Source of the DNA: Syntrophales bacterium
Lineage (GTDB): Bacteria > Desulfobacterota > Syntrophia > Syntrophales > UBA2210
Reading direction: 5' to 3'
Assembly: GCA_963662405.2 (NCBI GenBank)
Contig: CAXXKT010000001.1
Location: 1,408,001 to 1,472,000, forward strand
DNA length: 64,000 nucleotides
Shown here: in pieces, positions 1 through 64,000 of the stretch
How the letters are laid out: each line of letters begins with the position of its first letter
Numbering within the stretch: position 1 is the stretch's first letter
Made by a program: the position numbers and the translations under genes
Notes under the pieces: generated by a model
The model's database searches: none
Seen by the model: only the letters and a program-made list of their open reading frames with translations
What the model was told of the DNA's origin: nothing

Positions 1-237
1 TTGTTTGCGGGTCCCCTTATCAAGCAGCTTTTTATAGCTTATACCGATGATCTCATCTTTGGAACGGCTGCTCCAGTCAAGAGAGGCCTTGTTGGCGAAA
101 GTAACATTCCCCGCAAGGTCATATTCTACGTAACAGTCCGGCATTGCATCGAGCATCTGTCGATATGCCTCTTGGGATTCTTTGAGGGCTGCTTCAATCC
201 TCTGGCGTTCATCGAATTCGTGGTTACCTTCCTTCAT
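1..237 (-). CDS. PAS-domain sensor protein, N-terminal part (runs off the window)
   Basis: Not in the ORF track. Manual translation from ATG 237: MKEGNHEFDERQRIEAALKESQEAYRQMLDAMPDCYVEYDLAGNVTFANKA..., a typical 'E..L.ES...YR.L.D..PD' PAS S-box start. GAAGGGGG RBS upstream. Confidence 0.75.
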   Translation of the reverse strand, partial: MKEGNHEFDERQRIEAALKESQEAYRQMLDAMPDCYVEYDLAGNVTFANKASLDWSSRSKDEIIGISYKKLLDKGTRKQ

Positions 238-433
238 GCACGTTTCCCCCTTCTTCATTGTTCAGTGCACCGCAACATAAGAAAAGCAATCGGTATGGAC
301 ATGCATCTTTGAATGGTAATGGTTTATTACAGCGGGAAGGACCATTAGTCAAGGGAATGCCGCGTATGCGCTATTTTCCCCTTGCCGGGAAGAATGCCGG
401 CGGCTATGATGCGCCGGTACGGTGAATGATGGG

Positions 434-832
434 ATGATCCAGACTATCTTTGACGTAACGATTGTGGAAGCGGGTGTTGTCGGGCTCGCCGTGGCGGAAG
501 AACTCGCCGGCCGGGTCAGATTCGGGCCGGACACGGAATATGTGACCAATTGAGCATATGCCGTTGACGAAACGAAGAGGAACTCCTTCTGGGAGTCCGT
601 GAAACGATATATGCTTGGCGTGCGAAGGGAACAGCTTCACCCCGACACGAGCGGGATACGGCCGAAACTCCAGGGACCGAGCGAGCTCTACCGGGACTTT
701 GTGATCACCGAAGAAAGCAGCCGCGGCTTTCCCGGCCTGATCAACCTGATCGGGATAGAATCCCCCGGTCTGACATCGTGCGTGCCCATAGCGCGGTATG
801 TCGCACAACTTGCCGGGGCAGTGTTGCACTGA
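434..832 (+). pseudogene. Internally deleted NAD(P)/FAD-dependent oxidoreductase (L-2-hydroxyglutarate oxidase/LhgO-like) pseudogene
   Basis: One frame reads MIQTIFDVTIVEAGVVGLAVAEELAG (degenerate GxGxxG, first G is E), then jumps to C-terminal motifs RFGPD, SGIRPKL and GIESPGLTS. In-frame TGA at 551-553. Confidence 0.75.
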
Positions 833-937
833 TTGTTCAAGGTCTTCTGTTTGCATTGATTTCATGCCGAAGAAAGTGTTTAATCAGACAATCATAACTC
901 CCCGTTTCCTGGGAGACCCCAAAGAGGAGGTGTGATC

Positions 938-2353
938 ATGTCCGGAACCGATGAGTTGGCCTTTCTCGATGCCACGGCACAGGCGGAACTGGTGCGCACA
1001 AAGGAAGTTCACCCCCGTCAACTGGTCGATGCGGCCATCGAGCGCATCGAACGGATAAATCCGGCTCTGAACGCGGTGGTGACCCCCCTGTTCGATCTGG
1101 CGCGTGATCTGGCGCGGGGCACTCTGCCGGATGGCCCCTTTTCCGGGGTGCCCTTTCTTCTCAAGGACCTGCTGGCCTCCTGTGCGGGAGTCCGCATGAC
1201 CTTCGGATCGAAGCTTCTGCAGGATTTTATCCCCGATCATGACAGCGAGCTGGTTTCCCGGTATAAACGGGCGGGATTCATCATCTTGGGAAAGACGAAC
1301 ACCCCTGAGTTCGGTATCCTCCCCACCACGGAGCCGGCCCTTCACGGCCCGTGCCGTAATCCATGGGATACGGGACGGACCACCGGCGGTTCCAGCGGCG
1401 GTTCGGCCGCGGCCGTCGCCGCTGGTATGGTGCCGGCGGCGCACGGGAATGATGGGGGTGGTTCCATCCGTATCCCGGCGTCGTGTTGCGGCCTCTTCGG
1501 ACTGAAACCGACCAGGGGGAGAAATCCCCTCGGCCCCGACTTTGGCGATCTCATGAGCGGCCTTGTTGCCGAGCACGTCCTCACGCGCTCGGTCAGGGAC
1601 AGCGCGGCGATCCTCGATGCGACGGCGGGACCGGGTGTCGGTGATCCCTACTGGGCGCCGCCCAAAGAGCGCCCCTTTGCGCAGGAGGTCGGCGCCCCCG
1701 CCGGACGGCTTCGGATCGGCTTCACCACGGGAACAGATGCCGGGATGCCGATCCACGACGACTGCATCAGGGCGGTTCAGGAAGCCGCGGCGCTCTGCTC
1801 GGATCTGGGCCATGATGTCGAGGAGAGTGCGCCGTCGATAAACAGGGATCAGGTGACAGAGGCCTTTGTCGTTCTCTGGTCGGCGGGAATCGCGGCAACG
1901 ATAAAGGCGCTCGGCGTTCGGAAAGGTCAGGTCGAGCCGCTCACCTGGGCGCTTGCCGAGATGGGATTGCACTACGATGCCGCTGATTATCTCAACGCCG
2001 TGCTGACGATACAGCGCCTGGCCCGGGACATCGCTTCCTTCTTCACAGAGTATGATATCTTCCTCACGCCGACACTCGCCGAGCCGCCCGTGCCGCTGGG
2101 GACCTTCGATTCCCCACCGGACGATCCACTCAGGGGCTTTATCCGGGCGGGGACGTTTGTGCCCTTCACCCCTGTCTGTAACGCGACGGGACAGCCGGCG
2201 ATGTCCGTTCCCCTCTTCTGGAATGATGACAACGTCCCGGTGGGGACCCATTTTGTCGGACGGTTCGGGGACGAAGCGACCCTCTTTCGTCTCGCGGCAC
2301 AGCTCGAAGAAGCACGCCCCTGGGCCGGGAGACGCCCGCCCATATCGGCATGA
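938..2353 (+). CDS. Amidase (amidase signature family)
   Basis: [31 protein letters not shown] and [10 protein letters not shown] motifs. GAGGAGG RBS. Confidence 0.93.
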
Positions 2354-2379
2354 AGACGCGGTGAGAGGACTTGTGTCGT

Positions 2380-3405
2380 TCAGGAGAAGTGCGGTCTCAC
2401 CCCTTCGGCCACGTACTCCGGGCTTCGGATGGACATGAAGGTGTCACCTAGGAGGGTCGCGTTGGCCCCGTCGGAGATGTCGATGTAGGGGATCGGCCCG
2501 CGCTGGATGATCCGGGCCTGGGTCCGGAAGCTGTCATCCCCCTCCAGCCCCGAATAGAGGAAGAAATTGAAGCTGTAATAATACTGCTCGGCCATGTAGG
2601 CAAAGAGACGGGTCAGCCCCTCCGCCAGATCCCGGAGGTCGCTGTCCGCGAGTGATATGATCGTTGCTCTTCGCTGAAACACCACCCGGATGTCCATCTG
2701 GAACGAACGCGGGACGAAGCTGGTCATCCAGACCGTCTGTCCGATCTCGCCGATGTATCGCGCTCCCCGTTTTTTTTCTTCCCGAATGAGCTCGTCCCAG
2801 TAGGAGGTACCCTCTTTCCGGAAGAACCGTTTCGAGCTTGCCAGCAGCTTCTTGTGATAGGCGAGGGGAAAAGGCCCGGCAAAGGGCTGTTGATGAGGGT
2901 GAATCTGGCTGGCATTGGCGGGGGGGAAATAGTTCCACATGATCCCGCAGTACTTCGCCTTTGGATCGTACGCACTGACGGTCTTCAGATATTCCCGGGA
3001 GGCCCGGAAGGCGTCCGTGAGCATCGGTACCGTAAAAGAGGAAAGCCCCACATAGTGTTCCCGGGAGATCACCGTGACCGCGCCATACTGATTATAGGGG
3101 TAGAGGTTGGGAAAGACTCGCGCCTCTCCCGCCTGTATGTGACCTTCTTCCCGAAAGGCGGGGATGAATCGAGGGGTTGTCTCCTCCACTGCGCCGGGGC
3201 AGAAGGGGCACCTCTCACGTGACTTTTCGATCAACGATGTCAGATCGGGGGCGGGGGGATTGGGGTATCGCAGGTCCCTCACCATTCCCATCTCTCCGGT
3301 CAAGGGGTCGATCCGGTATTCAATCCCCCGCTCTTTATCCGCGAAGCCATCGGTCGGGTCGAGGAATCGAGCCGTTACCTTCTTGATTGTGAAGTCGATT
3401 GCCAT
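2380..3405 (-). CDS. GalT/HIT-like nucleotidyltransferase (galactose-1-phosphate uridylyltransferase-like)
   Basis: CPFCPG, RVFPNLYP and ASQIHPHQQ (HxHxQ) motifs. GGAGGT RBS before ATG 3405. Confidence 0.8.
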   Translation of the reverse strand: MAIDFTIKKVTARFLDPTDGFADKERGIEYRIDPLTGEMGMVRDLRYPNPPAPDLTSLIEKSRERCPFCPGAVEETTPRFIPAFREEGHIQAGEARVFPNLYPYNQYGAVTVISREHYVGLSSFTVPMLTDAFRASREYLKTVSAYDPKAKYCGIMWNYFPPANASQIHPHQQPFAGPFPLAYHKKLLASSKRFFRKEGTSYWDELIREEKKRGARYIGEIGQTVWMTSFVPRSFQMDIRVVFQRRATIISLADSDLRDLAEGLTRLFAYMAEQYYYSFNFFLYSGLEGDDSFRTQARIIQRGPIPYIDISDGANATLLGDTFMSIRSPEYVAEGVRPHFS

Positions 3406-3548
3406 ACATGCACCTCCGTCGCGAGGGCACGATAGCACAAAAAGGGCCCGCATTGCCACAACGAGCTGTGACAAGCGATTCTTTTGTAACGATGAAAGGT
3501 TTCTATGATAAAAAGGGTGAAAGTTCAGGCGGGAAAGGAGGCGCCTCC

Positions 3549-3860
3549 ATGGGAAAATGCAGGATTACGGTATTGGAAACCCAATTTAACGAAAAGCTTG
3601 CCAGGGAGTACGGGGTTGCCGGCATTGACCCCTGTCCTTTCCACAAAGTCGGCGATGTATTCGTGGCGGGATACGCGAAGCCCGAAGGCTTCTGCGACGA
3701 AGCATGGAAAGCAATCCAGCATTATGTCTTCGCCCTGGTACACGGAACAACGGGGACGTTTTTCGGCGATCGATGGGTCCGGCAGGAAGGCGTCTCCATC
3801 AATAGCTGTAATGACGGGCTCCGCCCCGTCATTTTCAAGCTGGAGCGGATGAACGAGTGA
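3549..3860 (+). CDS. TIGR04076 family protein
   Basis: KCRITVL...CPFHKVGD...PEGFCDEAW...SCNDGLRPVIFKLER pattern. AAGGAGG RBS. Confidence 0.8.
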   Translation: MGKCRITVLETQFNEKLAREYGVAGIDPCPFHKVGDVFVAGYAKPEGFCDEAWKAIQHYVFALVHGTTGTFFGDRWVRQEGVSINSCNDGLRPVIFKLERMNE

Positions 3861-3886
3861 GATACCCCTTGCAGGAGGGCTGAGCT

Positions 3887-4462
3887 ATGAAAATCCTCAA
3901 CGTGTACGGAAGCATGGTCGATGGCTCCAGCGCCGCCATCGCCACCCGGTTTCTCGAAAAAGCCGGCCTTCTCTGTGCGCAGATTGAAAGCTTTACGCTC
4001 GGAGGCCTGCAGATCAACGGGTGCAAACGGTGCTTGTCCTGCAAAACCACAACCGACCGGTGCGCTATCCGGGACGATATCACCACGATATTTGACATCC
4101 TCGTTACCTGTGATGTCCTCGTCCTCTCCACGGGGGTCTATGAGGGAGATGTCACGGGGAATCTGTACCTCTTCGAATCGCGGCTGTTTTCATTCCTGAA
4201 GCCGGACTTCGAGACACGCCCTGACCCGTCACGGCTCCCCCCCCCCCCCCGCAAGATACTCGTATTCATCCAGACGCAGGGTGGCGTGAAAGAGTGGCAT
4301 GCCGACATCTACCAGCGGTACGAGTCGCTCTTCTGGAGGCTCGGGTTCGGCGAAGTCTTTGTCATTCAGGCGGACTGCGTCGACCATCCCTATGACATCG
4401 GCGACGATGTCATGAACCGGGCGGAAGAGATCGCCGCGTCGGTCATCGAGCTGGCTAACTGA
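3887..4462 (+). CDS. Flavodoxin-family iron-sulfur flavoprotein (NADPH-dependent FMN reductase-like)
   Basis: MKILNVYGS start and GCKRCLSCKTTTDRCAIRDD (CxxCxxC-x6-C) motif. Contains a C14 tract at 4237-4250. Confidence 0.8.
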   Translation: MKILNVYGSMVDGSSAAIATRFLEKAGLLCAQIESFTLGGLQINGCKRCLSCKTTTDRCAIRDDITTIFDILVTCDVLVLSTGVYEGDVTGNLYLFESRLFSFLKPDFETRPDPSRLPPPPRKILVFIQTQGGVKEWHADIYQRYESLFWRLGFGEVFVIQADCVDHPYDIGDDVMNRAEEIAASVIELAN

Positions 4463-4673
4463 CCCCGTGCCCCAAATGTCTGCTTGATTTCTTTTATCAA
4501 TTATGAGAGGTTGCAAAACGATGTAACGAAATTTGTCTTGGGTGATCATACCCGGCCCCACTGTATACGAATTACTGAACAGAAGAATCGATCCGTCCCT
4601 TTTACGGTTTGAAGCAAGGGACTGGTAGCGGGATTTTTTGGTTAAAAAATACGACCTGTGAAGGAGCCAGCCC

Positions 4674-5981
4674 ATGCACGCGTACATTGACGAGTATAAG
4701 CGCAAGTTGACCGCCCCTGCGGACGCCGTCGCGTCGATCAAGAGCGGTGATACCCTGATCCACGGCATGACCATCGCCGAGCCTCCGGCCCTCCTCGCCG
4801 CCCTTGCCGACAGGGCGGAGGCGGGGGAACTGCGGGACATCAAGGTCTATTCCTTCAACCCCCTCAAGTATGTGACCGAAACGATCTGCCGGCCGGACCT
4901 GAGCGATGTCATCGAGTCATATTCATGGTTTGTCAGCGGCCATTCACGGGGATTGGTCTCGGTCGGGCTGACGCAGTACATCCCCGTCTACTTCCATCAG
5001 GTCCCGCGGCTGATCCGGGAAGAGATGACCGTCGATGTCACCATCACCACCGTTTCGCCCATGGACCGGTCCGGGTTCTTCAGCTTCGGGACCAACAACG
5101 ACTATACGTCGGTGGCGTCCAAGGCGAGCAAGAAAGTCATCGTTGAAGTGAACGAACACATGCCCCGTGTCTTCGGGAGCGGAATGATCCACATCTCCGA
5201 CGTTGACGCCATCGTGGAAAACACCGTCCCGCTGCTTGAATTGCCGCCGCCACCGCCGAAACCGGAAGACGCCCTGATCGGGAAACATATCGCCGAGGTT
5301 ATCCCCGACGGCGCCGTCCTGCAGCTGGGGATCGGGAATGTCCCCAACGGTGTCACTCCCTACCTGACCGGGCATAAAGACTTGGGTATCCATACCGAAC
5401 TCATCGGCCCCGGAATGGTGGACCTCATCAGGCAGGGGGTGATTACGGGACGCAGGAAGAATTTACACGCGGAAAAACATGTCTACACCTGCGCATACGG
5501 GACACAAGACACCTATGATTTCATGAACGACAACCCGAGCATGGCGAGTTATCCCTCTTCCTACGTCCTGGACCCGGCCGTAATCAGCAGAAACGACAAT
5601 ATGGTTTCCATCAACGCGATCCTGGAGGTCGACCTTTTCGGGCAGTGCAACGCGGAATCGCTCGACCAATCCCAGTTCAGCGGTGTGGGCGGGCAACTTG
5701 ATTTCGTGCGGGGGGCATGTAATTCCAAAGGTGGTAAATCCATATTGGCATGCTACTCCACGGCCAAAAAGGGGCAGTTCTCGCGGATTGTTTCCCGTCT
5801 CCCGGAGGGGACGATGGTGACGACGCCCCGGATGGATACCGACTACCTGTGCACGGAGTATGGCCTCGTCAAGATCCAGGGGAAAACCACTCGTGAACGG
5901 GCCCTGGCCATCATCAGTATCGCCCACCCCTCCTTCAGAGACGACCTGCTGCGGGAGGCCGAGAGCATGATGCTCTTATAA
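4674..5981 (+). CDS. Acetyl-CoA hydrolase/transferase (4-hydroxybutyrate CoA-transferase-like)
   Basis: SPMDRSGFFSFG, LQLGIG, DLGIHTE, SGVGGQLDFVRGA and TEYG motifs. Confidence 0.92.
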   Translation: MHAYIDEYKRKLTAPADAVASIKSGDTLIHGMTIAEPPALLAALADRAEAGELRDIKVYSFNPLKYVTETICRPDLSDVIESYSWFVSGHSRGLVSVGLTQYIPVYFHQVPRLIREEMTVDVTITTVSPMDRSGFFSFGTNNDYTSVASKASKKVIVEVNEHMPRVFGSGMIHISDVDAIVENTVPLLELPPPPPKPEDALIGKHIAEVIPDGAVLQLGIGNVPNGVTPYLTGHKDLGIHTELIGPGMVDLIRQGVITGRRKNLHAEKHVYTCAYGTQDTYDFMNDNPSMASYPSSYVLDPAVISRNDNMVSINAILEVDLFGQCNAESLDQSQFSGVGGQLDFVRGACNSKGGKSILACYSTAKKGQFSRIVSRLPEGTMVTTPRMDTDYLCTEYGLVKIQGKTTRERALAIISIAHPSFRDDLLREAESMMLL

Positions 5982-6053
5982 GTGATGTCGGCACTTCGGA
6001 TAAGGGAAAGATGAAATGGAAATATTAAAGAGAACTCTCTGAAATCGGGAACT

Positions 6054-6084
6054 TATAAAAAATGGGCGCTGTCCCCATTTAATG
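6054..6084. repeat. 31-bp palindromic (REP-like) direct repeat, copy 1
   Basis: TATAAAAAATGGGCGCTGTCCCCATTTAATG, identical to 7327-7357. Internal AAATGGG...CCCATTT inverted arms. Confidence 0.9.
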
Positions 6085-6225
6085 TTAATGGTATTTTGTC
6101 AAGAAATTTTGCTGTAAGGCAATAGGTAGTCAGCAGAAGCTGGTGTTGCTCACTCAAAAAAGGAAAAGCCTTGCCGTTGTGACTTTTTGGTGTTAAGGCT
6201 ACATAACAACAGGGGAGGTGATAAT

Positions 6226-6459
6226 ATGGGATCGGCAGCAATACGGGCCACGGTGTACCTGGACCCGGAATTACATAGAGCTCTTCGTCTGAAGGCGGTT
6301 GAAACATCCCAGTCCTTGTCGAAATTAGTGAATGATGCCATCAAAGAATCCCTGGCTGAAGACGCTGAAGATATTGCAGCCTTTGAGGAAAGAATAAGAG
6401 AGCCCTTAATCAGCTACGAAACGATGATCAAGAGGCTGAAAAAAGATGGCAGAATATGA
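6226..6459 (+). CDS. Antitoxin, CopG/ribbon-helix-helix type
   Basis: RATVYLDPELHRALRLKA...SLSKLVNDAI RHH pattern and acidic C-terminal half. GGAGGTG RBS. Overlaps the toxin start. Confidence 0.85.
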   Translation: MGSAAIRATVYLDPELHRALRLKAVETSQSLSKLVNDAIKESLAEDAEDIAAFEERIREPLISYETMIKRLKKDGRI

Positions 6460-6703
6460 GATTTGTTTCAAAGAGTCCGTTGAAAAAGACTTCCGTGCAA
6501 TCCCCAAAAAAGATTTAAGAAAGATTCTCGATCGCATTGAGGCGCTTTCTCAAGATCCGAGACCACCGGGCCACGAAAAGCTTACAGGGCAAGAGAGATA
6601 TCGTGTTCGCCAGGGGCTGTACCGGATCATCTATTCCATTCAGGATAAAGAGCTTACAATCTGGGTAATAAAGGTAGGACATCGAAAAGATGTTTATCGA
6701 TGA
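6446..6703 (+). CDS. Type II toxin, RelE/ParE family
   Basis: 85 aa with KLTGQERYRVRQGLYRIIYSI...VIKVGHRKDVYR, the RelE signature. Confidence 0.92.
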   Translation: MAEYEICFKESVEKDFRAIPKKDLRKILDRIEALSQDPRPPGHEKLTGQERYRVRQGLYRIIYSIQDKELTIWVIKVGHRKDVYR

Positions 6704-6745
6704 CCCGAACAGGTCAATCTTCTATCCGGGAAAGGAGGAACGGTC

Positions 6746-7225
6746 ATGATAAAGCAGAAAGTCTACAAAGCTGTTCTTTATATTGTTGTGATCACGATGG
6801 GGGTCTTTTGGGGGGGCGGCGCGTCGTTCGCGGGAAATGACGAGGCTGCCATCGATAGCGTCCGCCTTGCCTTTAACGCCGCCTACAACGCGGGCGATGC
6901 AAAGGCAATGGCCGCGCTCATTGACCGAGACGCCATCTGGATGCCGCCGACGGGGGAGAAGGCGATTGTCGGGGCGGACCGGATCGTCGCCCGTTATGAG
7001 GCCTTTTTCGGCAAGACGCGTTCCACGTTCGAGTTGAAGGCCGGTACCATTGAGGTATGTGGCGGGTGTGCCTATCTCAGCGGTGAATGGCAGCGGTCGG
7101 ACACCGTCAGCGCGGGAGGAACGGCCACGCCTCACGGCGGTTTCTATCTCATGGTGTTCAAGAAACAGCCGGACGGGAGCTGGAAGATCGCCCAGGATAT
7201 CTGGAACGACGGGATCAAACCCTGA
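6746..7225 (+). CDS. Exported NTF2-like/DUF4440 (SnoaL-like) protein
   Basis: Signal-peptide-like N-terminus; AAYNAGDA...DAIWMPP...YLMVFKKQPDGSWKIAQDIWN. AAGGAGG RBS. Confidence 0.82.
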   Translation: MIKQKVYKAVLYIVVITMGVFWGGGASFAGNDEAAIDSVRLAFNAAYNAGDAKAMAALIDRDAIWMPPTGEKAIVGADRIVARYEAFFGKTRSTFELKAGTIEVCGGCAYLSGEWQRSDTVSAGGTATPHGGFYLMVFKKQPDGSWKIAQDIWNDGIKP

Positions 7226-7326
7226 ATTTCACTTGGCCGTCATTTTTGAAAGGATATTGATAAAAGATTGTGCAGTTAATTTGTATACGAGCAGGCCTAA
7301 AATAGGGTAACTCTCCAATGAGCATG

Positions 7327-7357
7327 TATAAAAAATGGGCGCTGTCCCCATTTAATG
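7327..7357. repeat. 31-bp palindromic (REP-like) direct repeat, copy 2
   Basis: Identical to 6054-6084. Confidence 0.9.
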
Positions 7358-7462
7358 CCGAGTTATTTTTGATAGATAGGGAACTAAATAAGATGCAAGT
7401 ATCTCATCCTTTAACTTTGACCAAGTACGTTTTGACGAAAAGAAGTTATAGGTTGCTTTCAT
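7352..7462 (-). pseudogene. 5' stub of a three-Cys-motif partner (TcmP-like) gene
   Basis: MKATYNFFSSKRTWSKLKDEILASYLVPYLSKITRH* resembles the 'FF..KR.WS..KD..L..YL.PY..KI' N-terminus of TcmP-type proteins (from memory). The stop codon is supplied by repeat copy 2. Confidence 0.55.
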
Positions 7463-7562
7463 ATTTCTATAGCAGAACGGTGTTTGGTTGGTTCTATACA
7501 AAAATTCAATTTGTCTATGCTTGAAGTCAATAAGGAGGTCTAAATGTTATCTTAGGTTACGC

Positions 7563-7712
7563 AAAAAAAGCCCCATCTCTCTTTTTAAGAAACAGGGCTT
7601 TAGATGATCAGACCATAATCCCCCCCCGGTTACAGCTGCTCAAAAGCATAGATAATACGTTCAAGATCAATAATGTACTAAACCACTAACTCCATCATGA
7701 TATATTGTCAAG
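7563..7712 (-). promoter_or_regulatory. Possible attenuator-like leader (promoter, short ORF, terminator)
   Basis: On the minus strand: TTGACA, a short ORF ...LNVLSMLLSSCNRGGIMV*, then hairpin AAGCCCTGTTTCT...AGAGATGGGGCTT with a T-tract. Confidence 0.35.
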
Positions 7713-7793
7713 AGATTTTACCGTGAGACTTTCAATCAGTAATCATCGATTTTCTTCAGGAATTATCCTGAGCAGTTGTAGATACCGTTCTTG

Positions 7794-8762
7794 TCAAGCG
7801 AAAGCTGGTTTATAATTTGGGTCATACTTTTTGCCGGATTTCAGGATTCCAAAGATAAGGTGCACCAGCTTCCTCATTATCGCACAGACAATCACTTTCC
7901 CGTTTTTTCCTTTCTCTTTAAGGCGATTATAAAAAGCAATCATAACGGGATTACATTGGATCGATACCAGTGCCGGCATATACAGAGCTTTTCTGAGCCG
8001 CGCATGTCCGATTTTGCATAACCTGGGTTTGCCTTTAATAGATGATCCTGAAAGTGTTTCCCGTGGCGCAAGCCCGATGAACGCCACCAGTTCCCGCACA
8101 TGACTGAATTTGTCCAGATCATCCAATTCTGCCAGGATGTGAGGAATGGTTGCCGTGCCGATACCTGGAATGGAAGCCAAGAGCCCTTTCTTGTTTTTCA
8201 GGTTCGGATCCCGATCAATTAGATCAGCAATCTGTTCCCTGATTTTCTCTATTTCCTTATCAAGATAGTTAATGTGTTCTCTGATCAATGGAATAACTGA
8301 TTCATGAGCTGCACTTATTCGATTCTTCTCCTGACTTCGCATGTTGATCAGACTGTCAACTCGCCTGACCAACGCCCTCAGGGCTCTGATCTCCGGTGAG
8401 GGTGGACTCCAGGGATCTGGTCTCATAGCCAGACAGAATCTGGCAATCAAGGCTGCATCAATCTTATCCGTCTTGGTGCGAATCAACTCGCTCTGGCCAA
8501 ACCCTTTGATGCGAGCGGGATTGACAACACTGACCACATGGCCGGTTTCATGGAGATAGATCGCCAATTCCTCTCCATAGTTGCCGGTCGCCTCAAGGCA
8601 GGCATGTACCTTATGAACTCCCTGTCTCTCCAGCCAGATCGTCAGTGTCTCAAAACCTTCCACCGTATTTTTGCAGGTTTTGTGTTTTGTCTTCCCCTCT
8701 ACAAGAAGTGCAACGTCGAATTTCTGTTTTGCGATATCTATCCCAAGAACCGATACTGACAT
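7794..8762 (-). CDS. IS110 family recombinase/transposase (DEDD RuvC-like + Tnp domain)
   Basis: GIDIAK, CLEATG, KTDKIDA, SIPGIG, AFIGLAP...SGSS, LRKALYMPA and AIMRKL motifs. 322 aa, intact. Confidence 0.96.
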   Translation of the reverse strand: MSVSVLGIDIAKQKFDVALLVEGKTKHKTCKNTVEGFETLTIWLERQGVHKVHACLEATGNYGEELAIYLHETGHVVSVVNPARIKGFGQSELIRTKTDKIDAALIARFCLAMRPDPWSPPSPEIRALRALVRRVDSLINMRSQEKNRISAAHESVIPLIREHINYLDKEIEKIREQIADLIDRDPNLKNKKGLLASIPGIGTATIPHILAELDDLDKFSHVRELVAFIGLAPRETLSGSSIKGKPRLCKIGHARLRKALYMPALVSIQCNPVMIAFYNRLKEKGKNGKVIVCAIMRKLVHLIFGILKSGKKYDPNYKPAFA

Positions 8763-8805
8763 ACTACAATACTCCCTCGTACATTAATCTAATCTCCAGT
8801 AAAAT

Positions 8806-8960
8806 AGCTTCGTTCGAATCAACCTTGCAAGTGCAAACTCATTCCCATCTGAGAAGGTTTATGATACCGTACGAGTTATTGAACAAAGCTGTGGGAAGAG
8901 GATCTACTCTACAAATCATGCTCTCTGGCATCAGGTGAAACACAGATTCACTCTCCCCAT
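8806..8960 (-). ncRNA. IS110 bridge RNA (target-binding and donor-binding loops); true 5' end may extend toward ~8995
   Basis: Stem 8951-8959/8892-8900 encloses GTTTCACCT (8933-8941) and TTTGTAG (8909-8915). Stem 8881-8890/8806-8815 encloses ACGGTATC (8863-8870) and GCAAG (8824-8828). These match the target and donor junctions of the element. Confidence 0.85.
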
Positions 8961-9162
8961 TTTACCCCAGTGTCTCAAGATCTCTTATATCTCCTAATCC
9001 CCTTCTAGAACACAAGGTGAAAAAAATAACGAGTCCGAAGCTTGTTTCGCCGGTGGATATGAGAGAATATATTCGGATGGGCGCGGGACGAAACAACCAG
9101 GTCTTTGTACTTTCTGAAAACCGTGATATGTTGGTTCGGTAAATATTTCAAGGGAGGGTCCT

Positions 9163-9948
9163 ATGTTTACTTTTCATGATGTTTTGCTGGACACAACCGA
9201 CAGAATCGCAACCGTGACGCTCAATCGCCCCGAGGCGAGGAATGCCTTTAACGGTGGAATTCTCAGGGGATTGTATGACGCCGCGGCCCATATCCTGGGC
9301 GACCCGTCCATCAGCGTGGTCATCCTCACCGGCGCGGGAGAACAGGCGTTTTGCGCCGGGACGGACCTGAAGATGATTTCTTCGGGTGAGGACATGACCG
9401 GCGGGATGGAACGGCATGACCGCTTCGGGCATATACAGATCTATCGGGACTGCTTCACGGCGTACGAGAAGCTTCCGGTTCCGGTCATCGCGGCCATTAA
9501 CGGCTATTGTTTCGGCGCCGGCCTGGAGCTGATTCTGGGGTGCGATATACGATTAGCCGATGAAACGGCGATGTTTTCCATCCCCGAGGTTCAGCTGGGG
9601 ATTATGCCCGACGGGGGCGGGACGCAGAGGCTTCCCCGAATCGTGGGCGTCGGCAAGGCCAAGGAACTCATCTATACCGGGCGGAAGATCGATGCCCCGG
9701 AGGCGCTACGCATCGGGCTGGTGGAACATGTCTATCCCAAGGCAGACCTGATGGGCGAGGCCCAAACGCTGGCGCGCGAGATCGCCGACAACGGCGATCC
9801 GGTAATCGGGTGCAAACGGGCGATCAATATCGCCGCGAACTATTCCACGGATGTGGGACTCCTCTTTGAATCCACCACGCAGCAGTCCTATCTGGAGGCG
9901 TTTCAAAAGGGCGCCGGCAAGATGCTGGAGAAGGTGAAGAAGAAATAA
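9163..9948 (+). CDS. Enoyl-CoA hydratase/isomerase
   Basis: TLNRPEARNA, AFCAGTDL, PVIAAINGYCFGAGLEL and PEVQLGIMPDGGGTQRLPR motifs. Confidence 0.93.
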   Translation: MFTFHDVLLDTTDRIATVTLNRPEARNAFNGGILRGLYDAAAHILGDPSISVVILTGAGEQAFCAGTDLKMISSGEDMTGGMERHDRFGHIQIYRDCFTAYEKLPVPVIAAINGYCFGAGLELILGCDIRLADETAMFSIPEVQLGIMPDGGGTQRLPRIVGVGKAKELIYTGRKIDAPEALRIGLVEHVYPKADLMGEAQTLAREIADNGDPVIGCKRAINIAANYSTDVGLLFESTTQQSYLEAFQKGAGKMLEKVKKK

Positions 9949-10816
9949 GCAGATAATGATAGTGGATCGGGCGTGCCGCAAGGGTGAAGAAACGGCGCGC
10001 CCGTATTCCTCAGAAGATACCTTGAGAACCCCGGAAGAAGATGGCAGGATCAGGAATGGTCCTGCCATCTTGTATGTGCATTGCGACCAATGGCTGAGCT
10101 CGTTGACCGCGACACCGTCTGGATGCCGCCGCCGGATGCCGGGGCGACATCCTATTCACTGTTGAGGGGACGCGTCAATCGGAATGCCGCCCATTTTTAC
10201 AGATACCACGCATCTCAATAATTTTGTCTTGCCGTTGGTGTTCTCCTGCGTATCCGCATCTATCCCGGTACTCCCCCTGCCAAAGCAGCCATAGATGAAA
10301 GGTTGGTCCGACCGGGAGACCATCTCCTCCTGTTGTTCAGGGAGTGGTTGTATGGGACAACTCACCTCCGGATGGCTGATCGGTTGCACGGGGGTGATCC
10401 AAGAGCGGTGTTTTTTTCTAAAACAGACCCTGCACCGGTAGGTGCAGGGCGGATTTTTCCTGCTCGCCATCGAGGTGACCAGTTTCACTATCATGGAGTG
10501 AGTGGAATCATTGAACCTGTCCTGTGTTTCTGGGATAGTGATCCAACATTTTGAAATACGGATGTCCAATCATTGCATGCACGATAAAGCGCACGTTCGC
10601 GGTTTTTTTCTTTCGTGTAGGCGGAAAAGATGACCGCTGGGGTCCTCGAGCTTGTTGCGTTGAAGCCCTCTGAAAACGCCGTCGGGCTGCCCTTTGTGTG
10701 GGGAATGAAAGGGATGTGATACAGAGAGAAAACGATTGGGAAGGTGGGGGCAGTGTTGTTTTCCAGTGGCTGTTTTTGATAAAGAGCCAATTAAATCAAA
10801 TGATAAGGAGGAAGGT

Positions 10817-11338
10817 ATGCTCAGGAGGTTTGGAACCGTAACAACTATTGCCGTTATAATGGGGTTACTGGTCGTCCCCGTACTCGCAAAAAGTCCCACC
10901 GGTCCGTCGGGAAAATCGAACGTAGGACATGTGTATCTGTATGAAAAAGACGCGGAGTGGACACTTGTTGAGGGTGGCGCGTGGGGGAAAATGAAATATA
11001 ATCTGTCCGGATCGACATTCGACTTCGTGTTCAATGGGCATGACCTGCCCATCGGACAGGATTATACCCTGATCTACTACCCTGATCCCTGGCCGGGAAC
11101 CGGTCTGATCTGCTTGGGCTCCGGTGTCGTCAATGAATACGGAGACATCCATATCAAGGAATCCGTGGATACCGGTGACCTGCCGATTGAGACCGACGAA
11201 AACGGTGGAGCCAAAATCTGGCTGGTACTGTCCGATGACGTAAGCTGTTCCGGCGAGAGTGAGATGGTCGCGTGGGATCCCACAGCTTACCTCTTTGAGG
11301 GCGATCTGATTCTCTTTGACGACGAAGACGAAGAATAG
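10817..11338 (+). CDS. Hypothetical secreted acidic protein
   Basis: AAGGAGG RBS and signal-peptide-like N-terminus ending VLA. Protein-like composition, followed by a terminator. No family recognised. Confidence 0.7.
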   Translation: MLRRFGTVTTIAVIMGLLVVPVLAKSPTGPSGKSNVGHVYLYEKDAEWTLVEGGAWGKMKYNLSGSTFDFVFNGHDLPIGQDYTLIYYPDPWPGTGLICLGSGVVNEYGDIHIKESVDTGDLPIETDENGGAKIWLVLSDDVSCSGESEMVAWDPTAYLFEGDLILFDDEDEE

Positions 11339-11413
11339 ATGATGGGAAAAGACTTCAAGGTTGTCGGCAGGTAATCGCCGGTTCTCACATCCATTTTCTT
11401 GATGAATGTTTAC

Positions 11414-11443
11414 AAGGCAGGGCAGCAATGCCCCTGCCTTTTT
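11414..11443. terminator. Intrinsic terminator between convergent genes
   Basis: AAGGCAGGG...CCCTGCCTT stem followed by a T-tract. Confidence 0.7.
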
Positions 11444-11457
11444 CATTTTTGAATTGT

Positions 11458-12150
11458 CTATTTGATCAGCATACTGGACGCGTCCAGGGCGAGCCGGGAG
11501 AGACCGGAGATGATATCTTCCGGTCCTTTCAGCGGCTTGATCCGGATGTTGGTTTCCTCCGGTTCGAGTTTGAGCGCCACATCAAACAGATCCTGGATAT
11601 CCGCTATCGATGTCGGAAATGCACCGGAGGAGGCGTTTTCGTGGCGGTGGGTATGCACGCTGAACCATACCTGTAGCGATTGCTCTCCGGCCAGCATCTT
11701 CATTTCTTCCAGACAATTCCGTGCTGATTCGTCGAATCTGAGGCCGTCCACAATGATCATGTCGGGACGAAAAATGTTCTGCTCGTCGAGATCCATAAGC
11801 CGTTCTCGCAATTTCGGCACGCTGAACCCGGCGATCCTGAAGGTCATGATAAAGCGGTGCGGGAGCAAAGATTCCAGGGAAATGTCACCCTGCTCGACCC
11901 CGTCCCTCTGGCTCAAGTGATGGAACAGCTCTTCATACCAAAGGGTTACCTTGTCGACCGGATCAATCATACTGATATGCAGGACATTCTGGTCCCTCAG
12001 CATGGTGTTCAGGGCAAGTTGTACCAGGAGGGCGGTCTTGCCGACACCGGCCCGTGAAAGGACGGCTCCGAACTGTCCCCCGGCAATAATATCGGGGACC
12101 CCGCCCTTAATACCAAAGGGATGCCTATTGATGAGATCGCTTTTAACCAT
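11458..12150 (-). CDS. P-loop (RecA/KaiC-like) cytoplasmic protein
   Basis: Walker A-like SRAGVGKT and Walker B-like MIIVDG. Directly downstream of fusA. Confidence 0.7.
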   Translation of the reverse strand: MVKSDLINRHPFGIKGGVPDIIAGGQFGAVLSRAGVGKTALLVQLALNTMLRDQNVLHISMIDPVDKVTLWYEELFHHLSQRDGVEQGDISLESLLPHRFIMTFRIAGFSVPKLRERLMDLDEQNIFRPDMIIVDGLRFDESARNCLEEMKMLAGEQSLQVWFSVHTHRHENASSGAFPTSIADIQDLFDVALKLEPEETNIRIKPLKGPEDIISGLSRLALDASSMLIK

Positions 12151-12194
12151 CGGTGTACTCCTTCATACGTTGTACCGGATCCGGTTTCAGATTG

Positions 12195-14273
12195 TTATTT
12201 ACCCTTTTTGGCTTGTGCTGCTTTATCGGCGAGTTCTTCGGCGATTGACTGGGGGACCAGTTTGTAGAGAGCGAACTCCATGGTGAACTGGGCTTGTCCC
12301 TGCGTTGCCGACCTCAGGACGGTCGAAAAACCGAACATCTCCGCCAGCGGAACCTGCGCCTCGATGACGCACACGGGACCGTCATCCTGCGTGCCGACGA
12401 TCATACCACGCCGTTGATTGAGAAGGCCCATACAGGCACCCTGAAATTCAGTCGGTGTCTCGACGACGACCTTCATCACCGGTTCGTGGATAACGACGCC
12501 CGCCTTGGCGTAGGCCTCCAAAAATCCCCCTCGCGCCGCAGCCTGAAAGGCCATCTCCGAAGAGTCGACGCTGTGTGCTGCTCCGTCATTGATGACTGCT
12601 CGAACGCCGGTCACGGGGAATTCCAGTTTGGGACCCTTTGCCATGCAGGCCTGGAATCCCTTCTCACATGAGGGGATAAACTGTGTGGGGATGGCCCCTC
12701 CCACGATTTTGTTGACGAATTCGAATTCCCCTTCCGTAATCGGCTCGATATATCCCGCGATCCGACCGTATTGTCCGGAACCACCGGTCTGTTTCTTGTG
12801 CGTGTAGTTGAAATCCGCCTTGCGGGTAATGGTTTCGCGGTAGGCGACGCGGGGGTTGCCGGTCTCGACCTCTGCCCCGTACTCACGTCGCATGCGCTCC
12901 ACGTAGATCTCCAGGTGCAGCTCGCCCATCCCTTCGATGATCGTCTCTTTTGTTTCATCATCGACATGGGTCTTGAATGTCGGATCTTCTTTCGTGAAGC
13001 GGTTCAATGCCTTGGACATGTTGATCTGTGCCTTGTTGTCCTTGGGGGTGATCGCCAGGGAAATCACCGGATCGGCGACGAACATTGAACTCATGGCGAG
13101 GGATGTGCCGGGAGAAACGAATGTGTCTCCCGACGCGCAGTCAATCCCGAAAAGGGCGCCGATGTATCCTGCCGGGATTGCATCGATATCCTCCATCTGA
13201 TCGGCATGCATCCGGACCACCCGCCCGATCTTTACCTTCTTTTCCGTGCGGGCGTTGACGATTGTGTCTCCTTTTCGGACCGAACCCTGGTACACGCGGA
13301 TGTAAGTCAGCTGGCCGTAAGCGCCGTCTTCCAGTTTGAACGCGAGCGCGACCGTGGGGGCATCGGGGTTGGAGGAGAGGATGACGGGTTCTTCCCCCTT
13401 GCTCAGGTCGAGGGCCTCGTTTTTCATCTCCGAGGGGCAGGGGAGCAATCGGGTCACGGCATCGAGCATAGGCTGAACCCCCTTGTTTTTATAGGCCGAG
13501 CCCATAAATACCGGTGTCATCGCTCGGGTCAGCGTTCCCATGCGCAGGGCGTTGATCAGCAGCTCCTCGGGGATGTCTTTCTCTTCGAGAACGGCTTCCA
13601 TCAATTCGTCTGAAAACATGGTGGCCGCCTCGACCAGCGCTTCCCGTTTGACCTTGGCTTCGGAGGCAAGGGCGGCTGGAATTTCCTCAACGCGGACGAT
13701 TTCCCCGTTATTCCCGTCGAAATAGACCGCTTTCATTGTGATCAGGTCGACAACCCCCTGAAAATCATTTTCGAGTCCGATGGGGATCTGGACGGCGACG
13801 GCGTTATGCCCGAGTTTCGTTCTGAGCTGGTCGATGACCCGGGAAGGGTTCGCGCCGCTCCGGTCGCACTTGTTTATGAAGGCGATACAGGGGACTTTAT
13901 ATCGCTTCATCTGTTGATCGACGGTGATCGACTGTGATTGGACGCCTCCCACCGCGCACAGAACGAGGGCCGCCCCGTCGAGGACCCTGAGGGAGCGTTC
14001 AACCTCGACGGTGAAGTCGACATGGCCGGGAGTATCGATAATGTTGATCTCATGTCCCCGCCATTGGCAGAATGTGGCCGCCGAGGCGATGGTAATCCCG
14101 CGTTCCTTCTCGAGTTCCATAGAATCCATAGTCGCTCCGACGCCGTCTTTCCCCTTGACGTCGTGAATCGCATGGATCCTCTTTGTGTAAAAGAGTATCC
14201 GTTCCGTCAGTGTCGTTTTCCCTGAATCGATGTGCGCACTGATCCCGATATTCCGTACTTTTTTGTCATCCAT
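12195..14273 (-). CDS. fusA: Elongation factor G (stand-alone copy outside the str operon)
   Basis: [39 protein letters not shown] and GMGELHLE motifs. Confidence 0.97.
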
Positions 14274-14401
14274 CCTACTTTTCCTATGGGTAAATATAAA
14301 AGAAGATACGATCAATACGATTATATCAATTAAATAACCCCCTCGCAATCTTTCACTGCAGGGGGTATCGTCATATCTCAACTCAATGCGAAAAGGCGGG
14401 T

Positions 14402-14430
14402 TTTATAGTCAATTCGTCTCCGCCTGTCAA
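14402..14430 (-). promoter_or_regulatory. Sigma70 promoter for fusA
   Basis: TTGACA-17 nt-TATAAA on the minus strand. Confidence 0.7.
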
Positions 14431-14468
14431 GAACTATTTTAGCGAATCGACCGGCAAGAAATACCACC

Positions 14469-14497
14469 TTGACTTTTATGGGGCGAGTTGGCATAAT
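14469..14497 (+). promoter_or_regulatory. Sigma70 promoter for the zapB-zapA-6S-rny region
   Basis: TTGACT-17 nt-CATAAT. Confidence 0.65.
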
Positions 14498-14540
14498 CGA
14501 ACCAAAACAAGATATTGTCAGATAAAAATAGAGGTTAGGC

Positions 14541-14765
14541 GTGGAATTAGAACGATTTGGTGAACTTGAACGAAAGATTCGGGAGATTGTAGAAGGGTGT
14601 TCCACGCTAAAAAATCGGAACCAGGAATTGGAACGATTGCTGGAAGAATCAAACGCCCGGCTGGAAGAGGCAGAAAGGAAAACACACACGTTAAGCGAGC
14701 AAAAGGATGCGGTACGTACGAAGGTGGATACGCTCCTTGATATGCTGCGCGATATCGAGATGTAA
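14541..14765 (+). CDS. ZapB-like coiled-coil cell division protein
   Basis: 74 aa coiled coil ending VRTKVDTLL, immediately upstream of zapA. Confidence 0.7.
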   Translation: MELERFGELERKIREIVEGCSTLKNRNQELERLLEESNARLEEAERKTHTLSEQKDAVRTKVDTLLDMLRDIEM

Positions 14766-14790
14766 AGGTTGAAACACAGGGGAATCGCCT

Positions 14791-15102
14791 TTGAAAAAGC
14801 GTTTCGACATAGTGGTGATGGACCGGCGTTTTTCGGTCCTGAGCGATAAAGGGGATGAGTATGTAGAGAAGATTGTCCGATATGTGAACGAGAGGGCTAA
14901 GGAAATAGGAGAGGCCTCAGAGAATGCAACAGCTTCAGATGTCGCTATTTTGGTTGCTTTAAATATTACCGAGGAGTTGTTTGGAATACGAGAAGAAAAA
15001 GAGAATCTGTCTAACAGGTTTGCAGGTGAAGTTGAGGATTTAATCAGGTATATAGATACAAAAAGCACAGTAATCCCCTGCGATGTGCGTGATGGCCTGT
15101 AA
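14791..15102 (+). CDS. zapA: Cell division protein ZapA
   Basis: EYVEKIVRYVNER...VAILVALNITEEL motif. Synteny with 6S RNA and rny. Confidence 0.85.
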   Translation: MKKRFDIVVMDRRFSVLSDKGDEYVEKIVRYVNERAKEIGEASENATASDVAILVALNITEELFGIREEKENLSNRFAGEVEDLIRYIDTKSTVIPCDVRDGL

Positions 15103-15264
15103 ATTTTTTGAACCAACACCTTATGACTGAAGCACCCTTCCTTGCTTGTGGTGTGCATGTCCGCCGTGTCCCGTAAGGGGCGGGGGGGAAAGCCTGAAGC
15201 GGCAACAGGTTGCTAATCCTTTTATGAGGTTCAAAATAATGGTTGTCACGGCATAGGCGGGGGA
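15074..15264 (+). ncRNA. ssrS: 6S RNA
   Basis: ~190 nt long hairpin closed by TCCCCTGC...GCGGGGGA, with TTTTGAACC/GGTTCAAAA pairing. Lies in the usual position after zapA. Confidence 0.85.
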
Positions 15265-15450
15265 GACGTATAGCAGAAGCGTTTTTACCCCTCTCAAGGC
15301 CTCGGGCGCGCTTGGTCGTGTCCTTTCTCCGGCGGTTGTGCCTATCCGAACGGCATGCCGTGTCATATCCTTACCCCTTCCTACTTACTAATTTACGAGT
15401 AATATTGTTCCTGTTCCTGCGAAATAATGACGGGGGGGAGGTAGAAGATC

Positions 15451-17016
15451 GTGTTGAATATTAGTTTTGTAATACTGATGGTGTTGGTGGCCACGGCACT
15501 GGGTGTGGCCTTGGGCTATGTCCTGCGAAAGATGATTTCCGACCGGATGCTGGAGTCATCGGAGAAACTGGCCGCGCGGATTACGACCGAGGCCCAGAAA
15601 GAGGCGGAGAATATCAAGAAAGAGGCTATTCTCCAGGCCAAGGATCATCTCCTCAAGGCCAAGAATGAATTTGAAAAAGAGGCGAGAGACAGAAGAACGG
15701 AGATCGAAAAGGTCGAAGAGCGGATCCACCAGAAGGAGATAAATCTGGACAAAAAGACGGATCAGCTTGCCCAGAGGGAAAATTCTTTTGAAAAAAAAGA
15801 AAATAGCCTTCTCGATAAAGAAAACCTCTTGCGTGAAAAGCATGACAAGGTGGACACAATTATCGAGGAGCAACGGGCGCAGTTGGAACGGATCGCCGGG
15901 ATTTCCTCGGAGGAGGCGAAGGAGTCTCTTGTCCAGCTGATGGTGGATGACGCCCGGCACGAAGCGGGTGGTATCATCCGAAAAATGGAGGATGACACCA
16001 GGCGGGAAGCGGAAAAAAAGTCCCGCGAGATCCTGGCCTATGCGGTCCAACGATATGCCTCCGATTTTGTAGCGGAGAACACCGTTTCGGTGGTCAACCT
16101 CCCGTCGGATGAGATGAAGGGAAGGATCATCGGGCGGGAGGGGAGAAACATCCGGGCCATTGAGGCCGCGACCGGTACGGATCTCATCATCGACGATACC
16201 CCCGAGGCGGTGGTTATCTCCAGCTTCGATCCCGTACGGCGGGAAGTGGCGAAGCGGGCCTTGGAAAGTCTGATACATGACGGCCGAATTCATCCGGGAA
16301 GAATCGAAGAGATCGTCAAAAAGATCCGGGCGGAAGTTGATAAGGTGATTCAGGAGACGGGAGAGCGGGTTTCCTTCGACGCGGGGGTTCATGATGTTCA
16401 TGCCGAACTGTTGACCCTTCTCGGGCGGCTTCGGTTCCGGACGAGTTTTTCCCAGAATGTCCTGGAGCATTCCATTGAGGTTTCCCATCTTGCGGGGATG
16501 ATGGCCGCCGAGCTCAAGATGAATGTGAAAGATGCCAAACGGGCCGGCCTGCTGCACGATATCGGGAAGGCGATCGACCATGAGGTGGAAGGACCGCATG
16601 CCGCCATCGGAGCGGAGTATGCCCGAAAATATGGGGAATCCGAGAAGATCGTTCAGGCGATCGCGCAGCACCACGATGACGGGCATAACAATACCGTTCT
16701 CGGTGTCATCATACAGGCGGCGGACACCCTTTCCGCCGCACGACCCGGCGCTCGCAGAGAGATGCTTGCAACCTATGTCAAGCGGTTGGCGGAGCTGGAA
16801 GGGATAGCGACTTCCTTCAGCGGCGTCGATACCTGCTACGCGATCCAGGCCGGACGGGAGATACGCATCCTGGTGGAAAACGAGAAGGTGTCCGACAGTG
16901 ATGCCGTTATGCTCTGCAAAGATATCGTCAAAAAGGTAGAGTCGGAGATGACCTACCCGGGACAGATCAAGGTCACGGTGATCCGGGAGATGCGCGTGTC
17001 TGAGTTTGCGAAGTAG
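15451..17016 (+). CDS. rny: Ribonuclease Y
   Basis: N-terminal TM helix, coiled coil, KH motif [13 protein letters not shown] and HD motif LLHDIGK. Confidence 0.97.
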
Positions 17017-17034
17017 AACAGGAAGGTCTGAGGC

Positions 17035-17820
17035 GTGAAGGTACTCTTCATCGGAGACATCGTGGGAAAGCCGGGGCGAAAGGCGGTGCGTGCTCTTCTC
17101 CCCGGTATCGTGGGGCGCCGTGGGGTGGATGTCGTTATCGCCAATTGCGAGAATGCGGCCGGCGGGTTCGGCGTCACCAGAAAGGTCGTGGAGGAACTCT
17201 ACGATAACGAAATCGATGCCCTGACGTCCGGCAATCATATATGGGACAAGAAGGATATAGAAGGGTTCATAGATGACTATGACACTCTCCTGCGCCCGGC
17301 TAATTATCCGGTAGGCACCCCGGGGAAGGGGAGCGTCGTCGTGCAGACCGGCCGGGGAATATCCCTGGGGGTCTTGAACCTTGAAGGGCGTGTCTTTATG
17401 AGGCCCCTCGATTGTCCCTTCCGGGTCGCTGAAAAAGAACTCGAAACATTGACGGAACTGACGGATATTGTCATCGTTGATATCCATGCCGAGGCGACCT
17501 CGGAGAAAGAGGCCCTGGGGTGGTTTCTTGACGGACGGGTGAGTGCCGTTGTGGGGACGCATACCCATGTGCAGACGGCGGACGAGCGGGTTCTCCCTCA
17601 TGGGACCGCTTACATAACGGATGTTGGCATGACGGGCTCCTTTGATTCCGTCTTGGGGATCAAAAAGGAGGTGGCCCTTCAGCGGTTTCTGACACTTCTT
17701 CCCAACCGGTACGAGGTTGCGAAAGGGGATGCTCGACTGCAGGGGGTCTTGATAGATATTGATGATCAAACAGGCAAGAGCCTTTCGATCGAAAGACTGT
17801 CTCTTGCCATGGAAAGTTGA
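17035..17820 (+). CDS. TIGR00282/YmdB metallophosphoesterase
   Basis: GDIVGKPGR, ENAAGG, TSGNH, HAEATSEK and GTHTHVQTAD motifs. Confidence 0.95.
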   Translation: MKVLFIGDIVGKPGRKAVRALLPGIVGRRGVDVVIANCENAAGGFGVTRKVVEELYDNEIDALTSGNHIWDKKDIEGFIDDYDTLLRPANYPVGTPGKGSVVVQTGRGISLGVLNLEGRVFMRPLDCPFRVAEKELETLTELTDIVIVDIHAEATSEKEALGWFLDGRVSAVVGTHTHVQTADERVLPHGTAYITDVGMTGSFDSVLGIKKEVALQRFLTLLPNRYEVAKGDARLQGVLIDIDDQTGKSLSIERLSLAMES

Positions 17821-17825
17821 CGAGT

Positions 17826-19109
17826 ATGAACGAAAAAAGCGCCTATGATATCTTATACGAGAGGGGATTCGTCGAGCAGATTACGGATGAAGAGCCGATA
17901 CGGAGACTCCTGAAGGACGAGACGGTTACCTGCTATATCGGGTTTGACCCGACGGCGGCGAGCCTCCATATCGGGAGTCTTGTTCCGATCATGTCGCTCA
18001 TGCATATGCAACGTTGCGGACACCGGGTGATTGCCCTTGTGGGTGGCGGTACCGCCTTGATCGGCGATCCCAGCGGAAAGACCGAAATGCGCCGTATCAT
18101 GACGCGGGATGAGATCGACGGCAACGCGGAAGCCATCAAAAAACAGTTATCCCAATATATCAATTTCGAAGAGGGAAAGGCGCTTCTCCTGAACAATGCG
18201 GACTGGCTGGCGCAGCTCAACTATGTCGAGTTTCTGAGGGATATCGGACGGTGCTTCAGCGTCAACCGGATGCTCGCCGCCGAGAGTTATAAAATGCGCC
18301 TGGAGAAGGGGCTCAACTTCATCGAGTTCAACTATATGCTCCTCCAATCCTACGATTTTTACTATCTGAGCAAGCACTACGACTGTGTCCTCCAGATGGG
18401 GGGAAATGACCAGTGGGGAAATATCGTGGCGGGTATCGATCTGACGAGGCGGCTGGAGGAAAAGAAAATCTATGGGATGACCTTTCCCCTCCTTGTCACG
18501 TCTCAGGGGCACAAGATGGGAAAAACGGAAAAGGGAACGGTCTGGTTGGAAGCCGAGCTCACCTCCCCCTATGATTATTTCCAGTACTGGATCAACACGG
18601 AGGATGCCGATGTCGGGAAGTTCCTCGCGCTTTTTAGTCTCCTGCCCATGGAAGAGATCGAGGAATCGGGAAAACTGATGGATTCGGAGCTGAACATGGC
18701 AAAGGCCGTTCTGGCCTTTGAAGCAACACGGATTACCCACGGAGAGGACGCGGCGGTTGCGGCCTGGGGGGCGGCGGTGAATAATTTCGGACTGAGACCG
18801 GTCAGGCCCGACCTCTTCCCGTCAAGTACCATTCCGCGGACCAACGCGACTGATGCGTCGGCGATTCCCACTGTGGAAAAGGCAAGAGGTGAACTGGGAG
18901 AGGGGATCTCGGCCTTCGAGCTTTTCCACGATGCAGGCCTGTGCAAGTCCCGGGGCGAGGCGCGGCGGCTTATCACACAGGGAGGTGCCTATGTCAACGG
19001 TCGTCAGGTGACCGTCTTCGATGAGAAAATCGGAAACGATGATGCCGAAGATGGTGTTATCCGCCTGAGAAAAGGGAAGAAACAGCACGTCCTCATTCGG
19101 GTGGTATAA
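17826..19109 (+). CDS. tyrS: Tyrosine--tRNA ligase
   Basis: YIGFDPTAASLHIGS (HIGH), QMGGNDQWGNI, KMGKT and a C-terminal S4 domain. Confidence 0.97.
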   Translation: MNEKSAYDILYERGFVEQITDEEPIRRLLKDETVTCYIGFDPTAASLHIGSLVPIMSLMHMQRCGHRVIALVGGGTALIGDPSGKTEMRRIMTRDEIDGNAEAIKKQLSQYINFEEGKALLLNNADWLAQLNYVEFLRDIGRCFSVNRMLAAESYKMRLEKGLNFIEFNYMLLQSYDFYYLSKHYDCVLQMGGNDQWGNIVAGIDLTRRLEEKKIYGMTFPLLVTSQGHKMGKTEKGTVWLEAELTSPYDYFQYWINTEDADVGKFLALFSLLPMEEIEESGKLMDSELNMAKAVLAFEATRITHGEDAAVAAWGAAVNNFGLRPVRPDLFPSSTIPRTNATDASAIPTVEKARGELGEGISAFELFHDAGLCKSRGEARRLITQGGAYVNGRQVTVFDEKIGNDDAEDGVIRLRKGKKQHVLIRVV

Positions 19110-19148
19110 AGGGGAGTCTGTCTCCCCCGCTCGGATCATATCGGCGGG

Positions 19149-20945
19149 CTATGTACCCGTAGACCCCTTTTTGTCCGTTTGATCGATCCCGATTCCCTCC
19201 GCCAGCGATTTGTTGATCAGTGCCTTGTTATACGCCGAGAAGATATCCCTTCGTGAGAGAATGCCCACTATCTTGCGCGGGTTGTTCTCATCGACCACCG
19301 GAAGCTGTTCTATGTTCTTCAGCCCTATCTTTTTCAGCGCCTCATCCAGGCTTTCACCCTCCGTTATGGTTATGACGCTAGGGATGGCGATATCCTTCAC
19401 CACCACGAGGTCTCCCAGGCCCTCTTCGAAGACCACCTCCTTAAAGTCCTGAAAGGTGATAATTCCGCTGAGTAGGCCGCTCTCGTCGACCACGGGAAAG
19501 CTGGAATACTTGCTTGAGAAGGTGTGTTCCAGCAGTTTGTTGAGATGCATATTTTCCGATACCGTTGCCACGTTCCTTGTCATGGCGTCTCTGACGAGAA
19601 GAGACTTCATGATGTTGATCTCCCTCCCCGCCTTGATGTCGATCCCCCTGCGGAACAGCTTTAAAGTGAAAATCGATTCTCGGGTGAGCTGTGAGGAGAT
19701 CAGGTATCCGATGATGCAGGACAACATCAGAGGAATGATGATCTTATAATCCCCGGTTATCTCAAATATGATCAGGATTGCGTGTAGCGGACCGTGTGTG
19801 GTTGCCGCGAGAACGGCCCCCATCCCCACGAGACAGTAAGCCCCTGGTGGTGCTGTTATGGCGGGGAAGAGAAGGTGCATGGCGTACCCGAATGCTCCTC
19901 CGGTCATGGCCCCCATAAAGAGAGAGGGGGCAAATATACCGCCCGAGCCGCCCGATCCGATGGTGAGGGATGTGGCCGCTATCTTGACGAATATCAGGGC
20001 AACCAGCATATACCAGGCAAGTCCCTCCTGGAGGGCGAGGCCGATAGTGTCATATCCCACCCCGTATACGTAGGGGAGAAAAACGCCGATGCACCCCACT
20101 ATCAGGCCGCCCACCCCCGCCTTCGCATAATCGGGGATCGGTATGATCTTGAAGAGATCTTCCGTTTTGTAAAGGGTCCTGATGAACAAGACACCGACCA
20201 GACCTGCTGTGATCCCCAGGAGCATATAGAAGGGGAGTTCGAGAGGGCTGACCAGGGTGTACGAGGGGACGAGAAAGGCGGGGTAGTCTCCCAGGTATAT
20301 CCTTGATATGACGGTTCCCATGACGGATGAAACGATGATCGGACTGAAGGTGGCGATCCCGTAGTTACCGATAATGATCTCCATGGCGAACATGACGCCG
20401 GCGATCGGTGCATTGAAGGTCGCCGCGATCCCCGCTGCCGCTCCGCACCCGACCAGGGTCCTCATCCGGTCCGCCGAAACCCTGGTCAACTGTCCGACAA
20501 GAGAACCGATTGCCGATCCTATCTGAACGATGGGACCCTCTCTCCCCGCTGATCCTCCCGAACCGATACACAGCGCCGAAGCGAGAATCTTGATGAGGAA
20601 GACCCTCTTTCTGATCATGCCGCCTCTCATCGCCACGGCTTCTATGGTCTCGGAGACACCTGGCCCTTGAGCTTCCCGGGCGAAGAAATAGATGATGGGG
20701 CCGACGAGGATACCGCCGATCATGGGAGGAAAGAGCTTTGCATGCCACGGTAAGGTTGTCAAATGGCTGAGAAAGTTTGTCCCGCCCGTACCAAAAAAAA
20801 GTGACTGGAAGAGATGAATGACCAGTCTGAACAGGACGGCCCCATATCCTCCGAGCGCTCCCACAATCATTGCCAAGAGCATCATGACGACGTGTTCGTT
20901 TGATCTGAATGGAATCTTCAGGATATGAGAAGGATGCTTGTTCAT
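19149..20945 (-). CDS. ClC-family chloride channel/transporter with two CBS domains
   Basis: GSAGREGP, GIAATFNAP and GGSGGIFAPSL motifs; C-terminal CBS pair. Confidence 0.93.
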   Translation of the reverse strand: MNKHPSHILKIPFRSNEHVVMMLLAMIVGALGGYGAVLFRLVIHLFQSLFFGTGGTNFLSHLTTLPWHAKLFPPMIGGILVGPIIYFFAREAQGPGVSETIEAVAMRGGMIRKRVFLIKILASALCIGSGGSAGREGPIVQIGSAIGSLVGQLTRVSADRMRTLVGCGAAAGIAATFNAPIAGVMFAMEIIIGNYGIATFSPIIVSSVMGTVISRIYLGDYPAFLVPSYTLVSPLELPFYMLLGITAGLVGVLFIRTLYKTEDLFKIIPIPDYAKAGVGGLIVGCIGVFLPYVYGVGYDTIGLALQEGLAWYMLVALIFVKIAATSLTIGSGGSGGIFAPSLFMGAMTGGAFGYAMHLLFPAITAPPGAYCLVGMGAVLAATTHGPLHAILIIFEITGDYKIIIPLMLSCIIGYLISSQLTRESIFTLKLFRRGIDIKAGREINIMKSLLVRDAMTRNVATVSENMHLNKLLEHTFSSKYSSFPVVDESGLLSGIITFQDFKEVVFEEGLGDLVVVKDIAIPSVITITEGESLDEALKKIGLKNIEQLPVVDENNPRKIVGILSRRDIFSAYNKALINKSLAEGIGIDQTDKKGSTGT

Positions 20946-21128
20946 GGAATTATTTCATGGTCATTTTTTGACTACCCTTTCTTACTATCGCTGAAAGCCA
21001 TATTTTGCAAGAGAGATTTTATACTTACATGCGGAATTCACGGTGTGAGCAATCTTGTTTTGCCCTCTTTGGATCGTTGTGCTAAACAGGTACCGTATCG
21101 ATGCAATCCGGTTCGAGGAAACGAAAAA

Positions 21129-21719
21129 ATGAAGATTACGTCGGCAGAATTCATAACGAGTGCCGTGACGCCCGCCCAATATCCCGACCCTCTCTTGCCC
21201 GAGGTCGCCTTTGTCGGCAGGTCGAACGTGGGGAAATCTTCCCTGCTCAACGCCCTGGTGGGGCGAAAAAAGCTTGCCAAGACGAGTAATACCCCGGGAC
21301 GGACCCAGCTGGTCAATTTTTTCGTGATCAACAAGGCCCTTTCCTTCGTTGATCTCCCCGGTTACGGATACGCCAGGGTTCCTGTCTCCGTCAAAAAAGG
21401 ATGGCAGGCAATGATCGAGGGGTATCTCGAAGGGCGCGAAAGCCTGCGGCTCGTTGTCATGATCCTGGATATCCGCCGGGAGCCCTCGGAACATGACGAT
21501 ATGCTGATCGAGTGGCTCCGGAGCAGGCAAATCAACGTGGCATTCGTCCTGACCAAGTCGGATAAATTCTCCCGGAGCCGGGCAATCGGAGCCCATCGAA
21601 CAATCGGAGAACATCTGGGGGTTCCCCATGAAGGACTGATCCCCTTTTCGGCAAAGACGCGTGCCGGCGTAGGCGAGGTCTGGCGGGTGATCGAGGCGGC
21701 CTGTCTCCCCGCGTCCTGA
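21129..21719 (+). CDS. engB: Ribosome biogenesis GTPase YihA/YsxC
   Basis: GRSNVGKSS, TSNTPGRTQ, DLPGYGYA and TKSDK motifs. Confidence 0.95.
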   Translation: MKITSAEFITSAVTPAQYPDPLLPEVAFVGRSNVGKSSLLNALVGRKKLAKTSNTPGRTQLVNFFVINKALSFVDLPGYGYARVPVSVKKGWQAMIEGYLEGRESLRLVVMILDIRREPSEHDDMLIEWLRSRQINVAFVLTKSDKFSRSRAIGAHRTIGEHLGVPHEGLIPFSAKTRAGVGEVWRVIEAACLPAS

Positions 21720-21927
21720 CCCGCTTTCCCTGATTGTGCGGGATTCAAAAACTTTTACCGGACCCACGCACATTAGTATATGAAGGCTGTAATTAGGTCT
21801 TGACATGGGGTGCAAATCCTGCTACCCAACTTCCCGGTTATTTGTCAGATGACCAATGGTCATAACATGTACTCTAACGGGACCCGCACGGAAGGTCCTT
21901 ACTATCAAATCCGAGGTGCGAAAAGCG

Positions 21928-24900
21928 GTGGTAAAAGATAGCGAAAAGATCGGCGCTGTGATGGTTGTTGGGTCAGGGATAGCCGGAATCCAGTCTTCTC
22001 TGGACCTCGCAAACTCCGGAATGAAGGTCTACCTTGTTGAAAACGACATCAGCATCGGTGGTATCATGGCCCAGCTGGATAAGACCTTCCCGACCAATGA
22101 CTGTTCTGCATGCATCCTCTCCCCCAAGCTTGTCGAGGTGGGGAGGCATCCGAACGTGGAAATCCTAACAAAAAGAACGGTAAAAGGGGTGGACGGTGAG
22201 CCGGGACGCTTCGAGGTGAAGCTCGCAAGTGAGCCTCGCTTTGTCGATGTCGACAAGTGTACCGGCTGTGGTGACTGTGCCAAGGTGTGCCCGGTGACGG
22301 TACCGAACATCTTTAACGAGGGACTGGATGACCGGAAGGCCATCTACCGCAAGTTCCCCCAGGCAATTCCCAGCGCCTTCGCGATCGAAAAGATCGGTGT
22401 GGCCCCCTGTAAGGCGGCCTGTCCGACCCATATCAGCGTCCAGGGTTATGTGGCCCTCATTGCTGAAGGGAAGTACAAGGAGGCCCTGAAGCTGATCAAG
22501 CAGGAGAATCCGCTCCCCGCTGTCTGTGGGAGGGTCTGTAATCACCCCTGCGAGGCCGCCTGTAAAAGGGGCGAAGTGGATGATCCCGTATCCATCATGT
22601 ATCTCAAGCGGTTCGTCGCCGATCTCGACCTGAATGACGAGACGAAATATATCCCCGAAGTCAAGGAAAAAAAGGACAAGAAGGTCGCGATTATCGGTGC
22701 CGGCCCTGCCGGTTTGACGGCGGCTTACTATCTGGCCGTCGAGGGGTACCAGGTCACGATCTTCGAGGCCCTTCCCGTGCCGGGCGGGATGCTGACCGTC
22801 GGTATCCCCGAGTACCGTCTCCCCAAGGATGTCCTGAATGCCGAGATCAAGACGATTGAGGAACTCGGCGTCGAGATCAAGTACAACACGAAGGTGGGCA
22901 CGGATATCACCATGGAGGAACTCCGGAAGGAGTTCGACGCGACCTTTATCGGTGTGGGGGCCCATATCAGCAGTAAACTGGGTGTTCCCGGCGAAGATGA
23001 TCTCGAAGGGGTGGTCCACGGTATCGATTTCCTCAGACGGGTTGCCCTCGGTGAAAAGGTCTTCCTCGGAGAACGGGTCGCGGTGGTCGGCGGCGGGAAC
23101 GTCGCGATGGATGCCGTGAGGACGGCCCTCAGGACCGGTTCCAAGGAGGCGTTTGTCCTGTACCGGAGGACCCGTGCCGAGATGCCCGCAGCCGATGAGG
23201 AGATCGAAGAGGCCCTGCAGGAAGGGATCAAGATGGAATTCCTGGCTGCCCCGGTGAAGGTGCTGGGGAGCGGCGGGAAGGTGACCGGGATTGAGTGCAT
23301 CCGGATGGAGCTGGGTGAGCCCGACGCCAGCGGGAGGAGGCGGCCCGTGCCGATCAAGGGTTCGGAATTCGTCATCGAGGCGGACGCGATCATTCCGGCG
23401 ATCGGTCAGACCAGCGATCTCTCCTTCATTGCCGAAGACAGCGGGTTGGCTATCAATAAGTGGAATACCTTCGATGTCGATGAGGTGACCTTTGCCACGA
23501 ACGTGGAAGGGGTCTTTGCCGGTGGCGATGACGTCACCGGGCCGGCAACGGTGGTCGAAGCGATCAATGCCGGGAAAGAAGCGGCGAAATCAATCAACCG
23601 ATACCTCCTCGGCGAGGACATCAAACTGGGGCGCGAGAGAGACTGGACACGGAATATCGCCGACCAGGCGGATAACAGCTCCGTGAACAAAGAGCTGCGT
23701 CCCTCCATGCCTGAGCTTGAGCCGGCGACCCGGCGGACCAATTTCGAAGAGGTCGTCAAGGGGTACAGTGAGGAAGATATCCTCAGAGAAGCGAAGCGGT
23801 GCCTCAGCTGCGGGGTCTGTTCCGAATGTTACCAGTGCGTCGATGCCTGTGTGGCCGGTGCGATTGATCACGATATGATCGAGCGGGAAGAGACCGTCGA
23901 GGTCGGGGCGATCATCGCCGCGCCGGGGACGGAACTCTTCAACGCCTCCCTCAGAGGGGAATACGGCTTCGGTATCTACGACAATGTCGTCACCAGTATC
24001 CAGTTCGAGCGGATCCTGTCCGCCTCCGGTCCCTACTTCGGGCACGTACAGCGTATCTCCGACGGTAAAGAACCGAAGAAGGTGGCCTTCCTCCAGTGTG
24101 TGGGGTCGCGGGATTCGAACTGCGGGAACAGCTGGTGTTCGTCCGTATGCTGTATGTACGCCACCAAGGAGGCCATCATCGGCAAGGAGCACGCCAAGGG
24201 CTTGGAGCCGACTATCTTCTATATCGATATCCGCGCCTACGGCAAGGACTTCGACCGGTTCGTCAACCGGGCCCAGAATGAATACGGTATTCGGTACATC
24301 CGATCCATGCCGTCAGCGATAAAGGAATTGCAACAGAGCAAGAATCTGCTCCTCACCTACGTCCAGGAAGACGGGACACTGGTCGAAGAGGAGTTTGACA
24401 TGGTCGTCCTTTCCGTGGGCCTGGCTCCGCCGAAGGAGGCACGGGAGCTGGCCGCGAGCCTGGGTATCGAGCTGGAGGAGCACGGTTTCTGCAAGACCTC
24501 TCTTGAAAACCCCGTCCAGACTTCCCGGGATGGTATTTTTGTCTGCGGTGTCTTCGGTGGTCCCAAGGATATCCCGGAGACGGTCATGGAGGCGTCGGGT
24601 GCCGCGGCATGCGCGGAGGGACTGCTCTCATCCCAGCGGGGATCGTTGACCATTGCGGAGCAGCTTCCCGAGGAGATGGATATGCGGGGGACCGGCCCCC
24701 GGATCGGTGCCTTTATCTGCCACTGCGGGATCAATATCGGGGGCGTGGTCAATGTCCCCGAGGTGGTTGAATATGTCAAGACCCTCCCCAACGTGGTCTA
24801 TGCCGAGGACAACCTCTTTACCTGCTCTCAGGATACCGCGGTCAAGATGGGGGAGATGATCAAGGAACATAACTTGACACGGGTCGTTGTGGCCTCCTGT

Positions 24901-26355
24901 TCCCCGCGGACGCATGAGGGACTCTTCCAGGAAAACTGTGAAAAGGCCGGACTCAACCGGTACCTCTTCGAGATGGCCAATATCAGGGACCAGGATTCCT
25001 GGGTCCATATGAACGAACCCGAGGCGGCAACCGAGAAGGCGAAAGATCTGGTTCGCATGGCCGTCGCCAAGGCCCAATATCTCAAACCCCTGAAACCGGG
25101 GCAATTGGGCGTCAACAAGGCCGCCATGGTGCTTGGAGGAGGCCTCGCCGGGATCACCGCAGCCCTCTCGCTCGCCGATCAGGGTTTTGAATCCCACATC
25201 GTCGAGAAAGAAGCCGAGCTGGGCGGGAACTACAAGAAGCTCTACCACACCCTCGAGGGACTCGATACGGTGAAGCATCTGGCCGGGCTCCTGGAACGGG
25301 TGAAGAAGAGCGATCTCATCCACGTCCACACGGGTGCCGAGGTCGAGAAGGTCGAGGGGTTCATCGGCAACTACAAGACGACGATCAAGGCTGGCGGAAA
25401 AGAAGAAGAATTTGGGCACGGTGTTGTGATCGTGGCGACCGGGGCCTATGAGAACGAGACGACCGAATACCTGTACGGGACCAACGACCGGGTCGTGACG
25501 CAGCGAGAGCTGGAGGCCCTGATCCACGGAAAAGACGCGAAGGTGACGGGTGCGGACAGCGTGGTCATGATCCAGTGTGTCGGATCACGGTGTGACGAGC
25601 GGCCGTACTGTAGCCGGTACTGTTGCAGCGAGGCGATGAAGAACGCCCTCGCCCTCAAGGCGGAAAATCCTGACCGCGAGGTGACCATCATTTACCGTGA
25701 TATCAGGACCTACGGTCTGAAGGAGGATTACTACCGGAGGGCCCGCGAGGCGGATGTCAGGTTCATCTGCTACAAGGAAGATCGGAAGCCCGAGGTGAGC
25801 GGCGATGGTTCGAAGGTTCGGGTGAAGGTCTTCGATCCGATCCTCAATCAGCCGGTGGAGATTGAGACCGATATCCTGGCACTGAGTGTGGGTGTGGTTC
25901 CCAACTCGGCCAACGAAGAGATATCAAAGTGGTTCAAGATTCCGGTTAATCAGGACGGGTTCTTCTTGGAGGCCCACGTCAAGCTGCGGCCGGTCGACTT
26001 TGCCACGGACGGCGTCTACATGTGCGGGATGGCGCACTCGCCGAAATTGAGCGAAGAGACCGTCACCCAGGCCAACGCCGCCGTCTCGAGGGCATGCACG
26101 ATCCTGACGAAGGACTTCATCGAGGCGGAGGGGAAGACCGCATACATCAACAAAGATAAGTGCATGGCCTGTGGCCTCTGCGAGGCGAACTGTCCCTTCG
26201 GTGCCGTCGCGGTTGATGCGGTTGAAGAATGTGCCGTCGTCAATGCCGTTCTGTGCAAGGGATGCGGGGTGTGCACGGCATCGTGCCGGATGAACGCGAT
26301 CGATCTCAACGGTTTCAACAACGAGGAAATCTTGGCGCAGATAAGCGCTCTGTAA
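21928..26355 (+). CDS. Large HdrA-like (HdrL-type) flavoprotein with an inserted GltD-like NAD(P)-binding domain
   Basis: QLDKTFPTNDC, GltD-like CGRVCNHPCE/GAGPAGL/GGGNVAMD motifs, two QCVGSR...C..CC HdrA motifs and C-terminal 2x[4Fe-4S]. GTG start after GAGGTG. Confidence 0.9.
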   Translation: MVKDSEKIGAVMVVGSGIAGIQSSLDLANSGMKVYLVENDISIGGIMAQLDKTFPTNDCSACILSPKLVEVGRHPNVEILTKRTVKGVDGEPGRFEVKLASEPRFVDVDKCTGCGDCAKVCPVTVPNIFNEGLDDRKAIYRKFPQAIPSAFAIEKIGVAPCKAACPTHISVQGYVALIAEGKYKEALKLIKQENPLPAVCGRVCNHPCEAACKRGEVDDPVSIMYLKRFVADLDLNDETKYIPEVKEKKDKKVAIIGAGPAGLTAAYYLAVEGYQVTIFEALPVPGGMLTVGIPEYRLPKDVLNAEIKTIEELGVEIKYNTKVGTDITMEELRKEFDATFIGVGAHISSKLGVPGEDDLEGVVHGIDFLRRVALGEKVFLGERVAVVGGGNVAMDAVRTALRTGSKEAFVLYRRTRAEMPAADEEIEEALQEGIKMEFLAAPVKVLGSGGKVTGIECIRMELGEPDASGRRRPVPIKGSEFVIEADAIIPAIGQTSDLSFIAEDSGLAINKWNTFDVDEVTFATNVEGVFAGGDDVTGPATVVEAINAGKEAAKSINRYLLGEDIKLGRERDWTRNIADQADNSSVNKELRPSMPELEPATRRTNFEEVVKGYSEEDILREAKRCLSCGVCSECYQCVDACVAGAIDHDMIEREETVEVGAIIAAPGTELFNASLRGEYGFGIYDNVVTSIQFERILSASGPYFGHVQRISDGKEPKKVAFLQCVGSRDSNCGNSWCSSVCCMYATKEAIIGKEHAKGLEPTIFYIDIRAYGKDFDRFVNRAQNEYGIRYIRSMPSAIKELQQSKNLLLTYVQEDGTLVEEEFDMVVLSVGLAPPKEARELAASLGIELEEHGFCKTSLENPVQTSRDGIFVCGVFGGPKDIPETVMEASGAAACAEGLLSSQRGSLTIAEQLPEEMDMRGTGPRIGAFICHCGINIGGVVNVPEVVEYVKTLPNVVYAEDNLFTCSQDTAVKMGEMIKEHNLTRVVVASCSPRTHEGLFQENCEKAGLNRYLFEMANIRDQDSWVHMNEPEAATEKAKDLVRMAVAKAQYLKPLKPGQLGVNKAAMVLGGGLAGITAALSLADQGFESHIVEKEAELGGNYKKLYHTLEGLDTVKHLAGLLERVKKSDLIHVHTGAEVEKVEGFIGNYKTTIKAGGKEEEFGHGVVIVATGAYENETTEYLYGTNDRVVTQRELEALIHGKDAKVTGADSVVMIQCVGSRCDERPYCSRYCCSEAMKNALALKAENPDREVTIIYRDIRTYGLKEDYYRRAREADVRFICYKEDRKPEVSGDGSKVRVKVFDPILNQPVEIETDILALSVGVVPNSANEEISKWFKIPVNQDGFFLEAHVKLRPVDFATDGVYMCGMAHSPKLSEETVTQANAAVSRACTILTKDFIEAEGKTAYINKDKCMACGLCEANCPFGAVAVDAVEECAVVNAVLCKGCGVCTASCRMNAIDLNGFNNEEILAQISAL

Positions 26356-26374
26356 AAGGTGGAGTACGGAACAT

Positions 26375-26809
26375 ATGACTGAAAAAGCGAACGAGAACTG
26401 GGAGCCGAAGATCGTTGCCTTTGTGTGCAACTGGTGTACCTACGCGGGAGCGGACCTGGCCGGTATCAGCAGGTTGCAGTATCCCCCGAATGTCAGGCTG
26501 ATACGACTGCCCTGCTCGGGGCGGGTGAATCCTTTCTATGTGATCAAGGCCTTGCAGGAGGGGATGGACGGTGTTCTCGTCTCCGGGTGTCATCCGGGTG
26601 AGTGCCACTATATCAGCGGGAATCTGTCGGCCCGGCGTAAATTTGCCATGCTGAAGAATTTTCTCTCCTATGTGGGGATGGAGCCGGATCGGACGATCTT
26701 TACCTGGGTCTCCGCGTCGGAAGGAGAGAAATTTTCACAGGTCATTAAGGGCGTGACCGAGAAGGTCAAGGCACTGGGCCCGGCGAAGAAACTGGTGAAG
26801 AAACTGTAA
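26375..26809 (+). CDS. MvhD/FlxD [2Fe-2S] subunit
   Basis: FVCNWCTYAGADLAG, PCSGR, GCHPGECHY and WVSASEG motifs. Confidence 0.93.
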   Translation: MTEKANENWEPKIVAFVCNWCTYAGADLAGISRLQYPPNVRLIRLPCSGRVNPFYVIKALQEGMDGVLVSGCHPGECHYISGNLSARRKFAMLKNFLSYVGMEPDRTIFTWVSASEGEKFSQVIKGVTEKVKALGPAKKLVKKL

Positions 26810-26843
26810 ACCGTCAAACAACAGGAACGAGGAATCGACAACT

Positions 26844-27854
26844 GTGAAAAATGTAGAAAAACAAGTGCGGGAACACGCAAAGAAGCTGCTTGCCGATGGC
26901 GCGGTGGATGTCGTGGTGGGGTATGAAGAAGGGACACTTCCGTTCCAGACGGCACCCTGCTTCATAACCGATCCCGAGGACACAGAGCGGCTTGTCTGGA
27001 ACCGGTTCTGCTCCGTGAACCTGGCCAAATATGTCCATGATATCATCTTTGCCCACAAGGAATCGCAGAAGAGGGCAAAGCCGGAGGAACGGACGAAGAA
27101 AAAGGTCGCCGTTATCGCCCGGGGATGCACCACCCGGTCCCTGGTCATTCACCTCCAGGAAAAACAGTATGACCGTGATCAGGTCGTCGTTATCGGGGTT
27201 CCCTGTACGGGATTCATCGCCAACAAGAAACTCGCGGCCGCTGTGGGCGGCAAGGAGGTTACGGCGTGCTCCATCTCCGGTGATACCGTTTCCGTGCAGA
27301 CGAAGGACGGGAGCAAGGACATCCCCGTGGGTGAGGTGCTTGCCGACAATTGCCTGACCTGTCGGTTCAACAATCCCGTCATATCGGACGAGATGATCGG
27401 TGACACGGCCCCGGCGATGCCCGGTGCGGAGAAGGAGTATGAGGCGGTTGAGGCCTTTGAGGGCCGGTCGATTGATGAGCGGTGGGCATACTTCACGAAG
27501 GAGATGGACAAGTGCATACGGTGTTACGCCTGTCGAAATACCTGTCCCTCCTGTTACTGCAAGGTCTGTTTTGTCGAGCAGAATCAGCCCCGGTGGGTGG
27601 GGGTCGGCATTGATGAGACCGACACGCAGGTGTTCCAGTTCATGCGCATGTTCCACATGGTGGGTCGTTGTGTCGATTGTGGTTCCTGCTTGGAGGTCTG
27701 TCCCATGGGGGTCGATCTCAGGACATTCCTCAAGAAGCTGGATAAGGACGATTTACAACTCTTTGATCACCGGGCCGGAGAGTCGATGGATAGCATGCCC
27801 TCCCTGAGTGCTTTTGCCGAGAACGATAAAGAAGAATTTATCTTTGAGCCATAG
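26844..27854 (+). CDS. FlxC-like 4Fe-4S protein
   Basis: CIRCYACRNTCPSCYCKVC and GRCVDCGSCLEVCP motifs; position in the hdr-flx cluster. Confidence 0.82.
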   Translation: MKNVEKQVREHAKKLLADGAVDVVVGYEEGTLPFQTAPCFITDPEDTERLVWNRFCSVNLAKYVHDIIFAHKESQKRAKPEERTKKKVAVIARGCTTRSLVIHLQEKQYDRDQVVVIGVPCTGFIANKKLAAAVGGKEVTACSISGDTVSVQTKDGSKDIPVGEVLADNCLTCRFNNPVISDEMIGDTAPAMPGAEKEYEAVEAFEGRSIDERWAYFTKEMDKCIRCYACRNTCPSCYCKVCFVEQNQPRWVGVGIDETDTQVFQFMRMFHMVGRCVDCGSCLEVCPMGVDLRTFLKKLDKDDLQLFDHRAGESMDSMPSLSAFAENDKEEFIFEP

Positions 27855-27870
27855 AAAAAACGGAGACAAG

Positions 27871-28395
27871 ATGAGTACCTTTCTAGAAGACGTGAACAAC
27901 AGGATAGGCGGGGTCCCGATACAGAGTTGTTTCCACTGCAGGAAATGCACGGCGGGGTGTCCGGTCGCCTTTGCCATGGAATACAATCCCAATGCCGTCA
28001 TCAAGATGATACAGATGGGGATGAAGGATGCGGTTTTGGGGAGTTCCACCATATGGCTGTGCGCCTCCTGTGAGACCTGCGTGACCCGGTGCCCCAACGA
28101 GGTCGATATCGCCCGGATGATGGATACCCTCAGAGAGATGGCAATTGAGGAAGGCGTAACGGCGGGAGAGAAAAATCTCCTCAAGTTTCACGAGGCTTTT
28201 CTCTCCAACATCAAGTTGGGAGGGAGGATCAATGAGCCGATGATGCTTGTGCATTACAAGCTGAAATCGGGGGATTATTTCTCCGATATGGGACTGGGGC
28301 TCAGCATGTTCATGAAGGGAAAGATCAAGCCCATCTCTCCCCGCACAAAGGATATGGGGTCGGTACGGAAAATATTCAAATCAACGGGTAAGTAG
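27871..28395 (+). CDS. hdrC: Heterodisulfide reductase subunit C-like
   Basis: CFHCRKCTAGCP and WLCASCETCVTRCP motifs. Confidence 0.9.
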   Translation: MSTFLEDVNNRIGGVPIQSCFHCRKCTAGCPVAFAMEYNPNAVIKMIQMGMKDAVLGSSTIWLCASCETCVTRCPNEVDIARMMDTLREMAIEEGVTAGEKNLLKFHEAFLSNIKLGGRINEPMMLVHYKLKSGDYFSDMGLGLSMFMKGKIKPISPRTKDMGSVRKIFKSTGK

Positions 28396-28426
28396 CGGTA
28401 GTGCCCGGTGTTGAAGGAGGCTGTAG

Positions 28427-29275
28427 TTGAAAGTTTCATACTATCCAGGATGTTCGCTCCACGCCACGGGGAAGGAATATGACCAGTCGGTAAAGGCCGT
28501 CAGCGATGCCTTGGGGATCGAGCTGCAGGAGGTCGATGACTGGTCCTGCTGTGGTGCTTCGTCGGCCCATATGACCAATTTTAAACTGTCCGTTGCCCTT
28601 CCGGCGCGCAATATCATCGCCGCTCAGAAGGACAAGCTGGACGTGATGATTCCCTGCGCCGCCTGTTTCAATCGTTTTAAGAGCGCCCAGCACCATCTGG
28701 AAGCGGATAGCGCGTTGAAGAGCGAGATAGAGGAGATTGTCGGCGGTGCGTACGACGGGAGCGTTTCCTTGCGCAACCCGATAGACATTATTTACAACGA
28801 TATAGGACTCGAAAAGCTGAGTGAGGCGGTCACAAAAAAGCTTGAGGGCCTGAAGCCGGTCTCCTATTATGGGTGCCTCCTCCTGCGTCCCCCTGAAATA
28901 TGCCAATTCGATGACTACGAAAATCCCTATATGTTGGACGGCATCATGAATGCGCTGGGGGCCGATGCCCGCAACTGGTCTTGTAAAACGGATTGTTGCG
29001 GCGGGAGTCTGACCCTGAGCAAGACCGATATCGTCGTCCGACTCGTGGATAAGATGATGCAGATGGCTTCGGAGGCGGGCGCGAACTGTATCGTGACGGC
29101 CTGTCCGGTCTGTTTTGCCAACCTGGATACGCGGGCCAGTGAGCAGGGGCGGCTTCCGGCGTTCTACTTTACCGAGATCATTGCCCTTGCCCTGGGTCTG
29201 AAAGGGCCTGAATCGTGGTTCAAGATGCACAATGTCGACCCGATGCCCCTTCTGTCATCGCTGGGGTTGCTGTAG
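28427..29275 (+). CDS. hdrB: Heterodisulfide reductase subunit B-like
   Basis: YYPGCSL, DWSCCG, YYGCLLLRP, CCGG and CPVC (two CCG domains). Confidence 0.92.
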   Translation: MKVSYYPGCSLHATGKEYDQSVKAVSDALGIELQEVDDWSCCGASSAHMTNFKLSVALPARNIIAAQKDKLDVMIPCAACFNRFKSAQHHLEADSALKSEIEEIVGGAYDGSVSLRNPIDIIYNDIGLEKLSEAVTKKLEGLKPVSYYGCLLLRPPEICQFDDYENPYMLDGIMNALGADARNWSCKTDCCGGSLTLSKTDIVVRLVDKMMQMASEAGANCIVTACPVCFANLDTRASEQGRLPAFYFTEIIALALGLKGPESWFKMHNVDPMPLLSSLGLL

Positions 29276-29319
29276 GGTCTTTACATTTCATACAATAAAC
29301 GAGGCAACTAAGGGAAGAT

Positions 29320-30345
29320 ATGGAAAAGAGAGTCATAAAGAAAGACGCCTTGGCCGGGATAATCACAAAGATGGCGGAAAGCATGGTGGTATATGCCCCC
29401 GTCCGGGATGAGGACAACGTCCTCTTCAAGGTCCTGGAGGAGGGGATGGAGCCGCTCCTGGATTTCGATAATACGAAGAATGCCCCGAAGAACTTCTTTT
29501 TCCCCCAGACCGAAGTGATGATGCGGTACCTGGGTAAGGAGAGAGGAAAAGAACTTTCCACCGCGGAGGCGGAGGCGTCGGAGGCGGTGCTCTTCGGTGT
29601 CCGTCCCTGCGATGCCAGGAGCTTTGTCCTGCTCGATAATATCTTTAACGATCCGAAATACCAGGATCCCTACTATGTCGACCGCCGGGAGAAGACAACG
29701 ATCGTCTCCCTTGCCTGTGTCCGGCCGCCCTACACCACCTGTTTCTGTACCTCCGTGGATGGCCATCCCTTCTCGTCGGAGGGGGCCGATGTCAGTCTCA
29801 TCGATATGGGAGACAGTTACCTCGCCGAGTTCGTGACCCCCAAAGGGGAAGAGTTCCTGAAGAAGATGGGCGATCTCCCGGCCGCGGATGAGGCCCTTGA
29901 GGCCAAGAAACAGGAACTGTCCACAGCTGCTGAAAAGGAAGTCAACGGGTCGGTGCCGGCCCGTGCGATAAAACCGTGGATGGACGAAAACTTTGAGCAT
30001 CCCTTCTGGGATACGATCCATCAGAGCTGCCTCGCCTGCGGGACCTGTACGTATCTCTGTCCGACCTGCCACTGTTTCGATATCACCGATGAGGTGAAGA
30101 AAGAGGACGGCCGCCGGATTCGCTCGTGGGATTCCTGTATGTCATGGCTCTTCACGATGGAGACCTCGGGACACAACCCCCGTCCTTCTCAGATGCAACG
30201 ATGGCGGCAACGGGCGATGCACAAGTTTAAGTATTTCGCGGACAACTTTGATGCCGTCGCCTGTGTCGGCTGCGGTCGTTGCGTGATGTATTGCCCGGTG
30301 AATATCGATATACGAAAGATCGTAACAGACATTTCTAACCTATAG
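29320..30345 (+). CDS. FlxB-like 4Fe-4S protein (AsrA/HydB-like)
   Basis: GVRPCD, CLACGTCTYLCPTCHCFD, WDSCM and CVGCGRCVMYCPVNIDI motifs. Confidence 0.85.
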   Translation: MEKRVIKKDALAGIITKMAESMVVYAPVRDEDNVLFKVLEEGMEPLLDFDNTKNAPKNFFFPQTEVMMRYLGKERGKELSTAEAEASEAVLFGVRPCDARSFVLLDNIFNDPKYQDPYYVDRREKTTIVSLACVRPPYTTCFCTSVDGHPFSSEGADVSLIDMGDSYLAEFVTPKGEEFLKKMGDLPAADEALEAKKQELSTAAEKEVNGSVPARAIKPWMDENFEHPFWDTIHQSCLACGTCTYLCPTCHCFDITDEVKKEDGRRIRSWDSCMSWLFTMETSGHNPRPSQMQRWRQRAMHKFKYFADNFDAVACVGCGRCVMYCPVNIDIRKIVTDISNL

Positions 30346-30360
30346 TTTGTGGAGATACCG

Positions 30361-31179
30361 ATGCAGAACCCATACATACCGATACCCGTAGTTGTGGACA
30401 AGATTATCACGGAGGTAACGACGAAGGACATCAAGACCTTTCGTTTTACCTTTGTGAACAAGGAGGATGAGGAGCGTTTTTCTTACCTGCCCGGTCAGTT
30501 TGGTGAGCTTTCGATATTCGGCAAGGGTGAATCGCCGATCGGGATTGCCTCCTCGCCGACGCAGCCCGGTTATCTGGAGTTTACGGTCCAGAAGGCGGGG
30601 GTGGTGACATCGGAGCTTCACAGCATCGAGGAGGGGTTCCGGATGGGGGTGCGAGGTCCCCTGGGGAACACGTGGCCGATCGACTATCTGAAGGGGAAGA
30701 ACATCGTGATCGTGGGGGGCGGTTTTGCCTTTACGACGCTGCGGTCCCTTCTCAACTACATGATCCACGAGGACAACCGTTCGGACTTCGGGAAGATCAC
30801 GGTGGTGTACGGGGCCCGTGAGCCGGGGCTGTTGATCTACAAGGACGAGCTGGCGGCCTGGGAGGCCCGGGACGATGTGGACATGAACGTGACGGTGGAC
30901 AAGGGAGACGAGGGCTGGACGGGGCGTGAGGGATTCGTTCCGGCGGTCTGCGGGGAGGTAGCTCCCAGTTCGGAGAACGCGGTGGCGGTAATCTGCGGTC
31001 CCCCGATCATGATCCGTTTTACGCTGCCGGTCTTTTTCGACCTCGGTTTTTCGAAGGAGAACATCTACACGTCGCTCGAGATGCGGATGAAGTGCGGGAT
31101 CGGCAAGTGCGGTCGGTGTAACGTGGGGAACAAATACGTCTGCAAGGACGGGCCGGTCTTCTCTCTGGCCGAGCTGGAC
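30361..31179 (+). repeat. 819-bp direct repeat (flxA), copy 1
   Basis: Reads identical to 36966-37784 by eye, and the translated ORFs in the track are identical over this span. Confidence 0.9.
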
Positions 31180-31200
31180 CAGTTGACGAAAGAGTACTAA
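30361..31200 (+). CDS. FlxA-like FAD/NAD-binding [2Fe-2S] subunit, copy 1
   Basis: PGQF, GVRGPLGN, GGGFA, ICGPPIM and MKCGIGKCGRC...VCKDGPVF motifs. Confidence 0.9.
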   Translation: MQNPYIPIPVVVDKIITEVTTKDIKTFRFTFVNKEDEERFSYLPGQFGELSIFGKGESPIGIASSPTQPGYLEFTVQKAGVVTSELHSIEEGFRMGVRGPLGNTWPIDYLKGKNIVIVGGGFAFTTLRSLLNYMIHEDNRSDFGKITVVYGAREPGLLIYKDELAAWEARDDVDMNVTVDKGDEGWTGREGFVPAVCGEVAPSSENAVAVICGPPIMIRFTLPVFFDLGFSKENIYTSLEMRMKCGIGKCGRCNVGNKYVCKDGPVFSLAELDQLTKEY

Positions 31201-31223
31201 AATATAGTTGGGCACAACGCGAG

Positions 31224-31251
31224 AAAAGCGGAGGTTCCCTCCGCTTTTTTT
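31224..31251 (+). terminator. Intrinsic terminator ending hdr-flx cluster 1
   Basis: AAAAGCGGAGG-TTC-CCTCCGCTTTTTTT. Confidence 0.85.
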
Positions 31252-31486
31252 CGTTTATGACACGTACCTTTCGCGGGCCTCACGGGCGGTGCGAGGTACC
31301 CATCGATTTACTCCCGCCGACAGAGTGCATGGACCAGCAGGGGGCGCAAAGCCCGAATCGCGGATCCCCATGGTCTGGATGTGGGGATAATGATTGCATA
31401 CGGTTTGTTGATTCAGTATGATAAGAGGGATTGAGTCCTTGATGGCACGGAATGAAACGGCGGGAGAACGTGAGGGAGATGAATAG

Positions 31487-32623
31487 ATGGCGGGACCGGT
31501 GACACCTTATCTTGAAATATCACAGGCAATCGAAGAGGCCGGTGGAGAGGCGTTGAAAAAGTGCTACCAGTGCGGGACCTGCACCGGGACCTGCCCGTGG
31601 AGCGCACTGACCGATTTCAACATCCGGAAGCTGATCCGGCAGGGACAGTTCGGTTTTGACGGGATCGAGGAGTTCATGTGGGACTGCTCCACCTGTAACT
31701 ATTGCGTGTCACGATGCCCCCGCGGTGTGGAGATCATCGATATCGTCCGGGCGGTACGCCGGGTCTATGCGGAGGGAGGACTTCTTCCCGAGAGTCTCCG
31801 TGTTTTTGTGGGCAGTCTCTCGGCGCGGGGCAATCCCTGGTCGGGCGATGGGAATAAACGAAACGACTGGTGTCAGGACGGCTGTCCCGTCCATGAAATT
31901 GGAATGGAGTATCTCTATTTCACCTGCTGTACGGTCTGCTACGATCCACGGAACATCCGGGTGGCCCGGGCCACGGCAGCCCTCCTCAACCGTGCGGGGA
32001 TCAGCTGGGGCCTGCCGGGGACGGATGTCAACTGTTGCGGCGAGAGCGTGGGGAAGGTGGGAAACGCAGCTCTCTTTGAACAGCTCAAAGACAACAACCG
32101 AGAGAGATTTGATGCCGCCGGTGTGCGCCGGATCGTCGTCAATTCTCCCCACTGCTATTATACCTTTCGGGAAGAGTATGGTGGCGGGTATGATGTGGTC
32201 CATATCGTTGAACTGCTTGCCGAACTGATCCGGGAAGGGAAACTGGTCCCGATGAGGGATCTCGAAGGGGTGAAGATCACCTACCACGATCCCTGCTATC
32301 TCGGACGGCACAGTGGCATCTATGATGCCCCCCGTGATGTCCTTCGCTCCATTCCCGGGATTGATTTCGTGGAGATGCCGCGGACAAGGGAGCAGGCGAT
32401 CTGTTGCGGCGGCGGCGGCGGCGGACTCTGGACCGAAAGGGAGAAGGGGGAACGGCTCAGCGACCTCCGCGTCGAAGAGGCCCTCGAAACGGGGGCCACG
32501 GTGCTGGCAACGGCCTGTCCGTACTGTATTTCTATGCTGGAAGACAGCGTCAAGACGGTTGGCGCCGGTGAGAAGATAGTGGTCAAGGACGTGACGGAAT
32601 TGATCCTTGAGAGTCTGGTCTGA
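31487..32623 (+). CDS. HdrD-like (Fe-S)-binding protein (fused HdrC/HdrB domains)
   Basis: CYQCGTCTGTCP and WDCSTCNYCVSRCP, then CCG, YHDPCYLGR, CCGGGGG and TACPYC. Confidence 0.88.
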   Translation: MAGPVTPYLEISQAIEEAGGEALKKCYQCGTCTGTCPWSALTDFNIRKLIRQGQFGFDGIEEFMWDCSTCNYCVSRCPRGVEIIDIVRAVRRVYAEGGLLPESLRVFVGSLSARGNPWSGDGNKRNDWCQDGCPVHEIGMEYLYFTCCTVCYDPRNIRVARATAALLNRAGISWGLPGTDVNCCGESVGKVGNAALFEQLKDNNRERFDAAGVRRIVVNSPHCYYTFREEYGGGYDVVHIVELLAELIREGKLVPMRDLEGVKITYHDPCYLGRHSGIYDAPRDVLRSIPGIDFVEMPRTREQAICCGGGGGGLWTEREKGERLSDLRVEEALETGATVLATACPYCISMLEDSVKTVGAGEKIVVKDVTELILESLV

Positions 32624-32636
32624 GAAGGAGTGGTGT

Positions 32637-34598
32637 ATGAGTAGCAGGATAGGGGTCTTTGTCTGTGATTGCGGCCTGAATATCGCGCGAACCGTACGGG
32701 TCGGCGAGGTCGTCGAATTCGCCCGGCAGCTCCCCGGGGTGGTAATGGCCGAGGAGTACAAGTTCATGTGCTCGACCCCCGGGCAGGAACTGATCCAGGA
32801 AAGCATCAAAAAGCATAACCTTGATCGCGTGATCGTTGCCGCCTGTTCCCCCCTGATGCATGAGAAGACCTTTCGGAAGGTCGTGGAGAAGGCCGGGCTG
32901 AACCAGTACCTCCTCACCATCGTCAATATCCGCGAGCAGTGCTCGTGGGTGATCTCGGATGTGGACAAGGCGACGGCGAAGGCCAAGGCACTGATCAACG
33001 GGGCCGTGTACCGCTCGCGTCTGTTGACCCCTCTCGATTCGCGGATCATCGAGGTCCAGCCGGGCGTTCTCGTCATCGGCGGCGGGATCGCCGGTATCCA
33101 GACCTCTCTGGAGCTGGCCGCGACGGGTACGAAGGTCTATCTGGTGGAAAAGTCCTCCACCATCGGGGGTCACATGGCCCAGTTCGACAAGACCTTTCCC
33201 ACACTGGACTGCTCCGCCTGCATCCTGACTCCCAAGATGGATGCGGTTCTTCAGAATCCGAACATTGAACTGATAACCTCCGCCGAGGTGACGGAGGTGA
33301 AGGGGTTCGTCGGTAACTTTACGGTCACCGTCCGCCAGCGCGCTCGGTACGTCGATCACGACAAGTGCAACGGGTGCCTTTCCTGCGTGGAGAAATGTCC
33401 CGGGCGGGGGGCATCCGAATTCGACGAGGGGCTGGCGCGGAGGAAGGCGATCTATATCCCCTTTCCCCAGGCCGTTCCCCAGAAGCCCGTCATCGACCGG
33501 GACAGCTGCACCTTTTTCAAAAAGGGGAAGTGCCGGGTCTGTGAGAAAATCTGCGAACAGGGTGCCATCAATTTCGACGAGGAGGATACCCTCCGCGAGA
33601 TCACCGTGGGGGCCCTCGTTGTCGCCACGGGATACGATCTGATGGATGTGAGTCCCCTGGTGCAATACGGCTACGGTACCTATCCGAACGTCTATCACGC
33701 CCTGGAGGTAGAGCGTCTCTTCAACGCGACGGGGCCGACCGAGGGGAACGTGATCATGCGGGACAAGCGGGTCCCGGAGAGCATCGCTATCCTCCATTGC
33801 ATCGGGAGCCGCGACAAGAACTGGCACGAGTACTGCAGTCGGGTCTGTTGCATGTATTCCCTCAAATTCGCTCATCTCTTCAAGGAAAAGACCTCCGCCG
33901 ACGTCTACCAGCTGTACATCGACATGCGCTGTTTCGGAAAGGGGTACGAAGAATTTTACGATCGGCTGCTTGAGGAGGGGGTCAAGTTCATCCGCGGCAA
34001 GGCGGCACGGGTCACGGATCGGGCCATAACCCCCGACGAAGAGGGAAAACTGATCGTCGAGGCGGAGGATACCCTGTCGAGCCAGTTCCTGCGCCTCCCC
34101 GTCGATATGGTTGTTCTGGCCCCGGCGATGGAGGCCAGGGCCGATGCCGGTGAGATCTCCCGGCTCTTGAATGTCAGCCTCGACAAAAATAAGTTTTTCA
34201 TTGAGCGGCACCCGAAGCTTGATCCCCTCGCGACGATGACGGACGGGGTTTTCCTTGCCGGAACCTGCCAGGGACCGAAGGATATCCCCGATACGGTGGC
34301 CCAGGCCATGGGCGCGGCGGCGGAGGCCCTGACGATTGTGGGGAAGGACGAGCTCGAACTGGAGGCCGCGACAGCCTTTGTCAATCCTGCCGCATGCTGC
34401 GGGTGTCACAACTGTGTGCGTGTCTGCCCGTACAGTGCCCCCTCGTTCAATGTCGAGAAGGGGGTATCGGAAATCAACGAGGCCCTGTGCAAGGGATGCG
34501 GTCTCTGTGCGGCAACCTGTCCGGCGGGGGCGATCATGACGCGTCATTTCACCAACGATCAGATTATGGGTGAGTTGGAAGGGTTGATGGAGTGGTAA
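32637..34598 (+). CDS. hdrA: Heterodisulfide reductase subunit A-like
   Basis: GVFVCDCG, AACSP, NIREQCSWV, GGGIAG, DKTFPTLDC, HCIGSRD...CSRVCCMY and GPKDIPD motifs. Confidence 0.93.
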   Translation: MSSRIGVFVCDCGLNIARTVRVGEVVEFARQLPGVVMAEEYKFMCSTPGQELIQESIKKHNLDRVIVAACSPLMHEKTFRKVVEKAGLNQYLLTIVNIREQCSWVISDVDKATAKAKALINGAVYRSRLLTPLDSRIIEVQPGVLVIGGGIAGIQTSLELAATGTKVYLVEKSSTIGGHMAQFDKTFPTLDCSACILTPKMDAVLQNPNIELITSAEVTEVKGFVGNFTVTVRQRARYVDHDKCNGCLSCVEKCPGRGASEFDEGLARRKAIYIPFPQAVPQKPVIDRDSCTFFKKGKCRVCEKICEQGAINFDEEDTLREITVGALVVATGYDLMDVSPLVQYGYGTYPNVYHALEVERLFNATGPTEGNVIMRDKRVPESIAILHCIGSRDKNWHEYCSRVCCMYSLKFAHLFKEKTSADVYQLYIDMRCFGKGYEEFYDRLLEEGVKFIRGKAARVTDRAITPDEEGKLIVEAEDTLSSQFLRLPVDMVVLAPAMEARADAGEISRLLNVSLDKNKFFIERHPKLDPLATMTDGVFLAGTCQGPKDIPDTVAQAMGAAAEALTIVGKDELELEAATAFVNPAACCGCHNCVRVCPYSAPSFNVEKGVSEINEALCKGCGLCAATCPAGAIMTRHFTNDQIMGELEGLMEW

Positions 34599-34624
34599 CT
34601 GTGAGTAACAAGGAGTAATGTTCC

Positions 34625-35056
34625 ATGGAATTTGAACCGAAGATACTGGGGATCGCCTGCAACTGGTGCACCTATACGGGGGCCGACCTGGCGGGGACGA
34701 CGAGGGTGCAGTATCCCCATAACATCCGGGTCGCCCGGGTGATGTGTTCCAGCCGGATCAACCCGTCCTTCATATTCAGGGCCTTCGAGCTGGGGGCCGA
34801 CGGTGTCCTGGTGGGGGGATGTCACCCCGGGGACTGTCACTACTCGACGGGGAACTACTATGCCCGGCGGAAACTCGCCGTGACCAGAAAGATCCTCGCC
34901 TTCGCCGGCCTGGAGCCGGAGCGATTCCGGGTTGAATGGATCTCCGCCTCGGAAGGGATCCGGTATGCCGATATCGTGAAGGACTTTACCGAGGAGATCA
35001 GGGCACTGGGACCGCAGAAGAGGTTTGCGATCAGGAGGAGGGATACGGAAGCATGA
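34625..35056 (+). CDS. MvhD/FlxD [2Fe-2S] subunit, second paralog
   Basis: CNWCTYTGADLAG, MCSSR, GCHPGDCHY and WISASEG motifs. Confidence 0.92.
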   Translation: MEFEPKILGIACNWCTYTGADLAGTTRVQYPHNIRVARVMCSSRINPSFIFRAFELGADGVLVGGCHPGDCHYSTGNYYARRKLAVTRKILAFAGLEPERFRVEWISASEGIRYADIVKDFTEEIRALGPQKRFAIRRRDTEA

Positions 35057-35904
35057 AGCGGATCGAGGCGCGGCTGAGAGAGGAAGCAAAACGGCTCCTG
35101 GAGACGGGGGAGGTGACGGTCGTCCTCGCGTACGGCAGGGGATACGATGACCGGCACCCCATGCCCTCCGCAGTGAAGACGGCCGCCGATGCGGAACTGA
35201 TCGTCTTCAACGAGTACTGTATCCACAACCTGGCCCGGTACCTGATGGACTATCCACCCGGAACGAGGATCGCCATCGCCGTCAAGGGATGTGACAGCAG
35301 GGCGGTGGTCGTTCTCTTGCAGGAGGAGAAGATCAAGAGAGAGGACCTGGTGATCCTCGGGATCCCCGTGGCGGGGATGAAGGACCCGAAGACCGACCGG
35401 GTCATTGATGCTGCGACGACCGGCGGCACATCAAATCCCGTCCTGTACGATATCCTTCTCGGGGAAACGGTGCCGGAGCCCGATGCGTCACCCTATGCGG
35501 TCCTGGAGGAACTGGAAGGAATGGAAGGTGCCGATCGGTGGGGCTTCTGGCAAAAAGAACTCGGGCGATGCATCCGTTGCTACGCCTGTCGCCAGGCCTG
35601 CCCCCTGTGCTATTGTGATCCCTGCTTCGTCGATCAGTCCCAGCCCCGCTGGGCGGATAAGTCTCCGTCGATCGAGAGCAATCTCATGTTTCACCTGACC
35701 CGCTTTTACCACCTGGCGGGACGGTGCGTCGATTGCGGGGAGTGCTCGCGGGCCTGCCCCATGGAGATTCCCTTGTACCTTTTCCACAAGAAGGTTGCCA
35801 GGGAGTGCGAGGAGATGTTCGGGCAGGCGGCCGGGATGAGCGTGGATGACAAACCGGCGATGGTCGACTTCAGGGTGGAAGACGCGGACGAGATACTGCT
35901 GTAA
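35053..35904 (+). CDS. FlxC-like 4Fe-4S protein, second paralog
   Basis: CIRCYACRQACPLCYC and GRCVDCGECSRACP motifs; ATGA overlap with the upstream gene. Confidence 0.82.
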   Translation: MKRIEARLREEAKRLLETGEVTVVLAYGRGYDDRHPMPSAVKTAADAELIVFNEYCIHNLARYLMDYPPGTRIAIAVKGCDSRAVVVLLQEEKIKREDLVILGIPVAGMKDPKTDRVIDAATTGGTSNPVLYDILLGETVPEPDASPYAVLEELEGMEGADRWGFWQKELGRCIRCYACRQACPLCYCDPCFVDQSQPRWADKSPSIESNLMFHLTRFYHLAGRCVDCGECSRACPMEIPLYLFHKKVARECEEMFGQAAGMSVDDKPAMVDFRVEDADEILL

Positions 35905-35915
35905 GGAGTTGAGGC

Positions 35916-36938
35916 GTGCTGAGAAAGATTGGATTTGAAAAGGTAGAGGCATTGGCATCCGCCCTGATGGAGAAGGGGGAACTCTTTGCCCCGGTCGCGG
36001 ACAGCGCCGGTGTCGATTTTTGGAAGATCGACGATCCCGGCGACGTGACGCTGGACTTCTCCAATACCCTTCGGAGTCCCAAGTCCGTCTTTTTCCCCCA
36101 GGCGGATGATATGGTCCGTTACCGTCTCGCCCATGACGGGATCGAGACCGAAGAGGTCCCCCTCGGTTTTGATCGACGGATTATCCTGGGGGTACGCCCC
36201 TGTGACGTACGGAGCTTTGCGGTGATGGACCAGCTTTTTCTCGGAGACGATATCGTCGACCCCTACTGGGCGGAGAGACGAAAGAACACAACAATCATCG
36301 GGTATGCCTTCGACGCGGTTGAACCGGCCGATTTCTACACCACCTTCGGGATCGGGGCCGCCGACCCGACGGGGAGCGACATCTTCATGATAAAGGGGGA
36401 GGGGGTGTTCCTCCTGAAGGGGATCACGGATCGGGGAGAAGAGCTCCTCGGCGCGATCCCGGTTCTTGAAGACGCCTCGGCGCAGGACGGGGAATATTTC
36501 GAAAAGAAGATAGCGGATAACTCCCAACTCGAGACGCGGATCCTCGGGACGGAAGGGATTGCGAAGAAACTGGAGGGTGTCTTTGAAGATCCGTACTGGA
36601 CCGACGCGGCCGCCCCCTGCCTGAACTGTGGGGTATGCACCTTCGTCTGCCCCACCTGTCACTGCTTCGATATCCAGGACGAGACCCTCTTCGGCGGCGG
36701 CGCGCGCAGGCGGATATGGGACTCGTGCATGTTCACCGATTTTACCTTGCACACGAGCGGACACAACCCCCGGACAAAGAAATCGCAGCGGCTCCGCCAG
36801 CGAATCAATCACAAATTTTCCTATTATATGACCAACTTTGACGTCTTTTCCTGCGTGGGATGCGGTCGGTGCACCCGGTCCTGTCCCGTCAACATCGATA
36901 TCGTGGCCGTTGTTGAAGGGGCGGCTTCACTCCCATAA
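35916..36938 (+). CDS. FlxB-like 4Fe-4S protein, second paralog
   Basis: GVRPCD, CLNCGVCTFVCPTCHCFD and CVGCGRCTRSCPVNIDI motifs. Confidence 0.85.
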   Translation: MLRKIGFEKVEALASALMEKGELFAPVADSAGVDFWKIDDPGDVTLDFSNTLRSPKSVFFPQADDMVRYRLAHDGIETEEVPLGFDRRIILGVRPCDVRSFAVMDQLFLGDDIVDPYWAERRKNTTIIGYAFDAVEPADFYTTFGIGAADPTGSDIFMIKGEGVFLLKGITDRGEELLGAIPVLEDASAQDGEYFEKKIADNSQLETRILGTEGIAKKLEGVFEDPYWTDAAAPCLNCGVCTFVCPTCHCFDIQDETLFGGGARRRIWDSCMFTDFTLHTSGHNPRTKKSQRLRQRINHKFSYYMTNFDVFSCVGCGRCTRSCPVNIDIVAVVEGAASLP

Positions 36939-36965
36939 GAAAAACGATCAGCCGAAAGTGATTTC

Positions 36966-37784
36966 ATGCAGAACCCATACATACCGATACCCGTAGTTGT
37001 GGACAAGATTATCACGGAGGTAACGACGAAGGACATCAAGACCTTTCGTTTTACCTTTGTGAACAAGGAGGATGAGGAGCGTTTTTCTTACCTGCCCGGT
37101 CAGTTTGGTGAGCTTTCGATATTCGGCAAGGGTGAATCGCCGATCGGGATTGCCTCCTCGCCGACGCAGCCCGGTTATCTGGAGTTTACGGTCCAGAAGG
37201 CGGGGGTGGTGACATCGGAGCTTCACAGCATCGAGGAGGGGTTCCGGATGGGGGTGCGAGGTCCCCTGGGGAACACGTGGCCGATCGACTATCTGAAGGG
37301 GAAGAACATCGTGATCGTGGGGGGCGGTTTTGCCTTTACGACGCTGCGGTCCCTTCTCAACTACATGATCCACGAGGACAACCGTTCGGACTTCGGGAAG
37401 ATCACGGTGGTGTACGGGGCCCGTGAGCCGGGGCTGTTGATCTACAAGGACGAGCTGGCGGCCTGGGAGGCCCGGGACGATGTGGACATGAACGTGACGG
37501 TGGACAAGGGAGACGAGGGCTGGACGGGGCGTGAGGGATTCGTTCCGGCGGTCTGCGGGGAGGTAGCTCCCAGTTCGGAGAACGCGGTGGCGGTAATCTG
37601 CGGTCCCCCGATCATGATCCGTTTTACGCTGCCGGTCTTTTTCGACCTCGGTTTTTCGAAGGAGAACATCTACACGTCGCTCGAGATGCGGATGAAGTGC
37701 GGGATCGGCAAGTGCGGTCGGTGTAACGTGGGGAACAAATACGTCTGCAAGGACGGGCCGGTCTTCTCTCTGGCCGAGCTGGAC
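36966..37784 (+). repeat. 819-bp direct repeat (flxA), copy 2
   Basis: Matches 30361-31179. Confidence 0.9.
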
Positions 37785-37832
37785 TGGATACCCTCACAAA
37801 AGAGTATTAAAATTGTGATCCGTGGTGTGTGA
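36966..37832 (+). CDS. FlxA-like subunit, copy 2 (aberrant C-terminus from a 5-bp duplication)
   Basis: Identical to copy 1 through ...SLAELD, then an out-of-frame tail. The native-looking LDTLTKEY* lies in another frame. Confidence 0.85.
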   Translation: MQNPYIPIPVVVDKIITEVTTKDIKTFRFTFVNKEDEERFSYLPGQFGELSIFGKGESPIGIASSPTQPGYLEFTVQKAGVVTSELHSIEEGFRMGVRGPLGNTWPIDYLKGKNIVIVGGGFAFTTLRSLLNYMIHEDNRSDFGKITVVYGAREPGLLIYKDELAAWEARDDVDMNVTVDKGDEGWTGREGFVPAVCGEVAPSSENAVAVICGPPIMIRFTLPVFFDLGFSKENIYTSLEMRMKCGIGKCGRCNVGNKYVCKDGPVFSLAELDWIPSQKSIKIVIRGV

Positions 37833-37915
37833 TCCGTATACCGTCGCGACAAATCTCATGGGGCAGACCCCGGGGAGAGACGCCACGCGAATAGTACGAA
37901 GAAAGGTGAGTACGG

Positions 37916-38698
37916 ATGTATTATAATTGTTTGTTGCTGGAGAAAGAAGAAGGTGTCGGGGTCCTTTCCGTTAATCGTCCTGAGGCTCTCAACGCCTTGG
38001 ATATCAACGTCATGAAAGATCTGAAGCAAGCGGTTGGCGATATCGCCGGTGACGATGAGATCCAGGTGCTGGTCATCACCGGTGTGGGTGAAAAGGCCTT
38101 TGTGGCGGGGGCCGACATCAAATTTATGCAGTCCATGACCTCGCTCGAGGGGAGAAGGTGGGGGATGTTGGGGCAGCAGATCTTCAGGGAGATAGAAAAA
38201 ATGGAGAAGCCCACCATAGCCGCCGTGAACGGATTTTGCCTCGGGGGAGGCTGTGAACTCGCCATGGCGGCCGATATCAGACTCGCCTCAGAAAAGGCAA
38301 AATTCGGGCAGCCCGAGGTTGGACTCGGTATAACGCCGGGGCATGGTGGAACGCAGAGGCTCCCGAGATTGATCGGAGAGGGAAGGGCCATGGAACTCTG
38401 TCTGACAGGGGATATGATTGATGCCCAGGAGGCCTATCGAATCGGGCTCGTGAATCACGTCTACCCCGCCTCAGAGTTGATGGATGCGGCGCAGACACTG
38501 GCCCGGCGCATCGCGAAAAACGCCCCTGTTGCCGTAAGACACGCCAAAGTCGCAATCAACCGAGGAATGCAGGTAGATATCGATACGGCGATGACCATCG
38601 AGGCCGATCTCTTCGGCATCTGTTTTTCAACCGCTGATCAAAAGGAAGGGATGGGTGCCTTTATCGAAAAGAGAAAGGCCGCTTTTCAGGGAAAATAG
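37916..38698 (+). CDS. crt: Short-chain enoyl-CoA hydratase (crotonase)
   Basis: NRPEALNAL, KAFVAGADI, AAVNGFCLGGGCELAMA, FGQPEVGLGITPGHGGTQRL and DQKEGMGAFIEKR motifs. Confidence 0.9.
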   Translation: MYYNCLLLEKEEGVGVLSVNRPEALNALDINVMKDLKQAVGDIAGDDEIQVLVITGVGEKAFVAGADIKFMQSMTSLEGRRWGMLGQQIFREIEKMEKPTIAAVNGFCLGGGCELAMAADIRLASEKAKFGQPEVGLGITPGHGGTQRLPRLIGEGRAMELCLTGDMIDAQEAYRIGLVNHVYPASELMDAAQTLARRIAKNAPVAVRHAKVAINRGMQVDIDTAMTIEADLFGICFSTADQKEGMGAFIEKRKAAFQGK

Positions 38699-38720
38699 AG
38701 GCACCGCCACGAACCAAACC

Positions 38721-38747
38721 CATTCCCCCCCCCGCAAGGGGGGAATG
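38721..38747. terminator. GC-rich hairpin between convergent genes
   Basis: CATTCCCCCC...GCAA...GGGGGGAATG. Confidence 0.55.
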
Positions 38748-38772
38748 ATCCTGGAAACAAAGGAGCCTGCCC

Positions 38773-39228
38773 TTATCCGTCTTTTCTTTCCCATTCATAG
38801 GGTATGTCGTTTTCGTGTGGGTGGACACGGAACTCGTCCGGGTCTTCATAATCGTATGTTTCAGTGGGGGTATTGACAACGATGGCCTCCCCCGGTGAGA
38901 CACATTTGAACCCGTGGTAGACGTACGGGGGGATGTGCACCAGGATGGGGTTGTGCTCCCCGACGAAGAATTCGTTGACCTCTCGGTGTGTCGGGGATCC
39001 TTCCCTCCCGTCGTAGAGAACGATCTTCATCGTTCCCTTCACCACCGCCATGTTGTCGGACTGTTTCTTGTGGTAGTGCCACCCCTTGACCACCCCTGGG
39101 TAGGCGGTGGTCATGTAGACCTGGCCGAATCCCTCGAAGACCCCGTCGTCCCGGCGCAATATCTCCATCAACCGTCCCCGCTCATCAGGGATGACCCGCA
39201 ACTTCTTGATCGCAACGCCCTCTATCAT
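38773..39228 (-). CDS. dTDP-4-dehydrorhamnose 3,5-epimerase family (cupin) protein
   Basis: DERGRLME, PGVVKGWHYH and IPPYVYHGFK motifs. GGAGG RBS. Confidence 0.88.
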   Translation of the reverse strand: MIEGVAIKKLRVIPDERGRLMEILRRDDGVFEGFGQVYMTTAYPGVVKGWHYHKKQSDNMAVVKGTMKIVLYDGREGSPTHREVNEFFVGEHNPILVHIPPYVYHGFKCVSPGEAIVVNTPTETYDYEDPDEFRVHPHENDIPYEWERKDG

Positions 39229-39238
39229 TCCGTCCTCC

Positions 39239-39967
39239 TTACCGGTTGTTCGATCCGGTTTCAGCGACCATATTCCCCGCGTACCGGAGCGAGTCGAAGG
39301 TCCCCGCGTCCGTCCACCAGCCATCCAGGATGTCGTGGGTGATGGTCCCCTTGCCGATGTAATGGTTGTTTACGTCGGTGATCTCCAGCTCACCCCTGTC
39401 CGAGGGCTTCAGGGTCTTGATAAAATCAAAGACCGTATGATCATACATGTAGATCCCGATCACGGCGTATGAAGAGGCCGGGTTCGCGGGTTTCTCGTCG
39501 ATCCGGACGATCCTGCCATTCTCGAATGTCGGGACGCCGAAGCGCTGAGGATCGTGGACCTCCTTGAGAAGGACCTTGGCCCCCTCCTTTTGCCCTTCGA
39601 AGTCCTGGACCGCCTTTTTGATATTTTTTTCAATGATATTGTCACCCAGCATGACGACGATCTTATCGTGATCCGCGAAGAATTCCGCTAGACTCAGGGC
39701 GGCGGCGATGCCCCCTTCACCTTCCTGGTATGTATAATTCAGATGCCGGAGACCGAAATCCTTGCCGTTGCCCAGCAATTTCAGGAAATCGCCGGCATTA
39801 TTCCCTCCCGTGACGATCAGGATCTCGTCTATCCCGGCGTTGACCAGTGTGGCGATCGGATAATATATCATCGGTTTGTCATAGATCGGCAACAAATGCT
39901 TGTTCGTGACCTTCGTGAGCGGGTGCATCCTGGTGCCGAGTCCCCCCGCAAGAACGATTCCCTTCAT
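39239..39967 (-). CDS. Sugar-phosphate nucleotidyltransferase (RfbA/SpsI-like)
   Basis: MKGIVLAGGLGTR, KHLLPIYDKPMIYYP, PSDRGELEITD and WTDAGT motifs. Confidence 0.92.
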   Translation of the reverse strand: MKGIVLAGGLGTRMHPLTKVTNKHLLPIYDKPMIYYPIATLVNAGIDEILIVTGGNNAGDFLKLLGNGKDFGLRHLNYTYQEGEGGIAAALSLAEFFADHDKIVVMLGDNIIEKNIKKAVQDFEGQKEGAKVLLKEVHDPQRFGVPTFENGRIVRIDEKPANPASSYAVIGIYMYDHTVFDFIKTLKPSDRGELEITDVNNHYIGKGTITHDILDGWWTDAGTFDSLRYAGNMVAETGSNNR

Positions 39968-40136
39968 ATATTCGCTCCTCTCTTCGAGATACTCAAAAAC
40001 ACTCGGTACCCCATAGCATATTTTGATGATGCGGGACAACCAATAATACGGATACGCTCGGGATCATTCCTTTTCTTTACACGAGATGTGCCATATAGTA
40101 TATGGTGACACAAATAGACGCACCGGGTGCAGAGCT

Positions 40137-41231
40137 ATGACAGACGAACAGTATATGAAAATGGCCTTGAGCCTTGCCCGGAGGGGAGAAGGGTGGACGA
40201 GTCCCAACCCGATGGTGGGGGCCGTGATCGTCAGGGACGGGGTGGTCCTGGGACGGGGGTTCCACCGGCGGTTCGGTGAGGCACACGCGGAGGTAAACGC
40301 CATCGAGAGTACCGGCGGCTTTTCCCTCGAGGGCGCGACCCTATACGTGACACTGGAGCCCTGCTCCCACCATGGAAAGACTCCTCCCTGTGTCGATCTG
40401 GTTATCAAGGAAAAGCTGGCGCGGGTAGTGATAGGAGGGGTTGATCCCAATCCCCTCGTTGCCGGGAGGGGTATCAGCAAGCTCCGCGGCCACGGGATCG
40501 AGACGACGGTCGGGGTGCTGGAACGGGAGTGCGCGGATCTGAATGAAACGTTCTTTACCTACATGAAGACCGGCATCCCTTTTGTCACGCTCAAGTATGC
40601 CCAGACCATCGATGGAAGGATCGCCTCGTCAACGGGGCATTCCCAATGGATCAGCTCGCCCCCGTCGCTCCGATTCGCTCACCGCCTGCGGGCGAGGCAC
40701 GACGCCGTCCTGGTGGGGATCGGTACGGTCATGGCGGATGACCCGGACCTGCGGGTCCGTCTGGTCAGGGGGAGGAATCCCCTCCGTGTCGTTATCGATC
40801 CCACATTGCGAATTGCCATGGATGCGCGCGTTCTTGATAATCAGGATACCGCCGGAACGCTGATCGTGACCGGGCCGCTGTGTGCCGCCGATAAGCATGC
40901 CGTCTTGCGCGAGAGGGGAATCGAGACGCTGACTGTTGCGCAAGACGATACCGGCAGACTCGATTTGCCGGCGGCACTGAGAGAGCTGGGGAACCGGCAG
41001 GTATCATCGATCCTTGTCGAGGGGGGTGCGGGGATCATTACCTCCTTTGTGAAACAGGGACTCTTTGATCGTATGATCGTCATCAGTGCGCCCAAGATAT
41101 CGGGGAGGGGGATCGAGGCGGTGGGTGACCTGGGGATCTCGAGCATGGACCAGGCCATCACCCTATGGTATGAGCGCGTATTTCGAAGAGGGAATGATGT
41201 CGTTATGTATCTGAGGAGGGGGGAATCCTGA
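40137..41231 (+). CDS. ribD: Bifunctional riboflavin deaminase/reductase
   Basis: SPNPMVGAV, HAEV, VTLEPCSHHGKTPPC, SQWIS and VEGG motifs. Confidence 0.96.
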   Translation: MTDEQYMKMALSLARRGEGWTSPNPMVGAVIVRDGVVLGRGFHRRFGEAHAEVNAIESTGGFSLEGATLYVTLEPCSHHGKTPPCVDLVIKEKLARVVIGGVDPNPLVAGRGISKLRGHGIETTVGVLERECADLNETFFTYMKTGIPFVTLKYAQTIDGRIASSTGHSQWISSPPSLRFAHRLRARHDAVLVGIGTVMADDPDLRVRLVRGRNPLRVVIDPTLRIAMDARVLDNQDTAGTLIVTGPLCAADKHAVLRERGIETLTVAQDDTGRLDLPAALRELGNRQVSSILVEGGAGIITSFVKQGLFDRMIVISAPKISGRGIEAVGDLGISSMDQAITLWYERVFRRGNDVVMYLRRGES

Positions 41232-41232
41232 T

Positions 41233-41736
41233 ATGGCGTGGTATGCGGTCTATACAAAGAGCCGTTTCGAAGATCGGGTATATGCCGGACTGGTTCAGCG
41301 GTCACTGGAGCCCTTTCTTCCCAAGATAGAGGTGTGGAGCCGGAGAAAGGACCGGAGAAAGAGAATCAATATCCCCATGTTCTCCGGGTATCTCTTCGTC
41401 GATTTTCCCGAATATACCAACGAACGGAAGCTCAGCGTCCTTACTACACCCGGTGTCGTGAAGATGCTGGGGAGACCGAATAGTCACGAACCGGTCGCGG
41501 TCCCGAATACCCAGATCGATGCAATCAAACGGCTCATAGCCTCAGAGGTAGATATACAGCCCTGTTTTTACCCGAAGGAGGGGGAACGGGCAAGGATCGT
41601 GGACGGGCCGTTCAAGGGGATAGAAGGGGTGGTGCTGCGGGCCGATTACCGCAGACACCTCTTTATCGTTTCCATCGATCTGTTGCAGCGCTCCGTCGCC
41701 ATCACGCTGGAGGGGTTCCAGATAGAGAAGGAATGA
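41233..41736 (+). CDS. NusG-paralog antiterminator (UpxY/RfaH-like)
   Basis: WYAVYTKSRFE, WS.RK, PMFSGYLFV (NGN domain) and GERARIVDGPFKGIEG (KOW domain). Confidence 0.88.
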   Translation: MAWYAVYTKSRFEDRVYAGLVQRSLEPFLPKIEVWSRRKDRRKRINIPMFSGYLFVDFPEYTNERKLSVLTTPGVVKMLGRPNSHEPVAVPNTQIDAIKRLIASEVDIQPCFYPKEGERARIVDGPFKGIEGVVLRADYRRHLFIVSIDLLQRSVAITLEGFQIEKE

Positions 41737-41771
41737 GGATACGCCCCCGGTTGAGGGCCGCTCGACTCTCC

Positions 41772-42764
41772 TTACCGGGAATCTGAGCCTCTGAATGCCT
41801 TCATGGCCTCATCCACGAGAACATGCTCGCGTCCCTTGTATTTCGGCGAGAGGTGGAAGACGCGCATCTCTTTCACCCCCGCTTCCCGTGCGAGGATACC
41901 CGCCTGCCGCGCCGTCAGGTGGTATTTGTCCGCCGCTCTCTCGGCATCCTCCTCAAGAAAAGGGGCTTCGATAAAGAGGATATCGGATCCTCGCGCCAGA
42001 TCCACGATCTTTTGTGCGTTCCTCCTGCTGTAGACCGCATCGGCGATGTACGAGACCTTCCGCCCCGGCGTCGTCCTGACGATTCGCTTCAGCTCGCCAA
42101 GGGCAAGCTGCTTGGTGTCACCGTTGCGCATTCGTGCCTTGATCATGGTCCCATCCGGGGTCCCACCGCGGATATCGTCTTTCAGTTTGATCAGCCAGTT
42201 ACCGGGGGCGAGTCCCCCCGCTTCGAGGGCATTTTTCATGATGTTGATCTGTGTCTTTTCCTTCATCGCGAAGGCAAGGGAAGGGACCTTGTGGTCCAGG
42301 AAGGCGACCCGTACCGTGAAATGCTTCTCATCGGCGAGAGGGTCGGTGAGCTGTCCCGTGGTAGTCCCTTCCGCCCTGAAGCCGCCCTTGCAACTGTATC
42401 GCGTCTCCATCCGCTGTGTTTCGTTTATCTCGACCGACCGTATGACGAAATCGTTGGTATAGTTGTGAACCAGGTTCCACGTATAGGCGGCCAGCTTCCC
42501 CTCGACGTTCTTCGTGAATCCCGATGGACCGAAAAGCGTCAGGTGGAGATTCCTCCCGAGACAGATCCGCAGGAGATGATCGAAACCGATGAAATGATCC
42601 ATGTGAGTATGAGATATGAAGACATGACCGATCCTGAGGATCTGCCTCGGAGCGAGGGCGGAGAGCTCCCCGAGGTCGAAGAGGATCGCCTCATTTCGAT
42701 GCCTGAATTTCACGTATACCCCCGGGTCGGCTGAAGGGTTGTTGATCAGATGGACACTAAACAT
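41772..42764 (-). CDS. RNase Z/BN-like MBL-fold hydrolase
   Basis: FISHTHMDHFIGFD, DH and EAPF...HLTARQAG motifs. Confidence 0.82.
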   Translation of the reverse strand: MFSVHLINNPSADPGVYVKFRHRNEAILFDLGELSALAPRQILRIGHVFISHTHMDHFIGFDHLLRICLGRNLHLTLFGPSGFTKNVEGKLAAYTWNLVHNYTNDFVIRSVEINETQRMETRYSCKGGFRAEGTTTGQLTDPLADEKHFTVRVAFLDHKVPSLAFAMKEKTQINIMKNALEAGGLAPGNWLIKLKDDIRGGTPDGTMIKARMRNGDTKQLALGELKRIVRTTPGRKVSYIADAVYSRRNAQKIVDLARGSDILFIEAPFLEEDAERAADKYHLTARQAGILAREAGVKEMRVFHLSPKYKGREHVLVDEAMKAFRGSDSR

Positions 42765-42852
42765 GGTTTACTATAAACGAAGAGAGGAAAAGGTGTCAAG
42801 GCGGTGGAAAAACCTTGACACCCCGCGGGAGCGGTGAGGTATGATGCCGAAT

Positions 42853-43272
42853 ATGGGGGTATTCGTCGTTTCACAGAAAAAGGAGGAAGAGCTTTTCGCC
42901 CGTATGGAACAGCTGGGCATACGGGAGGAGGATCTCCGCGAGACCTTTGTCAGGGCATCCGGGCCGGGAGGGCAGAAGGTGAACAAGACCTCTTCCTGCG
43001 TCCTGCTCGTCCATGTCCCGACGGGTTTTTCGGTCAAGTGCCAGCAGGAGCGTTCGCGGGCGTTGAACCGGTATATCGCGAGACGCATCCTTGTCGACCG
43101 GATAGAGCGGGTACGGAAGGGGCGCGCCAGCCGTGAGCGGCAGAAGATCGAGAAGATACGGCGCCAAAAGAGGCGACGATCAAAACGGGCACAGGAGAAG
43201 GTGCTCCGTTTCAAGCATATCCAGTCCGAGAAAAAGACGCTTCGATCGAAGCATATCCATGAAGAGGGATGA
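42853..43272 (+). CDS. GGQ peptide chain release factor-like protein (ArfB/C12orf65-like)
   Basis: FVRASGPGGQKVNKTSS, KCQQERSRALNR and a very basic C-terminal tail. Confidence 0.88.
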   Translation: MGVFVVSQKKEEELFARMEQLGIREEDLRETFVRASGPGGQKVNKTSSCVLLVHVPTGFSVKCQQERSRALNRYIARRILVDRIERVRKGRASRERQKIEKIRRQKRRRSKRAQEKVLRFKHIQSEKKTLRSKHIHEEG

Positions 43273-43354
43273 TATTCGTGTATGGATCCGGGGATGTCAT
43301 ACCTGTAGGGGAACAGGTGCTTCTGGAGAGGGGTGTCACGGTCAGGAAAGAGAA

Positions 43355-43389
43355 AGGGGAAGGGACCCTTTTTATTCGTCCCTTCCCCT
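43355..43389. terminator. Hairpin between the convergent release-factor-like gene and atpE
   Basis: AGGGGAAGGGA...TCCCTTCCCCT. Confidence 0.6.
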
Positions 43390-43421
43390 GTTCGATGAAG
43401 CCTTCTGTTTCGGTGATGCCC

Positions 43422-43793
43422 CTATCCGGCCACGTACTTGATCAGCGGGTTGGCATAGAGGATGACCAGCGAGACGACCAGCGCGTAAATCGCGATGGAT
43501 TCCGTCATGGCCATACCGACGAGCATGGTGAGCATGATCTTGCCCTGGGCGTCGGGATTTCTGCCGACGGAATTCGCGGCACCGCCCGTTGCCTGCCCCA
43601 TGCCGCTTCCGGCACCGATCGCGCCAAATCCCATTGCGATAGCGGCGGCGATGACACTGCACGCGACTACCAAGGCCTTGTTGTTTGCCAGGGTGTCAGG
43701 TGAAGCATCGGCGGCGAGCGCAACGGCAGCTGTCACGAACAGAAATCCCACGGTGAGCATAAAAATGGTGATACCCTTCAAAGATTTTCTCAT
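43422..43793 (-). CDS. atpE: F0 ATP synthase subunit c with N-terminal extension
   Basis: GxGxGxG helix, RNP loop and MAMTESIAIYALV..LYANP. AGGGAAAAG RBS. Confidence 0.93.
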   Translation of the reverse strand: MRKSLKGITIFMLTVGFLFVTAAVALAADASPDTLANNKALVVACSVIAAAIAMGFGAIGAGSGMGQATGGAANSVGRNPDAQGKIMLTMLVGMAMTESIAIYALVVSLVILYANPLIKYVAG

Positions 43794-44011
43794 ACTTCTT
43801 TCCCTCCCGAATAATGTATTGGCCTGCCTTTCGAGATACCATCCTGCTCCAGACTCTCTTTATTCGCCGAAACAGGATTAACGCAAAATCACAGGCAAAT
43901 AGTATGTATCCGTTCGGACTGTCCGTGTCAAGCACTATTTAGAAAAAATTGTCACGGGACAGGTGGATATGATATGGACATGAAAAAGCGGGCATCAAGG
44001 AAGGGTCACGG

Positions 44012-44494
44012 ATGGTCGGAATGACGGATCAAGAACGGATCGTTGTACGGGCGGTGCAGGGAGATATCCCCCTTGGCGGAAGACCGTTTGCAACCATCGG
44101 CCGGAAGATCGGTATGGAAGAGGCCGAGGTCGTCGGGACACTGCAACGGTTGCAGGAAAAGGGATGTATGCGGAGATTCGGTGCCGTACTGCGGCATACC
44201 AGGGCTGGTTTCTCCGAGAATGCCATGGTGGTCTGGGCCGTACCGGAAGAACGATGCGAAGAGGTCGGCCGGTTCCTTGCGGGCTATCGTGAGATCAGTC
44301 ATTGTTACGAGCGGATGCCTCCCTTTGAAGGGGTCTATAACCTCTTCACGATGATCCATCTGGCCGGTAAAACCGATGGCGCGGATCGGATGGCATCGTT
44401 TGTTCGGGAGGTCTCGATCGCCAGCGGGATCGGGGAATACCAGGTCCTCAGGACGAGGAAAGAATTCAAAAAAAGCAGCATGGAGTATTTCTAA
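44012..44494 (+). CDS. ahbB: Siroheme decarboxylase beta subunit-like (AhbB/NirH, Lrp/AsnC fold)
   Basis: QGDIPL..RPF, RRFGAVLRH..AGF..NAMVVW, SHCYER, YNLFTMIH and EFKKSSMEYF motifs. Confidence 0.85.
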   Translation: MVGMTDQERIVVRAVQGDIPLGGRPFATIGRKIGMEEAEVVGTLQRLQEKGCMRRFGAVLRHTRAGFSENAMVVWAVPEERCEEVGRFLAGYREISHCYERMPPFEGVYNLFTMIHLAGKTDGADRMASFVREVSIASGIGEYQVLRTRKEFKKSSMEYF

Positions 44495-45754
44495 ATGGGC
44501 ATATCGAGAGAGTTGTTTCATGAGGCACAGCGGTACATTCCCGGGGGAGTGAACAGCCCCGTGCGCGCCTGCCGATCCGTCGGGGTCGATCCTCCCTTCA
44601 TAGAAAGGGCCGTGGGGTCGAAGGTGTACGATGCGGACGGACGGGAGTATATCGATTATATCGGGTCGTGGGGGCCGATGATCCTCGGACACGCCTTTCC
44701 GCCGGTGGTGGAGGCGATCAGGCAGGCCGCCGGAAGGGGGACAAGTTACGGTGCCCCGACCCGGATGGAGATCGAGATGGCTCGGCGCATCGTCGAGGCC
44801 CTCCCCTCGATCGATCTGGTCCGGATGGTCAGTTCGGGGACCGAGGCGGTGATGAGCGCGATCCGGCTCGCCCGCGGACACACGGGGAAAAACAAGATCA
44901 TGAAATTTGAAGGGTGTTACCACGGCCATGGTGATTCGCTCCTGGTAAAGGCGGGGTCCGGCGTGGCGACCCTGGGGATCCCGGGGAGTCCCGGTGTCCC
45001 CGAAGCCCTTGCGCAGTTGACGATCACCGTTCCTTACAATGATACCGAAGCTGCCGTAGCGGCGATTGACCGGCATGGGGACGATCTCGCCTGTGTCGTT
45101 GTAGAGCCGGTCGCCGGGAATATGGGCGTGGTACCACCGGTTCCGGGGTTTCTTGAGGGACTGAGGCAACATACCGCCGAACGGGGAATCCTCCTCATCT
45201 TCGACGAGGTGATCACCGGGTTCAGGCTTGGATACGGCGGTTTTCAGAATATGGTGGGGATTAGACCCGATCTCACCTGCCTCGGGAAGATTATCGGGGG
45301 GGGGCTCCCCGTCGGGGCGTTCGGCGGGAGGGGGGATGTCATGGAACGGCTGGCACCGCTGGGGCCGGTGTACCAGGCGGGGACCCTCTCGGGCAATCCC
45401 CTTGCCATGGCTGCCGGGATTGCGACACTCGACTCCCTCCGGGACCCGGGGATATACGAAGAGCTTGAAGAAAAGACCGCACGCCTGTGTGCGGGGATTG
45501 CCTCGATACTCCACGACCGTCAGATCCCCCACCGGATCAACCGGGTGGGGTCGATGTTCACCCTCTTCTTCACCGATCGGGATGTCACCGAATTTGCCTC
45601 GGCCGCGCAGGTCGATCAGGGGTTGTTTGTCGATCATTTCAGAAAGATGCTGACCGGCGGGGTGATGATCGCCCCGTCTCCCTTCGAGACCTCCTTCGTC
45701 TCGCGTGCGCACAACGATGAGGACATAGAGGCGACGCTGAAGGCATTCCTCTAG
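44495..45754 (+). CDS. hemL: Glutamate-1-semialdehyde 2,1-aminomutase
   Basis: [34 protein letters not shown] and [12 protein letters not shown] motifs. Confidence 0.96.
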
Positions 45755-45830
45755 CCTTGCCTTTAGACATATGCCGTGACGGATAGACGGGAACAGAGAT
45801 ACCGGTGTCGGAAACAGCGGGCGACTGCGT

Positions 45831-48035
45831 ATGATACAGCAATCCGGAGAAAGAACACGGCTGGCGGGCCTTACCGACGCCATGGTCCTCTGCGGGATCG
45901 TCATTTTTTTATTCAGTTATTTTCGTCCCGAATACCTCTTTTCCCTGACGACGACGACCGGGGGGGATACGGGTTCCCATTTTGCTGCGGCGCAATACCT
46001 GCGCGATGTTCTCCTCCCGCAGGGGCGTGTTTCCGGTTGGACGATGGGGAACTGCGCCGGGTTTCCCCTGTTTCAGTTTTATTTTCCCTTTCCCTTTGTC
46101 CTGATGGCCCTCCTCGGGGCGATGATTCCGCTCCAGATCGCCTTTAAACTGATCACTATCCTGGGGGTAGTGACCCTTCCCCTGTGCTGCTACACCGTGC
46201 TTCGCCTCATGGATCAGAGATTCCCCGTCCCCTCTGCCGGTGCGGTCTTTTCCCTCTGTTTCCTCTTTATGGAGGCGAACTCCATGTGGGGAGGAAATAT
46301 CCTCAGCACCCTTGCCGGTGAGTTTGCCTACGGTATCGGCTTGTCTCTCGCCGTTCTCTTTGCGGGGACGCTCTATCGGGGGGTCCGTGACGGCGGATAC
46401 CTGGTGCTGAACGCCGTCCTCCTCTTCCTCATCGGATTCAGCCACGGGTATGCCCTCCTCTTCGCCGTCGGGATGTCGGCCTTCTTTCTCTTCGATAGAT
46501 CCTCGTTCCTGAAGAACGGCATCTACCTCTTAAAGGTGCACACCCTGGGATTTTTCCTCCTCGGATTCTGGCTGCTCCCCCTGCTTGGTAATATGGGGTA
46601 TACGACGGCCTATGCCGACCGGTGGTTTATCCGGTCGATCCGGGAGGTCTTTCCGCCCATCCTCTGGCCTCCCATTGCCTTGGCCGTGGCGGGTCTTTTG
46701 ATATCAATTTCCCGTATCAGGCGAACAAGAGGGATGGAGATGTTCCGTACCGGATCGGGAAAAGCGGTGACCTTTTGTCTCTATGTGTTGGTCTTGTGCG
46801 GGGCGTGTTACGCCGTCGCCCCGCGAATCGGTATCGTCGATATTCGGTTTCTCCCCTTCACGCAGATATTTCTGATGTTGATGGGAGCGATCGGTCTCGG
46901 TGTCCTGGCTCGACCGCTGAAACAGTCGTGGGTGGTGCCGCTGGTTGCCCTCGCCTGTATCCTTCCATTCGTCAGCCACCTTGAAAAAAAGGCGACGCTG
47001 TGGATACCCTGGAATTACAACGGTTTTGAGGCAAAAGGCCTCTGGCCGGCCTTCAGCATGGTGAACGGACACCTCACGGGGACGGTCGGCGACTCGCGGG
47101 TAGTGTACGAACATTCCTCACTGCACAATGGAGCGGGGACCCCGCGGGCCTTCGAGTCCCTCCCTCTCTTCGCCGGGCGGTCGACACTGGAGGGCCTGTA
47201 CATGCAGTCTTCTCCGTCTTCCCCCTTTGTTTTCTATATCCAATCCGAAATCTCGAAGGAGTCGTCGCGCCCCTTTCCGCAGTATCGGTATTCGGACATC
47301 GACCTCGTGGACGGGGTCGAGCACCTCAAACTGTTCAATGTCGGCGATTTTATCGTGATCAGTAACGAGATCAGGGAGCGGATACGAGAACTCCCCGATT
47401 TTCGGCTGAAGGAGGTTATACCTCCCTACAGCATCTATGAGGTGACGACAAATACGAACCGGTACGTTACCCCCTTGGAATTCGAGCCGATATTATGTAC
47501 CGCTCGTGACTGGAAGCAGGTCTCCTTCCGGTGGTTCGAGACCTACCGAGAGAACAGGGGCGTTCACCTCGTATTCGATTCGGGAGGAGGGGTCAACAGG
47601 TCGCGATTCTCGACGGTGATCGCTTCATTCCCCCCTCCCGTAGCGGAGGGGTGCGCCGATGAGGCGGAGACGTCTCTGTCGCTCCCCCGGATCCCCCTTG
47701 GTAGAAACTGTACGGTCACTGAAGAAATCAGGAACGAGGAGATCCTCATCCGGACGTCCGATCCGGGTGTACCCCTGCTGATCAAGGTTTCCTACCATCC
47801 AAACTGGAAGGTGGAGGGGGCGCCGGAGATCTACCATGTTTCCCCTTCATTCATGCTGGTATATCCCGATCGGCATGCCGTGCGTCTCTTTTACGGGAAA
47901 ACCGGTTGGGATTACCTCGGGTATTTCCTAACCGGTGCCGGGGTTATCGTTGTTTTGCTGATCGGGGGGATGGAAATGAGAAAGGAGAAAAAGGGGCGTG
48001 GCGGTCAATCCAGGGAAGAAAAAGAGGAACGATAA
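45831..48035 (+). CDS. Polytopic membrane protein, PTPS-related/GT-C-like
   Basis: TM1 followed by GGDTGSH, W...AGFPLFQFYFP, ~11 TM helices, an extracytoplasmic domain with SYHPNWK and a final TM helix. Confidence 0.75.
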   Translation: MIQQSGERTRLAGLTDAMVLCGIVIFLFSYFRPEYLFSLTTTTGGDTGSHFAAAQYLRDVLLPQGRVSGWTMGNCAGFPLFQFYFPFPFVLMALLGAMIPLQIAFKLITILGVVTLPLCCYTVLRLMDQRFPVPSAGAVFSLCFLFMEANSMWGGNILSTLAGEFAYGIGLSLAVLFAGTLYRGVRDGGYLVLNAVLLFLIGFSHGYALLFAVGMSAFFLFDRSSFLKNGIYLLKVHTLGFFLLGFWLLPLLGNMGYTTAYADRWFIRSIREVFPPILWPPIALAVAGLLISISRIRRTRGMEMFRTGSGKAVTFCLYVLVLCGACYAVAPRIGIVDIRFLPFTQIFLMLMGAIGLGVLARPLKQSWVVPLVALACILPFVSHLEKKATLWIPWNYNGFEAKGLWPAFSMVNGHLTGTVGDSRVVYEHSSLHNGAGTPRAFESLPLFAGRSTLEGLYMQSSPSSPFVFYIQSEISKESSRPFPQYRYSDIDLVDGVEHLKLFNVGDFIVISNEIRERIRELPDFRLKEVIPPYSIYEVTTNTNRYVTPLEFEPILCTARDWKQVSFRWFETYRENRGVHLVFDSGGGVNRSRFSTVIASFPPPVAEGCADEAETSLSLPRIPLGRNCTVTEEIRNEEILIRTSDPGVPLLIKVSYHPNWKVEGAPEIYHVSPSFMLVYPDRHAVRLFYGKTGWDYLGYFLTGAGVIVVLLIGGMEMRKEKKGRGGQSREEKEER

Positions 48036-48723
48036 CATCCCCTCAGTGGCTCTCATTGTCCCCGTCTACAATGAGGGGAAGATCCTGTCGGACAGCACCC
48101 GGCGACTCATATCGTATCTGGATACGGTTTTGCCCGGATCCGAGATCATCATTGTGAGCAATGGATCCACGGATGAGACGGTGGAGATCGGAGAACAGAT
48201 GGCTGCGGTGTACCCGACAATCACTTTTTCCCGGACTGATAAACGGGGCGTGGGGTATGCCTTCCGGCTGGGTATGTCGCTGACTGAAGCCGAAAAGATC
48301 ATCACCGTTGATGCCGATCTGACGACCGACCTCGATTTTATCCCCCGTGCCTACGGCCTCTTGGACAGGTACGATATCGTGATCGGCTCGAAACGGATGG
48401 GTTCTCAGGAACGCTCACCGATCAGGATCGCCGGGAGTGCCCTGTATCTTTATTGTGTCAGGACGTTGCTCGACCTTCCTTTCGGGGATTATTCGATCGG
48501 TGCAAAGGCATACCGAAGGGAAATCGTCATCCGGCACCTCGGCTGTGTTGCTGGCGGGTCTTCATATGTCCTCGATATTATATATAAGTCATCGAGCGAT
48601 GGGGCGCGGATTACGGAGATTCCCGTCCGGTGCAGCGATATGAGAAAAAGCCACTTCAGCCTCATTCACGAGGGGGTATATCGGTTGTACCGCCTCTTCG
48701 GCGTGTGGCGCCGAAAAGAATAA
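47998..48723 (+). CDS. Glycosyltransferase family 2 (polyprenol-phosphate sugar synthase-like)
   Basis: IVPVYNE, NGSTDET, G.G.A and TVDADL motifs. Confidence 0.88.
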   Translation: MAVNPGKKKRNDNIPSVALIVPVYNEGKILSDSTRRLISYLDTVLPGSEIIIVSNGSTDETVEIGEQMAAVYPTITFSRTDKRGVGYAFRLGMSLTEAEKIITVDADLTTDLDFIPRAYGLLDRYDIVIGSKRMGSQERSPIRIAGSALYLYCVRTLLDLPFGDYSIGAKAYRREIVIRHLGCVAGGSSYVLDIIYKSSSDGARITEIPVRCSDMRKSHFSLIHEGVYRLYRLFGVWRRKE

Positions 48724-48809
48724 GGCATTACCCCCGTCGCCGGGAGATGCCCCCGGTATGCGGGGAAGGGGATCCTCGGTCATATGATCTTCCGGAGGCG
48801 GGAATCAAA

Positions 48810-51197
48810 TCACTCCGGTGCGTCGAAATCCGATCTGAAGAAGCCTTTGACGTCGGGGGTGTCCTTGTGGCGTACCGCCTCGGTCGGTTCCGTCCCCACG
48901 AGGAAACATTCAAAGATATACTTCTCAGAGGCGGGACCCGCCAGCATCCCCGTTTCGGGATCGATTTTGGCAAAGACGACCCCCTCGGGGGGGGAGAATG
49001 ACTCGACCGGAGTCCCGGCCAGCGCCTTTTCCATGAAATAGAGGAAGATTGGGCTGGCGGCGCGAGAACCGGTCTCGTATTTCCCCAGTGGTTTCAAATC
49101 GTCAAACCCGACCCACACCCCCGCGACGAGGGAGGGGGTGAACCCCATGAACCAGGCATCCTTGAGGTCGTTCGTCGTCCCCGTTTTCCCCGCTACCGGG
49201 CGATTCAGGGCCCTGACCCGCCACCCGGTTCCTCCCTTGATGACCTCCTGAAGGAGGTGAGAGGTAATGTAGGCGATCCCGGGATCGATTACCTGTTCCT
49301 CTTTCGGTCGATTCTCTTCCACTATGTTACCGGTGCGATCGACGATTTTTGTTATGAAGTAGGGTCGTACCCGCTTCCCGCCGTTTGCAAAAATCCCATA
49401 CCCCCGTACGATTTCCACAAGGGTGACGCCGGAGGTCCCCAGGGCCATGGAAAGATCTCTCGTCAGGGGACTGGTGATACCCATGTTCGCCGCATACTCG
49501 GCGGCGTAATCAATCCCGATCTCCTTGAGGAGTTTGATCGTCACCAGGTTTCTCGATTTGATAAGGGCGGTCCTGAGTGTGGTGGGACCATAAAACTTTT
49601 CCGAAAAATTCTGGGGTTTCCAGAGGCTGTCCTTCAGTGCATCGTGATAAATAACTGGGGAATCCATGATGATGGTTGCAGGGGTCATCCCCTTGTCAAA
49701 GGCCGCCGTAAAGATAAATGGCTTAAAGGCCGAACCCGGCTGCCTCTTCGCCTGTGTCGCACGATTGAATTCGCTTTTCCCGTAGCTCCTTCCTCCGACC
49801 ATCGCCTTCACTGACCCCGTTCGAGGATCCATCGCGAGGAGGGCGCCCTGCACGCGGGGTTCCTGTTCCAGGGCCATTTGCAATATACCGTCCGCGTTGT
49901 CCAAGACCCGTACCTCCACGACATCGCCCCGCCTCAGTACATCCGCCGGATCCTTCACCGTGACGGTATTGTAGGCAACGTTCGAATCGGGAACGCGAGC
50001 CCACGACATCCGCTCCAATGCCATGATCCCCTCATGGGGACCCGCTTTCAGCCTCACACTCTTTTCCGCGCTGTCGATATCCGTTACGACGGCCTGCAGC
50101 AGGTGCCCTTCGATGAGACTCTCTGCTTCGATATGCATACCCTCGATGTAGGGGTCGATTTCCTCTTCCGGCAGCCGTTTCAGCGGACCTCGATACCCCT
50201 GTCGTTTGTCGAGTTCCCTGAGTCCCCGTGCCACGGCTTCACGGGCCGCCTTCTGAGCAACCATATCCAGCGTGGTGTAGACTTCAAGACCTTCACAGTA
50301 CAGGACGTCACTGCCGTAGGTAGCCTGAATATACCGGCGGATGTGTTCGGTAAAGTAGGGCGCTATCTTTTCTGTTTTTTCGGTCTGTTTCAGCTCGAGT
50401 GAGGTTGCGCGCGCGATTGTCTTTTCCTCATCCGTTATATATCCATCCTCGGCCATCCTCTCCAGGACGTAGATTTGTCGCTTGCGGGCGCGGTCAGGGT
50501 GAATGGAGGGTGAATAGCGGCTGGGGGCCTTGGGAAGTCCTGCAAGGAGAGCGGCCTCCGGCAGGGTCAGATACTCGGCCGATTTTCCGAAGTAGTGTTG
50601 CGCGGCGGCCTCGATGCCGTACGCCCCGTGTCCCAGATAGATATGATTGAGATAAAGATTCAGGATTTCATACTTTTTTAAATACCGATCGATTTTATAG
50701 GCCAGGATGGCCTCTTTCAGTTTTCTGATGTATTTTTTCTCGGGAGACAGGAAGAGGGCCTTGGCGACCTGTTGCGTGATGGTACTCCCTCCCTGGACGA
50801 TGGTTCCCGCCTCCACATTTTTAAAAAATGCCCTGATGATACTCTGGAAATCGATCCCCTGGTGCCGGAAAAAACGGGCATCTTCCGCCGCCACGAAGGC
50901 CTGTATGACAAACTTCGGGAGTTGCGTGACCGGGATGACCTTTCGGTCTTCGAGATAGAACTCATCGATTAATTGGCCATCATTCGCGTATACCCGGGTG
51001 ATGATGCTGGGTCGGTAGTCTTTCAACGAAGAGATACTGGGCAAGTCGTTGATGAGAGAATAGAGAAACCCGGCTCCCCCCAAGACCACCACGAGGATGG
51101 ATATGAAGATCCAGAGGAGTATTTTTTTTACTGTTTGTCGTTTCTTTTTTGTCTCGTTGCGACGCGGACCGCCGGGCGGTTGTTGCTCGTTACTCAT
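48810..51197 (-). CDS. mrcA: Penicillin-binding protein 1A
   Basis: EDARFFRHQG, GGSTITQQ, RKLKE, SAFK, SRN and KTGTT motifs. Confidence 0.94.
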   Translation of the reverse strand: MSNEQQPPGGPRRNETKKKRQTVKKILLWIFISILVVVLGGAGFLYSLINDLPSISSLKDYRPSIITRVYANDGQLIDEFYLEDRKVIPVTQLPKFVIQAFVAAEDARFFRHQGIDFQSIIRAFFKNVEAGTIVQGGSTITQQVAKALFLSPEKKYIRKLKEAILAYKIDRYLKKYEILNLYLNHIYLGHGAYGIEAAAQHYFGKSAEYLTLPEAALLAGLPKAPSRYSPSIHPDRARKRQIYVLERMAEDGYITDEEKTIARATSLELKQTEKTEKIAPYFTEHIRRYIQATYGSDVLYCEGLEVYTTLDMVAQKAAREAVARGLRELDKRQGYRGPLKRLPEEEIDPYIEGMHIEAESLIEGHLLQAVVTDIDSAEKSVRLKAGPHEGIMALERMSWARVPDSNVAYNTVTVKDPADVLRRGDVVEVRVLDNADGILQMALEQEPRVQGALLAMDPRTGSVKAMVGGRSYGKSEFNRATQAKRQPGSAFKPFIFTAAFDKGMTPATIIMDSPVIYHDALKDSLWKPQNFSEKFYGPTTLRTALIKSRNLVTIKLLKEIGIDYAAEYAANMGITSPLTRDLSMALGTSGVTLVEIVRGYGIFANGGKRVRPYFITKIVDRTGNIVEENRPKEEQVIDPGIAYITSHLLQEVIKGGTGWRVRALNRPVAGKTGTTNDLKDAWFMGFTPSLVAGVWVGFDDLKPLGKYETGSRAASPIFLYFMEKALAGTPVESFSPPEGVVFAKIDPETGMLAGPASEKYIFECFLVGTEPTEAVRHKDTPDVKGFFRSDFDAPE

Positions 51198-51972
51198 CGT
51201 TCTTCTTCTCAGCTTCCGTATCATTCTCTTTGTCTTCCGCCCCGTCGCGTTTCTTTTCTCCCGCCGTTACCACCCAGATGCTGATCTCATACAGGAGCAT
51301 CAGCGGCAGGGCCATCAAACACTGCGTGACCACATCCGGGGGAGTGAAAAGGGCGGCGGTCACGAAAACCAGGAGGATCGCATATTTTCTCTTTTTTCTG
51401 AGTATCTTCGAATCGACCATTCCGATCCGTGCCAGGAAGAACATAAAGATGGGGAGTTCGAAGATAACCCCGAAGGCGATCAGGAGCTTCATCGAGAAAG
51501 AGAGATACTCTTTCAGTGAGAGCATGGGACGTATGAACTCGTTCCCGAACCCGACAAAGAACTTAAATCCGAACGGGAAGACGATGTAATAGGCAAACAG
51601 GGCCCCTCCCAGGAAAAAGATGGTGGAAAAGGCGACGAAGGGCGCCACGTGTTTCTTCTCTGATGCGTAGAGCCCTGGCGACACAAACTTCCATATCTGA
51701 TACAGGATATAAGGACTGACAAGAAAAATCGACGATAAAAAAGATACCTTGAGGTAGGTGAAAAAGGCCTCGGGGAGACTGGTGAATATCATGGAGCTGT
51801 TATCGGGCATCACGGCGGCAAGGGGGAGCGTCAGGGCCCAAAAAAGTTTTTCTTTAAAGAGGTAGCAGATGATGAACCCGGCCCCCACCGCGATCAGGAC
51901 CCGCGTCAGCCTGGACTTCAATTCTTCCAGGTGCAGGGTAAAGGGCATTTTTTCATTTGTCTGGTCGGTCAT
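51190..51972 (-). CDS. tatC: Twin-arginine translocase subunit TatC
   Basis: HLEELKSRL, YQIWKFVSPGLY, FELP and TPPD motifs. Confidence 0.96.
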   Translation of the reverse strand: MTDQTNEKMPFTLHLEELKSRLTRVLIAVGAGFIICYLFKEKLFWALTLPLAAVMPDNSSMIFTSLPEAFFTYLKVSFLSSIFLVSPYILYQIWKFVSPGLYASEKKHVAPFVAFSTIFFLGGALFAYYIVFPFGFKFFVGFGNEFIRPMLSLKEYLSFSMKLLIAFGVIFELPIFMFFLARIGMVDSKILRKKRKYAILLVFVTAALFTPPDVVTQCLMALPLMLLYEISIWVVTAGEKKRDGAEDKENDTEAEKKNDE

Positions 51973-52161
51973 ATCTCATTCTCGTGCTATCGGTCTGCGG
52001 CGAGTGTCTCCGTATCCGTCGGAACAAACGTTGGTATTCTTGAAAAAAAGAAGAGCAGGTCAACCACTTGCAGGCTCCGGAAAATAAAATCGTGAATGCA
52101 GCAAAGGGATGGCGGGTGACCCGATGTGCCCGGAAGGGATACGGGGACGAATCGCCACGGA

Positions 52162-52446
52162 TCAATGAGGCTTCTTCTCCGCCGGTTCCGGGCTCTCCGC
52201 TTTGGCCTTCTTATCATTCTCTTCGGTGTCGGTTTTCTTCCCGTAAAGGACCGAATCCTTAAAATCGTCAGCCTCGTTTTTGATCTGATCGACATTGAGG
52301 CTTTCCCGTACATCATCGGTGGCGCGGCGGAACTCTGCGAGTCCCTTGCCGAGGGATTTCGCCAGATCCGGCAGCTTCTTCGGCCCGATAACGAGGAGGG
52401 CGACAATCAGTATAATGATCAATTCCGGCATTCCGATGCCAAACAT
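52162..52446 (-). CDS. Twin-arginine translocase TatA/TatB subunit
   Basis: MFGIGMPELIIILIVALLVIGPKKLPDLAKSLGKGLAEFRRA. Confidence 0.93.
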   Translation of the reverse strand: MFGIGMPELIIILIVALLVIGPKKLPDLAKSLGKGLAEFRRATDDVRESLNVDQIKNEADDFKDSVLYGKKTDTEENDKKAKAESPEPAEKKPH

Positions 52447-52479
52447 ACCATCACCATGTTTCCGTAAAAGTGTGCCCAT

Positions 52480-52507
52480 ACTATAGTATTGTCGGAATCT
52501 TTGTCAA
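52480..52507 (-). promoter_or_regulatory. Sigma70 promoter for the tat genes
   Basis: TTGACA-16 nt-TATAGT on the minus strand. Confidence 0.6.
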
Positions 52508-52665
52508 TCTCAAATCAGTCAAACAGATTGCAACTTGTGCGGTTCTGTGATAGGAGGTTTACCACATGTGCGTGGGAATCCTGCCGGTAAAGGGAAATTT
52601 TTCCCTTGGGAAGTTCGGATTCCCCACACGTACGTGGGAAGTTGCTACAGAGGAGGAACGGTACA

Positions 52666-52953
52666 GTGAAGATAACCGCGCAAGAGGTCGGGTATGTCGC
52701 CCACCTCGCCCGGCTCGATCTCGGAGAGGAGGAAAAGGAGACTTTCACCTCACAGCTCAACAGTATACTGCTGTACATGGAGATCCTGAACGGAGTGGAC
52801 ACGGAAGGTGTCCGGCCGATGACGCATGCCATTTCTCAGACCAATGTCCTGAGGGATGATGTAAAGAGACCATCGATCGGGGTGGAGCAGGCGCTCGCCA
52901 ATGCCCCGGACGGTGGCATGGGTTTCTTCGAGGTCCCGAAAATCATTGAATAA
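52666..52953 (+). CDS. gatC: Asp/Glu-tRNA amidotransferase subunit C
   Basis: VAHLARL, LRDD and NAP...FFEVPKIIE motifs. GAGGAGG RBS. Confidence 0.94.
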   Translation: MKITAQEVGYVAHLARLDLGEEEKETFTSQLNSILLYMEILNGVDTEGVRPMTHAISQTNVLRDDVKRPSIGVEQALANAPDGGMGFFEVPKIIE

Positions 52954-52998
52954 GAGGAAGGTCCGGCTTGATCGTTACAGCCGGACCGGGAAAACGGT

Positions 52999-54456
52999 AT
53001 GGAATCGAATCAGTCAACCATTCATGAACTGGAAGAGCGGCTCCGGAACGGCAGCCTGACATCCGTTGCCATTACGGAGTCCGTCTTCACGCGGATCGCA
53101 TCCGTCGAGGAGCGGGTGCATGCATATATCACTCTGACGGAGGAAGGAGCGCTTGAGCAGGCCCGTGAGGCGGACCGACGGATACAGGAGGGCGACGTGA
53201 GTGCCCTGACCGGCATCCCCATTGCCCTCAAGGATGTTCTTTGTATGCAGGGTGTCAGGACGACCTGCGGCTCCCATTTTCTTGAAAACTTTATCCCCCC
53301 CTACGACGCCACGGTGGTCAGAAAACTGAAGGATGCCGGTGCCGTCTTCGTGGGGAAGACCAATATGGATGAGTTTGCCATGGGGTCCTCGACCGAGACC
53401 TCCCGGTTCGGGGTCACCCGGAACCCGTGGGACCTAGAGCGGATCCCCGGGGGGTCCAGCGGCGGTTCGGCCGCCGCAGTTGCCGCCGACGAGTGCATCG
53501 CCTCTCTGGGGACCGACACGGGTGGTTCCATCAGACAGCCTGCCGCCCTCTGCGGTGTCGTGGGACTCAAACCGACCTACGGGCGGGTCTCGCGCTTCGG
53601 CCTGGTGGCCTTCGCCTCCTCCCTGGATCAGATCGGACCGATCACCAAGGATGTAGAGGACTGTGCCATCATGATGAATGTAATCGCCGGCCACGACACC
53701 GGCGATTCCACCTCCGTTCCCGCTGATGTTCCTGATTATCGGGCCTGTATCGACCGGGGTATCGAGGGGTGGACCATCGGTATCCCGGAGGAGTACTTTG
53801 TCGAGGGGATCGATTCGGAGATCAGTGTGTCCATAGAGAAGGCTATCACGACCCTGGAGGGGCTCGGTGCCCGGTGCCGGTACATATCGCTCCCCCACGC
53901 CGAGTACTGCGTCGCCGCCTACTACATCATCGCACCGTCGGAGGCCAGCTCGAATCTGGCCCGGTACGACGGCGTTCGGTACGGATTCAGGGCGCCCGAA
54001 CCGGAGAACCTCCTCGATATGTACAAGAAGACCCGATCGGCCGGTTTCGGGGCGGAGGTCAAGCGACGGATCATGATCGGGACCTACTCCCTCTCCTCGG
54101 GGTACTACGATGCCTACTACAAGAAGGCATCACAGGTACGGTCTCTTATCAGGCAGGATTTTGACCGCGCCTTCACCCAGTGCGATGTTATCCTGACGCC
54201 GACGACGCCCACCCCGGCGTTCCGGATTGGGGAGAAGATGGACGATCCCCTCCAGATGTACCTCTACGACATCTTCACCCTGTCGGCAAACCTGGCGGGG
54301 GTCCCGGGGATCTCGGTTCCCTGCGGATACACGAAGGGGGGACTCCCCGTGGGGCTCCAGTTCATGGCCGGTCACTTCGCGGAGGAAAAGCTGTTGCAGG
54401 TAGCCGCCGCCTACGAGAAGAATTCAGAAAAAGAAAGAAGGAAACCCGATCTGTAA
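52999..54456 (+). CDS. gatA: Asp/Glu-tRNA amidotransferase subunit A
   Basis: [31 protein letters not shown] and [11 protein letters not shown] motifs. Confidence 0.97.
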
Positions 54457-55889
54457 TGGATTATGAACCAGTAATAGGGCTTGAGGTACACGCCCAGCTT
54501 CTGACTGATACCAAGATATTCTGCGGCTGTTCGACCCGGTTCGGCGAGGCGCCCAACAGCAACACCTGTCCCGTCTGCCTCGGGATGCCCGGGGTCCTCC
54601 CCGTCCTCAACCGGAAGGTCGTCGAGTACGCGATGAAGATGGCGATTGCGACCCACTGCACGATCAATCCGGTCAGTACGTGGGCGCGGAAGAACTATTT
54701 TTACCCCGATCTCCCGAAGGGGTACCAGATCACGCAGTTTGCTCACCCCCTCGCGGAGCACGGATACGTCGATATCGAGACGGAGGGGGATAAAAAAAGG
54801 ATCGGGATTACCCGCATCCACATGGAGGAAGACGCGGGTAAGTCGATCCACGACGAGGTGAGCGATTCCAGCTACATCGACCTGAACCGAGCCGCGGTTC
54901 CCCTGATCGAGATCGTCAGCGAACCGGATATGCGCAGCCCGGAGGAGGCGGCCCAGTACCTCCGCAGGTTGCACGAGATCTTGGTTTACCTCGAGATATG
55001 CGACGGCAATATGGAGGAGGGGAGCTTTCGTTGCGACGCCAATATCTCCCTGCGGCCGAAGGGTAGAGAGGCCTTCGGAATCAGATCGGAACTCAAGAAC
55101 ATGAACTCCTTCAACAACGTGCAGCATGCCCTCGAATACGAGATCCGGCGGCAGCAAGCCATCCTCGAGCGGGGGAACGAGGTCGTCCAGGAGACGCGAC
55201 TCTGGGATACCGCGGAGGGGGTGACCCACTCGATGCGGGGAAAGGAGGAGGCGCACGACTACCGCTACTTCCCCGAGCCCGATCTTGTCCCCGTCGTTAT
55301 ATCCGATGAATGGAGGGAAGAAATCGCGCGGACCCTCCCGGAACTCCCCTTGGAGAAGCGGGGGCGATTCATCGCCGAGTACGGTATCCCGCCCTACGAC
55401 GCGGGCGTCCTGACGGCGAGCCGCGCCCTGGCGGATTATTACGAAGCGGTGGTTGGTCTCTGCGGACGACCGAAGATTGCCAGCAACTGGGTGATGGGGG
55501 ATTTTCTGGCATACCTGAACGAAGAGAAACTGGAAGTCGGAGAGGCCCCTGCTGGCCCCGCGGCCCTGGCGGAACTGATCGGGCTTATCGAGGATGGAAC
55601 GATCAGCGGGAAGATCGCCAAGGGGATCTTCGAGGATATGTGGGGGACCGGGAAGGGGCCGAAGGAGATTGTCCAGGAGAAGGGACTTGTCCAGATCACC
55701 GATACGGGTGAGCTGGAGCGGACCGTCGATGACGTACTGGCGGCGCACCCGAAACAGCTCGAGCAGTACCGTAGCGGGAAAGAGCAGCTCTTCGGTTTCT
55801 TCGTGGGGCAGACGATGAAGGCCACCGGCGGCAAGGCGAACCCGAAGATCGTTAACGAACTGCTCAAAAAGAGATTATCCACGCCATGA
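54456..55889 (+). CDS. gatB: Asp/Glu-tRNA amidotransferase subunit B
   Basis: [33 protein letters not shown] and [10 protein letters not shown] motifs. Confidence 0.97.
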
Positions 55890-56929
55890 TCGAGACCATA
55901 TCCTGGGCCGGGAATGCCGTCGTGATGATCGACCAGCGGTTCCTCCCGCACGAAGAGCGTCACCTGATCTGCCGGACGTACCCGGAGGTGATCGAGGCCA
56001 TCAATGAGATGGCCATCCGGGGTGCCCCCGCCGTGGGGATCGCGGCTGCGATGGGGATTGCCCTCGGCGCGCTGAACATTCCCGGCGGTATGCTGCACAG
56101 TGAATTTCCTCGGATCTGCGACGCCTTCGCCCGCACCCGTCCCACCGCGGTCAACCTCTTCTGGGCCATTGACCGGATGACGACTCGTTTCAAGAGAGAA
56201 CGGTCCGCACACGCCGATGATGACGGGATAAAAGAGGGCCTGATAGAGGAGGCCCGGCGGATCCGTGAAGAAGATATCGAGACGAACCGACGGATCGGGG
56301 CTTACGGTAAGACCCTGATCGCGGACGGGGATACCGTCCTGACGCACTGCAACGCGGGGGCCCTTGCAACCGGGGGGTATGGAACGGCACTGGGGGTCAT
56401 TCGCGCGGCCCACGAGGAGGGGAAGCGGATCCATGTCCTGGTGGACGAGACCCGTCCGCTCCTCCAGGGGGCACGCCTGACCGCGTGGGAGATGTACCAT
56501 GAAGGGATCGATGCCACCCTGATCACCGACAGCATGGCGGGTGCCCTCATGCACCGGGGAGGGGTCAACTGTGTCCTTGTAGGGGCGGACCGGATCGCCG
56601 CCAACGGCGATACCGCCAATAAGATCGGGACATATACCCTGGCGGTTCTCGCTCGGGAAAATCAGATTCCCTTCTATGTGGCGGCTCCCCTTTCAACCAT
56701 TGACCGCCGGACACGCACCGGCAGGGGAATCACCATTGAGGAGCGGGGCATGGATGAGGTCCTGGGCTACCAAGGTATACGAACGGCCCCGGAGGGGCTC
56801 GCGGCGCTGAATCCTTCCTTTGACGTTACCCCCCATCGGTATATCACCGCGATTATCACACAGCGGGGAATCATTACAAAACCCTTCGGCAGGACGATTG
56901 GAGCTCTTTTCTCTCCCCCTGCCGCCTGA
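55886..56929 (+). CDS. mtnA: Methylthioribose-1-phosphate isomerase
   Basis: [35 protein letters not shown] and ANKIGTY motifs. Confidence 0.95.
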
Positions 56930-56954
56930 ACCGATGAAAGCGATTACAATTACT

Positions 56955-57569
56955 ATGAACAAGCTTTTTATCTTTGATTTCGACGGGGTTATCGCGGAAT
57001 CTCTGAACTTCTACGAGGAACTCGTCAGGACACATCTCGAAAAGATCGGGGCACCGGCCATCACGACGCGGGATCAGTTTCTTGATCTCTTCGACGGGAA
57101 TTTCTATGCTTCCCTCAGCAAGCGGGGTGTTGACATGGATGCCTTCAACAACGCCGTCATGGGAGCCGCTCCGGATATAGACTACACACAGATTCGTCCG
57201 GTCGACGGTATTCTCCCCGTGATGGATGCCCTTGCTCGTGATAATACTCTCCTCGTCATTTCCTCCAATATCTCTTCCGTGATACGGACCTTCCTCGAGC
57301 GGTACCGGTTCGACGGCATTTTTGTCGATGTCCTGGGGGCAGATTTCATGCTCAGCAAGACGAGAAAGATTCATCACGCCGTGGAACAGTGGCAGGAAGA
57401 GCGGGATCGGACATACTACGTAGGGGATACCGTCGGCGACATCAAAGAAGGGCAGGACGCCCATGTCAGAACGGTGGCCGTGACCTGGGGATGGCACCCA
57501 AAAGAACGATTCGAAGGGATTGGTGCCGATTACATCGTCGACGCTCCGGGAGATCTCCTGACGATTTAA
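56955..57569 (+). CDS. HAD-family hydrolase
   Basis: FIFDFDGVIAES, SSN, K and YVGDTVGDI motifs. Confidence 0.9.
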   Translation: MNKLFIFDFDGVIAESLNFYEELVRTHLEKIGAPAITTRDQFLDLFDGNFYASLSKRGVDMDAFNNAVMGAAPDIDYTQIRPVDGILPVMDALARDNTLLVISSNISSVIRTFLERYRFDGIFVDVLGADFMLSKTRKIHHAVEQWQEERDRTYYVGDTVGDIKEGQDAHVRTVAVTWGWHPKERFEGIGADYIVDAPGDLLTI

Positions 57570-57597
57570 CCCCGGAAAGACCAAGGTCACGTATGAA

Positions 57598-57631
57598 AAA
57601 GAGGCCCTGCGGATATCCGCGGGGCCTCTTT
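57598..57631. terminator. Bidirectional intrinsic terminator (groEL/HAD)
   Basis: AAAGAGGCCCTGCGG-ATAT-CCGCGGGGCCTCTTT. Confidence 0.85.
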
Positions 57632-57660
57632 CGGTGTTACATGGTGTGAACGGTCGATCC

Positions 57661-59337
<1,677 letters not shown>

Positions 59338-59628
59338 TTATTTTTCGATTATTCCGAGTATGTCGTCTTCGCGCATAATAAGGTGCTCGACGTCGTCTAT
59401 CTTGACTTCCGTTCCCGCGTACTTGCTGAACAGCACCCGATCGCCGGCCTTCACATCCATTTTGATGATCTTGCCGTCATCCGTCTTTTTACCGCCGCCA
59501 ACGGCGATCACTTCACCCTCCATCGGCTTTTCCTTTGCGCTGTCGGGAATGATGATTCCCCCCTTTGTCGTTTCCTCCTCTTCGAGGCGCTTCACGATAA
59601 TCCTGTCATGCAATGGTCGTATCTTCAT
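59338..59628 (-). CDS. groS: Co-chaperonin GroES
   Basis: [12 protein letters not shown]...[13 protein letters not shown]. Confidence 0.98.
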
Positions 59629-59724
59629 GCTTCCTACTCTCCTCCTTACAATTAATTATTTTTCAAGGTAAATATCCTTGCAGGAATCTCAACACTTCAT
59701 AAAATAAACATCAATCCAATCCTG

Positions 59725-60339
59725 TCAAGGGGCGCTCCTCTTTTTTATCTCCACGGGGACTTCGCACAGGTCTTTGAAACGTCGGGCGTCCTCCACGGAA
59801 CCGACGATGTCGTCGTAGTGGATGGGGATCGCCGTTCCGGGGCGTACGATATTCACCGCGCGGGCGGCCTCCTCAGCGGTCATCGTGTAGGTCCCGCCGA
59901 CGGGAACCAACATGATATCCGCCTGGATCGTTTTCATCTCGGGGATCAGGTCGGTGTCCCCACAGTAGTAGATCCTCGTTCCCTGTACCGTCACCACAAA
60001 CCCGAGCCAGCCGTTTTCGCGGGGATGAAAGTCTTTGTCCGTATTATAAGAAGGGACCGCCTCAACCGACACCTTTCCGATTTGTACGACGTCTCCCGGC
60101 TTGACGATCCGAAGATTTCCCGAAAGGACGGCGGCGCTTTCCCGGGTGGTGACGATCACGGTATCCGCCTTCCGGATTTTTTCGACATCCTCCACCGAGA
60201 GATGATCATAGTGGCTGTGACTGATCAGGATCAGGTCCGCCTTCATAGGGTCCTTGAGCTTCCAGGGATCGATATAGATCACCTTTTCTCCCTCGATCCT
60301 CACGCTTGAATGACCGAGCCAGACGATGTCCTCTACCAT
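59725..60339 (-). CDS. MBL-fold metallo-hydrolase
   Basis: WLGHSS, YIDP, SHSHYDH, YYCGDT, PVGGTYTM and IPIHY motifs. Confidence 0.9.
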   Translation of the reverse strand: MVEDIVWLGHSSVRIEGEKVIYIDPWKLKDPMKADLILISHSHYDHLSVEDVEKIRKADTVIVTTRESAAVLSGNLRIVKPGDVVQIGKVSVEAVPSYNTDKDFHPRENGWLGFVVTVQGTRIYYCGDTDLIPEMKTIQADIMLVPVGGTYTMTAEEAARAVNIVRPGTAIPIHYDDIVGSVEDARRFKDLCEVPVEIKKRSAP

Positions 60340-60399
60340 GACACACCTCCTCATTATGCTTCGGGTTTTGTGTTATACGACTTCTCTATCGGCAGGTGG

Positions 60400-62007
60400 C
60401 TACCGTTTCCCGATATGCAGGATGCCCTTGGTGATATTGCACAGGTGATCGTTGAGTCGGTCGATGGCCGTCAGGACATCCGAATAGACGAGACCGGCAT
60501 CGCTCATACACTCACCCTTCCCCAGCCTCTCGATATGATTTGAACGATATTGCTTGACCAGGGCGTGAGCCTCCCGATCGATATTCAGCGTAATGGCGGC
60601 TGCCTGGTGGTCGTCCTTTTCGAGGGCCTTCTTGGTCTGTCGCATCAGGGCGCGTGCCTTCTCGAACAGTTTTGCCAGTTCCATGTGCGCGGGAGCGGAA
60701 AATTTCAGGTCATGTTCATATCCCCGTTGCGACAGCTTCACGATGCTCTCGCAGTAATCCCCCACCCGCTCGAGGTCATTTACGCTGTGAAGAAGAGCAG
60801 GAACCAGGCTGCGTTCCTTGTCGGTCAGCTCCCCCTTGGTGACCTCGATCAGATACTGGGTGATGTTCCGCTGCATCTCGTCGACCGATTCTTCATCGAG
60901 GGTAATCTCATTCTTGATCCTGTGGTTGTACGTAGCGATACACTCCTCCGCCTTCTCAAACATCTCCTGGCAGAGGGTCAACATGGAGACCATCTCCTTG
61001 ATGGCCGCGTCGATCGCGAGGTTCGGGGTGATGAAGAGGTTCGAATCGAGATGCTTTGCCTCCTTCTTTTCGTAGTCCCGTCCGGGGATCACCCGCTCCA
61101 GAAGCTTCACCAACAGGGGGGTCATCGGCAGGAAGATGAGGGCGTTGATCACGTTGAACACCGTATGGGAGTTGGCGATTTGCCGGGCAATATCCCCCGA
61201 GGTCAGGGGAATGAACTGGAGGTAGAATGGGACCAGGGGGAGCATGATCAGGGCCCCCGTTATGTTGAAGACGGTATGCCCGAGAGCGAGCCTCCTGCTG
61301 GAGAGATTTCCTCCGATACTGGCGATCCCTGCGGTTACGCAGGTGCCGATATTGACCCCGAAGATCAGGTATACGGATGATGTGAGATCCAGAAGTCCGA
61401 CGGAAGCAAAGGCGATGATCATACCGGTGGTCGTGCTGCTGCTCTGGAGGATGGCTGTGGCTACCAATCCCGTCAGGATCCCGAGGAGGGGACTGGTGCC
61501 AAAGGTGACAAAGGCGCCTTTGATCATCTCGTTGTCCGCCAGGGGTTTGACCGACGAACTCATCATCGCGAGCCCCAGGAACAAGAGACCGAACCCGAGG
61601 AGCGCCCGCCCCTTGTTTTTGTGCTTGTCCTTCTTTGCAGCGAGGGCGGTTACGGCGCCGACGAAGACGAAGAGGGGGGCGACCGCCGTGAACTTGAAGG
61701 CGATCAGCTGCGCGGTCACCGTTGTTCCCACATTGGCACCGATCATGATCGCAATGGCCCCCGCCAAGGGGATAAAACCGGCATTGAGGAATCCGATGAC
61801 GATGACCGAGGTCGCGCTCGAGCTTTGTATGATTGCGGTGACGAATGCCCCCATGCTCGCCGATCTGAGTTTCCCCGAGGTCATCTTCTCGAGCATTGTC
61901 TTGAGGAGTCCCAAGGACAGCCGCTTCAGCGAGTCGCTCAGGAGATACATGCCGAAGACGAACAGACCCAGTCCTCCGATCACACCTGAGATAATCTTAA
62001 AATCCAT
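60400..62007 (-). CDS. Na+/Pi cotransporter family protein with PhoU-like C-terminal domains
   Basis: Two QSSS repeats, GANVGTT/GVNIGTC and DLERVGD motifs. Confidence 0.93.
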   Translation of the reverse strand: MDFKIISGVIGGLGLFVFGMYLLSDSLKRLSLGLLKTMLEKMTSGKLRSASMGAFVTAIIQSSSATSVIVIGFLNAGFIPLAGAIAIMIGANVGTTVTAQLIAFKFTAVAPLFVFVGAVTALAAKKDKHKNKGRALLGFGLLFLGLAMMSSSVKPLADNEMIKGAFVTFGTSPLLGILTGLVATAILQSSSTTTGMIIAFASVGLLDLTSSVYLIFGVNIGTCVTAGIASIGGNLSSRRLALGHTVFNITGALIMLPLVPFYLQFIPLTSGDIARQIANSHTVFNVINALIFLPMTPLLVKLLERVIPGRDYEKKEAKHLDSNLFITPNLAIDAAIKEMVSMLTLCQEMFEKAEECIATYNHRIKNEITLDEESVDEMQRNITQYLIEVTKGELTDKERSLVPALLHSVNDLERVGDYCESIVKLSQRGYEHDLKFSAPAHMELAKLFEKARALMRQTKKALEKDDHQAAAITLNIDREAHALVKQYRSNHIERLGKGECMSDAGLVYSDVLTAIDRLNDHLCNITKGILHIGKR

Positions 62008-62603
62008 CTGATCTCCTCTGTAGGCATCGACGTATGGTTCCGGGGTTGATCACCGCTCCCCGCATAGCGAAAAGAGTCCTCCCCTCCCAAAACGTGACAT
62101 GTATATTACACCGTATCAAAAAGTCAAGACATTCACTGGTCGCTCATCGTAACACCGCACTCGCACTGTACATGCCAAGAATCCACGACGGTACCGGTCT
62201 TACCTTGCAGTCCCCGGGCAAGGGGCGACAGTGCGACTGACGACCGCGCTTAAACCTGCCGAGGTTACGAACAATAGAGAGCATAGCATCCGTGGGAGGT
62301 GAACGGACCGGAGCGCCTTTGCCCAGAATGATCGCATGGCCTGAGACGATTCGGTATCGGATGGCGGGGCAGCGGAACCGTTGCGCATGGAGAAAACGAT
62401 AACCAAGAAGGCGGGAGATATGACGGGAAACACCGCATGATAACGGGTGCAGACCACCCGCGTGTCAACCGTTCGGATTGATCGGGACAGGAAAAGAGGA
62501 TCGCCACGACGCCGGTTTTTTGCCCCGCAGACGTTTAATGCAGAACATTGCTTCATGGCGTCAGGATACCGGCCCGGCAGGGCAGAGGATGAGACCTCCT
62601 CTC

Positions 62604-64000
62604 TTACGGATTTGTGTCTCCGGTATCTCCTTTGTCACCTCCGCATATCTTGATGCTGTATTTATTTATCAGTTTATAGAAATTTGTTCGTTGCATGCCT
62701 ACGGCACTGGCGGCACGGCTGACGTTCCATTTATGGGCGGTGAGCGCGTTGATGACGAATTCTTTTTCCAACTCGACGATGGCTTGATCGCGGAGCTGTT
62801 TCTTCAGGCGTTTCAGGTCATTCACATCTTCAGGCTTCGCGATTTCCGAATGAAGCCCGGATATCCCGTCAGGAAGATCATGTAACTGGATTTCCGGATC
62901 ATCTGCGTGAATAAGGGCTCTCTCCACGGTATTTTCCAGTTCGCGGACATTTCCCGGCCATCCATAAGCGAGGATGCATTTCATGGCCTCCTCCGAAATG
63001 CCACATCGAGAAGACGGATTTCGCTCGGCGTATTTATTGAGGAAATGATCAATCAGGAGGGGAATGTCCTCTTTCCGCTCCCTGAGAGGCGGAAGGAAGA
63101 TGGGGAATACGTAGAGACGGTAAAAGAGGTCTTCCCGAAAGGCCCCCGTCTCGACCATCTTTTTCAGATTCTTATTCGTGGCGGTCACAAGTCGTATATC
63201 CGTTGCTTTTGCCTCCGTACCACCGACGGGGGTATATTTCCGTTCCTGAATGACCCGCAGGAGCTTTCCCTGGAGGTCGAAATTCAAATCGCCGATTTCG
63301 TCCAGAAAAAGCGTACCATGGTTGGCGACCTCGAAAAAGCCCGCCTTATTTGACATCGCCCCGGTAAAGGATCCTTTTACGTGACCGAACAATTCGCTCT
63401 CCAAAAGGGAGGAGGTCAAAGAGAGACAATCCACCGTGACAAAGCGGCTGTCCTTGCGTGCACTGTTTTTATGGATGGAACGGGCCACGAGTTCCTTACC
63501 CGTTCCCGATTCACCAATGATAAGGACGGTCGTACTCGTAGCAGCCACCTTGGTGACGAGCCTGAAGATTTCCATCATGCGCGGGCTGTTGGCGATGATG
63601 TTATCAAAAATCATTTCATGGGGCAGGGCTTGATCCGAGGTGTAGGGAGCCAACATCCGCCCCTTCTCTTCGAGGGCTTTTTTAACGGTCAGGATAAGCT
63701 CCGATGGTGTGAAGGGTTTGGAGAGATAATCAAAAGCCCCGCTTTTGATGCTTTCCACCGCCGTATTGATGGAAGCGTAGCCCGTGATAACGATGGTCTG
63801 TGTTGATGGATACCGTTCTTTTATGATCTCTATGAGATCGGTTCCGCAACGTCCCGGCATCACGAGATCGACCGTTACTACGTCGAACAGTTGTTTCTCG
63901 AGTTTCGCGACGGCCTCATCGACATTCATGGCGCCTTCGACACGGTATCCTTGGCTGGTGAGGGTCCTTCGGCAGGCCTCTTGTACCACTTCTTCATCGT
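62604..64000 (-). CDS. Sigma54-dependent response regulator (NtrC/AtoC-like), 5' end outside the window
   Basis: Receiver domain (DLVMP, KPF), GESGTGKE, GSFTGA, LFLDEIG, WPGNVRELEN and Fis-type HTH. Confidence 0.95.
   Translation of the reverse strand, partial: DEEVVQEACRRTLTSQGYRVEGAMNVDEAVAKLEKQLFDVVTVDLVMPGRCGTDLIEIIKERYPSTQTIVITGYASINTAVESIKSGAFDYLSKPFTPSELILTVKKALEEKGRMLAPYTSDQALPHEMIFDNIIANSPRMMEIFRLVTKVAATSTTVLIIGESGTGKELVARSIHKNSARKDSRFVTVDCLSLTSSLLESELFGHVKGSFTGAMSNKAGFFEVANHGTLFLDEIGDLNFDLQGKLLRVIQERKYTPVGGTEAKATDIRLVTATNKNLKKMVETGAFREDLFYRLYVFPIFLPPLRERKEDIPLLIDHFLNKYAERNPSSRCGISEEAMKCILAYGWPGNVRELENTVERALIHADDPEIQLHDLPDGISGLHSEIAKPEDVNDLKRLKKQLRDQAIVELEKEFVINALTAHKWNVSRAASAVGMQRTNFYKLINKYSIKICGGDKGDTGDTNP

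Follow-up and report, generated by a model that had tools for sequence, protein, structure and literature searches.

A probable bridge-RNA-guided insertion sequence of the IS621 type homing to a leader-repeat edge in a Syntrophales bacterium

The bridge-recombinase class was described in 2024, with thousands of orthologues surveyed (parts of Durrant et al., PMC11208160), and its members are in development as programmable tools for DNA insertion. Orthologues with a readable target, donor and guides are the raw material for this. Here we compare the described systems with an IS110-group element found in the window, that is, the whole 64,000-nucleotide stretch of Syntrophales DNA that was analysed. 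The element belongs to a known kind of jumping gene, of which it is a recently active copy, and represents no new kind of system: since class, mechanism and broad distribution had been established before, the finding adds to known biology without changing it. What the orthologue offers is five copies within one genome, about 44 relatives with readable guides (among the best 80 of 328), and empty sites.

As the relevant sections of PMC11208160 and PMC11208158 (PDB 8wt6) present it, IS621 of Escherichia coli shares with the window element a full-length recombinase with conserved DEDD and serine residues, a long left end, a short right end and a CT core. Also common to both, as far as those sections go, are two RNA loops whose four guides agree in order and strandedness, and short right target and right donor guides; a candidate -35 box in the right end of the window element would also suit a circle-junction promoter. 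The two differ in their targets, ATCAGGCCTAC for IS621 in that portion of PMC11208160 and TTTCAC-CT-ACAA here, in their hosts, those of the window element being Syntrophales-type deltaproteobacteria, and in the homing site, which is the edge of a leader repeat for the window element and REP elements for IS621; the window element, moreover, is known here from sequence alone. Another point of comparison is given by the IS110-group elements ISPpu9 and ISPpu10 of Pseudomonas putida, which likewise home to one repeated intergenic sequence, ISPpu9 with a small-RNA-like module just downstream of its transposase gene (passages of PMC12288879; for homing also of preprint 10.64898/2026.03.19.712850). 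Unlike in those passages, the repeat downstream of the window element diverges sharply from the insertion sequence and far outnumbers it, and no target stem-loop was detected.

The IS1111 group shares with the window element the DEDD recombinase family and the homing to repeated recombination-platform DNA. Some IS1111-group elements insert into integron attC sites. The group is characterized by a short left end and a long, RNA-carrying right end, with subterminal inverted repeats measuring 7-17 bp (part of PMC11208160). Membership of this group was considered for the window element and rejected, as its layout is reversed, with a left end of 252 nt and a right end of 12 nt.

The recombinase gene (7794..8762; all features given coordinates here lie on the minus strand of the window) encodes 322 amino acids. 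A sequence-only reading of the locus had assigned the protein to the IS110 family, which is upheld by Pfam matches to PF01548 (1.7e-28) and PF02371 (1.2e-24) and by structure alignments: residues 5-316 align to the IS621 recombinase 8wt6 with an E-value of 2e-83 and, over the same span, to ISCro4 (PDB 9t56) with 3e-82, the comparison with ISCro4 covering the protein. In the N-terminal RuvC-like domain the DEDD residues D9, E57, D99 and D102 correspond to D11, E60, D102 and D105 of IS621, and in the C-terminal Tnp domain the catalytic serine S238 and the glycine after it, G239, correspond to S241-G242; the roles of these IS621 residues are set out in passages of PMC11208158.

The element itself spans positions 7780-9016, 1237 bp including one CT per end. 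At its left junction the left target flank TTTTCAC (9017..9023), which agrees with the left target guide at six of seven positions, is followed by the CT core (9015..9016) and by TGTGT (9014-9010) just inside; at its right junction the left donor ACGGTAT, which makes up the element's final 7 nt (7782..7788), is followed by the second CT core (7780..7781) and the right target flank ACAAC (7775..7779). Every motif of the junctions proposed earlier, TTTTCAC-CT-TGTGT and ACGGTAT-CT-ACAAC, is thus in place. The non-coding left end, put at about 250 bp in that proposal, measures 252 nt (9014-8763) and is the putative source of the bridge RNA, while the right end comprises 12 nt past the stop codon, CT excluded. 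A long non-coding left end with a short right end, and the lack of long terminal inverted repeats, mark the layout of the IS110 group (part of PMC11208160).

Of the five complete copies that this genome contains, the window copy and copy c2 are identical, c3 equals c4, these two differ from the window copy at 3 of 1237 bases, and c5 is 94% identical. All five have the CT core at both junctions, and identity between copies drops from 100% to about 80% exactly at both CTs. Comparing the flanks of other copies had been suggested as a check, and the five share the pattern xxxxCAC-CT ... CT-ACxAx together with the same CT boundaries.

What lies to the right of these boundaries is a member of a repeat family and no unique DNA, and it is to this repeat that the element homes. 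The copy at the window site, about 215 bp long (7560..7779; delimited by nhmmer, alignment and terminator scan), forms the target context outside the element. We refer to the repeat as a leader; it precedes defence-type genes and is composed of a 5' module of about 52 nt, a TTGACA, a Shine-Dalgarno-like run accompanied by ATG-GTC-TGA, and a hairpin terminator (7601-7567). All five element copies are placed at the 5' edge of the module, whose end motif is GATTAC-NNN-TTGAAAG. Searches with nhmmer returned 69 leader matches in the genome, and 26 leader copies retain the 5' module: four with the insertion sequence, one with a scar and 21 others. Empty sites, also proposed as a check, are found among the latter, 12 of the 21 reading CAC-CT-AC at the corresponding junction.

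In the relatives of the element only the module of about 52 nt recurs, as judged by eye and from pairwise BLAST, which linked 22 pairs among 35 flanks. With the leader profile, 83 loci from relatives yielded no match below E 0.001, and their 35 right flanks yielded none even when E was allowed up to 10. The family seems to home strictly to the module edge, and the leader module may head integron-like cassettes of defence genes. A target hairpin or palindrome, GTTGACTT...AAGTCAAC, hinted at in a few relatives, was rejected, with a mean z of 0.05 and 4 of 39 sites at z < -1.5.

Does the element really end at the CT? The module, or the whole leader of about 215 bp with a promoter and terminator of its own, could instead be cargo that moves with or by the recombinase, as the small-RNA module ssr9 does with ISPpu9. 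A module resembling GATTAC-NNN-TTGAAAG indeed follows all five copies and, in our own reading of the relatives with a readable right flank, 33 of 35 (the exceptions being L018 and L053). There is also the precedent of ISPpu9, for which portions of PMC12288879 report the small-RNA gene downstream of five of seven copies, three solo copies of that gene, and circles with either or both modules. Against this, copies that are identical or 3 of 1237 bases apart are only 78-87% identical straight after the CT, the 69 leader matches face five copies of the insertion sequence, and 21 module-bearing copies have none. The first bases of the module, furthermore, co-vary with the right target guide, as expected of a target, and by eye no sequence like left donor plus CT is found at the right edge of module or leader. 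With the identity break at the CT and the leader outnumbering the insertion sequence, we reject the view that the repeat belongs to the element or is a module of the ISPpu9 kind, and consider a longer element very improbable.

The reading we prefer, that of an element bounded by the CTs, places the predicted bridge RNA at about 8800..8975, roughly 175 nt with both ends approximate, as judged from conservation among relatives, which begins 28-55 nt into the left end, and from a short T run just after the outer stem of loop 2. In a consensus fold of 39 sequences the target-binding loop 1 (8893..8958) has an outer stem at 8958-8943/8906-8893 and an inner hairpin at 8931-8928/8921-8918, and the donor-binding loop 2 (8807..8889) has an outer stem at 8889-8881/8815-8807. 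Six outer-stem pairs of loop 1 stay paired despite changes on both sides, and, over the whole consensus, 11 of 41 predicted pairs have both sides changed with pairing kept in at least one sequence. The centroid fold of the single left end shows both loops as well, so that the two stem-enclosed loops claimed earlier hold on both counts. The folding check that had been proposed came out in part: the loops appear in centroid and consensus, while the minimum free energy of the single left end is not better than that of shuffles (z +0.54), and we therefore rely on the alignment fold. An Rfam scan of 7600-9200 with E up to 10 gave no match to a bridge-RNA family; two snoRNA-like matches, both within the gene, were dismissed as chance.

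Within these loops, four guides can be read. Loop 1 carries the left target guide GTTTCAC with core CT (GTTTCACCT, 8941-8933), written in the sense of the target top strand and matching it at eight of nine positions, and the right target guide GATTTGT with AG (8909..8917; reverse complement CT-ACAAATC), whose part TTTGTAG (8915-8909) matches at six of seven. Loop 2 carries the left donor guide ACGGTAT with C (ACGGTATC, 8870-8863), identical at 8/8 positions to the element's final 7 nt plus the first core base, and the right donor guide GCAAG (8824..8828), which pairs with CT-TGT at five of five positions, one of them a G:T wobble. In c3 and c4 an A replaces the G at 8828, giving ACAAG and a standard A:T pair. 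All four motifs are those named before, at 8941-8933, 8915-8909, 8870-8863 and 8828-8824.

Two of the four guide matches, left target and left donor, are significant in the window copy alone. In 5000 mononucleotide shuffles of the left end, a match to left target plus core with at most one mismatch arose 82 times, and the exact 8-mer of left donor plus C ten times. The 6/7 match of the right target is by itself not above chance (2551 of 5000). For the right donor, the 5-nt match is too short to count alone, and the left end has no site for the 7-nt complement of core plus right donor with at most one mismatch. As they are not significant alone, the right-guide matches rest on loop position and on co-variation in relatives.

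Co-variation can be followed in a large set of relatives. A search matched 443 stretches, 328 of which encode a relative, and the best 80 of these 328 were taken. Guides and boundaries are readable in 49 of 85 sequences, five of our own and 44 loci among these best 80 of 328; the other 36, distant or truncated relatives lacking the anchor motif, were excluded from the guide tables, and L031, identical to L030, was counted once. All 49 readable elements have the CT core, which is no independent test because the search patterns demanded CT. Across these 49 elements, left target and left target guide are identical at 245 of 329 positions, as against a permutation mean of 221.6 (sd 4.2), and none of 10,000 permutations reaches the observed value. 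Right target and right target guide agree at 192 of 280 positions (permutation mean 180.0; reached by 18 of 10,000). When G:T wobbles are allowed, the counts rise to 268 of 329 (0 of 10,000) on the left and 224 of 280 (3 of 10,000) on the right. Since related sequences are not independent, these permutation figures overstate significance.

Rare guide variants are each mirrored in the flank of their own element: CAT in L037 and L047, TAC in L030, AAC together with the right target TTCAA in L024, CTC in L070, GCAC in L035, L058 and L064, GTGTCAC in L042, and ACTTAT in L026 and L028. Guides co-vary with flanks across orthologues. The guide assignments made beforehand are borne out by the independent co-variation in relatives, and the preferred site deduced from them, GTTTCAC-CT-ACAAA, is carried by the junctions of c2 in exactly those 14 bases. 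For the right target the guide itself stands and the fit is loose, ACAAA being matched at 4, 5, 3, 3 and 3 of 5 positions in the five copies; right targets in the genome agree with the guide at 4-5 of 7 positions, a weak match.

One could still imagine that the protein alone chooses its target through the conserved module, the left end being just 5' untranslated region and promoter. Nearly all family members are flanked by the same module, which would permit protein-DNA contact, and part of preprint 10.64898/2026.03.19.712850 describes an extra target-encoded determinant for ISPpu10. However, the co-variation runs position by position down to the rare variants, one insertion lies beside a copy of the element's own guide DNA with no module on its left side, and the rebuilt target sites have no conserved hairpin by the z values given above. 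Targeting by protein alone therefore seems to us a most unlikely explanation. Protein, boundaries, loops, guides and co-variation in relatives all support the initial IS621-type reading, and the window element is very probably a complete insertion sequence of the IS110 group, IS621-like in type, guided by a bridge RNA and homing to the module edge.

How would such an element move? By analogy with the IS621 literature, the left end would produce a bridge RNA about 175 nt long that forms two internal loops, and recombination would depend on its guides. The left target guide has the sense of the target top strand and should therefore pair with the bottom strand, whereas the right target guide GATTTGT with AG may pair with CT-ACAAATC on the top strand; in loop 2 the donor would be read by ACGGTAT with C and by the short GCAAG (ACAAG in two copies). 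The guided DEDD/serine recombinase would then join the circle junction ACGGTAT-CT-TGTGT to chromosomal sites resembling TTTCAC-CT-ACAA, with the exchange at the CT core. In this genome and in the Syntrophales-type metagenome relatives, the homing site would be the 5' edge of the module of about 52 nt.

Circle formation might at the same time create a promoter across the junction, made up of TTGACA, 17 nt and a -10 box; a circle-junction promoter of IS621 is described in passages of PMC11208158. The candidate -35 box TTGACA lies in the right end (7792..7797) and would become part of a promoter only at the circle junction. Of 35 distinct relatives, 31 have it in their right end, and in 30 it stands at a distance of 12 nt from the end. 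At 17 nt downstream across the junction, 21 of 35 relatives have TCTTAT, the family norm, and the window copy the weaker TCTAGA. A promoter scan found no consensus sigma-70 promoter on the minus strand within the integrated left end.

The weak junction -10 box of the window copy might hint at a dead relic whose guide matches are historical, with no recombination at present. Among 23 listed sequencing runs, the RNA runs contain about 0.04 of the sampled words, and the assembled contigs of four runs show no RNA start or end, no circle joint linking the two ends of the element and no allele of the window site that lacks it; their one loose end, at 7780, belongs to a paralogous copy of the leader. 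Yet two pairs of identical copies occupy four different sites, the reading frame is intact with all five catalytic residues, and the G to A change in the right donor guide of c3 and c4 falls on the wobble and retains pairing. A marine-sediment metagenome contig, furthermore, carries a stretch identical to the left end, with 0 differences between 8676 and 9022 (the eight unlike letters past 9022 being too few to show a different flank). We thus give a dead relic very little credence. From its near-identical copies and conserved catalytic residues, the element appears to be intact and is probably programmable.

Recent work has drawn attention to recombination through one arm of a site. Parts of 2026 preprints report it from cell-free reactions, genome surveys and circle sequencing, and according to passages of those on half-match and expanded IS110 (10.64898/2026.08.31.748434, 10.64898/2026.08.14.744561), one-sided matches are common, and so are partial modules in tandem. 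Two sites in this genome, c2 and the scar mentioned above, are of the same type, each matching one arm plus the core. The passages stress half matches on the donor side (left donor only, right donor only).

Copy c2 lies within duplicated DNA of its own left target guide, its left seven junction bases being guide DNA. The resulting layout, LT-CT-[left end up to guide]-CT-[full element], amounts to a partial duplication of the left end and is also that of the L030/L031 element, which comes from a metagenome genome unrelated to this one. As the left target guide reads like an ideal left target, the DNA encoding it would be a built-in half target, and the c2 layout could arise by one unequal exchange in which the LT-CT-RD junction of one copy recombines with guide DNA belonging to a sister copy. 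In the literature searched, including the passages of the half-match preprints, we found no mention of guide-coding DNA as a left-target half site. Use of guide DNA as a half target points to a hazard for design, as every bridge RNA gene also contains the left target that it specifies.

The scar, at locus G000:C3:390681, consists of 9 nt of left donor plus core (CT) and joins a leader copy to a truncated PAS-GGDEF gene. When the missing half of the gene was searched for, the matches were all of a generic PAS type and began at residue 108 or later; they do not distinguish deletion from inversion. The guide-DNA half target, in two independent lineages, and this left-donor scar are genomic evidence for one-arm recombination. 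Whether the family repeatedly recombines at its own guide DNA, the scar reshaped the chromosome and the lineage is specialised on integron-platform DNA is a combination we regard as a tentative possibility, somewhat short of even chances. If true, the locus would be a natural record of half-match bridge recombination on an element's own RNA gene, the same activity would reshape the host chromosome, and an IS110 lineage would have specialised on integron-platform DNA. Next to its five full copies, the genome also carries one 84-bp left-end fragment of the element.

The insertion sequence in the window adds a new and well-documented member to the IS110 bridge-recombinase class, without being a new variant of the mechanism. 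Its value lies in a natural record of copies, empty sites and co-varying relatives that is unusually complete, in strict homing onto a leader module and in two candidate half-match scars. Read on the minus strand, the left junction is TTTTCAC (9023-9017), CT (9016-9015) and TGTGT (9014-9010), and the right junction ACGGTAT (7788-7782), CT (7781-7780) and ACAAC (7779-7775), exactly as an earlier sequence-only reading had them. Between the CTs the same strand carries a 252-nt non-coding left end (9014-8763), an open reading frame for a 322-residue recombinase (8762-7794) and a right end of 12 nt.

The genome (three contigs, 3.80 Mb) holds five full-length copies plus one 84-bp left-end fragment. 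One copy, c2, is identical to that in the window; c3 and c4 form a second identical pair that departs from the window copy at 3 of 1237 bases, and c5 shares 94% identity with it. All five are bordered by CT, with left flanks ending in TTTTCAC, GTTTCAC, TCTTCAC, ATAGCAC and CTTTCAC and right flanks starting with ACAAC, ACAAA and, three times, ACTAC. The fall in identity between copies, from 100% to about 80%, coincides exactly with the CTs, so the boundaries drawn in the sequence-only reading are right. A marine-sediment metagenome contig (run X4) shows 0 differences over window 8676-9022, followed by just 8 unlike letters past 9022; the element is thus present in at least one environmental sample.

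The recombinase matches the Pfam families DEDD_Tnp_IS110 (PF01548, 1.7e-28) and Transposase_20 (PF02371, 1.2e-24), and its residues 5-316 align with the recombinases of IS621 (solved structure 8wt6, E 2e-83) and ISCro4 (9t56, E 3e-82). D9, E57, D99, D102 and S238-G239 fall on IS621 D11, E60, D102, D105 and S241-G242, the residues that form the composite active site of IS621 according to PMC11208158.

The left end matches no Rfam family and, folded as a single sequence, has an unremarkable energy (z +0.54); the case for a bridge RNA comes from relatives. Among species-representative genomes, a scan turned up 328 stretches encoding one; the best 80 of these 328, mostly from Syntrophales-type metagenome genomes with 74-89% protein identity, were taken, and the alignable part of their left ends begins about 30-50 nt into the element. 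A consensus fold built from 39 distinct sequences predicts two outer stems, 8958-8943 with 8906-8893 and 8889-8881 with 8815-8807, each closing a large loop. For 11 of the 41 predicted pairs, both sides have changed with pairing preserved in at least one sequence, which supports the two stem-enclosed loops proposed earlier; the layout predicted here is the one described for the IS621 RNA. The four proposed guides lie where they had been placed on the minus strand: the left target guide with core, GTTTCACCT, at 8941-8933, the right target guide TTTGTAG at 8915-8909, the left donor guide ACGGTATC at 8870-8863 and the right donor guide GCAAG at 8828-8824. For IS621, PMC11208160 gives a length of 4-7 nt for the pairing of the 3' side with the top strand.

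Guides and boundaries are readable in 49 of 85 sequences; the other 36 are distant or truncated and lack the anchor motif. With one duplicate removed, the left target agrees with its guide at 245 of 329 positions (permutation mean 221.6, sd 4.2, reached by 0 of 10,000) and the right target at 192 of 280 (180.0, sd 3.7, reached by 18 of 10,000), or, with G:T wobble counted, at 268 of 329 (250.2, sd 3.8, 0 of 10,000) and 224 of 280 (210.4, sd 3.8, 3 of 10,000), permutation figures that are indicative only because related sequences are not independent. The signal peaks beside the core, on the left at positions 5-7 and on the right at positions 1-2. Rare guide variants are telling because each recurs in the flank of the same element: among the loci of relatives these are CAT (L037, L047), TAC (L030), AAC together with the unusual right target TTCAA (L024), CTC (L070), GCAC (L035, L058, L064), GTGTCAC (L042) and ACTTAT (L026, L028). 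Protein family, boundaries, consensus fold and guide-flank co-variation together support the bridge-RNA interpretation. For the window copy alone, the matches of the left target guide (82 of 5000 shuffles) and the left donor guide (10 of 5000) are above chance; those of the right target and right donor are not. At window 8828 (element position 189), one of just three differences between the copy pairs, c3 and c4 carry A for G, which gives the right donor guide an A:T pair with the donor in place of the G:T wobble.

The right flank is repeat DNA, not unique sequence. It belongs to a leader repeat some 215 bp long, for which a profile search gives 69 hits in the genome, 45 of them with the core kept; one copy lies at window 7560-7779 (minus strand), and further examples are found in locus L095 at 6127-6340, 12117-12330 and 15665-15880. 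A 5' module of about 52 nt is followed by an invariant TTGACA with TA 17 nt downstream, a variable stretch of about 70 nt and a Shine-Dalgarno-like run ahead of the conserved mini-frame ATG-NNN-TGA. Last comes a terminator hairpin, which shows compensatory changes and gives the sole Rfam match, a weak NsiR1-like one (E 0.018). Where examined, leaders stand 50-90 bp upstream of genes of defence type (TIR, HD-CE/HATPase, AAA_15/OLD-TOPRIM and DUF5677).

The 5' module is kept in 26 leader copies, four with the element and one with a scar. At the same junction, 12 of the remaining 21 read CAC-CT-AC, which by their sequence are unoccupied sites of the type that the guides specify. An element-free copy at C1:2673146 (+) reads TCTTCAC-CT-ACAAAC; its left flank is that of c3 and its right flank that of c2, so a near-ideal target still stands empty. 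In the relatives the long repeat is absent, but the element is followed by the module of about 52 nt, with GATTAC-NNN-TTGAAAG at its end, in almost every right flank that could be read. A search for a hairpin at the target site found none.

Ahead of c2 (C1:164032-165268) stands the 84-bp fragment, CT, 80 nt of left end and CT (C1:165267-165350, in locus L099), whose end coincides exactly with the GTTTCAC-CT of the guide itself and whose outer flank is ACTTTTCAC-CT. This architecture recurs in 2 of 44 loci examined, L030 and L031, of a different lineage with the guide ATTTTAC; being identical in sequence, they count as one event. The guide DNA matches the left arm only: past its CT, 2 of 7 bases pair with the right target guide, wobble counted. 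The simplest route that we infer would be a single unequal exchange in which the junction of left target, CT and right donor in one copy recombines with a sister copy's guide DNA. Routes in two steps, by insertion and then collapse or by aberrant excision and then re-insertion, would also work. A diverged solo left-end fragment at C1:761871 (+), 71% identical over 86 nt, has GATCTTCAC-CT ahead; it stops close to the guide region and is not followed by a recombinase gene.

The second scar, ACGGTATCT at C3:390681-390690 (about 2681-2690 of locus L098), is an exact left donor plus core directly before a leader copy, without the element. It runs into a PAS-GGDEF gene on the opposite strand that is frame-shifted and truncated at its 5' end and whose same-genus orthologue is full-length; the missing half was searched for in this genome and not found. 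Genome-wide there are 53 occurrences of this 9-mer (about 26 expected), so a chance abutment on a leader edge is very unlikely. A paralogue of the truncated gene (69% identity, C1:2540772-2542354) lies just downstream of two leader-core copies.

Both scars would be consistent with recombination at one arm, or half-match recombination, as two preprints from 2026 report it (10.64898/2026.08.31.748434 and 10.64898/2026.08.14.744561). In the sections covered of these two, in passages of a third preprint and in a wider literature search, no mention was found of guide-coding DNA as a half site.

In 30 of 35 distinct relatives TTGACA lies in the right end, 12 nt from the tip. On predicted circularisation it would lie 17 nt from TCTTAT in 21 of the 35, and from a weaker TCTAGA in the window copy. 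This putative -35/-10 arrangement, read from sequence, would fit the junction promoter known for IS621 from PMC11208158.

The genome also has one intact integron integrase (471 bits, cut-off 265) and a second one interrupted by a TAA stop (C1:2211990-2212934 and C1:30608-31553). At window 6446-6703 (+) there is an 85-residue frame that, by eye, we take to resemble a RelE/ParE-type toxin of a toxin-antitoxin pair.
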